Source of the DNA: Squalus acanthias
Taxonomy: Eukaryota
Length of the DNA stretch: 64,000 bases
Direction: 5' to 3'
Assembly: GCA_030390025.1 (NCBI GenBank)
Contig: CM059432.1
Span: forward strand, 44,332,001-44,396,000
In this document: positions 1 to 64,000 of the stretch, one piece after another
Layout of the letters: every line of letters starts with the position of its first letter
Numbering within the stretch: position 1 is the stretch's first letter
Notes under the pieces: generated by a model
Told to the model about the DNA's origin: nothing
Databases searched by the model: none
What the model saw: only the letters and a program-made list of their open reading frames with translations
Program-made: the position numbers and the translations under genes

Positions 1-360
1 ATCCCTTCATAAAGGCATAAATAAAAATGGACACTGAGTCAAAAAAGGAAAGATTAAACAGGTAGGTTTGGGTTTCAAGGAGGATCTTAAAGGAGGAGAG
101 GGAGGTGGAAAAAACAGTAAGGTTTTGGGAGGGAATTCCAGATTCTGGTGATGCCTAAGTGGCCACCAATGGTGGGGTGAAGAGAGGGGGGATGCACAAT
201 AGGCTGAAGTCAGAGCAATAAAGCATTTGGGGAGAATTGGGGCTTGAGGAGAGATAGCGGGAGCCAAGTCCGTGGGGAGATTTAAACACAAAGATACAAA
301 TTTTAAATTTGTGGCATTGGGGGACCGGAGATCAACGAAGGTCACTTGAGGGCAGGGGTG
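1..360 (-). mobile_element. Degenerate L2 LINE 3' fragment
   Basis: Reverse complement resembles 27850-28230 of the L2 copy (LKFVSLCLNL..LAP versus FKILILVFKSLHGLAP). Confidence 0.6.
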
Positions 361-984
361 CTGAATGAGCTGACTGAGAGAATGGGTTGCTATTCTAGAG
401 AGTCCAAGAAATGTGCCACTGAAGAAATTCAGAAATCTACATTTAAAATGGTGGCGTCTGGTGCATTTTCAAGTATGTTTATGGAAAATTATAATCTCAA
501 TCTTTCACACATTCCCACTCTCCTCACACATCCTCAAGGGTCGATTTTAACCCTGCCCGTAAACTGGGTGGAAGAGTGCACTGCACTATACCTTTCCTCG
601 TCCCTTGTCTTTGGGTTTCTCAAATAATGTTAGGCACTACAGCTGTCGATCATATCAGTGGTTCCCCGGCAACCATCTGTACAGTCTTCATTGCAGTTCA
701 AGTAATTCACTATGGACTGTCATAGGATGAAGGAATCATGCAGCTGCCAGGATAGTAGGCATTCATAAGTAGAGTAGGTCATAGAACAGCTGTGCATTCA
801 TGGAGTGGAAGCCCTTTCTGTTCTCGAATTAAGTGGCATTGCAGATAGGGGTGCATATGGCCACATGACTGCAGTCAATAATGTCCTGCACTCTGGGTAA
901 ACCTGCAACATGGAGGACTTCTTCATGATGCTAACTGCTTTCCAAAGAGAAACTAATGAAATCATTGACCCTGAAAATCATGGA

Positions 985-2190
985 CAAAGGAGCTGAATTC
1001 CAGTGGTGAGGTGAGAGTGACTGCCCTTGATATCAAGGCAGCATTTGACCAGGTGTGGCATCAAGGTGCCCTAGTAAAAGTGAAGTCAATGGGAATCAGG
1101 GGGAAAATGCTCCACTGGCTGGAGTCATACCTAGCACAAAGGAAGATGGTTGTGGTGATTGAAGGTCAATCATCACAGCCCCAGGACGTTGCTGCAGGAG
1201 TTCCTCAGGGCAGTGTCCTGGGCCCAACCATCTTCAGCTGCTTCATCAATGACCTTCCCTCCAACATATGGTCAGAAATGGGGATGTTCGCTGATGGCTA
1301 CAAAGTGTTCAGCGCCATTCACAACTCCACAGATAATGAAGCAGTCCATGCCCGCATGCAACAAGACCTGGACGACATTCAGGCTTGGGCTGATAAGTGG
1401 CAGGTAACATTCGCACCACAGAAGTGCCAGGCAATGACTACCTCCAACAAGCGAGACTCTAACCAACTTCCCTTGACCTTCAACAGCATTACCATCACCG
1501 AATCCCCCACCATCAACACACTGGGGGTCACCATTGACTAGAAACTTAACTGGACCAGCCACATAAATACTGTGGCAACAAGAGCAGGTCAGAGGCTAGG
1601 TATTGTGTGGCGAGTGTCTCACCTCCTGACTACCCAAAGCTTTTCCACCATCTACAAGGCACAAGTAAGGAGTGTGATGGAATACTCTCCACTTGCCTGG
1701 ATGAGTGCAGCTGCAACAACACTCAAGAAGCTCGACACCATCCAGGACAAAGCAGCCCGTTTGATTGGCACCGCATCCACCACCTTAAGCATTCACTCCC
1801 TCCACCACCACCGGCGTACCGTGGCTGCAGTGTGTACAATCTACAAGATGCACTGCAACAACTCGCCAAAGCTTCTTCGGCAGCACCTCCCAAACACACG
1901 ACTTCCACCTAGAAGGACAAGGGCAGCAGGTGCATGGGAACACCACCACATCCAAGTTCCCCTCCAAGTCACACACCATCCTGACTTAGAAGTATATTGC
2001 CGATCCTTCATCATCGCTGGGTCAAAATCCTGGAACTCCCTCCCTAACAGCACTGTGGGAGTACCTTCACCACACGGACTGCAGCGGTTCAAGAAGGCGG
2101 TACACCACTACCTTCTCAAGGGCAACTAGGGATGGGCAATAAATGCTGGCCTTACCAGCGACGCCCAGATCTCATAAGCGAATAAAAAAA
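985..2190 (+). mobile_element. 5'-truncated non-LTR retrotransposon (CR1/L2 group, clade uncertain): RT and 3' end
   Basis: ORFs 1011..1541 (LDIKAAFD, GVPQGSVLGP, FADG) and 1572..2129 separated by a stop; 3' UTR with AATAAA and an A-rich tail. Confidence 0.85.
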
Positions 2191-2195
2191 CAACA

Positions 2196-4284
2196 AAAAA
2201 AATTCCATCTGCCACTTGTCTGCCCAGTCTGCTAGCCTTTCTATGTCCTGTTGCAGTCGATTGGTATCATGCTCACTGTTTGTCACGCCTCCAAGTTTGG
2301 TGTCACCGGCAAATTTAGACATTCTACTCTGTATTCCAATATCCAGGTCATTTTTATATATCAAAAAAAGCAGTGGCCCCAGCACTGACCCTTGGGGAAC
2401 ACCACTGTCTACCATCCTCCAGTCTAAAAAACAGCCATTTACCACAACTCACTGTTTTCTGTCCTTAAGCCAATTCCTTATCCAAGCTGACACTGACCCA
2501 CCTATTCCATGAGCCTCAATTTTGTTAACCAGCCTTCTATGTGGTACTTTGTTAAACGCCTTCCTAAAATCCATGTATACAACATCCATTGCATTCCCTT
2601 CATCAATCCTCCCTGTTACTTCATCAAAAAAATTCAATTAGATTAGTCAAATATGATCTGCCTTTTACAAATCCGTGTTGGCTCTCCTTAATTAGCTTAA
2701 ACCTCTCCAAGTGCCCATTAATTATTTCTTGATTATTGTTTCTAAAACTTTACCCACCACTGATGTTAAACTGACCGGCCTGTAGTTACTAGGATTGTTG
2801 TTACACCCTTTCTTGAACAATGGTATCACATTTGCCACTTTCCAATCCTCAGGCTCCTCCCTCACATCTAAGGAAGATTGGAAAATTATAGCAAGCCCTT
2901 CCGCTATCTCCTCCCCCAATTCCCTTAGCAAACTGGGATGCAAGCCATCTGGACCAGGCGACTTATCCACTCTATTCATACCCAGCCTTTCTAGTACATC
3001 CTGTCTATCAATTTTCACCCTTTCCATTGCTTCTACATTTTCCACTTCTACTGATATTTTGTCAGCATCCATCTCCTTAGTAAACACCGATACAAAGTAC
3101 TCATTGAGTATTCTAGCCTTGCCCTATGCTTCTAAGCATATATCACCTTCTTTGTCCCTAATAGGCCCCACCCCTCCTCTTACTATTTAAATGCCGGTAG
3201 AAGATTTTTGGGTTCCCTTTTATGTTAACTGCCATTCTACTCTCATAATCCCTCTTTGCCAATCTTATTTTTAACTTCACTTCCTTTCTCAACTTGTTGT
3301 ATTTGGTCTGGTTCTCCCTTGAAATTTCACCTGACATGCATAATACACCCTCTTTTTTTGTTTCATCATCTTCTCTATTTCCCTCGTCATCCAAGGAGCC
3401 CTTGCTTTGGTTCCCTTACCCTTCGCTCTTGTTGGAATGTACCTAGCCTGTACTTGGAACATCTCCTCCTTAAAGATCACCCATTGTTCCGTTACAGTTT
3501 TTCCTGTCAGTCTTTGGTTCCATTTTATCCTGGCTAGATCCTTTCACATCCCATTGAAGTTAGCCCTATTCCAGTTTAGAAGTTCCACTCTAGGTTGTTC
3601 CTTGCTCCTCTCCATTACTAATCTAAATCTTATGATACAATGATCACTCGTATCTAAGTGTTCTCCCACAGACACTTGGTCGACCTGGCCCACCTCATTC
3701 CCCAGCACCAGATCCAGCAATGCCTCCTTCCTAGTTGGGCCAAGAACATACTGGTCAAGGAAATTCTCCTGAACACATTTCAGAAATTCCTCCCCCTCCT
3801 TTCCCTTTACCCTAGCATTATCCCAATTGATATTTGGGTAATTAAAGTCCCCCAATATCACCACTCTGTAGCTCTTGCATATCTCTGCAATTTCCCTGCA
3901 GATTTGCTCCTCTACCTCCCTCTCACTATTTGGAGGCCTATAGAATACCCCCAATAGCGTGATCATACCCTTTTTGCTCCTCAACTCTTACCCAATGGAT
4001 TCTGTCCTTGTTCCCTCAAGAACATCCTCCCTTTCCAACACTGCAATGTCTTCCTTAATCAACACTGCCACCCCACCTCCCTTTTTCCTTCCCTATCTTG
4101 TCTGAACACCTTGTACCCTTGAATATTAAGTGGCCAGTCCTCACCGTTTTTAAGCCACGTTTCCGTTATTGCCACAACATCATATTGCTACACAGCTAAT
4201 TGTGCTTGTAGCTCACCAGCCTTATTCACCACACTTTGTGCTTTTACGTACATGCATTCTAAACCCATTTTTGAATTTTTCATA
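2196..4284 (-). mobile_element. CR1 LINE ORF2 fragment (APE endonuclease + RT), frameshifted
   Basis: GVFYRPP, GDFNYP, SDH, KSPGPDG, NYRPVSLTS, DFRKAF, GVPQGSVLGP. Very similar to the 19.8-23.5 kb copy, opposite strand. Confidence 0.93.
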
Positions 4285-4289
4285 GTAGT

Positions 4290-5646
4290 CGTGCTCAGTG
4301 CTCATTTACATGAATATAGTGCTGATCTCCGCACTAAAACCACTGCTCATTGGCTTATCGCTCAATAGGTGAGCCAATAACGGGTGTAGTCTAATTCCAA
4401 GTCATGTTTGGCCTAGGCTTTATCCAGTACTTAAAGGAGAGGTATCAATGACTTGGAGGAGGGGACTGAAGGGTGGATCAGTAAATTTGCTGATGACACC
4501 AAGATTGGTGGAGTAGTGGATGAGGTGGAGGGCAGTTGTAGGCTGCAAAGAGACATTGATAGGATGCAGAGCTGGGCCGAAAAATGGCAGATGGAATTTA
4601 ACCCTGATAAGTGCGAGGTGATTCATTTTGGTAGGGCAAATTTGAATAAGGATTACAGGGTCAACGGCAGGGTTCTGAGGAACGTGGAGGAGCAGAGGGA
4701 TCTGGGGGTTCATATCCACAGATCTCTGAAGGTTGCCACTCAAGTGGATAGAGCAGTAAAGAAGGCCTATGGTGTGTTGGCGTTTATTAACAGAGGGTTT
4801 GAGTTTAAGAACCGTGAGGTTATGCTGCAACTGTACAGGACCTTGGTGAGACCACATTTGGAATATTGTGTGCAGTTCTGGTCACCTCACTATAGGAAGG
4901 ACGTGGAAGCATTGGAAAGAGTGCAAAGGAGATTTACCAGGATGCTGCCTGGTTTGGGGGGGAGGTCTTATGAGGAAAGATTGAGGGAGTTGGGGCTTTT
5001 CTCTTTAGAGCGGAGGAGGATGAGAGGCGACTTAATAGAGGTTTATAAGATGATGAGGGGGATAGATAGAGTGGATGTTCAGAGACTATTTCCTCGGGTA
5101 GAGGCAGCTGTTACAAGGGGGCATAACTATAAGGTGCATGGGGGGAGATATAGAAGGGATGTCCGAGGTAGATTCTTTACTCAGAGAGTGGTTGGGGTGT
5201 GGAATGGACTGCCTGCTGTGATAGTGGAGTCGGACACTTTAGGAACTTTCAAGCGGTTATTGGATAAGCACATGGAGCACACCAGAGTGATAGGGAGTGT
5301 GATAGCTTGATCTTGGTCTCGGACAATGCTCGGCACAACATCGAGGGCCGAAGGGCCTGTACTGTGCTGTACTGTTCTATGTTCTATGTAGAGGTGCTTT
5401 GATGCAACAGCACCGCACTGTCATTCCATTTGGAGCACCACTTGGAAGCAAAACTAACTAGGAAGAGTTGTCTGAGCGGCAGCAGAGGGAAAGAGCAACA
5501 CGCTTCATAGATGTGGCTCTGGAGTCACTGGTGGTGGCCGTGGAGAGGAGGTGGGCTGTCCTCTTCCCGCAAGCTGGCAGGAAGCCTTCGGCCCATACGT
5601 GCAGAAGGCTGTGGCAGGAGATATCTGATTATGTGACGGCCAACGG
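4290..5646 (+). mobile_element. Harbinger left-end / Myb-SANT gene remnant interrupted by a CR1
   Basis: ORF 5468..5653 (RFIDVALESLVVAVERR..RRLWQEIS) is homologous to 19568..19813; flanks align with 19370-19720. Confidence 0.75.
4444..5389 (+). mobile_element. 5'-truncated CR1 LINE with an open RT C-terminal frame
   Basis: ORF 4453..5310 (FADDTK, LVRPHLEYCVQFW, FFTQRVV); (TGTTCTA)n tail; AGAGGT duplicated at 4438-4443 and 5390-5395. Confidence 0.93.
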
Positions 5647-6324
5647 AACATAGGAACATAAGTAGGCCATTCAACCCCTCTAGCCTGTTCTGCCATTCAA
5701 TGAGATCATGGCTGATCTGTGACCTAACTCTCTATACCCGCCTTTGGCCCATATTCCTTAATACCTTTGGTTAATAAAAAGCTATCAAGCTCAGATTTAA
5801 AATTAACAATTGATCTAGCATCAATTGCCATTTGTGGGAGCTAGTTCCAAACTTCTACCACCCTTTGAGTGTAGAAGTGTTTCCTAATTTCACTCCTGAA
5901 AGGTCTGGCTCTAATTTTTAGACTATGCCCCCTAGTCCTAGAATCCCCAACCAGCGGAAATAGTTTCTCTCTATTTACCCTATCTATTCCCCTTAATATC
6001 TTGAAAACTTCAATTAGATCACCCCTTAACCTTCTAAATTCATGGGAATACAACCCTAATTTGTGTAATCTCTCCTCATAACTTAACCCTTGAAGGCCAG
6101 GTATTATTCTGGTAAACCTACGCTGCACTACCTCCAAGGCCAATATATCCTTCCTAAAGTGTGGTGCCCAGAACTGCTCACAGTACTCCAGGTGTGGTCT
6201 AACCAGGGTTTTGTATAGCTGCAGCATAACTTCTACCCCTTTGTATTCTAGTCCTCTAGATATAAAGGCCAGCATTCCATTAGCCTTTTTGATTATTTTC
6301 TGTACCTGTTCATGATATTTTATG

Positions 6325-6532
6325 ATAGCAAAATACTGCAGATGCTGGAAATCCGAAATAACAACAGAAAACGCTGGAAAAACTCAGCAGGCCAGGCAGC
6401 ATCCGTGGAGAGAGAAAGAGAGTTGACGTTTCAGTTCTGATGAAAGGTCATCGACCTGAAACGTCAACTCTCTTTCTCTCTCCACGGATGCTGCCTGGCC
6501 TGCTGAGTTTTTCCAGCGTTTTCTGTTGTTAT
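6325..6532. mobile_element. Fold-back Penelope pseudo-LTR mini-element
   Basis: 80-bp inverted arms 6355-6434 / 6456-6535; TTCATGATATTTTATG duplicated at 6309-6324 and 6533-6548; arms homologous to the Penelope ends at 41785-41887 and 47011-47145. Confidence 0.9.
6433..6469 (+). ncRNA. Minimal type I hammerhead ribozyme motif (Penelope type)
   Basis: AGTT-CTGATGA-A-AGGTC-atc-GACCT-GAAA-CGTC-AACT: stem I AGTT/AACT, stem II AGGTC/GACCT, palindromic ACGT in place of stem III, GUC triplet. Confidence 0.8.
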
Positions 6533-7860
6533 TTCATGATATTTTATGTTCTCTGTACTTGGACCCTGTAGGCGCTTTGGACAGCCACTGTTTTTAGCTT
6601 TTCACCATTCACCTGTTCTATCCTTTTTAGGTCCAAAGTGGATGACCTCACATTTGCCTACATTGAAATCCATTTGCCACAGTTTTGCCCATTCACTTAA
6701 TCTATCAATATCCCTTTGTAATTTTATGCTTTCATCTACAATGCTGCCTATCTTTGTGTTATTGGCAAATTTGGATATGTGACTTTCTATGCCATCATCT
6801 AAGTCATTAAGAAATATTGTGAATAGTTGAGGCCCCAACACAGATCTCTGCAAGATACCACTATTCACATCCTGCCAATTTGTGTACCTACCCATTATCC
6901 CTACTTTCTGTCTCCTGCCGCTCATCCAATTTCCTAACCAGGTCAATAATTTGCCCTCAATTCCGTGGGCTTCTACCTTAGATAACAGTCTCTTATGTGG
7001 GACTATATCAGTTTATCAAATGCCTTCTGGAAGTCCATATAAATAGCATCCATAGACATTTCCCTGTCCACTACTTTAGTCGCCTCTTCAAAAAGTCCAA
7101 TCAGGTTTGTCAGGCATGACTTACCTTTTACAAGGTTCTGTCTGATCAACTGAAAATTTTTGAGGTGTTCAGACACCCTATCCTTAGTTATAGACTCTAG
7201 CAATTTCCCGACAACAGATGTTAGGCTAACTGGTCTATAATTCCCTGGTTTCCCTCTCTCGCCATTCTTAAATAGCGGAGTGACATGCTCAATTTTCCAA
7301 TCTTAAGGAATGGTTCCTGAATCTAGAGAACTTTGGAAGATTATAGTTAGGGCATCTGCAATGTGCTCGCCTACTTCCTTTAAAACCTTGGATGGAAACC
7401 ATCTGGTCCTGTGAATTTGTCACTTTTTCGTGCCATTACTTTCTTCATTGCTGTTATTTTACTTACATTAATTTTATTGAGTCCCTGTCCCCGATTCAAT
7501 ATTAGTTTCCTTGGGATTTCCAGCATGCTATCCTCTTCTTCTACTGTAAATACTGGTGCAAAGTAATTATTCAACATGTCTGTCATTTCCTTATTATCAT
7601 TGACAATATCACCACTTTGCGTTTTTAAAGGGGCCAACAATGCTCCTGACTACCCTCTTTTTTCCTAATGTAATTGTAAAAATTCTTTGTATTGATTTTG
7701 ATATCCCTTGCAAGTTTCTTTTCATACTCCCTTTTTGTAGCTCTTACTATCTGTTTTGTGACCCTTTGCTGTTCTTTGTATCTTTCCCATTTGCCAGGAT
7801 CTGTGCTATTTTTTGCATTTTTGTATGCTTCTCTTGTGAATGCTCATACTGCTGTTATTT

Positions 7861-9186
7861 GCTGGAGTGTCCTCTGCAAATTCGGCTGCCCTCAAAAGTT
7901 TGTCACCATCCTCCGCCTGCTTCACGATGACATGCAAGCCGTAATCCTGACCAACGGTTCCACCACAGACCCAATTCACGTACGAACCGGGGTCAAGCAA
8001 GGCTGTGTCATCGCACCAACGCTCTTCTCGATCTTCCTTGCTGCAATGCTCCATCTCACCCTCAGTAAGCTCCTCGCTGGAGTGGAGCTAATTTACAGAA
8101 CAAACGGGAAACTGTTCAACCTCCGTCGCCTCCAGTCCAGATCCAAGGTCGTCCCATCCTCTGTCGTCGAATTACAGTATGCAGATGACGCTTGCGTCTG
8201 CGCTCACTCGGAGGTCGAACTCCAAACCATCGTCAACACCTTCACCGAAGCGTACGAGAGCATGGGCCTTACACTAAACATCTGTAAGACAAAGGTCCTC
8301 TACCAACCTGCCCCCGCCACACAGTACTGCCCCCCGATTATCAAAATCCATGACAAGGCCTTGGACAACGTGGACCACTTTCCATACCTCAGGAGCCTAC
8401 TGTCAACAAGGGCAGACGTCGACGACGAAGTCCAACACTGCCTTCAGTGTGCCAGTGCAGCCTTCGGTCGCCTGAGGAAGAGAGTGTTTGAAGACCAGGA
8501 CCTCAAACCCGGCACTAAGCTCATGGTCTACAGAGCAGCAGTGATACCCGCCCTGCTGTATGCCTCAGAGACATGGACCATGTACAGCAGGCACCTCAGA
8601 GCACTGGAGAGGTACCACCAACGCTGCCTCCGCAAGATCCTGCAAATCCATTGGCAGGATAGGCGCACCAACATCAGTGTTCTTGCTCAGGCCAACATCC
8701 CCCACATCGAAGCTTTGACCACGCTCGATCAGCTCCGATGGACGAGTCACATTGTCCGCATGCCCGATACGAGACTCCCAAAACAAGCGCTCTACTCGGA
8801 GCTCCTGCACGGCAAGAGAGCCCCAGGTGGGCAGAGGAAACGCTTCAAGGACACCCTCAAAGCCTCCTTGAAAAAGTGTAACATCCTCACCGACACCTGG
8901 GAATCCCTGGCCCAAGACCGCACAAAGTGGAGGAGAAGCATCCGGGAAGGCGCCGAACACCTCGAGTCTCTTCGCCGGGAGCAAGCGGAAGCCAAGCGCA
9001 GGCAGCGCAAGGAGTGCACGTCAACCCAAGCACCCCACTCACCCGCCCCTTCAACCACCGTCTGCCCCACCTGTGACAGAGACTGTAGGTGCCGCATTGG
9101 ACTCATCAGTCACCTGCGAACTCATTTTTAATGTGGAAGCAAGTCATCCTCGGTTCTGAGGGACTGCCTAAGAAGAAGAAGAAGAG
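7861..9186 (+). mobile_element. 5'-truncated RTE-clade LINE with an open RT frame
   Basis: Within ORF 7692..9131: GVKQGCVIAP, QYADD, LLYASETW, C-terminal CxxC..HxxxH knuckle; (AAG)n tail. Confidence 0.93.
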
Positions 9187-10100
9187 AAGTTATAGAATTC
9201 TTGGCCTCCTATATACAACATTTTTTCTTATCTAGCTCACTGGGCGAATTGGAATGTAGAACCTTGATGTAAGGCTTCACTGACACATTGCTGCTCAAAA
9301 GTCTGCTCCCATACAAATCATTCAGGGAGTGCCTAATAGCGAGGAAATAGCTGGAGTGAACACACACATTCAGCCTATCCAATCCTCATATGCAAGTGAC
9401 AGTAGTTGTGCCAGAAAGCAAGGAGGACCAGCCAACTACTGCATCAGCAGATGTGGCAGGACAACTCAGGAGCCAGCACATGAAGTTACAGAGTCACCTC
9501 AATCCCAAGCTCCCACTGATACCCAATAGCCAGCCACCACACTTAATGCTATCACTGGTACGTCACTCAGAAAAAGGTCATGGATTAGCATTAAAATGGT
9601 ACATATAAGACGCTTTTATTAAAGGAAAGCAAAGGAGCAAAAACATTAACATGACAGACACATCTGTAGTAGAAAGTAGAAAAATGAATTGGTTGCACGT
9701 TATTTTCCTTTTATCTTTGGTGCAGAATAAGGTAGCAGCACAGCAACAGATAGACATGGATGAAAGTTGAGGTAGTACAGAGGGTAATGCTGGTGATGGT
9801 ATTTGGGCTATTGAATAATGCATAAACAGGAGGTGAGTTAAAGAAAGAAAGAATTTGCTAGCCCAGGCCCTTAACTGAATGTGCCCTGTATGAGTTCATG
9901 GTGCAATAGTCACCTTGAGTATAATGTTCCAAATTGATGCTGGAGAAATTTGATATGAAAATTCTAGTATGACAAAAGAATTTGTGTGGTGGGCTGGACC
10001 TCTGATTGCTTCCTCCCTCCCTTTATTGCCAAACATGGTCACAGTATTTTTATGCTCTTCGTGACTGAAATAATTTTTAAGTAATTTAAGACTGACTTAC

Positions 10101-10154
10101 AGATTTGGTATTTCCCTCCAATATTTCTTCTTCCAGTGGTTCAAGCTTCAAGTC
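10101..10154 (-). CDS. NECAB1: NECAB1 internal coding exon, 54 bp: DLKLEPLEEEILEGNTKS
   Basis: Acceptor tctgttttgcAG, donor GTaagt, phase 0-0. Matches recalled NECAB1 DLKLEPPEEEIIEGNTKS, just before the ABM-like domain. Confidence 0.95.
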
Positions 10155-10907
10155 CTGCAAAACAGATATAACAGTACAAACAAATTGTCTAGTAAGAAGA
10201 TATGGCCTAATATAAAGTCTAATTCTGCTGTCCTGCGAGCACACAATCTGTGATTTGCTGCTCATTAAAATTAATGAACACAAAATCACAGGCTGCACAC
10301 CCACAATTTGCTGCAACACACTCCCCATGAGCATGGCTCCCTGCTAATGGGATCTTTTAAAATCTAGGTTCCTGAGATCTTGGTACTGGGCCTTCTCAGC
10401 CATGGACAAGCATATGTGCCCCCTCTGGGGAGAGTTAGTTGTTTCCTTATTATTCCCTCCAAGCTTCTCCTACTGACTGGTACTCTGTGATTCACCCAGG
10501 TATATCCCCTCTGTCTCAGTCGTGGCCCTGTCCCAAGTATCTGGGCTGGTGCTTGAATAAGTAAGGTGCCATGACAGAATGACTGAATTATGTGGAGGAA
10601 GAGTTCCTCTGGAAATTACAGTCTGCTTGTCAAGTGCTTCTTTCTGTAACTGTGCAACAGCTGTGAGGGACATAAAAGAAATTAATTTTAGAAAGATGCT
10701 CTCTGACTTGTGAATCAGATGCTGTGACTGAGCAATAGCAGGACACCTTTCAAGTCATCAGAATGTCTTCAGACCGTAGAAATTCACAGCTTTGTGAATC
10801 CTGTCATTGCTTTTCAACGTTCAAGTGCAACTCCAGCTCTTTCACTCTCTCTTCCCCTTCTGAGTCACCTGCTGTGTGTCCAGCCATTTCAGCTGCAGCA
10901 GTCTTTT

Positions 10908-11060
10908 AACAACAACAACTTGCATTTATATAGCGCCTTTAATGTGGTAAAATGTCCCAAAGCATTTCACAGGAGCGTTAGCAAACAAAATTTGACACCA
11001 AGCCACATAAAGAGATATTAGGGTAGATGACCAAAAGTTTGGTCAAACAGGTAGGTTTTA
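10908..11060 (-). mobile_element. L2 LINE 3' terminal fragment
   Basis: Reverse complement of about 28130-28290, including the (GTT)n tail. Confidence 0.75.
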
Positions 11061-11710
11061 ACTGCTGCAGCATGCCCAGATTTCCCTCCCTCCTAGCAGC
11101 AAAGACCCAGGATTTTCACTGAAACCCACAATGTCAGGAAAACACAGGCCAAAATGTTTTTATACATACTTTGGTGCTGTCAGTCACAAAAAAGCTATGT
11201 ATTGAGTGAGCGGAATAATTTTCTGTTGATGTGATTGATCAAAGGAGCATGAATGGCCATTTGGTGCAACCTATGATACCCTGGACTTTGTGGAATCCTG
11301 CCACTCTGTAAAATTGCAGTGCCATGTCATGTTGCTGCTAGTTGTTCATGGTGAACTGGATGAACTGGCTTGTTGTAGCAAACAATGCATCTGTCATTTG
11401 CTTTAAACATGTGGGTGCAGCTGATTGACTAATGTTATTATATAGGGTAATGGTAACCTAAAGGTTCAGGGTGGTTGTGATCTTCACAGCCACTGGCAAT
11501 GTAGCGCCAATGCTGGAGATGGCTGAAGGTCAGGTTGCAGCATATAGCATACCTCATTATGGTTTCCTTTGTAATGTACAGCCTCCACAAACACCTCTTA
11601 TGGGTCAACTGGATATAGAAACATCTTAATCTATATATTCTGGAGTGGGGTATTATCGGATGGGAGCCAAATGCTTCCTGTGGTGCTTAACCAGCCTGGC
11701 CTCCCTCTTT

Positions 11711-14700
11711 TAGAAACATAGAAGATAGGAGCAGGAGTAGGCTATTCGGCCCCTCGAGCCTGTTCCGCCATTTAATGAGATCATGGCTGATCATCCAAAT
11801 TCAGTACCCTGTCCCTGCTTTCTCCCCATATCCCTTGATCCCTTTAGCCTTAAGAAATATATCTAACTCCTTCTTGAATATATTTAATGAATTGGTCTTC
11901 TATGGTAGAGAATTCCACAGGTTCACCACTCTCTGGGTGAAGAAATTCCTCCTCATCTCAGTCCTAAATGGTTTACCCCTTATCCTAAGACTGTGACCCC
12001 TGATTCTGGACTCCCCACCATTGGGAACATCCTTCCTGCATCTAGTCTGTCTAGTCCTGTTAGAATTTTATAAGTTTCAATGAGATACCCTCTCATTCTT
12101 CTAAACTCTAGCGAATACAAGCCACAATCGACTCAATCTCTCTCATACGTTATTCCTGCCATCCCAGGTATCAGTCTGGTGAATCTTCGCTGCACTCCCT
12201 CCATGGCAAGAACATCCTTCCTCAGATAAGGTGACTAAAACTGCACACAATACTCAAGGTGTGGTCTCACCAAGGCCCTGTACAACTGCAGCAAGACATC
12301 CTTGTTCCTGTACTCGAATCCTCTCGCTATGATGGCCAATATACCATTTGCCTTCTTAACCGCCTGCTGCACCTGCATGCTTACCTTCAGCGACTGGTGC
12401 ACAAGGACACCCAGGTCTCGTTGCACTTCCCCTTTTCCCAATCTATTGCCGTTCAGATAATAATCTGCCTTCCTGTTTTTGCCACCAAAGTGGATAACCT
12501 CACATTTATCCACATTATACTGCATCTGCCATGCATCTGCCCAATCACCCAATCTGTCCAAATCATACTGGAGTTTCTCTGCATCCTCCTCACAGCACAC
12601 ACACCCACCCAGCTTTGTGTCGTCTGCAAACTTGGAGATACTACATCTAGTTCCCTCGTCTAGATCATTAATATATATTGTGAATAACTGGGGTCCTAGC
12701 ACCGATCCCTGCGGTACCCCACTAGTCACTGCCTGCCACTCGGAAAAAGACCTGTTTATTCCAAATCTTTGCTTCCTGTCTGCCAACCAGTTCTCTATCC
12801 AAGTCAATACCTTACCCCCAATCCCATATGCTTTAACTTTGCACGCTAATCTCTTATGCGGGACCTTATCGAAAGCCTTCTGAAAGTCCAAATACAACAC
12901 ATCCACTGGTTCTCCCTTATCTATTCTACCAGTTACATCCTCAAAAAATTCCAGTAGATTAGTCAAGCATGATTTACCTTTTGTAAATCCATGTTGACTT
13001 TGTCCGATCCTGTCACTGTTTTCCAAGTGCTCTGCTATTACATCTTTTATAATGGACTCTAGCATTTTCCCCATTTTCTCTCTTCCACCTTTTTTAAATA
13101 GTGGGGTTACATTAGCTACCCTCCAATCCATGGGAACTGTTCCAGAGTCTATAGGATTTTGGAAGATGACCAGCAATGCATCTACTATTTCTAGGGCCAC
13201 TTCCTTAAGTACCCTAGGATGTAGATTATCAGGCCCTGGGGATTTATCGGCCTTCAATCCCGTCAATTTCCCTAACACCATTTACCTACAAATACTGATT
13301 TAATTCAGTTCCTCCCTCTCATTAGACCCTATGTTCCCCGACATCTCTGGGAGGTTATTTGTGTCCTCCTTTGTGAAGACAGAACCAAAGTATGTATTTA
13401 ATTGGCCTGCCATTTCTTTGTTCCTCATTATAAATCCCCTGATTCTGACTGCAAGGGACCTACGCTTGACTTCACCACTCTTTTTCTCTTCACATATCTA
13501 TAGAAGCTTTTACAGTCAGTTTTTATGTTCCTGCAAGCTTACTCTCATATTCTATTTTCCCCCTCTTAATTAATCCCTTTGTCCTCCTTTGCTGAATCCT
13601 AAACTGCTCCCAATCCTCAGGTTTGCTGCTTTTTCTGGCCAATTTATATGCCCTCTCCTTGGATCTTATGCTATCCCTAATTTCCCTTGTTAGCCACGGT
13701 TGAGTCACCTTTTTTGTTTTATTTTTATGCCAAACAGGGATGAACAAATTCTGTAGTTCATCCATGCGATCTTTAAATGTTTGCCATTGCCGATCCACCG
13801 TCAACCCTTTAAGTAACATTCCCCAATCCATCCTAGCCAACTCGCGCCTCATACCATCGTAGTTTCCTTTATTTAAATTCAGGACCCTAGTCTCTGAGTC
13901 AAATACTTCACTCTCCATCTTAATGAAGAATTCTATCATATTATGATCGCTCCTCCCCAAGGGGCCTCGCATAATAAGATTGCTAATTAATCCTTTCTCA
14001 TTACATAATACCCAGTCTGTGGTAACACAATACAGCTTCCTGTGACTCGAACTTTATTGCATCACTTCCTGTGATTAGTCCAGGATAAATACTGGACTGA
14101 TCAGTTGGATCCTGGAGAGGCATAGAGTAAGACCTCTTTTGTATGTAGCACCTTTTTAGTTGATTAAAGCTTACTTTAAGTTCACCACGCGTAAGGCTCA
14201 TTCTTACGACACAGTCTAAGATGGCCTGATCTCTAGTTGGTTCCTCGACATATTGGTCCAGGAAACCATCCCGTATACACTCTAGGAATTCCTCCTCCAC
14301 AGTATTGTTACTAATTTGGTGAGCCCAATCTATATGTAGATTAAAGTCACCCATGATAACTGCTGTGCCCTTATTGCACGCGTCTCTAATTTCCCGTTTA
14401 ATGCCATCCCCAACCTCAGCATTACTGTTTGGGGGTCTGTATACAACTCCCACTAACATTTTCTGCCCCTTGGTATTTCTCAGCTCTACCCATACAGATT
14501 CCACATCATCCGAGCTAATATCCTTCCTTACTATTGTGTTAATCTCCTCTTTAACCAGCAATGCTACCCCACCTCCTTTTCCTTTTTGCCTGTCTTTCCT
14601 GAATATTGAATACCCCTGGATGTTGAATTCCCAGCCTTGGTCAGCCTGGAGCCATGTCTCCGTAATCCCAACTATATCATATCCGTTTACATCTATTTGC

Positions 14701-14965
14701 GCAGCTAATTCATCCACCTTATTATGAATGCTCCTCGCATTAAGACACAAAGCCTTCAGGCTTGTTTTTTTAACACCCTTTAGAGCTTTTAGAATTATTA
14801 TTTACTGTGGGCATGTTTGATTTACACCCTCTTTTACTTTTCTCCTTCCTATCTTTTGCTTCTATCCTTGCTTCCCTTTCCTCTGTCTTCCCTGCACAGG
14901 TTCCCAACCCCCTGCCATTTTAGTTTAAACCCTCCCCAACAGCACTAGCAAACACTCCCCCTAGG
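11711..14965 (-). mobile_element. CR1 LINE covering most of ORF2 (EN + RT) and the 3' UTR
   Basis: ORFs 14001..14750 (LNARS, ITETW, YRPP, GDFN), 13523..13972 (SDH) and 12235..13281 (QGSVLGP, FADD); short internal deletions. Confidence 0.94.
14018..14211. mobile_element. Solo LTR, 194 bp, inserted in the CR1 endonuclease region
   Basis: Termini TGTGGTAA...TTACGACA (7/8 inverted); 5-bp TSD CAGTC at 14013-14017 and 14212-14216; ATTAAA at 14163-14168. Confidence 0.82.
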
Positions 14966-15055
14966 AGTTTGTTCCTCTACTTCTTTCTCTAAAAGCACGA
15001 CAAGGAAACCCAATATTGGCTCTGTAGAATTGGGAGGACACAAACAAAATACATA

Positions 15056-15717
15056 GGCCCTGCTATTTCCAGGGAGGTGGAGGGGAAGCGGGGGAGGCCG
15101 AAAGCGGCCGAAGAAGCCAGCAAGGCCGGGGATGTGGAGCTCCTGCCGAATTTAATGGCAGGACCTCACAATTTTTTTCTTCCGTTTCCTGCCCGGCAGC
15201 CAGCCAAATTGACCAGCTGGCTGGCTGCTGGGCAGGAAAACCAATAGCAGGGGGCCATAGCCGGGGACCCTTGGGGATGGTTCCCGGGAATCGGGAGGTG
15301 GGCAGGCTGCAGATCAGGCCCTGGGGCAGAGGGGGAGGTCGCCAATTGCGGCATGGCTAGAGATAAGCCGCAATCGGCAGAAGGGAGGCCGAAGGCTTCC
15401 TTGAGAGGCCGGAGGAGCACTTCTGCTCCTTCTGGCCCACAAGCAGTGCTATAAAAGGCAATTACCTTCTGGAGCTGGCAGATCCTGCATCAATTTTGCT
15501 GCCGGGTTTCAGGCTCCCAATTGCACTTTAGGTGACTGATTTAAATGAGATGCCCTACCTCTCCAAGACAGGACATTCGCACGGCACACTACCCACCACC
15601 ATACACATGGTGGTAGGCGCATATGTATTGGGTTGGGTCGTGTTTTGTATTTTTTAGGGTTTAATCCCCTCCGCTGACCTCCTCTGGAGGTGCGGGGGGG
15701 GGGTTAATATCGAGCTC
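15056..15717. mobile_element. GC-rich non-autonomous DNA element (Harbinger-like MITE)
   Basis: Degenerate TIRs GGCCCTGCTATT / AATATCGAGCTC; flanks ATA/GTA; shares internal motifs (GGAGGAGCAC..CTGCTCC) with 30831-31485 and 54226-54803. Confidence 0.55.
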
Positions 15718-16034
15718 GTACAGTTAGATTGGTAAGCTAGTGTCAGTGGTAAAATAAATTGATTAAAAAAAAGCTGAGAAACAAAGTTTTAAAGATATTT
15801 TTATCAAACTTGCATGGGCCATTTAAATCCACTTCTGCCTTTCACTTAGCACTTAGTATGATTAATATCTAGTGTAAATAAAGCTGTAATGATGCAAAAT
15901 GGGACATATAGCATCACTATGTCATTATTGCCTCATATAAATACGTCCATCCAAAAGGGTATCTGCCCCATTTTGAACCCCTGCCTACCACCTAAAGAGG
16001 AAAATTCAACCTAATAATATGTTGAGTAATGTTA

Positions 16035-17105
16035 CTGGACACAGCAAAGGCTATGGGCCTGACAACATTCCGGTTGTAATGCTGAAGACCTCTTCTTCAG
16101 GTGCACCCCTAGCTAAGCTGTACCAGTAAAGTCAAAACACACTGGCATCTGTCCAACAATGTAGGAAATTGCCCAGCTATGTCCTGTCAACAAAAAGCAA
16201 GACAAATTACTGCCCTATCAGCCTACTGATCATCAGCAAAGTGATGGAAGGAATCGTCAACAACACTATCAAGCGTGCTTATTCACTAATAACCTGCTCA
16301 TCGATATTTAGTCTGGGTTCAGTCAGGACCGCTTGGCTCCAGACCTCATTATAGCTTTCATCCAAGCATGGACATGAGTTGAATTCCAGAGGTTAGGTAA
16401 GAGTGAATGTCCTTGACATCAAAGCAGCATTGACGGAGTGTGGCACCAAGGAGTCTTAGTAAAACTGAAGTCAAATGATCAGGGCAAATTCTCCATTGGC
16501 TGGAGTCATACCTGGTACCAAAATGAGCATTGTGGTTGTTGGAGGCCGATAATCTGAGCCCCGAACATCATTGCAGGAGTTCCTCAGGGCAGTGCCCTAG
16601 GCCCAACTATCTTCAGCTGCTTCATCAATGACCTTCCCTCCATCATAAGGTTAAAAATGGGGCTGTTCGCTGATGATTACACAGTGTTCAGGTCCATTCG
16701 CAATTCCTCAGATAACAAAGCAGTGCATGCCTGGAGAACATCCACGCTTTCACTGATAAGTAATATTCGCGGCAAAAATAATTCCAAGCAATGACCATCA
16801 CCATGTATTGAGAGCTTCATCACCTCTCCATCATATTTAATTGCATTACAATCGCTGAATCTCTCACCATGAACATCCTGGGGCTCACAATCGACCAGAA
16901 ACTCAACTGGACCAGCCATTTAAATGCCGTGGTTACTAGAGTAGGTCAGAGGCTGGATATTCTGTGGTGAGTGGCTCACCTCCTGATTCTCCAAAGCCTC
17001 TCCGACCCCTACAAGGCACAAGTCAGGAGTTGTTGGAATACTCTCCATTTGCTTGGATGATGCAGCTCAACGCCATCCAGGACAAACAATTCACCTGATC
17101 AGCAC
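16035..17105 (+). mobile_element. Degenerate copy of the 985-2190 LINE family
   Basis: 16380-17105 aligns with 990-1775; NYCPISLL in ORF 16169..16354. Confidence 0.85.
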
Positions 17106-17288
17106 CCCATTCCAGGAGGAACCTGATAATACAAATTCATCTTCCAGCTAAGTTTAAATCACTGATTTCTTTTTGATAAACCATCATTGTGTTCTTTTCT
17201 CAATGTCAACAAAAGAATCCACAGGTTCTATTAAACGCAAGTGTTGTCTGACTTAGGTAAAAATTGAACAGTTTCTATCAGACAAGGA

Positions 17289-19037
17289 GGAGGGAATTTT
17301 TCAGGGAGTCAGCAGGTGCGTTTGGTGGTGCGTCGGCTGGGAAAAACATTTGACAGCAGGTAGGGAACCCACTGTCAACCCGCCTCCACACTAGTCTCCC
17401 AGATGTCGGGTCTGTCACTGCTGAACAGACCTGACACCAAGCGGCGGAGGAGGCAATTTAGATTATTAAGAGCTTGTTAACAGGCACTTAAAAACTATTT
17501 TAAGCTCACCTTTAGATTTTTAGAGTTCTCCAACGGCTTCCCCGCTGCTTGGGAATCACGTCAGGTAAGCAGGTCAGGTGTTGCGTCAGCATGGGATGAT
17601 TTCTTAACTTGATAGCTGCATATGGTCTACAAAAGCTCCCATTTCATAGCTGTTCACTTTCCAAGGTTAGAAGCTGTTGCTTACTGTATTTGGAAGACAG
17701 ATTGAGCTTTATGCAGCTTGCAAGTGATTGGAGCAAATTCTCTATCCAGTGTCACCTCATTGGAACAACCTCTCTCACTTCTGTCATCTCAACCTCACCT
17801 ACCATCTATTCCATCAGCGTCGGTGCCCGTGAAAATATCTCTCCTTGGTCCTCAGAATCCCACCACAATCAGCCCCAACACCAGCAGCACCAGGCACACC
17901 AGCAACACCAACAACAACACCAACCTTCTCCGCAATCAGCTGGTGCTGCACAGGACAGAGGGCATCAGCACCCGACCACATTGCTGCCCGGGAGGCCAGG
18001 GATGGCCTCAGCATAGCCAGATTTACTTCACTTGATGCTGTACACCCTGGCTGCCATATGTTGCGCCAGGTTAGCACCACCCCGCACCAACAACATAAAG
18101 CATCCCTACAATGCCCAAGCCATTTCTTTCACACTCATCGCCATTGCGGGGGGTACCGTTTTGTCTCACCATTCTCTGCAACTCACTAAGCCACTTCCAA
18201 AGGTGCAGACAAATCTGTCCAAGATGCAAAGTGTTGAAAATAAAGATTTTAATGTTTGACAGCACATTAACAGAAACTTCACATGAACATTGGCTAAAAC
18301 ACCCAAGTGCCTACCCTTGTGTGTTGTTAGTTGGTAGGATTGGACTAGGATGAGGGTGAGTGTGAGGGGTGGCTAGTGAGTTGGAGAAATTATAATTTAG
18401 ATAGAGAGGGATGGGTGGAGGTGCAAGGCAAGTTGCTGTCAGTAAGGACGTGCAAGAGTAGGGAAGGTAGAGTGATGTGGATGTGATGAGTGGCACAGCA
18501 GGGTAAGGTTGAGTGGGGCTGTGCAGTAACGTTTCGTGATCTACTGTGATCATTGAAAGGTTTGCGCCACTGCAGCCTGGTCGTCCTAACGACATCCCAG
18601 CTTGTGTCCTCATGTGCAATGTGCAACCAGGCTGCATTGATCTCCTGGGGCGGTCTCTTCCGCCTGTAGGAAGGGAAGAGGACCTCCCTGCGTGCTGTGA
18701 CTCCCTCCGCAAGTACATGGAGGGAGTCATGGGAGAGCCCGGGTGCAGCCGTGCACCTCTGTGCAGTGCTTGTCAGTGTCGCAGCACCTCAATGCTGTGG
18801 AACACTGACAGCAGAACTGTCAAAATCAATTTGCGTATGGTCCCTTTAAGGAAACCAGTTGATGACACGTCATCAAGTGACGTCATCAGACCGGCTTCCT
18901 TCAATTGGCCGGGAAACACGCTGGGTGGGCTTAACAAGCCCAATCATCGTAAGATCACTCTACAGAGCGGGCTGGAGCCAGCAGTGGGGTCGCACCCCGG
19001 CCGCACCAGACCCGCCTCGGTAGGCGAAATCGCAGCC
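17289..19037. mobile_element. Internally deleted Harbinger-like element
   Basis: GGA on both flanks and weak TIRs; minus-strand Myb-like remnant about 18545-18760; layout resembles the other Harbinger derivatives. Confidence 0.5.
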
Positions 19038-19534
19038 GGAATCTCTTTTTGTATCTTCAATGTGAACTTTACCTTAATTATTCAATCAGCAGTTTGATTT
19101 GAAGTATTTTGGAGAAAGCAAATAAACTCAAAAATCCTCATGAATTGAGGGAGAAACCAATCTACTTCAGCTCCGAGAAACCTACTGATACATATTGGGA
19201 AATTTTGCAGACTGCACTGAAGGGGTTAGTAACTCCCTTTAACTGTTCTAGGAATAAAGGTCTAGAAATTGGATATGACCCAAAAATGGGCGGTGTCATG
19301 GCCCAGCACTATTTGCCTGCGTCCGTTCAAAGTGGTGCAGGCAGCACACAAAATTTGTGCTGCCTGCTCATTTACATGAACACGCTACTGCTTGGCTTAC
19401 CGCTCAACAGGTGGGCCAATATTGGGTGCAGTCTAATGGTCAGTAATATTTGGCCTAGTCTTTCTCCACTACTTAAAGGGGTGGTGCTTTGACATAGGAG
19501 CACCTCAATGTCATTGGAATTGGAATTGGAAGAC

Positions 19535-22500
19535 ATGGCTCAGCAGCAGCAAAGAGAATGAGCCAGAATGTTCTCTGATGTGGCTCTGGAAGCATTGGTA
19601 GTAGCAGTGGAGAGGAGGAGGGGTGTCCTGTTCCCACAGGGTGACAGGAAGCCATCAACGCACACTTTGAGAAGGCTGTGGCAAGAGATATCTGGGTATG
19701 TCATGGCCCACAGTGTTGTACCGCAGACATGGATCCAGTGCAGCAATAAGTTTAATGACCTGAGTCTGAGCGAGCGAACCTGCGGGAGGAACGGAGTTGG
19801 AGACCGGGGATAAAGGCAGCGCAGAGCAGAGGCCTGGGAGTTTGAGCGAGCGGACTACCTGTGAGGGAAACAGTCGGCAAGTGACACAATGAAGGAGCGA
19901 CGTCAGAATTCAAAGGTGTCGCTGGTACAAGGGAGCTGAGAGGTGAGTATAGGGTGAGTATTTGTGGTAAGTTTTTTTTTGTTCTGTCTGAGTATATTTC
20001 TGCTAAGTAGATCATAGCTATCTAAATAGAGGGAAGTGCTGATTGGTGGGTACTTTTTGAGTGTTTCTTGTTAAGTTTTAAGTTTATTTCTGCTAAATTA
20101 CCTCCATAGTCTAGTAAATAGAGGCATGGCAGGGCAGCTCAATCCCGTGATTTACACATCTTGTGACATGTGGGATATCCTGGATGCTTCTTGCGGCCTG
20201 GACGACCACGTGTGCAGGAAGTGTCGCCAACTGCAGCAACTCGAGCTCCGGGTTTCAGAGCTTGAGCGGCAGCTGGAGTCACTACAGTGCATCCGCGAGG
20301 CTGAGAAATACTTGAAAAGCACGTTTCTAGGAGTGGTCACCCCGCAGCCTCAGAATGTGCAGGCAGAGAGAGAATGGGTGACCACCAGGCAGGTAGGGCA
20401 GGAACCCTCAGAGTGCACCTCGCTCGCTAACTGGTTCACAGTTCTGGAAACTGGTGGGGGTAATGGCTCCTCTGGGGAGAGCAGCCAGAACCAAGGCCAC
20501 GGCACCACGGGTGGCTCTGCTGCACGGGGGGGGAGGAAGAAGAGTGGAAGAGCAATAGTGATAGGGGATTCATTGGTTAGGGGAACAGATAGGCGTTTCT
20601 GTGGCCACAGACGTGACTCCAGGATGGTATGTTGCCTCCCTGGTACCAGGGTCAAGGATGTCACTGAGCGGCTGTAGGGAGCTAGGAAGGAGATTAAAAA
20701 GCAGGACCTCAAAGGTAGTAATCTCCGGATTACTCCCGGTGCCACATGCTAGTGAGTACAGGAATAGGAGGATAGAACAGATGAATGTGTGGCTGGAGAG
20801 ATGGTGCAGGAGGGAGGGCTTTAGATTCCTGAGGCATTGAGACCATTTCTGGGGAAGATGGAACCTGTACAAGCCGACGGGTTACACCTCAACAGAGCCG
20901 GGATCAATATTCTCGCGGGGAGGTTTGCTAGTGCTGTTGGGGAGGGTTTAAACTAGCTTGGCAGGAGGATGGGCACCAGCATATTGGAGTAGAAAAGAGG
21001 AATAAGGTGCATAAAAGAGTGAGTGTGTTGGATGGTACTAGAGAAGAAAGTAGTGCTAGAGGCGGAAGTAATACCATATTAGATAGGAGCAGACTAAGAA
21101 AGACTATGAAAAATTCAAAGATGGGTTTAGAATGCATGTACGTAAACGCACAAAGTGTGGTGAAGAAGGTTGGTGAGCTACAAGCACAATTAGCCATGTG
21201 GCAATATGATGTTGTGGCAATAACGGAAACATGGCTTAAAAACGGGAGAATGTTCTTGGGACAAGGACAGAATCCATTTGGTTAAAGTTGAGGAGCAAAA
21301 AGGGTATGACCACGCTATTGGGGGTATTCTACAGGCCTCCAAATAGTGAGAGGGAAGTAGAGGAGCAAATCTGCAGGGAAATCGCAGAGATATGCAAGAG
21401 CTATAGAGTGGTGATATTGGGGGACTTTAATTACCCAAATATCGATTGGGATAATGCTAGGGTAAATGGAAAGGAAGGGGAGGAATTTCAGAAATGTGTT
21501 CAGGAGAATTTCCTTGACCAGTATGTTCCTCGCCCAACTAGGAAGGAGGCATTGCTGATCTGGTGCTGGGGAATGAGGTGGGCCAGGTCGACCAAATGTC
21601 TGTGGGAGAACACTTGGGTACGAGTGATCATCGTATCATAAGATTTAGTTTAGTAATGGAGCGGAGCAAGGAACAATCTAGAGTGGAACTTCTAAACTGG
21701 AATAGGGCTAACTTCAATGGGATGCGAAAGGATCTAGCCAGAGTAAAATGGAACCACGTTCCAAGTACAGGTTAGGTACATTCCAACAAGAGGGAAGGGT
21801 AAGGTACCAAAGCAAGGGCTCTTTGGATGACGAGGGAGATAGAGAAGATGATGAAACAAAAAAAGAGGGTGTATGATGAATGTCAGGTGAATTCTTCAAG
21901 GGAGAACCAGACCAAATACAATAAGTTGAGAGGGGAAGTGAAGATGAAAATAAGATTGGCAAAGAGAGAATATGAGAGTAGAATGGCGGTTAACATAAAA
22001 GGGAACCCAAAAATCTTGTACCGGCATGTAAAGAGTAAGCGGGTAGTAAGAGGTGGGGTGGGGCCTATTAGGGACAAAGAAGGTGATATATGCTTAGAGG
22101 TGAAGGGCAAGGCTAGAATATTCAATGAGTACTTTGTATCGGTGTTTACTAAGGAGGTGGATGCTGACAAAATATCAGTAGAAGTGGAAAATGTAGAAGC
22201 AATGGAAGGGGTGAAAATTGATGGACAGGATGTACTAGAAAGACTGTGTATGCTTAGAGTGGATAAGTTGCCTGGTCCAGATGGCTTGCATCCCAGGTTG
22301 CTAAGGGAATTGGGGGAGGAGATAGTGGAAGGGCTTGCCATAATTTTCCAATCTTCCCTAGATGCGGGGGAGGTGCCTGAGGATTGGAAAGTGGCAAATG
22401 TGACACCATTGTTCAAGAAAGGGTGTAAGGACAATCCTAGTAACTACAGGCCGGTCAGTTTAACATCAGTGGTGGGTAAAGCTTTAGAAACAATAATCAA

Positions 22501-25088
22501 GGAAAAAATTAACAGGCACTTGGAGAGGTTTAAGCTAATTAAGGAGAGCCAACATGGATTTGTAAAAGGCAGATCGTGTTTGACTAATCTAATTGAATTT
22601 TTTGATGAAGTAACAGGGAGGATTGATGAAGGGAATGCAATGGATGTTGTCTACATGGATTTTCGGAAGGCGTTTGACAAAGTACCACATAGAAGGCTGG
22701 TTAACAAAATTGAGGCTCATGGAATAGGTGGGTCAGTGGCAGCTTGGATAAGGAATTGGCTTAAGGACAGAAAACAGCGAGTTGTGGTAAATGGCTGTTT
22801 TTCAGACTGGAGGATGTTAGACAGTGGTGTTCCCCAAGTGTCAGTGCTGGGGCCACTGCTTTTTTTGATATATATAAATGACCTGGATATTGGAATTGGT
22901 TAGCAAAGCATATGGGATCTTGGGCTTCATAAATAGAGGTATTGAGTACAAAAGTAGAGAAGTTATGCTGAACCTTTATAAAGCGCTAGTTAGGCCACAA
23001 CTGGAGTATTGTGTCCAGTTCTGGTCACCACACTTTAGGAAGGATGTGAAGGCACTTGAGAGGGCGCAGAGATTTACCAGAATGGTTCCGGGGATGGGGG
23101 ATCTTAGCTACAAGGACAGGTTGGAGAAGCTGGATTTGTTGTCATTAGAGCAAAGGAGGTTGCGGGGTGATTTGATAGAGGTGTAGAAGATTATGACGGG
23201 TTTGGATAGGCTAGACGGGGAAAGGCTGTTCCCAATAGTTGATGGTACAAGGACTAGGGGACACAGATTTAAAGTTTTGGGCAAGAGATACAGGGGGGAT
23301 GTGAGGAAAAACGTTTTTAGTCAGCGAGTGGTGAGGACCTGGAACTCGCTGGCGACGGAAGTGGTGGAAGCGGACACACTCAATGTTTTCAAGGGGGAGA
23401 CTGGATAGGTACTTGAGGGAAATAAACTTGCAAGGCTACGGGGATACAGCGGGGGAATGGGACTGACTGGATTGCTCTACAGAGAGCCGGCACGGACTCG
23501 ATGGGCCGAATGGCCTCCTTCTGTGCCGTTATGACTGTATGACCTCTCACAGCAAATGCCATATATCACCAACTGCACCACAAGCCTCACACTCTGCTTA
23601 ATGCACCACACTCCCATCACACCCTAAGAAACAATCTCTTCCTTTCACCACTCAGGCCTCACAATCATAGCTTCAGTTCACCCTCACAACCTTACCACTG
23701 TTGCAACACTCACACTCACATCTCACACCTTGCACACACTGACAGCTATTCAACTATAGCAATCACATCACTCAAACACATTGCACCATCCTCATGGACA
23801 CACTTCCCTTTCTCTTGCAGGCCAAGGTGGCCCACAACCGCTGCAAGCAGCAGCAGACAGGAGGCAGCCAAGCTGCTTTACCGACCTTGAGCGAATCGGA
23901 GGAGACAGTTACGGCACATCATTGGAGGGGAAGTGGCAATGGGCGAAGTTGAAGCCCTTGGGGACAGTAACGGTATGCACATGCCTAACCTTTCTTCTCA
24001 CATCACACTTCCACCTCATCCCACAATCTCTTTTGACTTACAAGCTGCTGATGCTGTATGCATGGATATCTTGCTTCCCTCACCCTCCCCTCACCATAAG
24101 CCAACTCTTGTGCCTTTCTGCTTTCGGATGACCATGAAGTGCCACCAGCACAGCCTGTCCCCGAAGTAATGGAGGAGAGTGGAAATGAAGAAGAAGGCAC
24201 ACCATCACTGCATCTGACACTCAGACACCAGCTCAGAAACTGGGACTGCCTGGAATTTAGAGGGTAGTATAGATGTGGGATAAGCACATGGTGAGGCACT
24301 GGGCACGAGTGGGATGCAGCAAGGCCAGGGGCTAAGGGTAGCTCAGGGGCCAGCTCCCCAGAGGGCGAGTTCACGCCGAGTTCTGATGCACACGACTCAG
24401 ATGCTGACCTCGATGGTGCGGCCTTCAGAAGAAGGGTGATGGGCATGCACACAAAAATACTAGGTGCAATGGCAAGCCTACCAGAGTGCCTCATGTCAGT
24501 GTCAAGGAGCATGGAGAAGACCGGCTCCAACATTGGACAGGGTTTGCGTGGAGCTTGGGGCCTATGATTTCCAGGATGGAACTGATGGACAACTCCAGGA
24601 GAGACATTGTGGACCCAGCCCTGATACTGCGTGTGATGGCTGATGTTTTGGCTTCCATTGCAGCACAGGCGGAAGCGACCCAACAGCTCACTGCTGCAGT
24701 GGAAGCTCAGACTGCTGTCATCGTGCCTGGGATTACGAGTCTCAAAAGGGGCTTGCAGGGTGTTGCAGCAGGCCAACAATCTGTCCTCCAACAGACTGCT
24801 AAGAATGATGAGGCGCTGCCCCGGGGGAGTGGCAGCGGGTCTGTGACAGCATTCCTACTCCCACCACTGCCACTCCGCCATTGTTCTTGCCGCTGCCTGT
24901 CAGCCAGCCAGCCCAGTCTGCTGTCTCCCATGCCGAGGTGGTGTAGTTTACAGCCGGGCCTTCTAGGTCCACAGCTGGTCGAGGTTGTCCTGGAAGGCCA
25001 TCTGGAGTCTCCCCCATGGAAACTCAGCAGCCTTCCACCAGCCATGCTGCAGCCACTGGGGGAGCACTTCATAGGAGCACCAGAGTAG
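19535..25088 (+). pseudogene. Harbinger Myb/SANT-like DNA-binding protein pseudogene, probably spliced, split by a CR1
   Basis: FSDVALEALV..LWQEIS..TWIQCSNKFNDL at 19568-19760; candidate exon 23821-23972 (tctcttgcAG..GTatgc); frameshifted coiled-coil / low-complexity C-terminus about 24130-25088. Confidence 0.7.
19762..23538 (+). mobile_element. CR1 LINE retaining its 5' UTR, ORF1 and 3' end, with internal deletions
   Basis: ORF1 20126.. has a Cys/His knuckle, leucine zipper and esterase motif IVIGDSLVRG; ORF2 pieces 21007-23408; ATGACCT at both junctions. Confidence 0.92.
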
Positions 25089-25304
25089 GAAAGGGCACAC
25101 AAAAGACAGACACTAAGGGAATGCACAAGGGTGATTAGTTCATATAGTAATATAAATTGAATACTTATAAATTTATGAATTTTATTTGGAATGCTTGTTT
25201 TGTGGTGGCTCTCATTTCAGCTTTGTGCCCAGGAGGATGCTGTGATATTCGTGACAGAGGGATGGTATGATGGGGATGTGGTGAGCAACAGGGATCTGGT
25301 GTTT

Positions 25305-26391
25305 CATTCACTCGAATCGGAGTCTGATGAGGCGTTCACGGACAGCCTGTGTGGAAGGGGGATTGACTGCCAGCCTCCTCCTCCCTCCTCTTCCTCTTGC
25401 TCCTCCTGAGGAGGTCATGTAATCCCTGCTGACAAGGGCTGCACCCTCATGATGGCCAAGTTGTGAAGCATGCAGCAGACAACCACAAAATGGGACACCT
25501 GCTCTGGCGAGTACTGGAGGGCTTCTCTTGAGCGTTCAAGGCAGCAGAACCATTGATTCAACAGCCCAATAGTCTGCTTGATGATGTTCCTGGTGGCAGC
25601 ATGGCTCTCATTATATGAGTGCTGGGCAGGAGTTGTAGGGCTGCGGAAGGGAGTCATCATACAGGTGCAGAGCGGATAGCCCTTGTCTCCAAGCAGCCAC
25701 CCTCAAGTTTAACATGGTAGCTGGAAGATTGGTTGCACACCGGACTGACGCAGGATGAAGGCATCAAGCATGCTGCCAGGATAGCGGACATTGACCATCA
25801 GGATGCGCTGGACGTTGTCACACAACTGCACATTAAGTGAGTGGAAATCTTTGCGGTTGCAGAAGATCTCAGGATTTTTATGCGGTGCCCGCAAAACTAT
25901 GTGGGTGCAGTCGATGGCGCTCTGCAACTTGAGGAAGCCTGCTATCCCGCCAAAGCCACATGCATGCTCCTCCTGCATCTTTCTGCTCAGAGAGAACACA
26001 ACATAGTCCCTTCTCCTCGTGTAAAGAGCCTCTGTCTCCTGCTGCAGATTGGAAGAATCCACTGGTGAAGAAATTGAGGACCATGGTGACCTTGAGGGCC
26101 ACTGGGAGATCCGTGGTCGCCCTGCTCTGAGGCTGCAGGTCTGTATGCAGGAGATGGCAGAGTTCTGTGACCACCTCCTTTGTGAAGTGTAGCCTCCTAA
26201 TACACTGCTCCTCACTTACGATATAAGAGAAGTGCTCTCGAAAGACCCAAGGTGAGTATGGGCCTCCTGTTGAGAGCCCTCCTGACCGTCCTCCTCTTCC
26301 CTCTGCACACATCTTCTCCTCTTCTTCGCTGCCTCCGCTCCCTCTCCTGAAGATACTCGAGCGTGAGGGGGACTGCAAGTAATTCCCCCAT
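25305..26391 (-). pseudogene. Harbinger (HARBI1-like) DDE transposase pseudogene
   Basis: [39 protein letters not shown] (about 25672-25700), [18 protein letters not shown]; frameshifts; Glu-rich tail. Confidence 0.92.
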
Positions 26392-26987
26392 GACTGTGAG
26401 CAAGTGGTGTGAGCAGAAGCCTTTAAAAAAGAATGAAGGTGTTCTCCACTTGCACCAACACTCCCTGCTAGAGTTGCAGAAAGTTCCACAGAGCCAGTCA
26501 AACTGAACAAACATGTCAGCTGCAAGTTGTTGGTGATGATCCCTTTAACTAGTGCTGCTGGGGCTCCTTTCTGCTTGTCCATGCTTGGTCAGCTGTTCGT
26601 AATTAACACAGACTGGTAAGTGGAGCGGCAAACTCAAAAATGGCAGATCGGTCATCAGTTGAGCGTCACACATTCACTGACATCACAATCTGCATAATCT
26701 CCATATGCCCATCGAGCGCGGACATTGGCAGCACTGCCGCCCAGCCGAAAATGGCAGCCACTGCGGGATCCGCCGGCAGCGGGCAGAAGTGAGGCGGCCG
26801 TCATTTTTTTTGCTGAAACGGGCCTTAATGGCCAGCGCAAACACCTCCAATTTCTAGGCCAAAATATCCAGTTGAAGGTCAGACTTTTCACATAAAATGA
26901 GGCCTTGAAGTTAAAATTTTAATGTATTAAAAGACAACTCAATAAGTAAATTTAATCATATTATTGTCAAATATGTAATTTTGCCAG

Positions 26988-28289
26988 GTGTTCACAAATG
27001 ACATCATTTGTGATTGTGACAAAGGTAAACTATCCCTCCTCGTCCTTCTTGACTTGTATGCAGCCTTTGACATGGTTGACCACTCCATCCTTCTCCAATG
27101 CCTCTCCACCATCGTCCAGCTGTGTGGGACAGCACTCGCCTGGTTCCATTCTTATCTATCTAGTCGTAGCCAGAGAATGACCTGCAATGGCTGCTCTTCC
27201 TGCTCTCGCATCGTTACCTCTGTTGTCCCCCAAAGATCTATCCTTGGCCCCCTCCTATTTCTCATCTACATGTTTCCCCTTGGCGACATCATCCAAAAAC
27301 ACAGCGTCAGTTTCCACATGTACGCTGACGACACCCAGCTCTACCTCGCTACCTTTTCTCTCGACCCCTCCACGGTGTCTAAATTGTCAGACTGCTTGTC
27401 CGACATACAGTTCTGGATGAGAAGAAATTTTCTCCAATTAAATATTGGGAAGACCAAAGTCATTGTTTTCGGTCCCCGCCACAAACTCTGTTCCCTAGCC
27501 ACTGACTCCACCCCTCTCCCTAACATCTGTCTGAGGCTGAACCACACTGTTCGCAACCTTGGTGTCATATTTGACCCTGAAATGTGCTTCCAACCACATA
27601 TCCGCAGCATAACAAAGACCGCCTATTTCCACCTCCGTAGCATCACCCCTCTCCGCCCTTGCCTCAGCTCATCCGCTGCTGAAATCATCATCCATGCCTT
27701 TGTTACCTCTAGACTTGACTATTCCAACGCACTCCTGGCTGGCCTCTCACATTCTACCCTACGTAAACTTGAGGTCATCCAAAACTAGGCTGCCCGTGTC
27801 CTAACTCACACCAAGTCCCGTTCGCCCATCACCCCTGTGCTCGCTGACCTACATTGGCTCCCGGTTAAGCAGCGCCTTGATTTCAAAATTCTCATCCTTG
27901 TTTTCAAATCCCTCCATGGCCTCGCCCCTCCCTATCTCTGTAATCTCCTTCAGCCCCACAACCCCCCGAGATATCTGCGCTCCTCTAATTCTGCCCTCTT
28001 GAGCATCCCTGATTATAATCGCTCACCATTGGTGGCCGTGCCTTCTGTTGCCTGGGCCCTAAGCTCTGGAATTCCCTGCCTAAACCTCTCTGTCTCGCTA
28101 CCTCTTTTTCCTCCTTTAAGATGCTCCTTAAAACCTACCTCTTTGACCAAGCTTTTGGTCACCTGCCCTAATTTATCCTTACGTGGCTCGGTGCCAAATT
28201 TGTTTTCTTATAATACTCCTGTGCAGCGCCTTGGGACGTTTTACTACGTTAAAGGTGCTATATTTAAAAAGTTGTTGTTGTTGTTGTTG
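26988..28289 (+). mobile_element. 5'-truncated L2 LINE
   Basis: LLDLYAAFDMVDH, YADDTQLY, SRLDYSN, LHWLPV; (GTT)n tail. Confidence 0.92.
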
Positions 28290-28870
28290 ATTGCCATTGC
28301 AAATATCAGGTACCAATAAAAATGGCAGACTAAAGGATTTTTTTGTCATTTAATGTCTACTTGGTTAGCCTTTTGCTCTTCCAACAATTAATACATGAAT
28401 GAATTTTAATGAATAAGTTTGCATGTCACACAATCAGCTGAAAGAAATTGCTTGACATGGAATAAATTTATATATCACTCAATTGACTGCAAGATGTTAG
28501 AATAAATGTAAAAATTCGTTAGCACAAATTTATAAATTAAGAAATTTGGTGGTAAAGCTGAGTCAATCAGAAGTAAATAGAACGAATAAGTCTAAAAACA
28601 GTAATATTAAGTGTGACAGAAAAACGTGACATAAAAGTATGACAGGAAGTAAATGTTATATGTTCAGAAAAATGCATACTAAAAACAAGACTTATAGGTA
28701 GATCAATTCTTATTATATATCTCATCTCACAGAAGAGCACTAGTAAATATAATTGTTGTGACATATGACCAGAATTTATTTTTTGGTTCTATGATAATGA
28801 GCTGTATGTTAAATTTCCTGTTGTAAAGTTGCTCTTTTATGCACTGTCCACACTCTAAGTAAATGCTTAC

Positions 28871-28950
28871 CTTCTTTTCCAGGCGGTCAATTAGCTTCTG
28901 GAGCCTATTTATCTGGGTCATCCATTGGATGTCCTCATCTGCATGGACAC
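28871..28950 (-). CDS. NECAB1: NECAB1 internal coding exon, 80 bp: (G)VHADEDIQWMTQINRLQKLIDRLEKK
   Basis: Acceptor ttctgttgattcccaaAG, donor GTaagc. QWMTQINRLQKLIDRLEKK matches recalled NECAB1. Phase 1 in, phase 0 out. Embedded in ORF 28727..29020. Confidence 0.95.
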
Positions 28951-30830
28951 CTTTGGGAATCAACAGAAGAGAAAAAAAATCTACCATAACTTTAAAATGA
29001 CATGTGCAACCTGGTGGCATAAAATGTAATGGCCCAGATTTTCCTTTTGGCGATTATTGGCAGATATCTTGAGAGATATTTACCTGACTGGTAATAACCA
29101 CTGGCAGGTCTAATTATTTCCCACTGGTATTCATGCTGGTAGTAAGCAATTACAACTGAAAGGTCATAATAGCATATCTAGGGGTGGGTTAGCAAAACTG
29201 CTAATGTGTCTCTTGCTTTTCCATATTTCATACCCATGGAAAGGAGGTCAGCCTTAATTCTGAAGCGTCAGTTTCAGTTTTTGTTTTTCTTAAACATCTC
29301 CTCTCAATCTGTCTTCTGTATTCAGATCCCATTTATGATTTAAATAAATAACAAAAATATTTAAAGAAGTTTCTTTGATAAATAGCAACCTCTTTTAGCC
29401 ATTTACTGTAATTAGGTTTTCTGCCATCGGCAGTGATATACAATGGCCGATATTGGATCGAGCACCTTTTATATAGCCTGCCCAATTTTCCTTTACGTTA
29501 AAATTGAAAATATGAGACCAGCCAGGTGAAGTGCCTCTCTCTCTCTTTGATCATCTCTTCCTTCTTGTGTGGAAGTGCTTAGTCTTTACTGAGCCCATCT
29601 CTAAGACTGCAAAGATGAAATTGGGAACTTCCTGAACTTACATCCCACCATTCTGTGGCTCCATGCATTGATGCAGCAAAGTGTTGCACCACCAAATTGA
29701 CTGTCTAGTAGCAACTGATATTTTATGTCAATAGAAGGCCTGGTGTAAGCTCATTGGGGCACTTCATCCTTTGGAAACTGGCTAATCAGGCAAGACACTT
29801 GCTTAGGAGACTAACTAGAGAAAACTAAAAATACATTTTAAAAATAAATCTGCTGCCATCAGATTCAGGCAACCTTCAGGAGAAAGGGGAATGTCCCAGT
29901 CTCCTATGTAAAATAGGTATGTTAAACATTTGAAGCTAGAAAAATTTAACACATTTGATTCCCATTATGATCACTACAGGAACAGAAACTACACTCTCAA
30001 GTAAATACGTGGGAGTGGAGAGCGGGGCACTAAACGCAGGCCTGAGAACTCAGCTGAGTGCAGCTAAGGCAAACGACAAAGGGAAAAAGAGATGAGCGTC
30101 TACTAGGAAAAAAGTGACTACATGCTCTATACTGTAGTTACTTTTTGCTCTGTAATTTATCTGGCTTAGAGTATGATGTAACCTTAGCTGTGTTGGCTTA
30201 AAATGGATCTAGAAATGTATGGCACGATTGTGTATTGTGAGCATGACCAAGTATGCAGAAAGGGATCGATTTATTGTGCCATTTATTGTGTTTGTGCCTA
30301 TACTTCTGTCTATGACTATGATCTGAACCTTGAGCTACAATGGTCCACTCCATGTCAGCTCCAGAGCAAATGCCCTGAGTATAGTTACATTACATGCACG
30401 TGTCAGATGTTTCCCACAGTATTTATAGTTATTAGAAATATTACAATAAGAAGAATAAATACAAAGTACACTTCGGTATATAAAAAGAACAAATTCAGTT
30501 GAAAAATACTTCTAGGTTTATAATTATAGTTTAAGACAGCCTAAAGACCATGCATAACTATACTTACATTAACTATATCAAAGGTGCACATCATAAGGGC
30601 AACCAAGCCAAATCTGACCTGCTAAATTTGCTCTTGGGCCACTGGATAATCTGTTTGACTGACCAGTAATGTAACTAATCTAACAGCTCAATGGACTGGT
30701 TGATATCTGTCATATCACCAGCACAAGACTGGAAAGCACCAAATTGCTCATTATGGTCTGTAAGTTAAAGGCAAATAGAGTACTAGGATGCATAGCAAGA
30801 ACAATTCAGTATAACACTAAAAGAACTATA

Positions 30831-31485
30831 GGGGTGAATTTTAACCCCCCAAAACAGGTGGGTTGAGGTCGGGTCAGATGTTAAAATTTTTAAAATCTCA
30901 AACCGACTCCAACCCGCCCACTTCCGGGTTTAACGGAGGCGGGACAAAGGGCAGGCAGGCAACAGGAGGCGGGTTGGCAATTTAAATATTTTAATGAGGC
31001 TGGCAGCCTCTGATTCAACCTGCTTTAACAGTGGCTGGCCGCGTTTCCCAGGCCTCAGGAAACCCGGCAGCTGAAGGGAGGCGAGGACAGCTTCAGGGAG
31101 AAGGTAAGTGCCTTTACAGCACTGCTTGTGAGTCAGGAGGAGCAGGAGTGCTTCCCCCACACCCGCCCCCCCCCACCACCAGCTCCACAAGCTCCCTCCC
31201 CATCAGACGCCCCCCCGCATACAAAGACTCTGGGGTCGGGGATCGGAATCCCCCCTGGGATTGGACCCCCCAGGGTTGGGGATTGGACCTACATGCTCCT
31301 GTGGCTTGCTCTGGAGTCCTCCCCGCGTGACCGGAAGCCAAGCCTGTCAGTCAGGCTGACTTTGGGCAGGGAACCTGTCAAGGAGAAAAGATGCCCACAG
31401 CATGTATTGAAACCTGGACTTCCGAGTTTCCAGTCCGAAACTCCGGCCCCTACCGATGCAACCCGCCCTTGTTTATATGCCGGCC
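30831..31485. mobile_element. Harbinger-like MITE
   Basis: GC-rich island starting GGGGTGAATTTT, with ATA on both flanks (30828-30, 31486-88); right TIR degenerate. Confidence 0.55.
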
Positions 31486-31488
31486 ATA

Positions 31489-32235
31489 GTATCCTTGTAC
31501 GAGATCCTTGTTGGGCCTCATCTGGAATACTGTGTCTAGTTTTGGTCTCCTTACGTGGTGGGTGATATTCAGGCCCTGGAAAAGGTTCAAATGAGCGCCA
31601 CTAGAATGATCCTTAGCTGAAAAGCCCTCAGTTATCATGATAGGCTTAGAGAGCTGGGGCTTTTTACTCTAGAAAAGCATAGACTTTGGGGAGATTTAAT
31701 TAAAGTATTTTAAATGATGAACAGACTAGACTGCATCTGTGTGGACAGACTGTTTGAGCTGGATAGGTTAGGGAAAATGTGGGGTCATATCTATAAGCTA
31801 CACAAACATAGGACTAGATTATATGTCTGGAGGTTTTTCTTTATGCAGAGGGTTGTCGATACTTGGAACAAGTTGTCGGCTTGAGTCATGAGTGCAAATT
31901 TGCTGTGACAATTCAAAAAGGAACTGGATGGGTTCCTCGCTGTAGCTAATATCACTGTGTACAGAAGGTAGGTGGGACTTGGGTTGATGCCTCATGGTCA
32001 CTCTGTCTCCTGGAACTTGTTTTTAATCGCCTTAGGGGTTGGAGAGGAATTTCCCAGATCTTGTCCTGCCGAATTAGCTTAGAGGTTTCTATCTGTTCTT
32101 TTTGCCTCTCCCAGGAGATTGCATGACTACTAGTGGGATGGATCACTGGGAGTCATGATGCTTTGTTGCGTCATACCTTTTTGGGACAGGTTCAATTGAC
32201 CAGCCGATCTTTTCCTGTCCGTCTTTTCGTATGTT
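31489..32235 (+). mobile_element. Old CR1 3' fragment
   Basis: Decayed sequence encoding PHLEYCV.FWSP, LGLFTLEK and FFMQRVVDTWN. Confidence 0.75.
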
Positions 32236-32364
32236 AAACAAAGAGGTGTTTCAGAGTGGAAAATCAATTTGGTGATTTAAATGAAAGGCTCAGTTACAAC
32301 CATCGCATTTTCTTGTTGCATTTGTGAACAAGTATTTTATGGAATTTTTTAATAAAGGAACCAT

Positions 32365-32815
32365 CTATATATAGCGCCTTTCATGACCACCGGACGTCCC
32401 AAAGCGCTTTACAGTCAATGAAGTACTTTTTGAAGTGTAGTCACTCTTGTGATGTAGGAAACATGGCAGCCAATTTGTGCACAGTAAGCTCCCACAACAG
32501 CAACGTGATAATGACCAGATAATCTGTTTTAGTGATGTTGATTGAGGGATAAATATTGGCAAGGACACCAGGGATAATTCCCCTGCTCTTCTTCGAAATA
32601 GTGCCATGGGATCTTTTACATCCACCTGAGAGAGCAGACGGGGCCTCGGTTTAATGTCTCATCCAAAAGACGGCACCTCTGACAGTGCAGCACTCCCTCA
32701 GCACTGCACTGGAGTGTCAGCCTAGATTTTTGTGCTCAAGTCTCTGGGACTTGAACCCACAACCTTCTGACTCAGAGGTGAGGGTGCTACCAACTGAGCC
32801 TGAGCCACGGCTGAC
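32365..32815 (-). mobile_element. tRNA-headed DeuSINE (SacSINE1-like)
   Basis: Pol III A box (GGCTCAGTTGG) and B box (GGTTCAAGTCC); Deu-like core GGATGTAAAAGATCCCATGGCACTATTTCGAAGAAGAGCAGGG; L2-like tail. Family name is from recall. Confidence 0.85.
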
Positions 32816-34933
32816 ACACAAGATTTGTCTATTTGTCTAATCTCCTCAAAATATTTTAGAATAAAAATGTATTGCTTGATCATTGTATGCATATTATAGA
32901 TGTATAAAAATAAGATGAAGAACATGTGCTGCTCCAAAACTTGATTGTTTTGTTCATGTAAAATAAACTGGGTCAAAAAGACTATATAATCGCTCTGCAG
33001 ATGGAGCCTGCAATTTCTTTTTTGGCTTGTTCATCCAACTTGAAACCTTCCCAGAATGAATTAAAGGTCAGTCTTACATCTTCTTGTAAATCTCCAGATT
33101 GCATCTCCAGTCTTCACCTGATTCACCAGTTAGCAGGAAGGCCTGTAAGCAATTATAGCCACGTAGCATATCATTTCAAACAAAATATCCCCTCACTTTT
33201 ATTCTTCCTTTCAGTTTTTTCCTCATTGGCGTGTTAAATTTGAGAAAGCAAATAATCTCTCTATCATGCTGAATGTTGCCTGTTGCATTTAGGAATGCGA
33301 TTATAAGCCGCAGTTTCAGTCTGAAGATTCGGGTCAATCTCAAACCTCTTATGAGAAGATTGTGGCAAAATGAGTGGGACATAACAGTATTGTGGGCAAA
33401 CAGACATAAGAAATAGGAGCAGGAGTAGGCCATTCGGCCCTTCAAGCCTGCTCCACCATTCAATAATAAGGGATTAAGATTGGGGCGGTAATGAGCTAAC
33501 GTGCTAACACTCAGAATCGCAAATCAGATACATACACATGGAATTAAACCCTTTCCTATTGAAGTAACTGGTTCATAAAGTGCACATGAGACCTTAGCAT
33601 ATTAAAAAAAAACGCCTTGCATTTGCTTTTGGGACACTTGGAAATCATCTTGATTGAGCAATACAGCAGTAATGTGACAACTACACAGTGGATTGGCTGA
33701 GATCTGCTACATCACCAGGACACTGCTGCCAACATTCTGAGGTAAATCGATATAATATTACCCATTGGACAAGGCCAAAAAAGTATATATAAGTCAAAAC
33801 ACATAATTAATATTTATTTTTCTGTCTGCTTTGTGCTTCTATAGTACTGATTCTATAGAGGCTGATTTTGAATTGACCGTTTCCATCAGACATTTGAATT
33901 CCGTTGGCGAGCTGCTCACACATTCGGAACAACTTGCTGATCAGGAAAGCGGTAAATTTGCTGCTTCTCCACGGAGCCCAGCTGATCCAAATAGGTTAAG
34001 AGAGGTGGAAGCGATCGTGAGGGAGGGACACAGCGGGGGTGTAACGGGGGTATGGATCTTTGTGGAGTGAGGAGGAACATTAATGCTCCTCCTGATCAAA
34101 CAAAAATCATTTAAAATGCTTTTTCTTACCTTCCTTTGAGCATCCTGCAGTGGTCCAATTAATGCTGCGTCTACTGGTATTTCAAAATTACATTGGGGTC
34201 CTAGTGATGTCAAAGAAACCCAATTTGTATGGGCTAATGAGGCTTCAAAGTGGCAGTAGCCTCGCTGTTACTGGGAAAGAGGCAATAAGTACTTTGCCGC
34301 CACTTTTATTGTGCTATTGTCCTGTTCCCACCACATGAGAGGGGGGGACGAAAATAGTGGTAGTTACAAAGATGAATACAGATGAGGGAGGACATTCAAC
34401 TCATTTAGCTCAATCTTTATTAGAAACCAATTGTTCCTGTTAAACCCCCCAATCTCCTCTTGATTGATTTCAGAGTTTCTGTCTTCATTTCCTTCATGCA
34501 TGAAGATGACAGCACTTGTTGAAAAGAGAATGAGTGCAAAATTCTGCTCCGTAGCACCTGTTGCTTGGGTGCTGCGGGTGCCGTTTTGGTTCCAAAATGG
34601 CATTCACAGCATGCGCGCAGACTTCTGGTGTGGGCCAAGACGGACGCCATCTTGGGTAGGGTGTTAACATGGGCGCAGAGAGCACGTGCAGAAGTATGCA
34701 GAATAGGCAGATCGTGATGTCAATCAACGTGTAACGCTGATTTGATGCCAACACTACTATTTTGGAGCTCAACGCTTCAGCTAACACCCTCTCTTAAGCT
34801 CGCACAGCTGAACATGCATTCAACAGCAGGAAGGACCCCCCACCAGCGCTATTTAAAGTTTCATCAACTACTTACAGGTTAAAAATGAGAAGTCGCACAA
34901 CACCAGGTTACAGTCCAACAGTTTTATTTAAAA

Positions 34934-34971
34934 TTACGAGCTTTCGGAGCTGTTGCCCCTTCGTCAGGTAA
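34934..34971 (-). ncRNA. Mirror hammerhead motif, sense to the NECAB1 pre-mRNA
   Basis: Reverse complement reads TTAC-CTGACGA-A-GGGGC-aaca-GCTCC-GAAA-GCTC-GTAA. Confidence 0.78.
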
Positions 34972-35023
34972 AGCTACAGTGAGGGAATCTATTACACATT
35001 ATATAGATTCCCTCACTGTACCT

Positions 35024-35061
35024 TTACCTGACGAAGGGGCAGCAGCTCCGAAAGCTCGTAA
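35024..35061 (+). ncRNA. Minimal type I hammerhead ribozyme motif
   Basis: TTAC-CTGACGA-A-GGGGC-agca-GCTCC-GAAA-GCTC-GTAA: stem I TTAC/GTAA, 5-bp stem II with one G-U, palindromic AGCT, CUC triplet. Confidence 0.8.
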
Positions 35062-35323
35062 TTTTAAATAAAACTGTTGGACTATAACCTGGTGTTGTGC
35101 GACTTCTCATTTTTGTCCACCCCAGTCCAACACCGGCATCTCCGCATCATACTTACAGGTTAGTTGCTGATTGATTTCTACTGGCTCTTACCGCATTTGT
35201 AGAAGAGTTTGGTGGTTTCTAGAGTTATTTAAAGTTGCTAAAGGCTACAGGGAGTGGTGTGGCAGGTGCTGAAGGACTTTGTCCTGACTTCAAGGATTCT
35301 GCACAGACCACTTGCTGCCAGAC

Positions 35324-36450
35324 ATGGGTGCGGTCATAGGCATTCCACTTGGCCTACAGCATGGCAGGGAGAATGAGCAGAGGTGACACAGAGCAGGACA
35401 AGCTGCTGGAAAAGGGAGGAGGTGGAAGGGAAGAGGGCTTTCAGCAGGAGGTCATACCTGAACCTCAGCGAGGAACAGTGCATCAGATGTCTGCAGTTCA
35501 CCAAGGACTTCCTCACTGAAATCTGCCACTTGCTGCTGCCACAACTGCAACCTCAGAGGAGGTTGAGGACTGCATTGCCAGTGGCCGTGAAGGTCACGGT
35601 GGCCATGAACCTTTTTGCGTCGGGCTCCTTCCAGGCTGCAGCAGGAGATATTTGCAGTATCTCCCAGTTTTCCGTGCACTGTTGCATAAGGGGGGTAACT
35701 GAGGCTCTGTATTCGAAGAGTGCTGAATACATTTAATTCGTTCTGGCCAGAGAACAGCAGGCGGAGCGAGCACATGGCTTCGCGAGGATTGCAGGCTTCC
35801 CAATGGTGCAGGGTGCCATTGACAGCCTGCACGTCGCTTTGTGGGCACCACATGTCAACTCTGAGATGTACCACAACTGTAAGGGATCCCACTTCCTCTG
35901 TGTCCAGCTGGTGTGCAACCATACTCAACGAATCATGCAGGTGAATGCCCGGAATCCTTGCAGCAGTTATGATGCCTTCATTCTCCGGCAGTCCGCTGTC
36001 CTAGCCGCATTTGAGCCACCACGGTAAACGAAAGGGTGGCTAAAGTGAGACAAGGACTATCCGTTAACAACATGGCTCATAACTCCAGTGCGCAACCCAC
36101 ATGTGGGCAGCATTCATACAATGAAAGCCATGCTGCCACACAAAATATTATTGAACAGATCATTGGTGTGCTGAAGCAACGCTTTTGCTGCCTGGACCTG
36201 GAGGAGCCCTGCAGTACTCGGCAGAGCGGGTGTCGAGATTCGTGGCGGTCTGCTGCATGCTGCACAACCTCGCCATCTTGAGGGCACAGCCATTGGCACC
36301 AGCCATATGGCAACCAGCTGAGGAGGAGAGGAGCAGGAGGAGGAGGAAGGGGAGGAGGAAGAGGAAGAGGAGGAAGAGGAAGGGAGGAGGCAACCCAGAC
36401 AGCCTCTTTCTGCCTGGGCTGTCCGTGATCGACTCATCCAGCTGCGATAG
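35324..36450 (+). pseudogene. Harbinger (HARBI1-like) transposase pseudogene
   Basis: ALPVAVKVTVAMNLFASGSFQ, GAIDSLHV, SSYDAFIL, CCMLHNL across ORFs 35383, 35803 and 36185; frameshifted; GAG-rich tail. Confidence 0.9.
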
Positions 36451-36944
36451 CAGTAAACGCAACCCCAATTCCCCATTCACCAACAGTCCCACACCTCACC
36501 TTCCCTCTGTCACTGACCATCACAGCATCCACTAGGCCACATGCAAAAACAAAATACAACACAAAATAAATACTCCAAGCCAAATTTCTAAATGAAATAT
36601 TGTCATATTGCATACAAACGTCAACTAACCACCCGTGTGCATTCCCTTAGTGCCTGTCTTCCATTTGACGTTAGCAGTCCTCCAGTCCTCCGGCACCACA
36701 CCTATAGTCACAGAGTATTGGAAAATAATGGTATTTCCTCCCTTGCTTCTCTTAACAGCCTGGGACACATTTCATCCGGGCCTCCCATCAGACTTGGTAA
36801 GTTTGTTGATGACTACTAAGAGCAATACTATAAAGCAAGGTCTCCTGCACATTTTGCAGAGCCAAACTAGCTGTCTAGTGTTGACAAACTACTGAGGCTA
36901 GTGGTGCAGTTGATGGGATATGGCATTTGAAGATGAATTTACTG

Positions 36945-37182
36945 ACCTTGACCACTTGTGTGAAGTCATTGAACTTGTTGCGGCACTGCATCCAGGTCCT
37001 CGGGGCTTGACTTCTGGCATTGACCACCACAGCTATCTGCTCCCACAGCCTTCGTAGAGTTTGTCTGGAGGGCCTCCTGGCCCCCTGTGGATAGAGGACC
37101 TCTTTCCTGTCCACCTCCTCCACCAAGGCCTCCAGTACAGGGTCTGAGAACCTTGGTGCACGCGCTCCCCTGTTGAGCCATT
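36945..37182 (-). pseudogene. Harbinger Myb/SANT first-exon remnant
   Basis: RAPRFSDPVLEALVEEV..LWEQIA..RTWMQCRNKFND followed by a GTCAGT donor-like site. Confidence 0.8.
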
Positions 37183-38045
37183 CATCACTCTTCTTGCAGG
37201 TCAGACTCTCTTCCCCAGCAACTTCCAGCATCTGCTCCAGTCAGAATGCATCTCTCCTTTAAGAGTTGCAGGCTGGCTTTAAGTGACCTCCTCATCGCAT
37301 TTAAAAAGTACTTGGATATGTACTTGAAGTGCCGTAACCTACAGGGCTACAGAACAAGAGCTGGAAAGTGGGATTAGGCTGGATAGCTCTTTTTCGCCAG
37401 CACAGACAAGATGGGCCGAATGGCCCCCTTCTGTGCCATAAATTTCTATGATTCTATGGTGATAGCCTCACATGAACTTGAGCCCCCTTCTGAGGCATTC
37501 AGCCACTCAACACTTTAGCGCTGCCTCAACGCTGCAATCATTTAAATTAGCAGGCAGCACAAAGTTTGCGTGCTGCCTGCATCATAAGCAACGGGCATGG
37601 GTTAATCGCGCATCACGATCCCCGCGCCCATTTGCGGGGGCTATCGAATTTAGCCCCCCCCCATCAGTCTTGGTAACTTTGTTGATGACGACTAAAGGGC
37701 AATACTATAGAGCAAGGTCTCCCACACATTTTGCGGAGCCAAACTAGCTGTCTAGTGTTGACAAGCTACTGCTGTTCATGTTTCTTTTGTTGTGACTTCT
37801 CCTTCAAGAGATCGATGTGCTGTTGCTTGTATCAGTTGATGCCGTGGTGCTTTACTGCTTGCAAGCTCGAAGGATCAGTCAGTGGTAAATAAGGTTGGTG
37901 AGCTGCAGGCACAAGTAGCTACCTGGGATTATGATATCGTGGCAATAACGGAGACCTCGCTCCGACAAGGGGAGGTGGCAATATTAATCAAAGATACTAT
38001 TCCAGCACTGGAAAGGGATGATGTACATGAGGGGTCAAAGACAGA

Positions 38046-40227
38046 GGGGGTGAAATTCAATAGCGCATAAAAACGGGCGTGTGATATGCCCGCGCCTGTT
38101 GAAAGATCCTCAGGCAGCACTTCAAATTCATGCTACCTGCTAATTATAATGATTGTAGCGTACAGCCCAGTGCTGAACATGCTGCTAACAGGCTGTGAGC
38201 TCAGCAAGAGGCCCAAGTTCTCGATGTTCGCGCAAGGTTAGCTTTACGCCTCACATGAACATCGAAAACTTGGGCCCTCTGCTGAGCGCTCAGCCTGTTA
38301 GCAGCATGTTCAGTGCTGGGCTGTACGCTACAATCATTATAATTAGCAGGTAGCACAAATTTACTAAATTTACTAGCCTGCGCATCTTAAAGGCAGATTG
38401 CACCCCTTAAAGGCAAGCTGCCTTCTGCTGATCAAAAATGCTAAAAGTGCTTCAGCACTAACCTAAATGGTGCAACAGGCCAGGGAAGGGGCAGCCATGG
38501 TCTGGGACACAGCACTCAAGCTTTGTTCCGGGGGTGAACACTGGAATAGAGGTCCTCTATCCACAGGAGGCCCTCCAGAAAGAAGGATGTGGGACCAGAT
38601 CGCTGAGCCGGTCACTGCCAGCAGTGTCACCCCCAGGACCAGGCTCCAGTGCCTAAAGAAGCTTCATGACCTCAGACCATTGGTCAAGGTCAGTGAATGC
38701 ATCATCAAAAGGCATCTCCTACCAACTGCACCACTAGCCTCACACACTTCCCAATGCACAACCCCCAATCACTCACCCAACAGCAATCTCCACCAAACAC
38801 AAGGCACACCTCACATTCCTAGCTTCACCTTGCCCCCTTGGAGGAGACGGTGCTGGCCATTTTTGGCAGGGGCATGGCTGAGCCCTTGGCCAGCGGCGGG
38901 GCTCAAAGAATACAAGATGCCAGTATTCTCATACGTTATCCTCTTTCTCACATCCCACTTCCCCTTCATCCCACAATATCTTCTGATTTACAAGCTGCAC
39001 ATGGTGTAGGCATGCACCTCTTGCTTTACCCCCCTGCCCTCATCACAACCCTACCCTTGTGCCTTCCTCATTTGAGACACACAAGAAATCCAGCCAGTGG
39101 TTGACCAAGAAGAGGGAAAGGAGAGTGAAGAAGAAGAAGAAGAAACACTGTCACTTGATTTCACACTCCCAGCCACCAGCTCCTCAGGGTCATCCTGCAA
39201 GGCCATCTGCAGTGTCCCCCACTGAAAGTCAGCAGCTTTCCACCAGCCATGCTGCAGCCACTGGGGTAGCACTGCATAAGAGCGCTAGGATAGGCAAAGG
39301 CACACACAAGACACTCACTAAGGGAATGCATAAGGTTGATGAATTGATTTTTTGATGTCATATTGAATGCATATATGGATAAAGTTGGATTGGAAAGTTT
39401 GCTTGGTGGTGGTTTTTATTTCAGCATTGTGGCCGCATGATGGTCAGTAACAGAGGGAAGGGAAGGTGTGGGACAAATGTTGAAAGGGGAATTGGTGTTG
39501 TGTTCACTGGCACCGCAGGTGGATGATTCAATCCCGGATATCCCGGCCAGAAAGGGACTGTCTGGGTTGCCTCCTTCCTTCTGCTTCCTTCTCTTCTGCT
39601 TCCTCCTCCTCTTCCTCCTCCTCCTCCCTCTGCAAGCTGCTTGTCCCCTTTGCTGCCTCTGCTCCATCTCCATGTCATGCTGCAGCCCAAAGGGACTGCA
39701 ACTAGAGCCCCCAGGACTGGAAGCAAGTGATGTTCTCAGAGGCCTTCCTTTAAGAGCCAAAGCCTTGCAAACATCCAGCAGCACTCCCTGCACTCCCATC
39801 ACACTTTAACAACTTTTTAAATGTCTTACACCAAGCCACTACTCCAATTAAATGTAAAGAAACCTGTACAAAAGCAAAAATCTAAACTTAACTGAAAGTT
39901 GCGTGTGTCCCTTTAAGAAGCGCTGGTAGGGGGTCCATCGAACAGCTGAACACATGTTCAGCTGTGTGTGCTTTGGAGAGGGTGTTAAAAGGAGTGGCGA
40001 TGTCCAAAATAGCAGGTCATGCATCAATTCAGCGTTGCACACTGATTGACATCACGATCTGACTAATGACCATATTTGCAGTGAGCGCAGGCAACGGCAG
40101 CGCTGCCGGCCTGCCAAAATGACGACCACCGCGTTCCACATTGGAAGTAGGCGGAAGCGAAGCGGCCACCATTTTTTCACCAAAACCAGCCTTATCAGCC
40201 GGTGCTAATGCTACGAATTTCACAGCC
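38046..40227. mobile_element. Internally deleted Harbinger element
   Basis: TIRs GGGGGTGAAATTC / GAATTTCACAGCC (11/13); TSD AGA (38043-45, 40228-30); Myb remnant (MWDQIAE..RTRLQCLKKLHDL) on +, fused transposase ends on -. Confidence 0.87.
38124..38361. repeat. Inverted repeat of about 100 bp with a 27-bp spacer
   Basis: Arms 38124-38229 and 38257-38361 are reverse complements with a few mismatches. Confidence 0.9.
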
Positions 40228-40509
40228 AGAACCTATTTGGATAGAATTAAGGAACAGTAGAGGAGCTATTACGCTGCTGGGTGTATATTATAGGCCGCCA
40301 AATAGTGGGAAGGAGATAGAGGAGCAAATTTTCAGGGATATTGCAGAAGATGCAAAAACTTTGGAGTAGTGATAATGGGGGATTTCAATTTTCCTAATAT
40401 AGACTGGAAAAATAACAGTGTAAAGGGCAAAGAGGGGAAGGAATTCCGTAAAATATATATAAGAGAACGTTCTTGATCAGTATGTTTCCAGCCCAATGAG
40501 AAAGGAGTC

Positions 40510-41887
40510 TCCTCTACATTGGGAGGACCAAACGCAGATTGGGTGACCGCTTTGCGGAACACCTCCGTTCAGTCTGTAAGTGTGACCCAGAGCTTCCGGT
40601 CACCTGTCACTTTAATTCCCTGCTCCACTCCCACTCTGACCACTCCATCCTCGGCCTCTTACACTGTTCCAACAAAGCTCAACCTAAGCTCGAGGAACAG
40701 CACCTCATCTTTCGATTAGGCACTTTACAGCCTTCTGGACTCAACATCGAGTTCAACAATTTCAGACCATAACCTCTGCCCCTATCATTTTTTCATTTTT
40801 TTTTCTCTCTCTCACATGGCAGCTGTTGATCATTCTGCCATTGCCATTTACACCTCATCTAGAGTCATCTTTTGTTTCTTAACTTGTCCCATTACCATCT
40901 CCTTTTGCCTTGCACCATCATCCCTTTTGTCTCTTAGGGGGAAAAATTTGGTTGGTTTGCGCCTCCCGTTAGCGCCTTAAGAGGGCTCCGGTAGCGCCCC
41001 GGACCAGATATTGAGTGGCGCCCCCTGCCTTACCACCTGCCGCTAGCAACGACAGGTTGAGGAGAGCGTTGTGCAGTTGGGAAGGGACTGGGGGAGCGCT
41101 ATTTAAAGGCGACCGGTTCCTGCCTTTTTGTTTGGCGACATTTTTGCACCATGCATTCTGAGTGAGAGAGAGAGACTTATGGAGATATTCAAAGCTGTGT
41201 TGAGGAGTTTTGGGTACTGAGCAGCACTTTGCAGGTTCATTTTGATTTGATCTTCCTTGCATCAATTTAGAAGAGACTATGAGGGCTGCACTATGACATC
41301 TTTCCCTGGGCCTCTCCATTGTTCTTTCCAGTAGATTTGATGTACAGATCTCTCCAGGCCGAGATTCAAGGCTGCAATGAGCAGGATGTGGATGGAGAGC
41401 AAGATCGACCCTCCCCTTTAAGAACTGGTTGGCGCCATTGTGTCTGTGTTCCATTGCTGACTGACATCACATGAGCTTCGCCAGCGCTCTGAGGTAGCGC
41501 CTCGCTGCTCAGCGTTAGCGCCTTAAGGGAGGCGTGTAGCGTCTGATTTAGCGCTCCAATCACCTCCAGGGGCGATAGAAGCCAAGTTTGCAGTCAGAGG
41601 CGATAAGTAGCGCCAGGCGCTAAACTTTGCACCCAGATGATAATTGCACCCCAAACGGGGCAATACCGAACTTCTCCCCCTTAATCTCTCCTGCCTTCCA
41701 TCCTATCACAGACCTTCTCTTTTGTTCTTTCCTCCCCTCCCCCCTTTCCCTGCCCGTACACTTGCTTAAAAACCAACTTTTTCCAGTTCTGACAAAGGGT
41801 CATCGACCTGAAACGTTAACTCTGTTTCTCTCTCCACAGATGTTGCCTGACCTGCTGAGTATTTCCAGCATTTTCTGTTTTTATTTT
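40510..41887 (+). mobile_element. 5'-truncated Penelope-like element (GIY-YIG end + pseudo-LTR) interrupted by a MITE
   Basis: LYIG..KRRLGDRFAEH..PVTCHFN..EQHLIFRLGTLQPSGLN; AGAAAGGA duplicated at 40499-40506 and 41888-41895; decayed hammerhead at 41785-41821. Confidence 0.88.
40937..41680. mobile_element. Harbinger-derived MITE
   Basis: TIRs GGGGGAAAAATTTGGT / ACCGAACTTCTCCCCC (13/16); TTA TSD; inverted homologue at 55442-56332. Confidence 0.9.
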
Positions 41888-42280
41888 AGAAAGGAATCAA
41901 TGTTGGATCTAGTTCTGGGGAATGAAGTGTGGCAAGTGAAGAATGTTTCAGTGGGAGAGCATTTGGGAAACAGTGATCACATTATCATTAGGTTTAAAGT
42001 AGTTATGGATAAGGACAAGGAAAAATCAAATGTGAAAATATTCCATTGGAGGAGGGCTAATTTCAGTGAGTTGAAAAGGGATCTTGTCCAGGCGGCTGGA
42101 ATCAAAGATGGTCACCAAGAAATCAAATAGGGAATTCAGAAGAAACTTCTTTACCCAGAGAGTGGTGAGAATGTGGAACTCGCTACCACAGGCAGTAGTT
42201 AAGGCAAATATTACAGATGCATTTAAGGGGAAGCTAGATAAGCATATAATGGAGAAGGGAATAGAGGGGTTATGCTGGTA

Positions 42281-42705
42281 GAAAGAAAGACTTGCATTTA
42301 TATAGTGCCTTTCACAACCACCAGACGTTCCAAAGTGCTTTACAGCCAATGAAGCACTTTTGAACTGTAGTCAATATTGCAATGTAGGAAACGTAGCAGC
42401 TAATTTGTGCACAGCAAGCTCCCACAAACAGCAATGTGATAGTGAGCGATTAATCTGTTTTTGTTCTGTTGACTGAGGAATAAATATTGGCCAGGACACC
42501 GAGGATAACTCCCCTGCCCTTCTTCGAAATAGTGCCAGGGGATCTTTTGCGTCCACCTGAGAGAGCAGACAGGGCCTCAGTTTAATGTCTCATCCAAAAG
42601 ACGGCATCTCCAACAGTGTAGCACTCCCTCAGTACTACTCTGAAGTGTAAGCCTAGATTTTGTGCTCAAGTCTCTGGAGTGAGACTTGACACCCACAACC
42701 TTCTT

Positions 42706-42739
<34 letters not shown>

Positions 42740-42742
42740 GCT
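42281..42742 (-). mobile_element. DeuSINE (SacSINE1-like), second copy
   Basis: Colinear with 32365-32815; (CTTT)n tail; sits in the CR1 3' end. Confidence 0.87.
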
Positions 42743-43719
42743 GATGAGCTAGATAAGGAAGGATGGGAGGAGGCTCAAATGGAGCATAAACACCGGCATG
42801 GACTGGTTGGGCTGAATGGCCTGTTTCTGTGCTGTATATTCTATGTAATTCTATGTAAACTGTCTCAATATATCTACCCATCAATCCACACTGTCTCATT
42901 ACAAAATAATGATAGCATCAGTTTATATATTTAATATTTTTCTTATCAGTATCTATTGTGTCAGTATTTATATACCCAATAAAATAGAACACTTCCTTAT
43001 TCTTCCCCTTCCAAATCTGAATGGCCATTTCTATTAAAAGTATGCTCCTCAACATTTCATGTGTACCGGATAGCTGATGATTTAAACGGTGATAATGATT
43101 TTTTTTCCCAGCTAGCCATCTGACTAGATAACACAGGAGTGATAAAATCATGTATCTCCTCATTGCTTAAAAACATCATGCAGGTGATATCAGCTGTACA
43201 ATAGGAATAGAAGCAATTTCACCATATTAAACAATTTCTCTTCTATATATTTGTAGTTACAATTTCACATCACACAGAGGCAGATTAGTGTACAACACAT
43301 TCCAGTAATGTGATGTTGCCATGGCATGTAAATTCCTAGAGATTTCTTGAGATGACCTATCACATTAAAGAGCCCCTTTCATTGTACAATCTATTCCCAT
43401 TATAATACGCATTAGATGATATGATGAACAGGTTCACACAACAAAAGGGGTTTAAGATTTTAATTGATTGTTAATTATAGCTTTCAGAGACAGTGTAAAG
43501 GGTAACCCATTACCATGTTATGCATTGTGTCCTTATAAGTGCTTCATTATTTTGTGTTGTCTCAGTAACTTTAAAACACTGTGGCAAAATTGCTTAGCTG
43601 AAATAAATTTATTCCTGAAATAAACTAGTTTTTTTTCCAACATGATTTGTCACAATTACTAAATTGATTTCAAAATCTGGAAGGCAAGTTAATCTTCACT
43701 TGACTTGCATCACATATAT

Positions 43720-44434
43720 GGGCCAGAAATTCGGGTCTCCACGGGTGAGTACGCGCTGGGTACTCACCCGTAGACCCAACGAAAGTGCCGGTTTCGTGCA
43801 TGCACTGCGCATGCGCTGGAAACCGGAACTTCCGTTCCCCTGAAGGAAGGGGTTCAGAGGTCGAACGCGTGCGCCGGAGAGGCAGCGCGCACACAGTGAA
43901 CTTCATTTTTTTTTCAGGTTTCTCCGTGAGGGTAAGTATGGAGAAGCTGCGCGGGGAAAAAGGAGGCGCAAGGCCTGCTTTTAACAAGGTAAGTGGTGAA
44001 TTAAGTACAATTTAAACATTTTTTCAACAGGTTTATCTTTTTTACATACTTTAAAGAAAGGTAGTTTATTTTTAGCACCGTTAAAAAGTGTAATTAATTT
44101 TTTCAAAAATTTTAATTTTTGTTTAAAGTAGTTAATTTATGTAATTTATAGTTATTTTATTTAATTTATTTGAAGTTTTAGTGAGGTTTTGGGGCCGATC
44201 TCTATTCATAGATTTGACAGGTCTTCCTGTCAAAATCTATGAATGAAGATTCCCTGCTCCGATTGGCTCTCCATGGCCCACGTGATTCCAGGGGATGCTT
44301 CGAACTAACTGCGCCCCTGGGATACATAAGCACTGCGTGCCGGCAGCTGCAGGAGGCCCAGGAGCCAAATTCCACGCAGGCCCGAAGCACAACGGCAGGC
44401 ACGGTATGTAAGTACGCGTGCAAATTTCTGGCCC
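43720..44434. mobile_element. Harbinger-like MITE, relatively young
   Basis: Perfect 12-bp TIR GGGCCAGAAATT; TSD TAT (43717-19, 44435-37); CpG-rich ends, AT-rich centre. Confidence 0.88.
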
Positions 44435-44499
44435 TATAATAATCTGCAATAAATGGCTGGAAAATTTGAATACATGCATGGAAATTACAAAACAATAAC

Positions 44500-46370
44500 A
44501 GATCATTTGGCCCAACCAGTCCATGTCGGAGTTTACCCTCCATGTGAGCAAATAGTTCTAAACACATATCACTTCAGCTCTTTTCCCTTCATCCATCTAT
44601 CCAAGTTAATCTTGAATGTTGACATAATTTCTGCATTAACCACTAAAACTAGAAGTGAATTCCACATCCTCACAACTCTCTGTGCAATAAAGCTTCTTCT
44701 ACCCTCTGTTCTAAATCTCTTACATTTCATTTTATATCTATGCCCATCATTTTTGATCCCTCAACTGCTGGAAACAGTCTGCTTCTATCTACCCAGTCCT
44801 ATCCTTTCAGAATTTTAAATACTTCGATCATATTGCCCGTAATCTGCATTATTCTAATGAAAAAAGTCTCAATCTTTCAAGTCTTCCTCTGTATTTGTAT
44901 TTCCTCATACAGGCAACATCCTAGTACCCTCTCCAAAGCCTCAATGTCCTTCCTATAGTGTGGAGCCCAATTCTGCATACAGTACTCTTGTTGACAGTAG
45001 GCTCCCGAGGTATGGAAAGTGGTCCACGTTGTCCAAGGCCTTGTCGTGGATTTTGATAATCGGGGGGCAGTACTGTGTGGCGGGGGCAGGTTGGTAGAGG
45101 ACCTTTGTCTTACGGATGTTTAGTGTAAGGCCCATGCTCTCGTACGCTTCGGTGAAGGTGTTGACGATGGTTTGGAGTTCGACCTTCGAGTGTGCACAGA
45201 CGCAAGCGTCGTCTGCATACTGTAATTCGATGACAGAAGATGGGACGACCTTGGATCTGGACTGGAGGTGACGGAGGTTGAACAGTTTCCCGTTTGTTCT
45301 GTAAATTAGCTCCACTCCTTGAAAAAGTGCAACATCCTCACTGACACCTGGGAATCCCTGGCCCAAGACCGCACAAAGTGGAAGAGAAGCATCCGGGAAG
45401 GCGCCGAACACCTCGAGTCTCTTCGCCGGGAGCAAGCGGAAGCCAAGCGCAAGCAGCGGAAGGAGCGCACGTCAACCCAAGCACTCCACCCACCCGCCCC
45501 TTCAACCACCGTCTGCCCCACCTGTGACAGAGACTGTAGGTCCCGCTTTAGACTCATCAGTCACCTGAGAACTCATTTTTAATGTGGAAGCAAGTCATCC
45601 TCGGTTCCGAGGGACTGCCTAAGAAGAAGACAGTACTCTAACTGAGCTGTTATTCAGGTTTTATACAGGCTCATCATCGTCTTTTGACTTTTGATAAAAC
45701 AACATTCCATCAGCCTGATCAACTTGAAGTGGTGCCCTTAATGTCTTGTGAACCTGTACTCTCAAACAGGTCTGCTCTTCCACAGCACTGAGCTTATTTT
45801 CATTCTGAGTATACATACTGGTCTCATTTTTCAAACCAAAATTTCTGACCTCACACTTACTAATAGTTGATTTCCATCTGCCATGTTTTAGCCCATTCTC
45901 CCATCTTATCAATATCCTTTTGCAGTTCCTTTGGTCCTCTAAGGAATTAAATGTACCACCTATTTTGGTATCATCTGAAAACTTTGACACCATTCCCTCT
46001 AGACCTATATCTATATCATTGATATACACAATGAACTACAGTGGCCCCAGAACTCAGCCCTATGGGACACCACTGCCCACTTCTAACCATTCTGGAAAAA
46101 CTACTCTCAATTCCTACTCTCTGATTTCTCTCTTCTAACCAACTTTAATCCTGTTTGCTATCTTCCCTCTAATTCCATACCCCTTAATCCTCTCTAATGA
46201 TCTCCCATGTGGTATCTTGTCAAAGGCTTTCCTAAAGTCCATGTACATTACATTACTGCATTACCTCCATCTACTGTATTTGTTGCCTCCTCAAAGAATT
46301 CTATGAGGTTTGTCAAGCATAATCGTCCCTTTTAGAAGCCTGTGCTTTGCTACTTCTAATTATTTGCTCT
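44500..46370 (-). mobile_element. Old CR1 fragment interrupted by an RTE
   Basis: YINDID..SKFSDDTKIGG (ORF 45661..46029) and a decayed 3' region 44500-44980. Confidence 0.8.
44989..45629 (+). mobile_element. RTE LINE insertion with a 5' inversion
   Basis: 44989-45318 is the reverse complement of about 8078-8408; 45315-45629 matches about 8864-9180; ACAGTACTCT duplicated at 44979-44988 and 45630-45639. Confidence 0.92.
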
Positions 46371-47010
46371 TTACCAAGTTACAGGGTAATTTCATCATTC
46401 TTTAAAGGTTAGTGCTGGGCGTTGGTTTAGTTTTCCCTTCCTGTCATGTCACTTGTTAGGATGCGTCCGTGGATAGGGGAGGATCAATATCTTCCTGTCA
46501 CATGGTTTGTATCTCAATGGCACACTTGATGATAGTTTTAATTTCTTTTTATTGAGGAACCAAGGTAGAATGTCGATGTCCATAGTGCAAGGCACCATCG
46601 CGATTAAAAAGACTAAAAGAGAAAAGGTAAATCTGGAAGTATTGACCAACAAATATTATTATATTATCAGAATATGGGAATCACGGTGGTACAATTTTGT
46701 AATACACGCTAACAACCAAAATATTGAAACACTGAAATGTAAACCTGAGTGCCAAAACCTAATGGCAGTCGTGGAAAATGCAAAGCCAAAGAACAAACTT
46801 ATTATCAGGAACCTACATAATAAAATTGGTGGCAAAAATAAAACATACAAGCCCATATGATAAAACATGAATAAAAAGCATTTATTTCTAGCAGTCTATA
46901 AATTTATATAGTTTTCATTTACATATATAAACCATGTTATTGGATTTAGGTAGATCAACAAAACAACACATTTTCAAACTGTTTGATAAAAACAATGGCT
47001 TCCAGTCAGA

Positions 47011-48177
47011 CAAATGCAAAATACTGCAGATGCTGGATATCTGAAATAAAAACAGAAAATGCTGGAAATACTCAGCAGGTCAGGCAGCTTCTGTGGAGAG
47101 AGAAACGGAGTTAACATTTTTGGTTGATGACCTTTCGTCAGAACTGGAAAAAGTTAGAGATGTAACAGATTTTAAGCAAGTGCAGGGGCAGGGAAAGGGG
47201 GAGGGAAGGAAAGAACAAAAGGGAAGGTCTGTGATAGGGTGGAAGGCAGGAGAGATTAAATGACAAAAGGTATGACTGTACAAAGCAAAAGGAGATGTTT
47301 CTGGGACAAGTAAAGAAACAATATATGGGTCTAGAAGAGGTGTAAATGGGAATGGCAGAATCATCAACAGCTGCCATCTGAAAAAATAGGGGCAAAGGTT
47401 ATGGTCTGAAATTGTTGAACTCGATATTGAGTCCAGAAGGCTATAAAGTGCCTAATCGAAAGATGAGGTGCTGTTCCTCGAGCTTACGTTAAGCTTCGTT
47501 GGAACAGTGTAAGAGGCCGAGGATGGAGAGGTCTGAGTGGGAGTGGAGTGAGATTTAAAGTGACAGGCAACCGGAAGCTCGGGGTCACGCTTACGGACTG
47601 AATGGAGGTGTTCTGCAAAGCGGTCACCAATCTGCGTTTGGTCTCCCCAATGTACAGGAGACCTCATCATGAGCAGCGAATACAGTATACTAAATTGCAA
47701 GAAGTACAAGTAGATCACTGTTACACCTGGAAGGAGTGTTTGGGGCCCTGGACAGTGGGAAGGGAGGAGGTAAAAGGGCAGGTGTTGCATTTCCTGCGCT
47801 TGTATGGGAAGGTGCCGTGGGAAGGGGAGGGGGTGTTGGGGGTGATTGAGGAGTGGACCAGGGTGTCGCGGAGGGAGCGGTCCCTTCAGAATGCTGAAAG
47901 GGGAGGTGAGGGGAAGATGTGTTTGGTGGTGGGATCACGCTGGAAGTGGCGGAAATGGCGGAGGATGATCCGTTGAATGTGAAGGCTGGTGGGGTGGAAG
48001 GTGAGGACAAAGGAGATACTATCGTGGTTCTGGGAGGGAGGGGAGGGGTGAGAGCAGAAGTGTGGGAAATGGAACAGACACGGTTGAGGGCCATGTCAAC
48101 CACGGTAGAGGGGAATCCTCAGTTGAGGAAAAAGGAAGATATATCGGAAGCACGAGTATGGAAGGTGGCATCGTCAG
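47011..48177 (-). mobile_element. 5'-truncated Penelope-like element (Neptune-like): RT C-terminus, Cys linker, GIY-YIG, pseudo-LTR
   Basis: RKCNTCP and NLVYCIRCS**GLLYIGETKRR on the minus strand; TTCCAGTCAGA duplicated at 47000-47010 and 48178-48188; decayed hammerhead at 47109-47145. Confidence 0.9.
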
Positions 48178-48364
48178 TTCCAGTCAGAGCTGAGGTAAGG
48201 ATTGAATTTAAGAATTTTGATTCTATCAAATATAACAAGTAATTTGAAATACATTTTAAGGTAGAAGAGAATGAACCAATACAAAGAATAAAAATTGTAT
48301 ATAGCAAGATAGAAATAAATCCACTTAGTGATCACTTACATCTATCTACATTATTAAAAATTGT

Positions 48365-48898
48365 GGGGTTGCTTTTACCCCTACCTTCCTGGCGGATGCT
48401 AGGTGGGTGGGGAAGTAAAATTGCCCAAGTTTTATTTATCTGCCCTGAAGCCACTGGGAACTGACCTATCGCAATTTTAACCTGCTCAACTGAACAGGCA
48501 GCAAGGACACCTGCCAAAGCCAATGGGGTCATTTTTTGCATATACATGTCAGATCTCAATGACATCATTGGGATCTGACTGCAAATTTACTCGGTAGCCG
48601 GAGTAGAAAGTGCAGTGAGTTTTCTGCCAGATCAACCCAACAAGCAAATGGATCGAAGCCAGAAGAATCCCACCAGTGCAAGTTTTAAACCAATTTTTTT
48701 ACTTGCCTTGTGGGGCCAGGAATGCTCCTCCAGACCCCAAAACAATAGCTTAGGCCTCCCCTGCTGGAATGGCTGGGAAGTCAGCCTATGGCGTTTAATT
48801 AGACCTGGCCATCAAGGTCAACTGGGTCTCAATCGACTGCAGGTGGGCGGTCAATTAACTCGCCAGCACAGTTTCCCGCTGCCAGATAAAATCTAGGC
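48365..48898. mobile_element. Old Harbinger-like MITE
   Basis: TGT on both flanks; weak TIRs; internal motifs shared with the other MITEs. Confidence 0.45.
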
Positions 48899-49413
48899 TG
48901 TCTCTGTTTGAATGGAGTACGAAGTATCATTGCCTCCCTTCCTTGCCAGCAATCAGAACCATCTGCCTGTCTTTTCACAGTTCTTCTTACAGTAATGCAT
49001 AGGCTTAGGAACTTCATATCTGGCTATTACATTTCTAATGGGTACACTTTGACTAACAATAACAAATATTTGATTCTTGCTGATCAACATGGAAGTAATT
49101 GGTACTTCCTGCATGCACAAAGGGTGACAATGCTATCCTTTAGTACAGTAAACTTCCACTAACAAACGATACACAAAAATATTTATAAAACAAATTAGTA
49201 ATACTAGAACCAATAAATATTGGAATACATTCTTGGCAAGCATTTATAACACCAATAATGGCATCAATATTGTATCACTACTACTTTAAATATATATTAA
49301 ACATTTGACCACAAATTAAGAATACCAATAAAGCCATTTGGGAGCACAATCTGGAGGGAAAGCTTTATCATCTTAACTTAAAAAAGAGGAACATCAGACC
49401 GGCAATACAATAC

Positions 49414-49535
49414 CTGAGTTTAAGATGCTGAAATTGGTATTGTTTGGAGACAGGCTGTTATTTCTCTGAAGCCTTCGATTGGATCGTTTCCCAGACCAGT
49501 TAATTGACAGGACCTCTGGTTTCACTGGACCCTGC
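49414..49535 (-). CDS. NECAB1: NECAB1 internal coding exon, 122 bp: (R)QGPVKPEVLSINWSGKRSNRRLQRNNSLSPNNTNFSILNS(G)
   Basis: Minus-strand acceptor tcttgttatttatAG (49536-37) and donor GTattg (49412-13). Peptide matches my recollection of human NECAB1 RQGPVKPEVLSIQWPGKRSSRRVQRHNSFSPNS. The phase-1 end joins the next exon in frame. Absent from the ORF track. Confidence 0.93.
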
Positions 49536-50509
49536 CTATAAATAACAAGAGATAGCAGTTAGTCTTCCTGCTGACTTTATCTCTAGTCTTTTTAAACACA
49601 GGAGTTAAAAGTAAGAAGTATCCCCAAGGACTGTGATGCTATCCAGCTTCCCATTGTTCCTGTCAGATATAGTTGGCCACTTGCTCAGGAGAGCTGGGGT
49701 AGATCTGTATTTCTGTGGGCTTGCTCTCTATAGGAGACAAATCCTTTGTACCAGCCAGTTAAATGCTAGATAAGTCATTCTTTGTTAGTGAAATAAATTG
49801 TTAGGAGGAAAATGCTTTGATGAAAGTTGATAAGTTAATTATTTAATGCAATTTTATTTGTATGTGCTAATTGCCATATTTATTTTTGTTTTGTTATAAT
49901 TTTTGTTGTGCATTAAATTAAGTTTGAAGAATGACGACTCTTCAAGCGGCTCAATGAGCTGTGGCACTGTGATGAACAATTCACCTATGTAGCTAGATGA
50001 TTTATGCGATATGCTTTTCAGGTGACAGTTTCTAAATTTGTTTGAAGAATGTGCAGGAATCATTTGATATCCTGTCCCAAATGACACTGAGAAGAAAGCT
50101 CTGTTTCACATTTTCTCCATTGTGTGGTAATGATATGAAATTAATAAGACTAATAAGTTATTTACCAACAGAAAATTATTATCTGTATCTAGTTTCTCTT
50201 CTTGCAGTTTCTCTTCTGGAAAGTCCACTACAAACTTCTTATGTGGCTCAAAAATGTAAAAGCATTTGAATAATTAAGGAAACATCTGGATCCTGTAACA
50301 TCCTGTCAAATAATCATGCTGACTGAACCTGTACCTATACCCAAGAGGAGAGACAAGAGCTTTCCTCAAGTAATTAATCTGTTTTCCTCCCAACAATCAC
50401 TTGTCACCTACAACAAGTGAAGCTGCTAGGGATTTTACCATTGCAATTTAAATCCAGTATTTACATATACACCAATCATCAGCATTTCATTCTGGTTGGT
50501 TTGTAAAAA

Positions 50510-52018
50510 AATGGGGCGCTAACTTTTGAAAGCTGGAAAAATTAGCGCCAGGCGCTAATGATTCCCAGCTTTCTATAAATTTGGAGCGCTAAAGTGAGTG
50601 GGCAAACATTTGGTAGATGGAGTATAATGTGGGAAAGTGCGAGGTTATCCACTTTGGCAGGAAAAATAAAAAAGCAAATTATTATTTAAATGGAGAGAGA
50701 TTACAAAATGCTACAGTTCAGAGGGACTTGAGGGTCCTTGTGCATGAAACACAAAAAGTTAGCATGCAGGTACAGCAAGTAATCAAAAAGGCAAATGGAA
50801 TGTTGGCCTTTATTGCAAGGAGGTTGGAGTATAAAGTCAGAGAAGTCCTGCTACAACTGTACAGGGTATTGGTGAGACCACACCTTGAGTACTGCGTACA
50901 GTTTTGGTCTCCTTATTTAAGGAAGGATATACTTGCATTGGAGGCAGTTCAGAGACGATTCACTAGGTTAATTCCAGAGATGAGGGGGTTGACTTATGAG
51001 GAAAGGTTGAGCAGGTTGGGCCTATACTCATTGGAATTTAGAAGAATGAGAGGTGATCTTATTGAAACATATAACATACTGAGGGGGCTCGACAAGGTAG
51101 GTGTAGAGAGGATGTTTCCCTTCATGGGGAAATCTAGAACTCGGGGGCATAGTTTCAGAATAAAGGGTCGCCCTTTTAGAACTGAGATGAGGAGGAATTT
51201 CTTCTCTCAGAGGGTCGTACATCTGTGGAATTCTCTGCCCCAGAGAGCCGTGGAGGCTGGGTCATTAAATACATTTAAGGTGGAGATAGACAGATTTTTG
51301 CAAGATAAGGGAGTGAAGAGTTATGGGGAGTGGGCAGAGAGTGGCTTTGAGCCCAAGATCAGCCATGATCTTATTGAATGGCGGAGCAGGCTCGAGGGGC
51401 CAAGTGGCCTATTCCTGCTCCTATTTCTTATGTTCTTATGTTCTTATGTTCTAAAGGACGCAGACAGGGCGGTAGTGGTGCAGCTCTGCACAATGTCCCA
51501 TGCAGTGCTGCCGAAATCCTAGGCTCCTTCCCTCCCTTAATGGGAAGGGCCATCGCTGTAGGCCCTGCATTGGGACCAGTTAGCTGTTCCCCGACGGCAG
51601 CTGCGATCCAGCAGAGTGCCGGGCTAATCGATCGCGGCCGAAGGAAAATGGAAAAAGATTCAAGTACTGCGTTGCAACAATTTTACTACTTACCGCGTCA
51701 ACATCCCCTTTAACTTGTGCACCCGAAGCATCCAGCCTCCTGAACAACGCCTCCTGCAGCTGTCGGTGATGTCGCCCGGTGATACTGCAGGGGGCGGAAC
51801 CAAAGTTCATGTCCGGGGTGCTACCAGGGCAATGTGCAGGACAATGACGTCACGATCTCCGGGCGCAGGAGATCGTGGCGCACTGTGTTACCGCCACCGC
51901 AAACCTCTTGGCCAATTTAGCGGGAGTAGCTCATTTCATCGCGCCCGGTCGGTAAGCGCCCCGTTATCGCCCCCTGGAGGTGATAACAGGAGGTTCTAAG
52001 GAGGCCAATTTCTAGCCC
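50510..52018. mobile_element. Harbinger-like MITE remnant interrupted by a CR1
   Basis: Right end CCAATTTCTAGCCC followed by TTA resembles the 26860 TIR; AGCGCC/GGCGCT motifs; left TIR not found. Confidence 0.6.
50595..51450 (+). mobile_element. 5'-truncated CR1 LINE
   Basis: ORF 50617.. (KCEVIHFG, LVRPHLEYCVQFW, FFSQRVV); (TTCTTATG)n tail; CTAAAG at both junctions. Confidence 0.92.
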
Positions 52019-53185
52019 TTAATGTCTTAAAAAAAATTATATTAAAAAGAGGAAAAAGCAATCAATTATGAAGTTCAAATATGTTGAAAATTAACCAGAC
52101 TGTATGGTTTTTAATGTAAAAAAATATATTTTCATGGGGAAGTTTCACTTGGACTCTCTAGGGTTGCATTACTAGTTTAAGGTAGTTGAAAAGACTGTTA
52201 AAATTCTAAATTTACTACCTACAGCCCTGACTGGAATGATCCGACGGTCAATAAGTTAGGGTTTAAATCCTTCACTTGTTATTAGAAAATAACTTTTTTC
52301 TCACAGTAATTTATTACCTGCTGGATGAAAGTATATTTAAAAAGTAATTCATTCTCAAAAATGGCAATTACAAAGTAGTTTTCAATAAAATAGGCCAAAA
52401 ATCCTTTTATTTTTAGGTGAAAAAAGCAATGCTCATGTTATTATAGATTCCAAAATACGGGGAAAGGCACCAAACACAGTGTTAAAAATCCAAAGTTTTG
52501 TGGTTGGGGTGGGGGCGGTGGGAGTGGAGGATGCATGTTTCCAGATCTCCTCCTAGAAAATAAATCTTGTGTTTTCACTTTGTACACCCTTTTCGGCTTC
52601 CCTGTACTTACAATGAAGGAAAGTTGAGGATAATTACAGTTTAAGTTACAAGCCCATGTTGTCCTGCAATTTTAGAATAATTATTTGCTGTCACATGTCA
52701 TGGCTTTTATTCAATTCTGTTTTTGAGCTGTCAAATATTTTGGGACCATGTCAGCTTTTTTGAAGTTATTTGTCAGCTTTTGTTAGTTTTCTAGTTGATA
52801 TATCATTTAACTCATTGAATGTAGTATGTAACATGTAATTAATAACTTTGGAGGCTCATTATATGACTGGTAAACACAAATGGTACCCATTGCATGAGTA
52901 CAGCAAATAAATCTGTATGTTCAAAGGTTACCTCTAAGGTAGACTAAATGTTTTTTCTTTAAATTTATTTCATTTCAATCATCATTTCCACCTTTTTCAG
53001 GGGCAACTGTTTCGGTCTCATGATATGCTTATGCTTCTTTCTCTCGATATAGTTTCTTTGGCAGGATGTCAACCATATGGAGGGAGTCTGGAAGAATTAA
53101 TGGAGTTTCAAGCCCAGCAGCATCAGGAACAACAACAACTTCTCACACAACAACTGATAAACAGCAGGAGCAAGCCTGTTCATTG

Positions 53186-53452
53186 ATAAGAACAAAAGAA
53201 CATAAGAATTAGGAGCAGTAGTAGGCCCTTCGAGTCTGCTCCGCCATTCAATAAGATCATGGCTGATCTTCGACCTCAACTCCACTTTCCCGCCCAATCC
53301 CCATATCCCCTGATTCCCCTAGAGTCCAAAAATCTGTCTATCAGCCTTGAATATACTCAACGACACAGCTTCCACGGCCCTTTGGTGTAGAGAATTCCAA
53401 AGATTCACAACCCTCTGAGTGAATAAATTCCTCCTCATCTCAGTTTTAAATG
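53186..53452 (-). mobile_element. CR1 3' end fragment
   Basis: CR1 3' UTR (GGCTCGAAGGGCC-type hairpin) and microsatellite tail on the minus strand. Confidence 0.8.
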
Positions 53453-53665
53453 ATATTGTTCAATTGCATAGGTCCGCAAGCTGCTGGCCTTCAGCATTCT
53501 CTCGCTGATGTAAGGCAAAGGCCTCAGTATCATTTCAGTTGGTACTTGTGGTTTGGGGAACAAGGACATCTCTGTAACATCTTTATGATCCTCTACGTCC
53601 CTGAAGAAAGGAGAGCCTAGAGAGTAGGTACCCGTACTCTTAGATATTTTTCTGAATTCTTGGGG

Positions 53666-54150
53666 TCATAGAAGCATAGAAGATAGGAGCAGGAGTAGGC
53701 CACTCGGCCCCTCGGCCCCTCGAGCCTGTTCCGCCATTTAATGAGATCATGGCTGATCATCCAAATTCTGTACCCTGTCCCTGCTTTCTCCCCATATCCC
53801 TTGATCCCTTTAGCCTTAAGAAATATATCTATCTCCTTCTTGAATATATTTAATGAATTGGCCTCAACTGCCTTCTGTGGTAGAGAATTCCACAGGTTCA
53901 CCACTCTCTGGGTGAAGAAATTCCTCCTCATCTCAGTCCTAAATGGCTTACCCCTTATCCTTAGACTGTGACCTCTGGTTCTGGACTCCCCCGCCATCGG
54001 GAACATCCTTCATGCATCTAGTCTGTCTAGTCCTGTTAGAATTTTATAAGTTTCAATGAGATCCCCTCTCATTCTTCGAAACTCTAGCGAATATAAGCCT
54101 AATCGACCCAATCTCTCTTCATACGTCATTCCTGCCATCCCAGGTATCAG
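53666..54150 (-). mobile_element. CR1 3' fragment, same subfamily as 11711-14965
   Basis: Near-identical to 11711-12175. Confidence 0.9.
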
Positions 54151-54225
54151 TCAACCTCTGGCTTCCTTAGCACAGTTGAAAATACAATCAACTATCTTTA
54201 GTTTTCAAAAGAGGCATCCCATAAT

Positions 54226-54803
54226 TGGGGTAAGATGGTGATTTTACTTGCCATCGGGTTTCCTAACCAATGGTTTAATTTAGTTTCCCGCCCGGCTGCA
54301 GAAATATGACAATTTGCGCTTTTAACCGCTGAGTGTCATTAATATGCTGCCACTCCACTTCCCACCTGGAATGGGCAGGAAGCGACTGACATCTTCCGGA
54401 AAATTGGACAGCTCTTGGCCACCTGCCATCACTCAAGTAAGTGCGAAGAAGGGGTTTCAGAGTGGGGACAGGAGTTCAGGGCGGGGGAGGCCTAAACCTT
54501 CCTTATTAGGCCCGGAGGAGCACTCCTGCTCCTCGTGGCCACACAAAGACGAGCAGAAAAACTTAACAGGAGGGCCTCTTCAGTTTCCTAATCCTCTTCA
54601 CGTTGGCCTCTGCCTGGCGGGAAAGCCGTAACAGCTTCCTCACTCAGGCCAAAGTTAAAATTGCTGTCGGGGCCCGATTATGTCATCGGATCCCGATTAG
54701 CATACGTGAATCAGGACCCCACCAGCTTTAGGTGGGCAGCTTCCGTTAAAATCAGAAATGGCAGGATCCAGGCGACTATCCAGTGAGTAAATAACCTGGG
54801 CCA
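54226..54803. mobile_element. Probable old Harbinger-like MITE
   Basis: GC-rich island sharing GGCCCGGAGGAGCACTCCTGCTCC with about 15405-15430; termini unclear. Confidence 0.4.
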
Positions 54804-54909
54804 TTTCCTTTCATAAACTTGACTCTTTTTCTTCAAAGCTTTTCAATGGCAAAATGGTTAAAAAAAAATCCTGAAATGTGACAGGGAAGTTAGAAAAAAA
54901 ACGTACACA

Positions 54910-56670
54910 GAAATCTGGAATTCTCTGCCACAACCCATTGTTGAAGCAGATATTAGATAGTGTTTTGAAAATTGAATATTAAATGCAATGGGGAGGGAGT
55001 AGAGTGTGATTAGATTAGATGGCTCATGTGGAGAAAAACACTGGCGCAGATTTTATGGGTGGAATGGCCTGTTTCAGTGTTGTAATATTCTATAATCCTG
55101 TGATCTTTTATTGTTTTATTACACAAGGTTGGAGATATTTTCATTGTATTACAATGTGAGAACTAAAGTGAAGTGAAGAGAGAAATGACATTTATCTGCA
55201 ATTAGATATCATGTAATGAGCCTGCAGTCATTCCACAATCTATTTCAAAGGTCACTCATATAATACATAGAACACCATCAATGTAAGAATAGGAAAGGAT
55301 AATGAAGTCAAAAGGTTACTGGACTGGAAAGGGTAAAGTTTTAGTGAGATAAAATGGGATCTGGCCCAAATTAACTGGGTAGAAAGTTAGCAAACTGGTT
55401 GACAGATCAGCAGTGAGAAATCTTTAAATATGAGATACATAGGGGTAGAAATTAGGTCGCGCCCCATTTGGGGCGCAAATATCGTCCGGACGCAAATATT
55501 AGCGCCTGGCGCTAATTATCGGCACTGACAGGAAACTTCACTTTTACCGCCCCGGGAGGTGAGTGGAGCGCTAAAGCAGGCGCTGCACACCTCTCTTAAG
55601 GCGCAAAGGGCGAGCAGTGAGGCGCTAACTCGGAGCGCTGGCGAAGCTCATGTAATGTCAGTCAGCAATGGAACACACACACAATGGCACGGGCCAGTTC
55701 TTAAAGGGGATGGTTAATCTTGCTTTCCATCCACATCCTGTTCATTGCAGCCTTGAATCTCGGCCTGGAGAGACTTGCACATCAAATGTGCTGGAAAGTA
55801 CAATGGAGAGTACCAGGCAAAGAGCTCAGAGTGCAGCTCCCACAGTCTCTGCTAAATCGATACAAGATATGGCAAATCAAAATGAACCTGCAAAGTGCTG
55901 CTCAGTACCCAAAACTCCTTCACACAACGTTGAATCTCTCCAGAAGTCTCTCCCTCTCTCTCAGAATGCGTAGTTCAAAAATGCCACCAACAATAAAAGA
56001 CAGGAAGAGGCCCCCTTTAAATAGCGCCCCCCCCAGCCCCACAGCGATTGATAGCGTTCCAGTCTTCTGGTCGTTGGAAGCGCCAGGCGGTAAGGCAGGG
56101 GGCGCCACTCAATTTCTGCTACGGGGCGCCACAAGGGCGTTGCACCATGGAATGACGTCACAATCTGCGCGCGCAGGTGGTCGCAGCAGTAAGTTTTAGC
56201 GCCGCCGCACAATCTCAAGTTAAGTTCTCGAGCGGCGCAAACATCGCTGCGCCCGGGCGTTAGCGGCTTTGCGCCCCATTAGCGCCCTCTTAAGGCGCTA
56301 ACGGGAGGCGCAACCAAGTGAATTTTTACCCCATAGAGTACAAAATAAATATATTTGTATAAGGCGAAAAGGGGTTACATCAAAGTTAGAGATGTGTGGA
56401 TAAATAGAGAAAATAAACTAAACTGGAAAATATTAGCAGAACTCAAGGTGGATAAATATCCGGGCCCTGATGACATGCACCCTAGACTGTTGAAATATGT
56501 TACAGAGAAGATAGCAGAGGCACTGGCCACAATTTTTCAATCCTTCTTCAATATGCAATTTGTGCCATGTAACTGGAGAGTTGTCAATGTAATAGCCTTG
56601 TTCAAAAAGGGAGAGAAGGATAAACCTGGTCACTATAGACCAGTTAGTCTAATATCAGTTGTGGACGAAC
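54910..56670 (+). mobile_element. Old CR1 fragments around a MITE
   Basis: 3' tip about 54910-55100; DKYPGPDDMHPRLLK..YRPVSL in ORF 56355..56675. Confidence 0.7.
55442..56332. mobile_element. Harbinger-derived MITE, same family as 40937-41680, inverted
   Basis: TIRs GGGGTAGAAATT / AATTTTTACCCC (11/12); TSD ATA (55439-41, 56333-35). Confidence 0.9.
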
Positions 56671-58639
56671 TCTGATGTGTAAAATCATTTTATAGCAGCA
56701 TTTTGTATGAGGACAGCTCCAATATGATATTTTGCACTCCATGAGATGCTTGCATTCTGGGCTTTAATAGGAACTTCCTATTCTGAATTGTGTAATTTTC
56801 TTGTGAATTTTCTCTAACAGCTACACATTATTGAGTTGATTAGTGATAAGGAAACTTTAAAAGATGTCACATTTCTCTTCATTTCCAGCCACAGCCTCAA
56901 TATTAGCCTCAATTTTGAGTAGAACCAGAGCTCCATAAAGATGGATGGAAATAACATTAAAGTGCATCTTTCAAGGAACTCTTATTTATCAAGTGCTGCT
57001 GGAGATAACACTTTTATGCTTCAATGACTTCAAGACAATGAATGTCATTATTTCAACAACAGCAATAAAGTGGCCTGTAGAAGTAGTAAACAGGAAAAAT
57101 GCCAGTCCTAACTGAGAAACAAGATAGCATAACAGACTGATAGTGAAGGGTTTGTAATCCTAGATGCTTGTTGCGATCCCAAGATTTCAAGATTCAATTG
57201 CACAAATCTAGGATTTCCAAGTAGGGATTTGCATTGATATTTATAATTACTTTCATACTATAAGGTATCTCACCACCTGCTCCTTTATTTTTTATAAGCT
57301 TCTTGTTTCATTATCAGTCAGAAGTGCCACAGCAACCTAAAATACCAAGTCAGTGCAATCTAACAAGTAACCCAGTTGACCCAGTTGCTCCAATTAGCTG
57401 TCTTATTTGATTATTTTGATTTGATTGTTATTTTACCTGTGCCTCACTCCATTTTTCCTATTCCACAATATGACTCCTCTGCTTCTCTCTTTCTGTCCCA
57501 GTTTCTTTCTTTCTCACTCACCTCACCTGTGCCTCTCTCGCTCTATGCTTATCTCCAGCTACCGAAATCCTCTTCACCTTCTAATTTGGAACAGTACAGG
57601 CAGAGAACTTTATTCTTACTGTTCGGCCTCTTCTGCAATCCTGAAATTCTTGAATTTTTGGACATTACAATGGTTTTTCCAATTCTTATTCTTGTCTTCA
57701 TTTGTGCCTTATTGTAGCACTCCTCTGCAGCATTGGTGGTTCTATGAATAGGTGTCTTAAGCTATTGGAGTAGTGGGTATCCCATGTCACCCAACAGTCA
57801 TCCTGCCCCTTGCCCCTGTTGTTGAAATAGAGTACAGACACTGGACTGATGAAGTATAAAAGCTCTTAGCATGTTATGATTTCATAAGCAAGAAGTTATG
57901 CTCGTCATCGCAAATGAGCTAGACATTTAGGGAATGGAAGTCTTTGCGGTTCATATAAAGATGAGGGTTTACATTTGGGCTGCACAATGCCACATGGATG
58001 CCATCAATATGCCCACAACCCTGAAGAATCTGGCAATTCTAAAAAAATTGATTGCCCTCTCAGTCATCTGTCTGGGAGAAGTGTTGAATTATATACATCG
58101 AGTTGTCCTGGCAAAAAAGGCACTGAAGAGTTGCCTTATTGAGGAGAGCACAGCAAATTGGCTAATTTGTTGTGGTTCCCTGCAATGAGCTTGAGGCATA
58201 AAGGTTAAGAGCTGTGGTCAACTTCTCTGCCACATTGAGAGCTGTGTGTGTTGTGGTCCTTGGTTACAGATCTGGCTGCAGCAATGAACAGAACCCTACC
58301 AAAATGTCATGACTGAAGTGCAGCCTCCTGAGACCGAGCTCCTGTGAAAGGTCTAGGAAAGTGCACTGAGTCTATACATCCTGCTCGGTGGGTAGTGCTG
58401 GGATGGCCTGGTTTTCCTCTGGCTTCCCTTACAGCCTCTATCTTCCCCGCTTACCCCAGCGTATACATCATGTAAAAGTGGGAAGTTCATTGTGCAGCCC
58501 TCAGATCCAAGTTCAGTAGTTGAAATAGAATTCTTTCCAAGGTAATTTAGAATGTATGAGAAAACTTCCTGACTATAATAGTGAATTTATTTTCCCAATA
58601 CCTGCAATGTGTCTGAAGAAGGCAGCTAAGAGTCAATCA

Positions 58640-60907
58640 GTAAAAGTGACCATGAAGCTGTCGGATTCATAAAAACCCAACTGGTTCACTAATGCCCTTT
58701 AGTTGCTGTCCTTACCCTGTCTGGCCTATATGTGACTCCAGTCCCACACCAAGGTGGTTAACTCTTAACTGCCCATTGAAGTGGCTTAGAATGGATCACT
58801 CAGCTGTGACCTAAACACCGAATCAGAACACAACAAGGGGACACTGAGCTCAGTCAACCAAAGTCATCCTCACAAACATCTGGGGAACGACAGAACAGAC
58901 CCACAACAGGTGGGGGTACAGTGGTATACAGTCAGGGAGAGTGACCCTGGGAATCTTTAGCATTGACTCCAGACCCCCTGAAGTCTCAAGGCTTTAGGTC
59001 AAACATGGGCAAGGAAACCTCCTGCTGATTACCATCTACCATCCTCCCTCAGCTGATGAATCAGTACTCCTCCATGTTGAAAACCACTTGGAAGAAGCAC
59101 TGAGGGTAGCAAGGGCACAGAATGCACTCTGGGTGTGGGACTGTCATGTCCATCACCAAGAGTGGCTCAGTACTACTACCAATGACCAAACTAGAAGAGA
59201 GATATAGCTGCCAGACTGGGCTTGTGGCAGATTGTGAGAATAGCAACATGAGGGAATAACCTACTTCATAGAATCATAGAAAGTTACAGCACGGAAGGAG
59301 GCCATTTCGGCCCATCGTGTCCGCGCCGGCCAACAAAGAGCTATCTAGCCTAATCCCACTTCCCAGCTCTTGGTCTGTAGCCCTGCAGGTTAGAGCATCC
59401 CAAGTGCACATCCAAGTACTTTTTAAATGTGGTTAGGGTTCCTGCCTCTACCACCCTTTCAGGCAGTGAGTTTCCAGACCCCCACAACCCTCTGGGTGAA
59501 GAAATTTCCCCTCAAATCCCCTCTAAACCTTCCCCCAATTACTTTAAATCTGTGCCCCCTGGTTTTTGACCCCTCTGCTAAGGGAAATAGTTCCTTTCTA
59601 TCCACTTTATCTATGCCCCTCATAATTTTATACACCTCAATAAGGTCTCCCCTCAGCCTCCTCTGTTCCAAGGAAAACAAACCCAGCCTATCCAGTCTTT
59701 CCTCATAGCTAAGATTCTCTACTCCCGGCAACATCCTTGTAATTCTCCTCTGTACCCTCTCTAGTGCAATCACATCTTTCCTGTAATGTGGTGACCAGAA
59801 CTGCACGCAGTACTCTAGCTGAGGCCTAACTAGTGTTTTATACAGTTCAAGCATAACCCCCCTGCTCTTGTATTCTATGCCACGGCTAATAAAGGCAAGC
59901 ATTCCGTATGCCTTCTTAACCACCTTATCTACTTGGCCTGCTACCTTCAGGGTTCTGTGGACATGCACTCCAAGGTCCCTTTGTTCCGCTGCACTACTCA
60001 GTGTCCTACCATTTAATGTGTATTCCCTTTCCTTGTTAGCGCTCCCCAAATGCATTACCTCACACTTCTCCGGATTGAATTCCATTTGCCACTGTTCTGC
60101 CCACCTGACCAATTTATTGATATCTTCCTGCAGTCTACAGCTTCCTTCTTCAGTATCAACCACACAGCCGATTTTAGTATTATCTGCAAACTTCTTAATC
60201 ATACCCACTGGTGCAAGAAAACTACTAGGCACTTGGTCTAAGTGTTAAACAAAGCTTTAATCAACTGTTTTTCAACATGGAGATCTAGTTGTGTCCTTCA
60301 CTGGTTCCTGTCAAAGAATGTCCTGAGCAAGCTGGGCCCATGCCCGAGTATTTATACTCTCCCTGGACAGCGCCACCAGCAGGCCGCCCAGTATTACTTC
60401 ATAAGTCATTTCCACATGAATGACAAGATTCATGTCACCCCCTATATTCAAGTCAAGATCGTTGATATATACCACAAAAAGCAAGGGACCTAGTACTGAG
60501 CCCTGCGGAACCCCACTGGAAACAGCCTTCCAGTCCACTGGAAACATCCTCATCAGTTTACCTGTCGCAGATGCATCTATTCATGAAAGCATTGGTAAGA
60601 GTGACCACCAGACAGTCCTTGTGGAGACCAAGTCCTGTCTACACACAGAGGACACCCGCCATCATGTGGCACTACCACCATGTTAAATAGGATAGATCAA
60701 GAACAGATTTAGCAGCTCAAAACTGGGCATCCACAAGAAATTGTGGGCCATCATCATCAGCAGAATTGTACACCACCACAATATGTAATCTCATGACCTG
60801 GCATATCCCTCATTTCTTCATCACCATCAAGTCAGATGACCAACCCTGATTCAATGAGGAATGTAGAAGAACATGTCAGGAGCAGCACCAGGCATAGCTG
60901 GAAATAA
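58640..60907 (+). mobile_element. Decayed 5'/endonuclease part of a non-LTR element, split by a CR1
   Basis: Remnants of GG.V.Y, LLITIYHPPS, WVWDCHVHHQEWL, then IGKSDHQTV and PWFNEEC-like sequence after 60540. Possibly the same family as 985-2190. Confidence 0.65.
59266..60540 (-). mobile_element. 5'-truncated CR1 LINE with an unidentified insert
   Basis: ORFs 59459..60232 and 60311..60553 (GVPQGSVLGP, FADNTK); (ATTCTATG)n tail. Confidence 0.92.
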
Positions 60908-62130
60908 GGTGCTAGAAATTTGTCTTCGCAACACCACTCTGTAGCGCCATGAAATGCCACTAAAACACCAGCCATCACTCTTTCGCCAGCTGGCGGCGGG
61001 TTCTGCAGTGGCCGTCGTTTTCACCCCTCCTTTTGCGCTGCCGGTAACTGACAGCGCCCTGGAGAAAAAGATGGCGGTGTGGTGATGTCAATCAACGTGC
61101 AACGCCAACTTAACATCACCAATCTGAACTTTGACCCTAGCGCTGAATTCAGTGCTGGGTCCTAAGCACGCCAGGTAAACCCTGTGTGCAAGCAGGCTGA
61201 CAGTGGCGATGTCAGCACCTCTTAAACGGATACACACATCATTCAGGTAAGTTTGGATTTAAGATTTTGTACTGTTTTTTAAATGTTATTGAAGGAGTGG
61301 CTTGCTGCAATAAATGTTAAAAGTTTGTTAAGTGTGTAGGGAGTTCTGCTGGATGCTTGCAAGGCCTCGTATGGTAAAGGAAGGCTGCGAATACTCAACA
61401 GGTCAGGCAACATCCGTGGAGAGAGAAACAGTGTTCACATCTCAGGTTGAGATGCTGCCTGAGCTGCTGAGTATTTCCAGCATGTTATGCTGGCATTTCA
61501 GATTTACACCATCCATTCGCAGAGGCAACAGGAAGATGCAGAAGAGGAAGAAGCAGAAGAGGAGGAAGCCGAAAAGGAGGAAGCAGAAGAGGAGGAAGCA
61601 GAAGAGGAGGAAAGAGAAGGAAGAATGCATCCTAGACAGCCCCTTCGTGGCCGGGATATCCGTGATGGAATCATCCACCTGCGGTACCAATGACCACAAC
61701 CCCCATTCCCCTTTCAACATTAGTCCCACACCTTACCTTCCCTCTGTTACTGATCATCACAGTGTCCTCTTGGCCACGATGATGAAATAAAAGCCACCAC
61801 AAAGCAAACTTTCCAATCCAACTTTATACATCTATCCACCCAATATGACATTAAGAAATCAACTCATCACCCTTATGCATTCTCTTAGTGACTGTCTTGT
61901 GTGTGCCTTTGCCTATCCTACTGATGTCACACTTTGCTACCCCAGTGGCTGCAGCATAGCTGGTGGAAGGCTGCTGACTTTCAGTGGGTGACACTGCAAA
62001 TGGCCTTGCTGGTCCACCTTGAGGAGCTGGTGGCTGGGAGTGTGAAATCAATCTTTTTCTTCTTCTTCTTCTTCACTCTCCTCTCCCTCTTCTTGGTCAC
62101 CCACTGGTTGGACAGGCTGCATTTCTTGGG
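60908..62130. mobile_element. Internally deleted Harbinger relative of 38046-40227, inverted, one end seen
   Basis: Begins GGTGCTAGAAATTTG; 61520-62105 is the reverse-complement homologue of 39090-39610. Confidence 0.8.
61385..61505. mobile_element. Decayed fold-back Penelope pseudo-LTR fragment
   Basis: ATACTCAACAGGTCAGGCAACATC ... GATGCTGCCTGAGCTGCTGAGTAT; same family as 6325-6532; ribozyme core absent. Confidence 0.7.
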
Positions 62131-62279
62131 GTGAGGTGAGACATTTTACTACATTAACTGCACTATATAAATGCAAGTTGTTGTTCTTGAGATTCGAACC
62201 ATCATCAATATCCAAAAACTCAACTGGAGACCTCGGGAGGCATGTAGGTGCAAGTGGAATGGCAACTTGTAGATTATTT

Positions 62280-62891
62280 GGGGGGAAAATTGGGTTGCTT
62301 TGCGCCTCCCATTAGCGCCCGGGCGTGGCGTCGCCCATACCTCCCGTGAAATTCAGCGGGAGGTTAGTAGTGGCGCTAACTGGGAGCGCCCCGCGGCGCT
62401 GCGCCGCCGGCGATGACATCATTGCCGTGCGCAGCGCCCTGCCCGTGCCCCGGCCACGATCTTTGGGAGTGCCCCCTGACTTACCACCGGATGCTATGTC
62501 TGACAGGGTCAGGGGGGCCTACCTGCGGCCGGGGAGGCGCAATTTAAAGGCGAGGTGCGGGGCGGCCATTTTTGTTGCTGGCCGCCTGCCAGCACCTGCC
62601 TGCGCTGCCGTTCCCGGCCTCCTGAACGGCTCCCCCCGCGGAGTGCCGGCTGCGCTCCAACAGTCCGGCAGTTCTCTTGAGTGCCGGGCTCTTTTGCCGG
62701 CACTCCCGATCCCCGTGGGCCGAGCTGGGCCCCGGGTCGTGCTGCGCAAGGCCCCTCCCTTTAAGAACGGGAGGAAGGCCTGTATGGCACTGCGGCACGT
62801 TGCGCCGCAATATTGACTCGCAGCGAGGGTGTTAATTTTTCTGGGGCACTAAAAGTAGCGCCCCGGCGTAGTTAGCGCCCCATTTTAGCCC
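62280..62891. mobile_element. CpG-rich Harbinger-like MITE
   Basis: Left end GGGGGGAAAATTGGGTTGCTTTGCGCCTCCC resembles the 40937 end; right end CATTTTAGCCC; TTT flanks. Confidence 0.65.
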
Positions 62892-63039
62892 TTTGTCTTT
62901 TAACTGCACAGGGACGTAAGGGAGGTGTGACTTTTTAGGATGGTTAGATGTCTGTAAAGTTGAAGGTGATCATATTCATCTGTAGAAAGGAATACGGCCT
63001 AGGGTGATGAAAATTAACTTGTGCACAGGAGTGTTAGAA

Positions 63040-63511
63040 TGCCTGTGATAGTTCATGAGCAAGGACGAGGCCCAGGAGCGAGGACGAGGCCCGGGAGCGA
63101 GGACGAGGCCCGGGACCGAGGACGAGCCCAGCAGCGAGGTCGAGGCCCAGGAGTGGCGCAGCGTGGACCAGCAGCGGGGTCGGGAGGACCGCACTGCAGC
63201 CTATGAAACCCAGGCAGAGAGGACCTGCGGGAAGGAGGGAGGAGGACAGTAGGAGTATGTTTGTGTGTGTGTGCTAGGCCGATGTAGCAGAGCCTGGTCT
63301 CCAATCGTCTTGGATCCCCTTGCAATTGGACCAAGACCTTGCTCTGTTAAGCCCGTGTGGTAGCTGGTGTGCAACGGCCACCCCCACGTTAAAAGAATTC
63401 ACGCACAGGCATCTTCCACCCTTTAAAATGAAGTTCGGGATCTGGAACGTCAGGACCCTCATGGACAACTCCAACAGTGACAGACCGGAACGCCGTACTG
63501 CTATTGTTGCC
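63040..63511 (+). mobile_element. RTE LINE 5' end: tandem-repeat 5' UTR and start of the endonuclease ORF
   Basis: ATG 63428 begins MKFGIWNVRTLMDNSNSDRPERRTAIVA (WNVRTL is typical of RTE APE); truncated at about 63511. Confidence 0.82.
63057..63154 (+). repeat. Minisatellite, about 5 x 19 bp (GAGGACGAGGCCCRGGAGC)
   Basis: Units start at 63061, 63080, 63099, 63118 and 63136. Confidence 0.9.
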
Positions 63512-64000
63512 CTACAAAGCTTTACTCTTCCTTATTCTGCTGCTCCTACATGGTGCAACCTGTGTGGCAGAAGCAGAGGTAGAGGCAGGCTGCTTAGATC
63601 CCTGCTCTGACTGCTGAGATGCTCTTGGCCTACATCCTCTGGGTGTTGGAGCTTGTGAGGGTGCCGCCAATGACTGCTCCACCTGCACCTGTGCAAGGGC
63701 AGACTCAGCCATCGGGACACGAGGCAGCATGTGGGCTACTGACTGAGTGGTGGGCTGGGGGTGAGAAGTGGAAACACTTTGAGTGGAGTCCCCACTTCCA
63801 TGTCCCCTTTCGCCATCATCCTTCTCATGGCCCAGCCACACTTCACTACTACCACTGTGCTGGAGAGCACTTTGGTGTGGATCAGTGCAGCTTTGCAAGG
63901 CCAAGGCTACGGTATCTGTCAACCTATTTAAGGTGGCAGACATGTTGGCATCCAGAGTCTGCACGGTGCTTTACCAGGCGTGCATGGACACATGTGATTG
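63512..64000 (-). mobile_element. Probable Harbinger Myb-gene C-terminal remnant
   Basis: ORF 63512..63964 ends QPASTSASATQVAPCRSSR, like the QQPSTSHAAATG..R ending encoded at about 25025-25090 and 39230-39300. Confidence 0.55.

Follow-up and report, generated by a model that had tools for sequence, protein, structure and literature searches.

The insert at positions 6325-6532 of the window (the whole 64-kb stretch of DNA that was analysed) is best read as two head-to-head pLTR pieces of an EN-bearing Penelope-like retrotransposon, likely the product of one aborted insertion, in which a hammerhead motif is predicted to be a buried passenger. We give this reading a probability of roughly four in five. 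The identity of the two pieces as pLTR sequence of a Penelope-like element is highly probable, and we lean slightly towards priming from both nicks of the target, at a tailed and a tail-less start site, as the route by which they arrived.

Architecture and target site of the insert

The insert comprises 208 bp and is flanked by direct repeats (6309..6324 and 6533..6548, plus strand) that are identical at 16 of 16 positions, a match that is expected by chance with a probability of about 2e-7 over 400 boundary pairs. Its two arms, the long one at 6355..6434 and the short one at 6456..6535, pair over 80 bp with 0 mismatches; the right, short arm (to 6535) reaches 3 bp into the right copy of the target-site duplication. 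The structure is asymmetric: exclusively the long arm carries a Penelope tail, an unpaired segment of 30 bp (6325..6354, minus strand) that derives from the same repeat as the arms and extends the pLTR in exactly the same way as the copy at 47016-47045 does; its outer 2 bases are possibly non-templated. The calculated fold of the insert reaches -164.5 kcal/mol (z -24.8), and none of 200 shuffled sequences was equally stable. The size of the insert, the duplicated 16-bp flank and the mismatch-free arms are exactly as the first-pass annotation had described them.

The long arm represents a 5'-truncated piece of the pLTR whose element sense lies on the minus strand; it is identical at 71/80 and 68/80 positions to the two direct pLTR copies of the window. 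Of the hammerhead it holds just the 3' part and lacks CUGAUGA. The short arm (plus strand) is an inverted, tail-less pLTR piece that overlaps the right duplication by 3 nt and stops at the same boundary as the direct copy at 41775-41890. Between the arms lies a hairpin apex of 21 nt (6435..6455, plus strand, short-arm sense), which includes the CUGAUGA core and the greater part of helix II. The inversion junction maps to 6429..6434, where the end of the long arm shares a short microhomology (3 nt exact, 5/6 in total) with the pLTR just upstream of the ribozyme, and where the insert reads TTTCAG and the direct copies TTCCAG.

The host of the insert is an older LINE-type repeat with a reverse-transcriptase remnant at 6602..7012 on the minus strand (RVT_1 at 6605-7012, E 4e-8), and five further copies in the window resemble the LINE flanks of the insert at ~64-74%. 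Three of the four aligned LINE paralogues run straight through the insertion site and the fourth diverges; in the paralogue at 50579-50925 the left flank is matched to 6317 and the right flank resumes at 6542, with 3 bases between. The uninterrupted paralogues carry one copy of the stretch, thus indicating that the 16-bp duplication was made by the insertion, the empty sites being paralogous and not an orthologous allele. The age of the insert is only loosely bounded. None of the 96 paired positions differs, in agreement with the young insertion that had been proposed earlier, but a divergence of up to 3.1% is allowed by this count, and the proposed youth holds within that limit only.

Source repeat and hammerhead motif

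Sequence comparison within the window traces the whole insert, save perhaps 2-3 outer bases, to one repeat, which also terminates two direct elements (47016-47155, minus strand; 41775-41890, plus strand). The left piece (minus strand in element sense) extends from 10 nt upstream to 100 nt downstream of the cut site, tail included, and the right piece (plus strand) from just upstream of the ribozyme to 70 nt downstream of the cut, which is the tail boundary. Seven variants are common to both arms and absent from the two direct copies, which agree at these positions; this pattern is indicative of one source element for both arms. The tail-less boundary is situated at a pyrimidine run ending in AG that resembles a 3' splice site (47040-47060, minus strand; 41871-41890), and a weak match to the pLTR at 10823-10895 (65%, E 0.002) is possibly a very old copy.

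One of the two direct Penelope-like fragments (47016..48178, minus strand) comprises a broken ORF, the 3' UTR, a pLTR with a decayed hammerhead and the tail. Its ORF covers the linker and the GIY-YIG region, interrupted by stops and frameshifts, and matches a ray protein (tblastn, E 6e-69) that has a weak Pfam score as GIY-YIG. The other fragment (40500..41890, plus strand) retains the GIY-YIG C-terminus, an interrupted 3' UTR and a tail-less pLTR. A G+C-richer repeat of ~750 bp (40938-41683) splits this 3' UTR, and part of it recurs inverted at 55432-55997 (84%). With the 90-residue piece encoded at 40500-40769, 11 proteins were matched among 56 candidates, the best named ones stemming from rays and sharks with 61-69% identity. 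GIY-YIG was detected in all four matched shark and ray homologues that were scanned (in one of them above the curated cut-off); an RT core was found just in two of the four, P0004 and P0008, as a weak RVT_1 match, and the fragments of the window correspond to the linker plus GIY-YIG region. The coding piece of the window alone reached E 0.24 for GIY-YIG, and the Pfam search of short in-frame window pieces gave no match for two of three. Three of the four scanned homologues contain the CX2-5CxxC linker, which is assigned in the accessible text of PMC8557442 to Neptune and Nematis, and not to Penelope or Poseidon. The linker thus places the source element probably in the Neptune clade, Nematis sharing the same linker, and the matches to ray and shark proteins make a cartilaginous fish the probable host.

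The sequence of the insert accordingly corresponds to a pLTR located downstream of an RT/GIY-YIG ORF, and the other hallmarks of EN+ Penelope-like insertions are present as well, namely, a head-to-head inverted 5'-truncated copy and a one-sided tail, whose 30 bp fall in the range of 30-40 bp. The pLTR homology and the 16/16 repeat support a Penelope origin and a retro-insertion with target duplication, as the first-pass annotation had proposed. Its term non-coding is valid just in the sense that the body of the ORF is missing. An ATG-started open frame (6325-6403, minus strand) extends across the long arm and tail as far as the insert boundary, which is consistent with a pLTR that holds the start of the ORF of the element.

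A pattern scan of both strands of the 64 kb retrieved three hammerhead motifs, one at 6433..6469 (plus strand) and two at 34.9-35.1 kb, compared with a mean of 0.0 motifs in 50 simulated sequences. The former is the minimal type-I hammerhead without stem III that had been noticed at the apex; its predicted cut lies after 6465, and it is predicted to be buried in the fold-back. Stem I is formed by 6433-6436 and 6466-6469, CUGAUGA (6437-6443) is followed by an extra A (6444), helix II has 5 bp (6445-6449 and 6453-6457), and GAAA (6458-6461) precedes CGUC (6462-6465). The motif thus contains the core CUGANGA / GAAA / NUH of minimal PLE hammerheads together with helices I and II, and both the extra base after position 9 (A6444) and a self-complementary loop 3 (ACGU) are present. 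The conserved G10.1-C11.1 pair is absent. In the simplest register the position is occupied by A6445-U6457 (A10.1-U11.1), a G-C closure of helix II would need a 2-nt bulge and an extra U, and G-U occupies 10.1-11.1 in the direct copy at 41.8 kb. The one paper checked on this point does not mention G10.1, and no influence of A10.1-U11.1 on the rate was found described. Rfam returned no hammerhead model among its 9 matches in the window (E<=1) or its 4 matches in 6425-6500 (E<=10).

The relatives of the motif in the direct copies are indeed decayed: the core at 41785-41821 is damaged (G8 to A), the copy at 47109-47145 has lost G12 and the pairing of helix II, and both carry the triplet GUU. The GUC of the insert had been regarded as the better preserved state, but GUU proved to be the majority of the family. 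In three sequencing runs T accounts for 94%, 72% and 98% of the summed contig depth at 6465, which is not equivalent to copy number, and C for 2-28%; T was also found in two of two raw reads. GUU is moreover among the cleavable triplets according to the available text of PMC3138052. GUC thus marks a minor variant of the family and not better preservation.

Modelled for helices I and II of the monomer, with dimer, tertiary and protein effects left out, the ribozyme fold would cost +20 kcal/mol in a plus-strand transcript that stops at 6469 and +29 kcal/mol in the full-length one, and even without the left arm a local imperfect hairpin (-10.9 kcal/mol) beats the ribozyme fold (-6.5). The hammerhead is therefore predicted to be a passenger that the arms fold shut by ~29 kcal/mol. 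The complete motif belongs to the inverted piece and points the other way from both the tailed piece and the host LINE. The earlier proposal that the fold-back competes with ribozyme folding gains support from these energies, according to which the fold-back would win; the competition is real on paper and looks like a by-product of the inversion. For PLE hammerheads in general, the available text of PMC4209133 documents no cleavage by a single motif and low cleavage by dimers, and dimer cleavage is also covered by the review PMC6765202.

Family context and origin of the head-to-head arrangement

Two further head-to-head structures are located in the window. A fold-back of an unrelated Penelope-like repeat (34869..35161, plus strand) is bordered by a 12-bp duplication (34869, 35150); its insert (34881-35149) has 112-bp arms with three mismatches and a 35-bp tail on one side, and both arms harbor an intact minimal hammerhead with G10.1-C11.1 and the palindromic AGCU. 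Judged by its motifs, this structure is a better ribozyme candidate than 6433-6469. Its junction lies ~20 nt upstream of the ribozyme, its likeness to the insert at 6325-6532 is limited to seeds of 6-14 nt, the ribozyme core included, and no ORF within the window could be tied to the repeat. The other structure (61339..61513, junction 61450/61451) is a decayed head-to-head pair of the same pLTR family as our insert; its arms are dissimilar, and a duplication of at least 6 bp was looked for without success. The three structures in 64 kb thus exhibit three different junctions; two belong to one family and one of these is decayed. The differing junctions suggest ordinary insertion rather than a family with a fixed junction. 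Variable inversion points had been named in the first-pass annotation as the sign of an ordinary truncated insertion, and both other fold-backs of the window differ as expected, but the comparison within the family is a single one with a decayed partner.

Parts of the stretch are held by 20 of the 24 listed sequencing runs, the best share of its words being 0.65, and four of the 24 runs were used for the read comparison (three contig sets and one raw-read run with 16 reads). The repeat is very abundant, with 28576, 88741 and 64521 matched contigs in three runs, flanks included. Of 298 variants, 531 joints and 2846 loose ends, the comparison covers 40, 15 and 20, respectively; a copy that shares the exact junction of the insert would not appear in it as a joint. 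Among the loose ends listed, 487 contigs of run X6 stop at 6324, 348 at 6327 and 306 at 6536. These ends, listed for X6 alone of the four runs, have mixed flanks (A-rich at 6324 and 6327, agreement 0.35-0.43), thus indicating that in this run members of the family recurrently end at both outer boundaries of the insert. One X6 contig joins the tail-less end (6532) to the tailed end (6324) via 31 other letters at a depth of 93.5, which suggests that copies elsewhere in that organism are arranged tail to tail or in tandem. Three runs that were guessed to be RNA hold a share of 0.39-0.42 and three further RNA runs a small share; such shares do not count as evidence of expression.

Priming from both nicks would proceed as follows. 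The endonuclease of the element nicks both target strands 16 bp apart, and each 3' end could then prime reverse transcription on RNA of one source element; the nick in the top strand would use the tailed start site and that in the bottom strand the tail-less one, which has a 3-nt overlap with the target. Both cDNAs would run past the cut site and stop after ~100-110 nt, and we infer that they were joined via the complementarity of TTTCAG and CTGGAA, a feature naturally present on both sides of the ribozyme core. Since TTCCAG precedes the core in the repeat and CTGAAA follows it, the 3' ends of the cDNAs may pair over 5/6 bases. In any read-through transcript of the plus strand, formation of the 80-bp duplex would forestall folding of the ribozyme; the copy at 6325-6532 has no ORF body. 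The formation of inverted pLTRs is treated as still open in the accessible text of both PMC8557442 and PMC11167929, and a two-nick priming model for them was not found in print by a search whose matches, judged by title and abstract opening, concern other subjects, subscription papers and bioRxiv supplements lying outside its reach.

The alternative that an antisense transcript or cDNA folds back at the ribozyme hairpin and primes itself, with later endonucleolytic trimming of one arm at the tail boundary, appears unlikely to us. Self-priming on an antisense template from junction palindromes has been proposed (PMC3846280, as far as its text is accessible), and the tail has been attributed to endonuclease resolution (PMC8557442, likewise in part). 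The position of the junction at the natural imperfect hairpin and the identity of the arms would also fit. However, on the strand with the antisense apex the copied arm exceeds its template by 30 nt, so that an extra trimming step is required, and in the accessible part of PMC11167929 the tail is instead mapped to two start sites of reverse transcription. A plain snap-back with no trimming afterwards was rejected, since the apex lies on the short-arm strand while the other arm is 30 nt longer, and a simple one-strand snap-back could not give the longer tailed arm. A non-autonomous fold-back family, in which Penelope proteins would re-insert entire transcripts of a master hairpin with a fixed junction, is decidedly improbable. 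It would account for the perfect arms and duplication, for the seven variants that distinguish the arms from the two direct copies and for the variant lineage documented by C at 6465, but a single source RNA would give the arms the same variants just as readily. No second copy with the junction of the insert was found in 64 kb, the other fold-backs of the window have other junctions, and at 6432 the match is left by 176, 323 and 264 contigs of three runs, which read on into the ordinary upstream pLTR without fold-back. Two exact-pattern scans of metagenome contigs yielded 0 loci.

The clean 16-bp duplication, the empty site in paralogues and the coincidence of the ends with the two natural boundaries of the family argue against a fold-back artefact of assembly or sequencing, as do the three arm mismatches of the second fold-back (34.9-35.1 kb). 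The perfect arms would agree with such an artefact, and in the sequencing data no listed piece of the four runs spans the locus and no run exceeds 0.65 of its words; its probability is nevertheless very low. The long inverted repeat and weak Rfam miRNA scores (best 50.3 bits, gathering score 82) might recall a DNA-transposon MITE or a microRNA precursor, which is scarcely credible: the left arm is not terminal, the duplication measures 16 bp, the whole insert is pLTR sequence, and all 9 of the 9 Rfam matches are generic hairpins below their gathering scores. Both were rejected. Two head-to-head pLTR pieces, perhaps primed from opposite nicks, remain our preferred reading. As a rather improbable extension of it, the hairpin around the ribozyme core may be a junction hotspot where the cDNAs from opposite nicks meet, with the fold-back arising repeatedly or spreading as a ribozyme-silenced mini-element. 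If there were such a hotspot, a census of these inserts would read out the unresolved second-strand step of Penelope from genomes.

Comparison with known systems

A single insertion of this kind matters little, and its modest value is mechanistic. Short undecayed inserts keep both start sites, the spacing of the nicks and the junction in ~240 bp, and a genome-wide set of them could separate priming from both nicks from self-priming.

The insert is an ordinary Penelope-like insertion with a published layout. An inverted 5'-truncated copy with a one-sided tail of 30-40 bp is described for EN+ Penelope-like elements in the accessible text of Craig et al. 2021 (PMC8557442), a one-sided-tail inverted layout is also found in the available part of PMC8969392, and the sections of Arkhipova et al. 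2013 (PMC3846280) at hand report inverted pLTRs that have a tail of 31 bp, duplications of 8-10 bp and palindromes at the junction. Our insert shares the head-to-head pLTR pieces, the 30-bp tail on one arm, the duplication and the overlap or palindrome at the junction, but its pieces are too short for any ORF body, and its duplication of 16 bp is longer than the 8-10 bp of the examples in PMC3846280. The special ribozyme-only element that the first-pass annotation had envisaged is thus superseded by the inverted-pLTR-plus-tail arrangement of PMC8557442 and PMC3846280.

The hammerhead resembles the minimal PLE motifs of PMC4209133, as presented in its available text, in its short helix I, the extra base between 9 and 10.1, the palindromic loop 3 (here ACGU) and the lack of stem III. 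It differs in A10.1-U11.1 at the place of the highly conserved G-C, in its 5-bp helix II and in being half-buried in a perfect arm. The same text mentions pairs of motifs on opposite strands, 100-700 bp apart, that originate from truncated elements. Non-LTR retrozymes, according to the accessible portion of Li et al. 2026 (10.64898/2026.07.22.740005), are likewise non-coding, related to pLTRs and equipped with a type-I hammerhead, but they are composed of head-to-tail tandem units with a ribozyme each, whereas our insert is a single head-to-head structure with one complete motif. Its assignment as a retrozyme was rejected, since it is a single inverted insert without tandem units.

Twin or dual priming of LINE-1 (Meyer et al. 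2010, PMC2837659, available text) also results in two inverted fragments within a 7-20-bp duplication, some of them with internal microhomology. Twin priming of LINE-1 combines inversion with deletion, whereas the insert contains the same segment twice, the outcome expected of dual priming or of two start sites close together. A biochemical parallel is the purified green anole Poseidon protein, which in vitro nicks and extends both strands and starts at two sites that bound the tail (Frangieh et al. 2024, PMC11167929), a behaviour in direct agreement with the insert. The element studied there is Poseidon and ours probably Neptune, and the joining of two cDNAs into an inverted product is not shown in the accessible part of that work; no primer-template homology is reported there for Poseidon in vitro, whereas the short arm of the insert overlaps the target by 3 nt. 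Poseidon uses an uncleaved RNA template (same source, in part), and both arms of the insert reach upstream of the cut site.

Follow-up and report, generated by a model that had tools for sequence, protein, structure and literature searches.

Insertions of Penelope-like elements (PLEs) typically combine an inverted pLTR, a tail on one side and a target duplication (PMC3846280; bioRxiv 10.1101/2021.04.23.441226), and pairs of minimal hammerhead motifs on opposite strands, 100–700 bp apart, were described in PMC4209133. Among the PLEs, Neptune and Nematis are defined by a CX2-5CxxC motif between RT and EN and by CCHH in EN (bioRxiv 10.1101/2021.04.23.441226). In vitro, a PLE protein from the anole (a lizard) nicks and extends both target strands, and RT starts at two sites bounding the tail (PMC11167929). 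Subscription journals, Dfam and Repbase lay outside the scope of our literature search, in which no paper on the shark elements described here or on PLE double priming was found. The layout of the insert analyzed here is already published.

The window, a stretch of 64,000 nucleotides of Squalus acanthias DNA, contains at positions 34882–35149 an insert of 268 nt bounded by 13-nt direct repeats that are 100% identical. It represents the 3' end of a Penelope-like element encoding RT and GIY-YIG, inserted head to head with a 5' truncation in both copies, and both nicks likely primed RT. Its features are as follows:

34869..34881, + strand: left target-site duplication, 13 nt (direct-repeat detection)
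34881..34992, − strand: inverted tail-less arm, 3' end of a Penelope-like element (inverted-repeat detection, parent alignment)
34934..34971, − strand: minimal type I hammerhead, loop II AACA, predicted cut between 34938 and 34937 (string search, descriptor, hammerhead numbering)
34993..35002, no strand: junction of the two 5'-truncated arms, 10-nt spacer (exact centre unique in the genome)
35003..35114, + strand: direct arm, 3' end (pLTR) of the parent (parent alignment)
35024..35061, + strand: minimal type I hammerhead, predicted cut after C35057 (string search, descriptor)
35115..35149, + strand: one-sided 35-nt tail (comparison with full-length copies)
35150..35162, + strand: right target-site duplication (direct-repeat detection)

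The 268-bp insert, its 13-bp duplicated flank and its 112-bp arms had all been proposed in a sequence-only reading of this DNA, and repeat detection recovered each of them. The 35-nt tail at 35115–35149, which has no inverted partner, was absent from that description. The two 112-nt arms are 97% complementary and differ at three positions (34911/35084, 34953/35042 and 34974/35021), of which only 34953/35042, in the stem II loop, lies within the hammerhead motif, as had been noticed. Both alleles at this loop position circulate in the family (A in 16 of 128 arms), and the mismatch is therefore not evidence of selection on the window copy. The alignment of the inverted arm to the parent continues to 35005, and at its other extremity the arm ends about 35 nt short of the tail end, at what was presumably the proximal RT start. 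The fold of the whole insert is far more stable than that of shuffled sequences (z = −30 against 200 shuffles).

A hammerhead core string occurs on both strands, one per arm, as previously claimed. Each arm's motif consists of stem I UUAC/GUAA, the core CUGACGA, an extra A, a 5-bp stem II, GAAA and a palindromic stem III AGCU, and thus has the CUGANGA...GAAA...UH core, the stems I and II and the palindromic stem III of a minimal type I hammerhead. A motif scan, which the sequence-only reading had proposed, was run with a full minimal-hammerhead descriptor and gave three matches in the window (the two arms and a further motif at 6.4 kb), whereas 20 shuffles yielded no match. Cut sites were predicted from established hammerhead numbering, with which the predicted cleavage after 35057 agrees. 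An Rfam scan returned no hammerhead at E ≤ 1 and only hairpin-type microRNA matches under their gathering scores. The single-strand fold of the isolated hammerhead was no better than that of shuffles (z about 0), as expected for a minimal dimer-type motif.

Frequent subfamily variants of the motif fall at N7, loop II, a G-U/A-U pair, distal stem I and H17, which are free or compensated positions. The stems covary, mostly between two families, with 96% of cells paired and double changes at 8 of 11 pairs, in a partly circular set of 17 distinct but related rows (the insert's family, its sister and the 6.3-kb family) picked after a descriptor scan that itself requires pairing; stem covariation among copies had been named earlier as a check. 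The hammerhead is under selection in active lineages, where it would function as a dimer in the parent RNA, and it is a passenger derived from the pLTR. In sister subfamilies (loci L191, L197, L216–L218, L224, L225 and L239), CCGACGA replaces CUGACGA in the core (U4 to C) and the stem II loops are varied.

The parent was found in the same genome. A pattern located just upstream of the hammerhead had 341 matches. Many of these form minus/plus pairs separated by 60 bp to 6.3 kb, which enclose the body of an element encoding RT and GIY-YIG, and tracing that body upstream led to full-length copies. The direct arm is 99.3% identical over 146 nt, tail included, to the full-length copy L146; the earlier attribution of the insert to Penelope mobilization is borne out. 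In full-length copies, the tail runs directly into the ATG of the ORF, and the tail end was presumably the distal RT start. One copy, L137, retains an open 892-aa frame from the ATG directly after the tail. L146 is arranged as inverted pLTR, pLTR, tail, ORF, pLTR and tail, with a 13-nt duplication; the ORFs of L146 and L147 contain stops or frame breaks. The window itself holds no coding parent, as had been stated: blastn matched only the two arms, and tblastn only two weak fragments, 29–36% identical, of other elements. The 5' and 3' pLTRs of L146 (2204–5582) carry different stem II alleles, and one such tandem source could give allele-discordant arms.

The 892-aa protein carries GxKF, DKG, YIDD, a C-X4-C-X2-C linker and a GIY-YIG domain with two cysteines between its GIY and YIG halves. 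RVT_1 scores over the cut-off in copy L091. The GIY-YIG domain was assigned by motif and by the PF01541 of homologues; Pfam PF01541 gave no direct match to the parent protein, and a GIY-YIG family search gave one match, which belongs to another PLE family. The best relatives are shark proteins with 80–90% identity, many with PF00078 and some also with PF01541. On these sequence features, the CX2-5CxxC linker and the CCHH in EN place the parent with Neptune or Nematis. The other traits of PLE insertions were also found, namely an ORF with RT followed by GIY-YIG, direct and inverted pLTRs (L146, L147), 5' truncation and target duplications of variable length, together with the optional 30–40 bp tail at one end (72 of 73 pairs).

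These pairs come from 121 screened loci, comprising 29 mini palindromes, 72 pattern-selected and 20 RT-selected loci, among which 73 head-to-head pairs bounded by a duplication were recognized. In 72 of them, the end of one arm falls between 0 and −5 and that of its partner between −29 and −49; two tails occur in none of the 73, and the sole exception to the one-tail rule is L028 (−43/−17). Either arm can be the longer one, the inserts range from about 155 bp to full length, and the target duplication varies, mostly between 9 and 16 nt. Single-arm copies, with either end, are numerous, and three tail-less ones (L125, L134, L152) hold a 13–20 nt inverted scrap of tail. A sample not chosen for symmetry consists of 60 consecutive exact tail matches in the first 8.3 Mb of one contig, C1; it was counted by hand and includes sister subfamilies whose last 123 nt are shared. 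An opposed tail-less arm accompanies 45 of the 60, a second tail accompanies none, and half (30/60) are palindromes of 300 bp or less. From this proportion and the 21,639 exact occurrences of the tail in the genome, similar stubs can be extrapolated to number roughly ten thousand.

Several observations on individual copies may be added. The arms of L122, L129, L130, L138, L139, L108, L114 and L074 start at −159 to −161, at a TATATA run; this could be the transcript start, and the sampling pattern ended at about −157, so that a selection bias is possible. In L062 (458–4024), both long arms seemingly share an internal insertion of about 100 bp that is missing from other copies, which points to one source for both arms. 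Two unrelated copies, L043 (1588–2330) and L109 (2170–2943), are interrupted at the same base, 69–72 nt from the tail end, by the same GC-rich element of 740–770 bp (94% identical, TTGG duplication), relatives of which lie in the window at about 62.3–62.9 kb and 55.4–56.3 kb; a target preference or a co-mobilized composite are both possible. In L063, an element that we take to be Harbinger-like sits within a Penelope arm; presumed Harbinger-like transposase frames occur at L063:3121–4443 and in the window at 25.7–26.6 and 35.4–36.5 kb.

Any explanation must accommodate what was observed, namely the parentage of the arms, the continuum of sizes, one tail per insertion, unique junctions and arms that usually belong to the same subfamily. 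Since RT starts at two sites in vitro and nearly every pair carries a single tail, priming from both nicks is the simplest model. The endonuclease would make a staggered cut about 12–13 nt apart; one 3'-OH would prime cDNA at the distal start (the tail end, at the ATG) while the second would use the proximal start, which lies about 35 nt upstream. The two cDNAs would terminate independently of each other, after about 110–150 nt each, their ends would be joined, often via 0–5 nt of microhomology, and gap filling would yield the target duplication. More tentatively, a dimer of the RT-endonuclease may obligatorily prime at the distal site on one strand and at the proximal site on the other, mostly from one RNA pool, a few templates having been cut in the germ line by the hammerhead and leaving a pile-up of 5' ends; we regard this stronger version as possible, with the balance somewhat against it.

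Some findings count against priming from both nicks. The high allele concordance between arms fits fold-back equally well as two copies from one source; 4 of 28 mini palindromes have symmetric centre overlaps of 7–12 nt, as self-priming would leave; and 15 of the 60 C1 tails have no opposed arm by BLAST, some of them owing to a short fetched stretch, in addition to the many single-arm copies.

An alternative was put forward by Arkhipova et al. 2013 (PMC3846280): starting from the same parent, a single cDNA, or else an antisense template, would fold back and prime itself (self-priming) to give the inverted arm, after which trimming of one end by the endonuclease would leave a single tail. Arms do usually share alleles: in 64 pairs they differ at 2.1 positions in 80 within a pair, against 4.2 between insertions, indicating common subfamily alleles, and site −112 is concordant in 60 of the 64 (35 expected). 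Some centres are also perfect palindromes around TATATA (L007, L012, L013, L020). In its simple form, however, fold-back of a tail-primed cDNA requires the tailed arm to be longer, whereas a count over 67 hand-transcribed pairs (leaving out two nested pairs as well as L028, L111, L117 and L140) found the longer 5' reach in the tail-less arm for 38, in the tailed arm for 17 and in neither for 12, and fold-back from the proximal site could not add a tail. The remaining four pairs, discordant at −112, carry differing subfamily alleles, and the majority of junctions have an overlap no more than 5 nt away from zero. The lengths of the two arms are uncorrelated among mini palindromes and weakly correlated in longer pairs (rho 0.31, p 0.05). 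With one tail per pair as the rule and arm lengths that vary freely, the data favour double priming, and we consider self-priming unlikely. Conversion between arms after insertion was rejected as a source of their symmetry, because only 3 private variants are mirrored on both arms, against 57 on one arm.

The sequence-only reading had seen in the insert a separate non-autonomous, retrozyme-like family, that is, a palindrome transcribed, self-cleaving and copied as a unit by Penelope proteins. Mini palindromes are indeed abundant, accounting for half of the C1 tails, with sizes concentrated around 200 bp. Among 2621 candidates from a genome search, 40 were scored and all of these were mini palindromes, although the query selected for them; a DNA search with the arm alone gave no match, probably because very common words are skipped. 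Thirty of these loci were fetched, 29 of them distinct, and each has its own target duplication; all 29 centres differ and the centre of the window copy occurs once in the genome, so the palindrome was not copied as a unit. The size continuum moreover extends into the ORF, many mini palindromes have one arm cut inside the hammerhead (e.g., L188, L190, L208, L212, L232, L238), and, the ribozymes being on opposite strands, one transcript holds a single, sequestered one. By definition, retrozymes consist of tandem repeats on the same strand (bioRxiv 10.64898/2026.07.22.740005); here, in place of at least two such units, there is one ribozyme per strand, and the search for tandem arrays found none among the loci examined. 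Copying as a unit is accordingly very improbable, and the insert belongs to the short end of a size series of 5'-truncated insertions of a coding element. A MITE-like DNA transposon, for which the long inverted arms and the target duplication would speak, can be dismissed as having next to no likelihood, because the 35-nt tail makes the repeats non-terminal on one side, the duplication is variable in length (mostly 9–16 nt), and the arms derive from one end of an element with RT and GIY-YIG, a parentage that refutes the idea.

Arms were also counted genome-wide by their apparent 5' start. At the base after the predicted cut there were 260, against 120 one base downstream, 69 three bases downstream and 114 three bases upstream (the last with a looser filter), an enrichment of about 2–4-fold at the predicted cleavage site that is partly confounded. 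Thirty loci, all with starts at the cut site, were inspected one by one: microhomology with the other arm accounts for 7, and a further 2 are indels rather than truncations. The pile-up is a weak hint of cleavage in vivo; in the species studied in PMC11167929, no read was found to end at the cut site.

The insert is intronic, since minus-strand exons of the host gene lie at about 28871–28952 and 10101–10154 and further exons lie past both window ends, and the hammerhead at 34934..34971 is on the strand of the host pre-mRNA. The earlier placement of the minus-strand hammerhead in NECAB1 pre-mRNA therefore stands as regards the intron of a minus-strand gene with mapped exons; the name is presumed from the human protein, and an ABM family search and the ESM Atlas did not identify the gene. 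In computed folds of the whole palindrome, the hammerhead stems have a pair probability of 0.0 on both strands, at a penalty of about 70 kcal/mol, and in any head-to-head palindrome the sense hammerhead is transcribed later than its own antisense. For the window copy, the prediction is that a 112-bp hairpin sequesters the hammerhead in either transcript, and cleavage of the host pre-mRNA is thus unlikely.

A palindrome of a second PLE family, laid out like the insert, lies at 6309–6548, with a 16-nt duplication, a tail on one arm only and one central hammerhead, all three stems of which are compensated relative to those of the insert's family; further relatives lie near 41.8, 47.1 and 61.4 kb. 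In agreement with the sequence-only reading, the 6.3-kb element has no similarity to the insert past 7-mers outside the core.

The locus is ordinary, and its value is as data on how Penelope elements form inverted repeats and tails. If the stronger version of double priming is correct, the genome would preserve, in about ten thousand mini palindromes, a readable trace of both asymmetric double priming and hammerhead cutting. Palindromic "double-hammerhead mini-elements" in shark genomes result from truncation and do not merit entry in catalogues as families of their own.

Among known systems, Pen2a_Av (PMC3846280) resembles the insert's family in its inverted 5'-truncated copy, a 30–40 bp tail on one end, a target duplication, a pLTR hammerhead and RT followed by GIY-YIG. 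It differs in that both arms of the window insert are truncated inside the pLTR with no ORF left, the shark tail lies just before the ATG and not inside the ORF, and the copy number is very high. With Neptune and Nematis PLEs, the 892-aa protein shares the C-X4-C-X2-C linker, DKG, GxKF and the two cysteines between GIY and YIG. The window motif shows, at the sequence level, no essential difference from the metazoan PLE minimal hammerheads of PMC4209133, with which it shares the extra base between 9 and 10.1, G10.1-C11.1, a short stem I and a palindromic stem III. The Anolis Poseidon element PAc (PMC11167929) likewise has two 3' ends one tail apart and an AC-rich tail about 110–120 nt downstream of the hammerhead; it belongs to another clade, its ATG lies inside the hammerhead, and inverted products are not discussed in the main text of that report. 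Finally, non-LTR retrozymes (bioRxiv 10.64898/2026.07.22.740005) are also non-coding, pLTR-derived and equipped with a type I hammerhead, but they are tandem repeats on the same strand, whereas the window insert is a dispersed pair in inverted orientation, each strand carrying one ribozyme.
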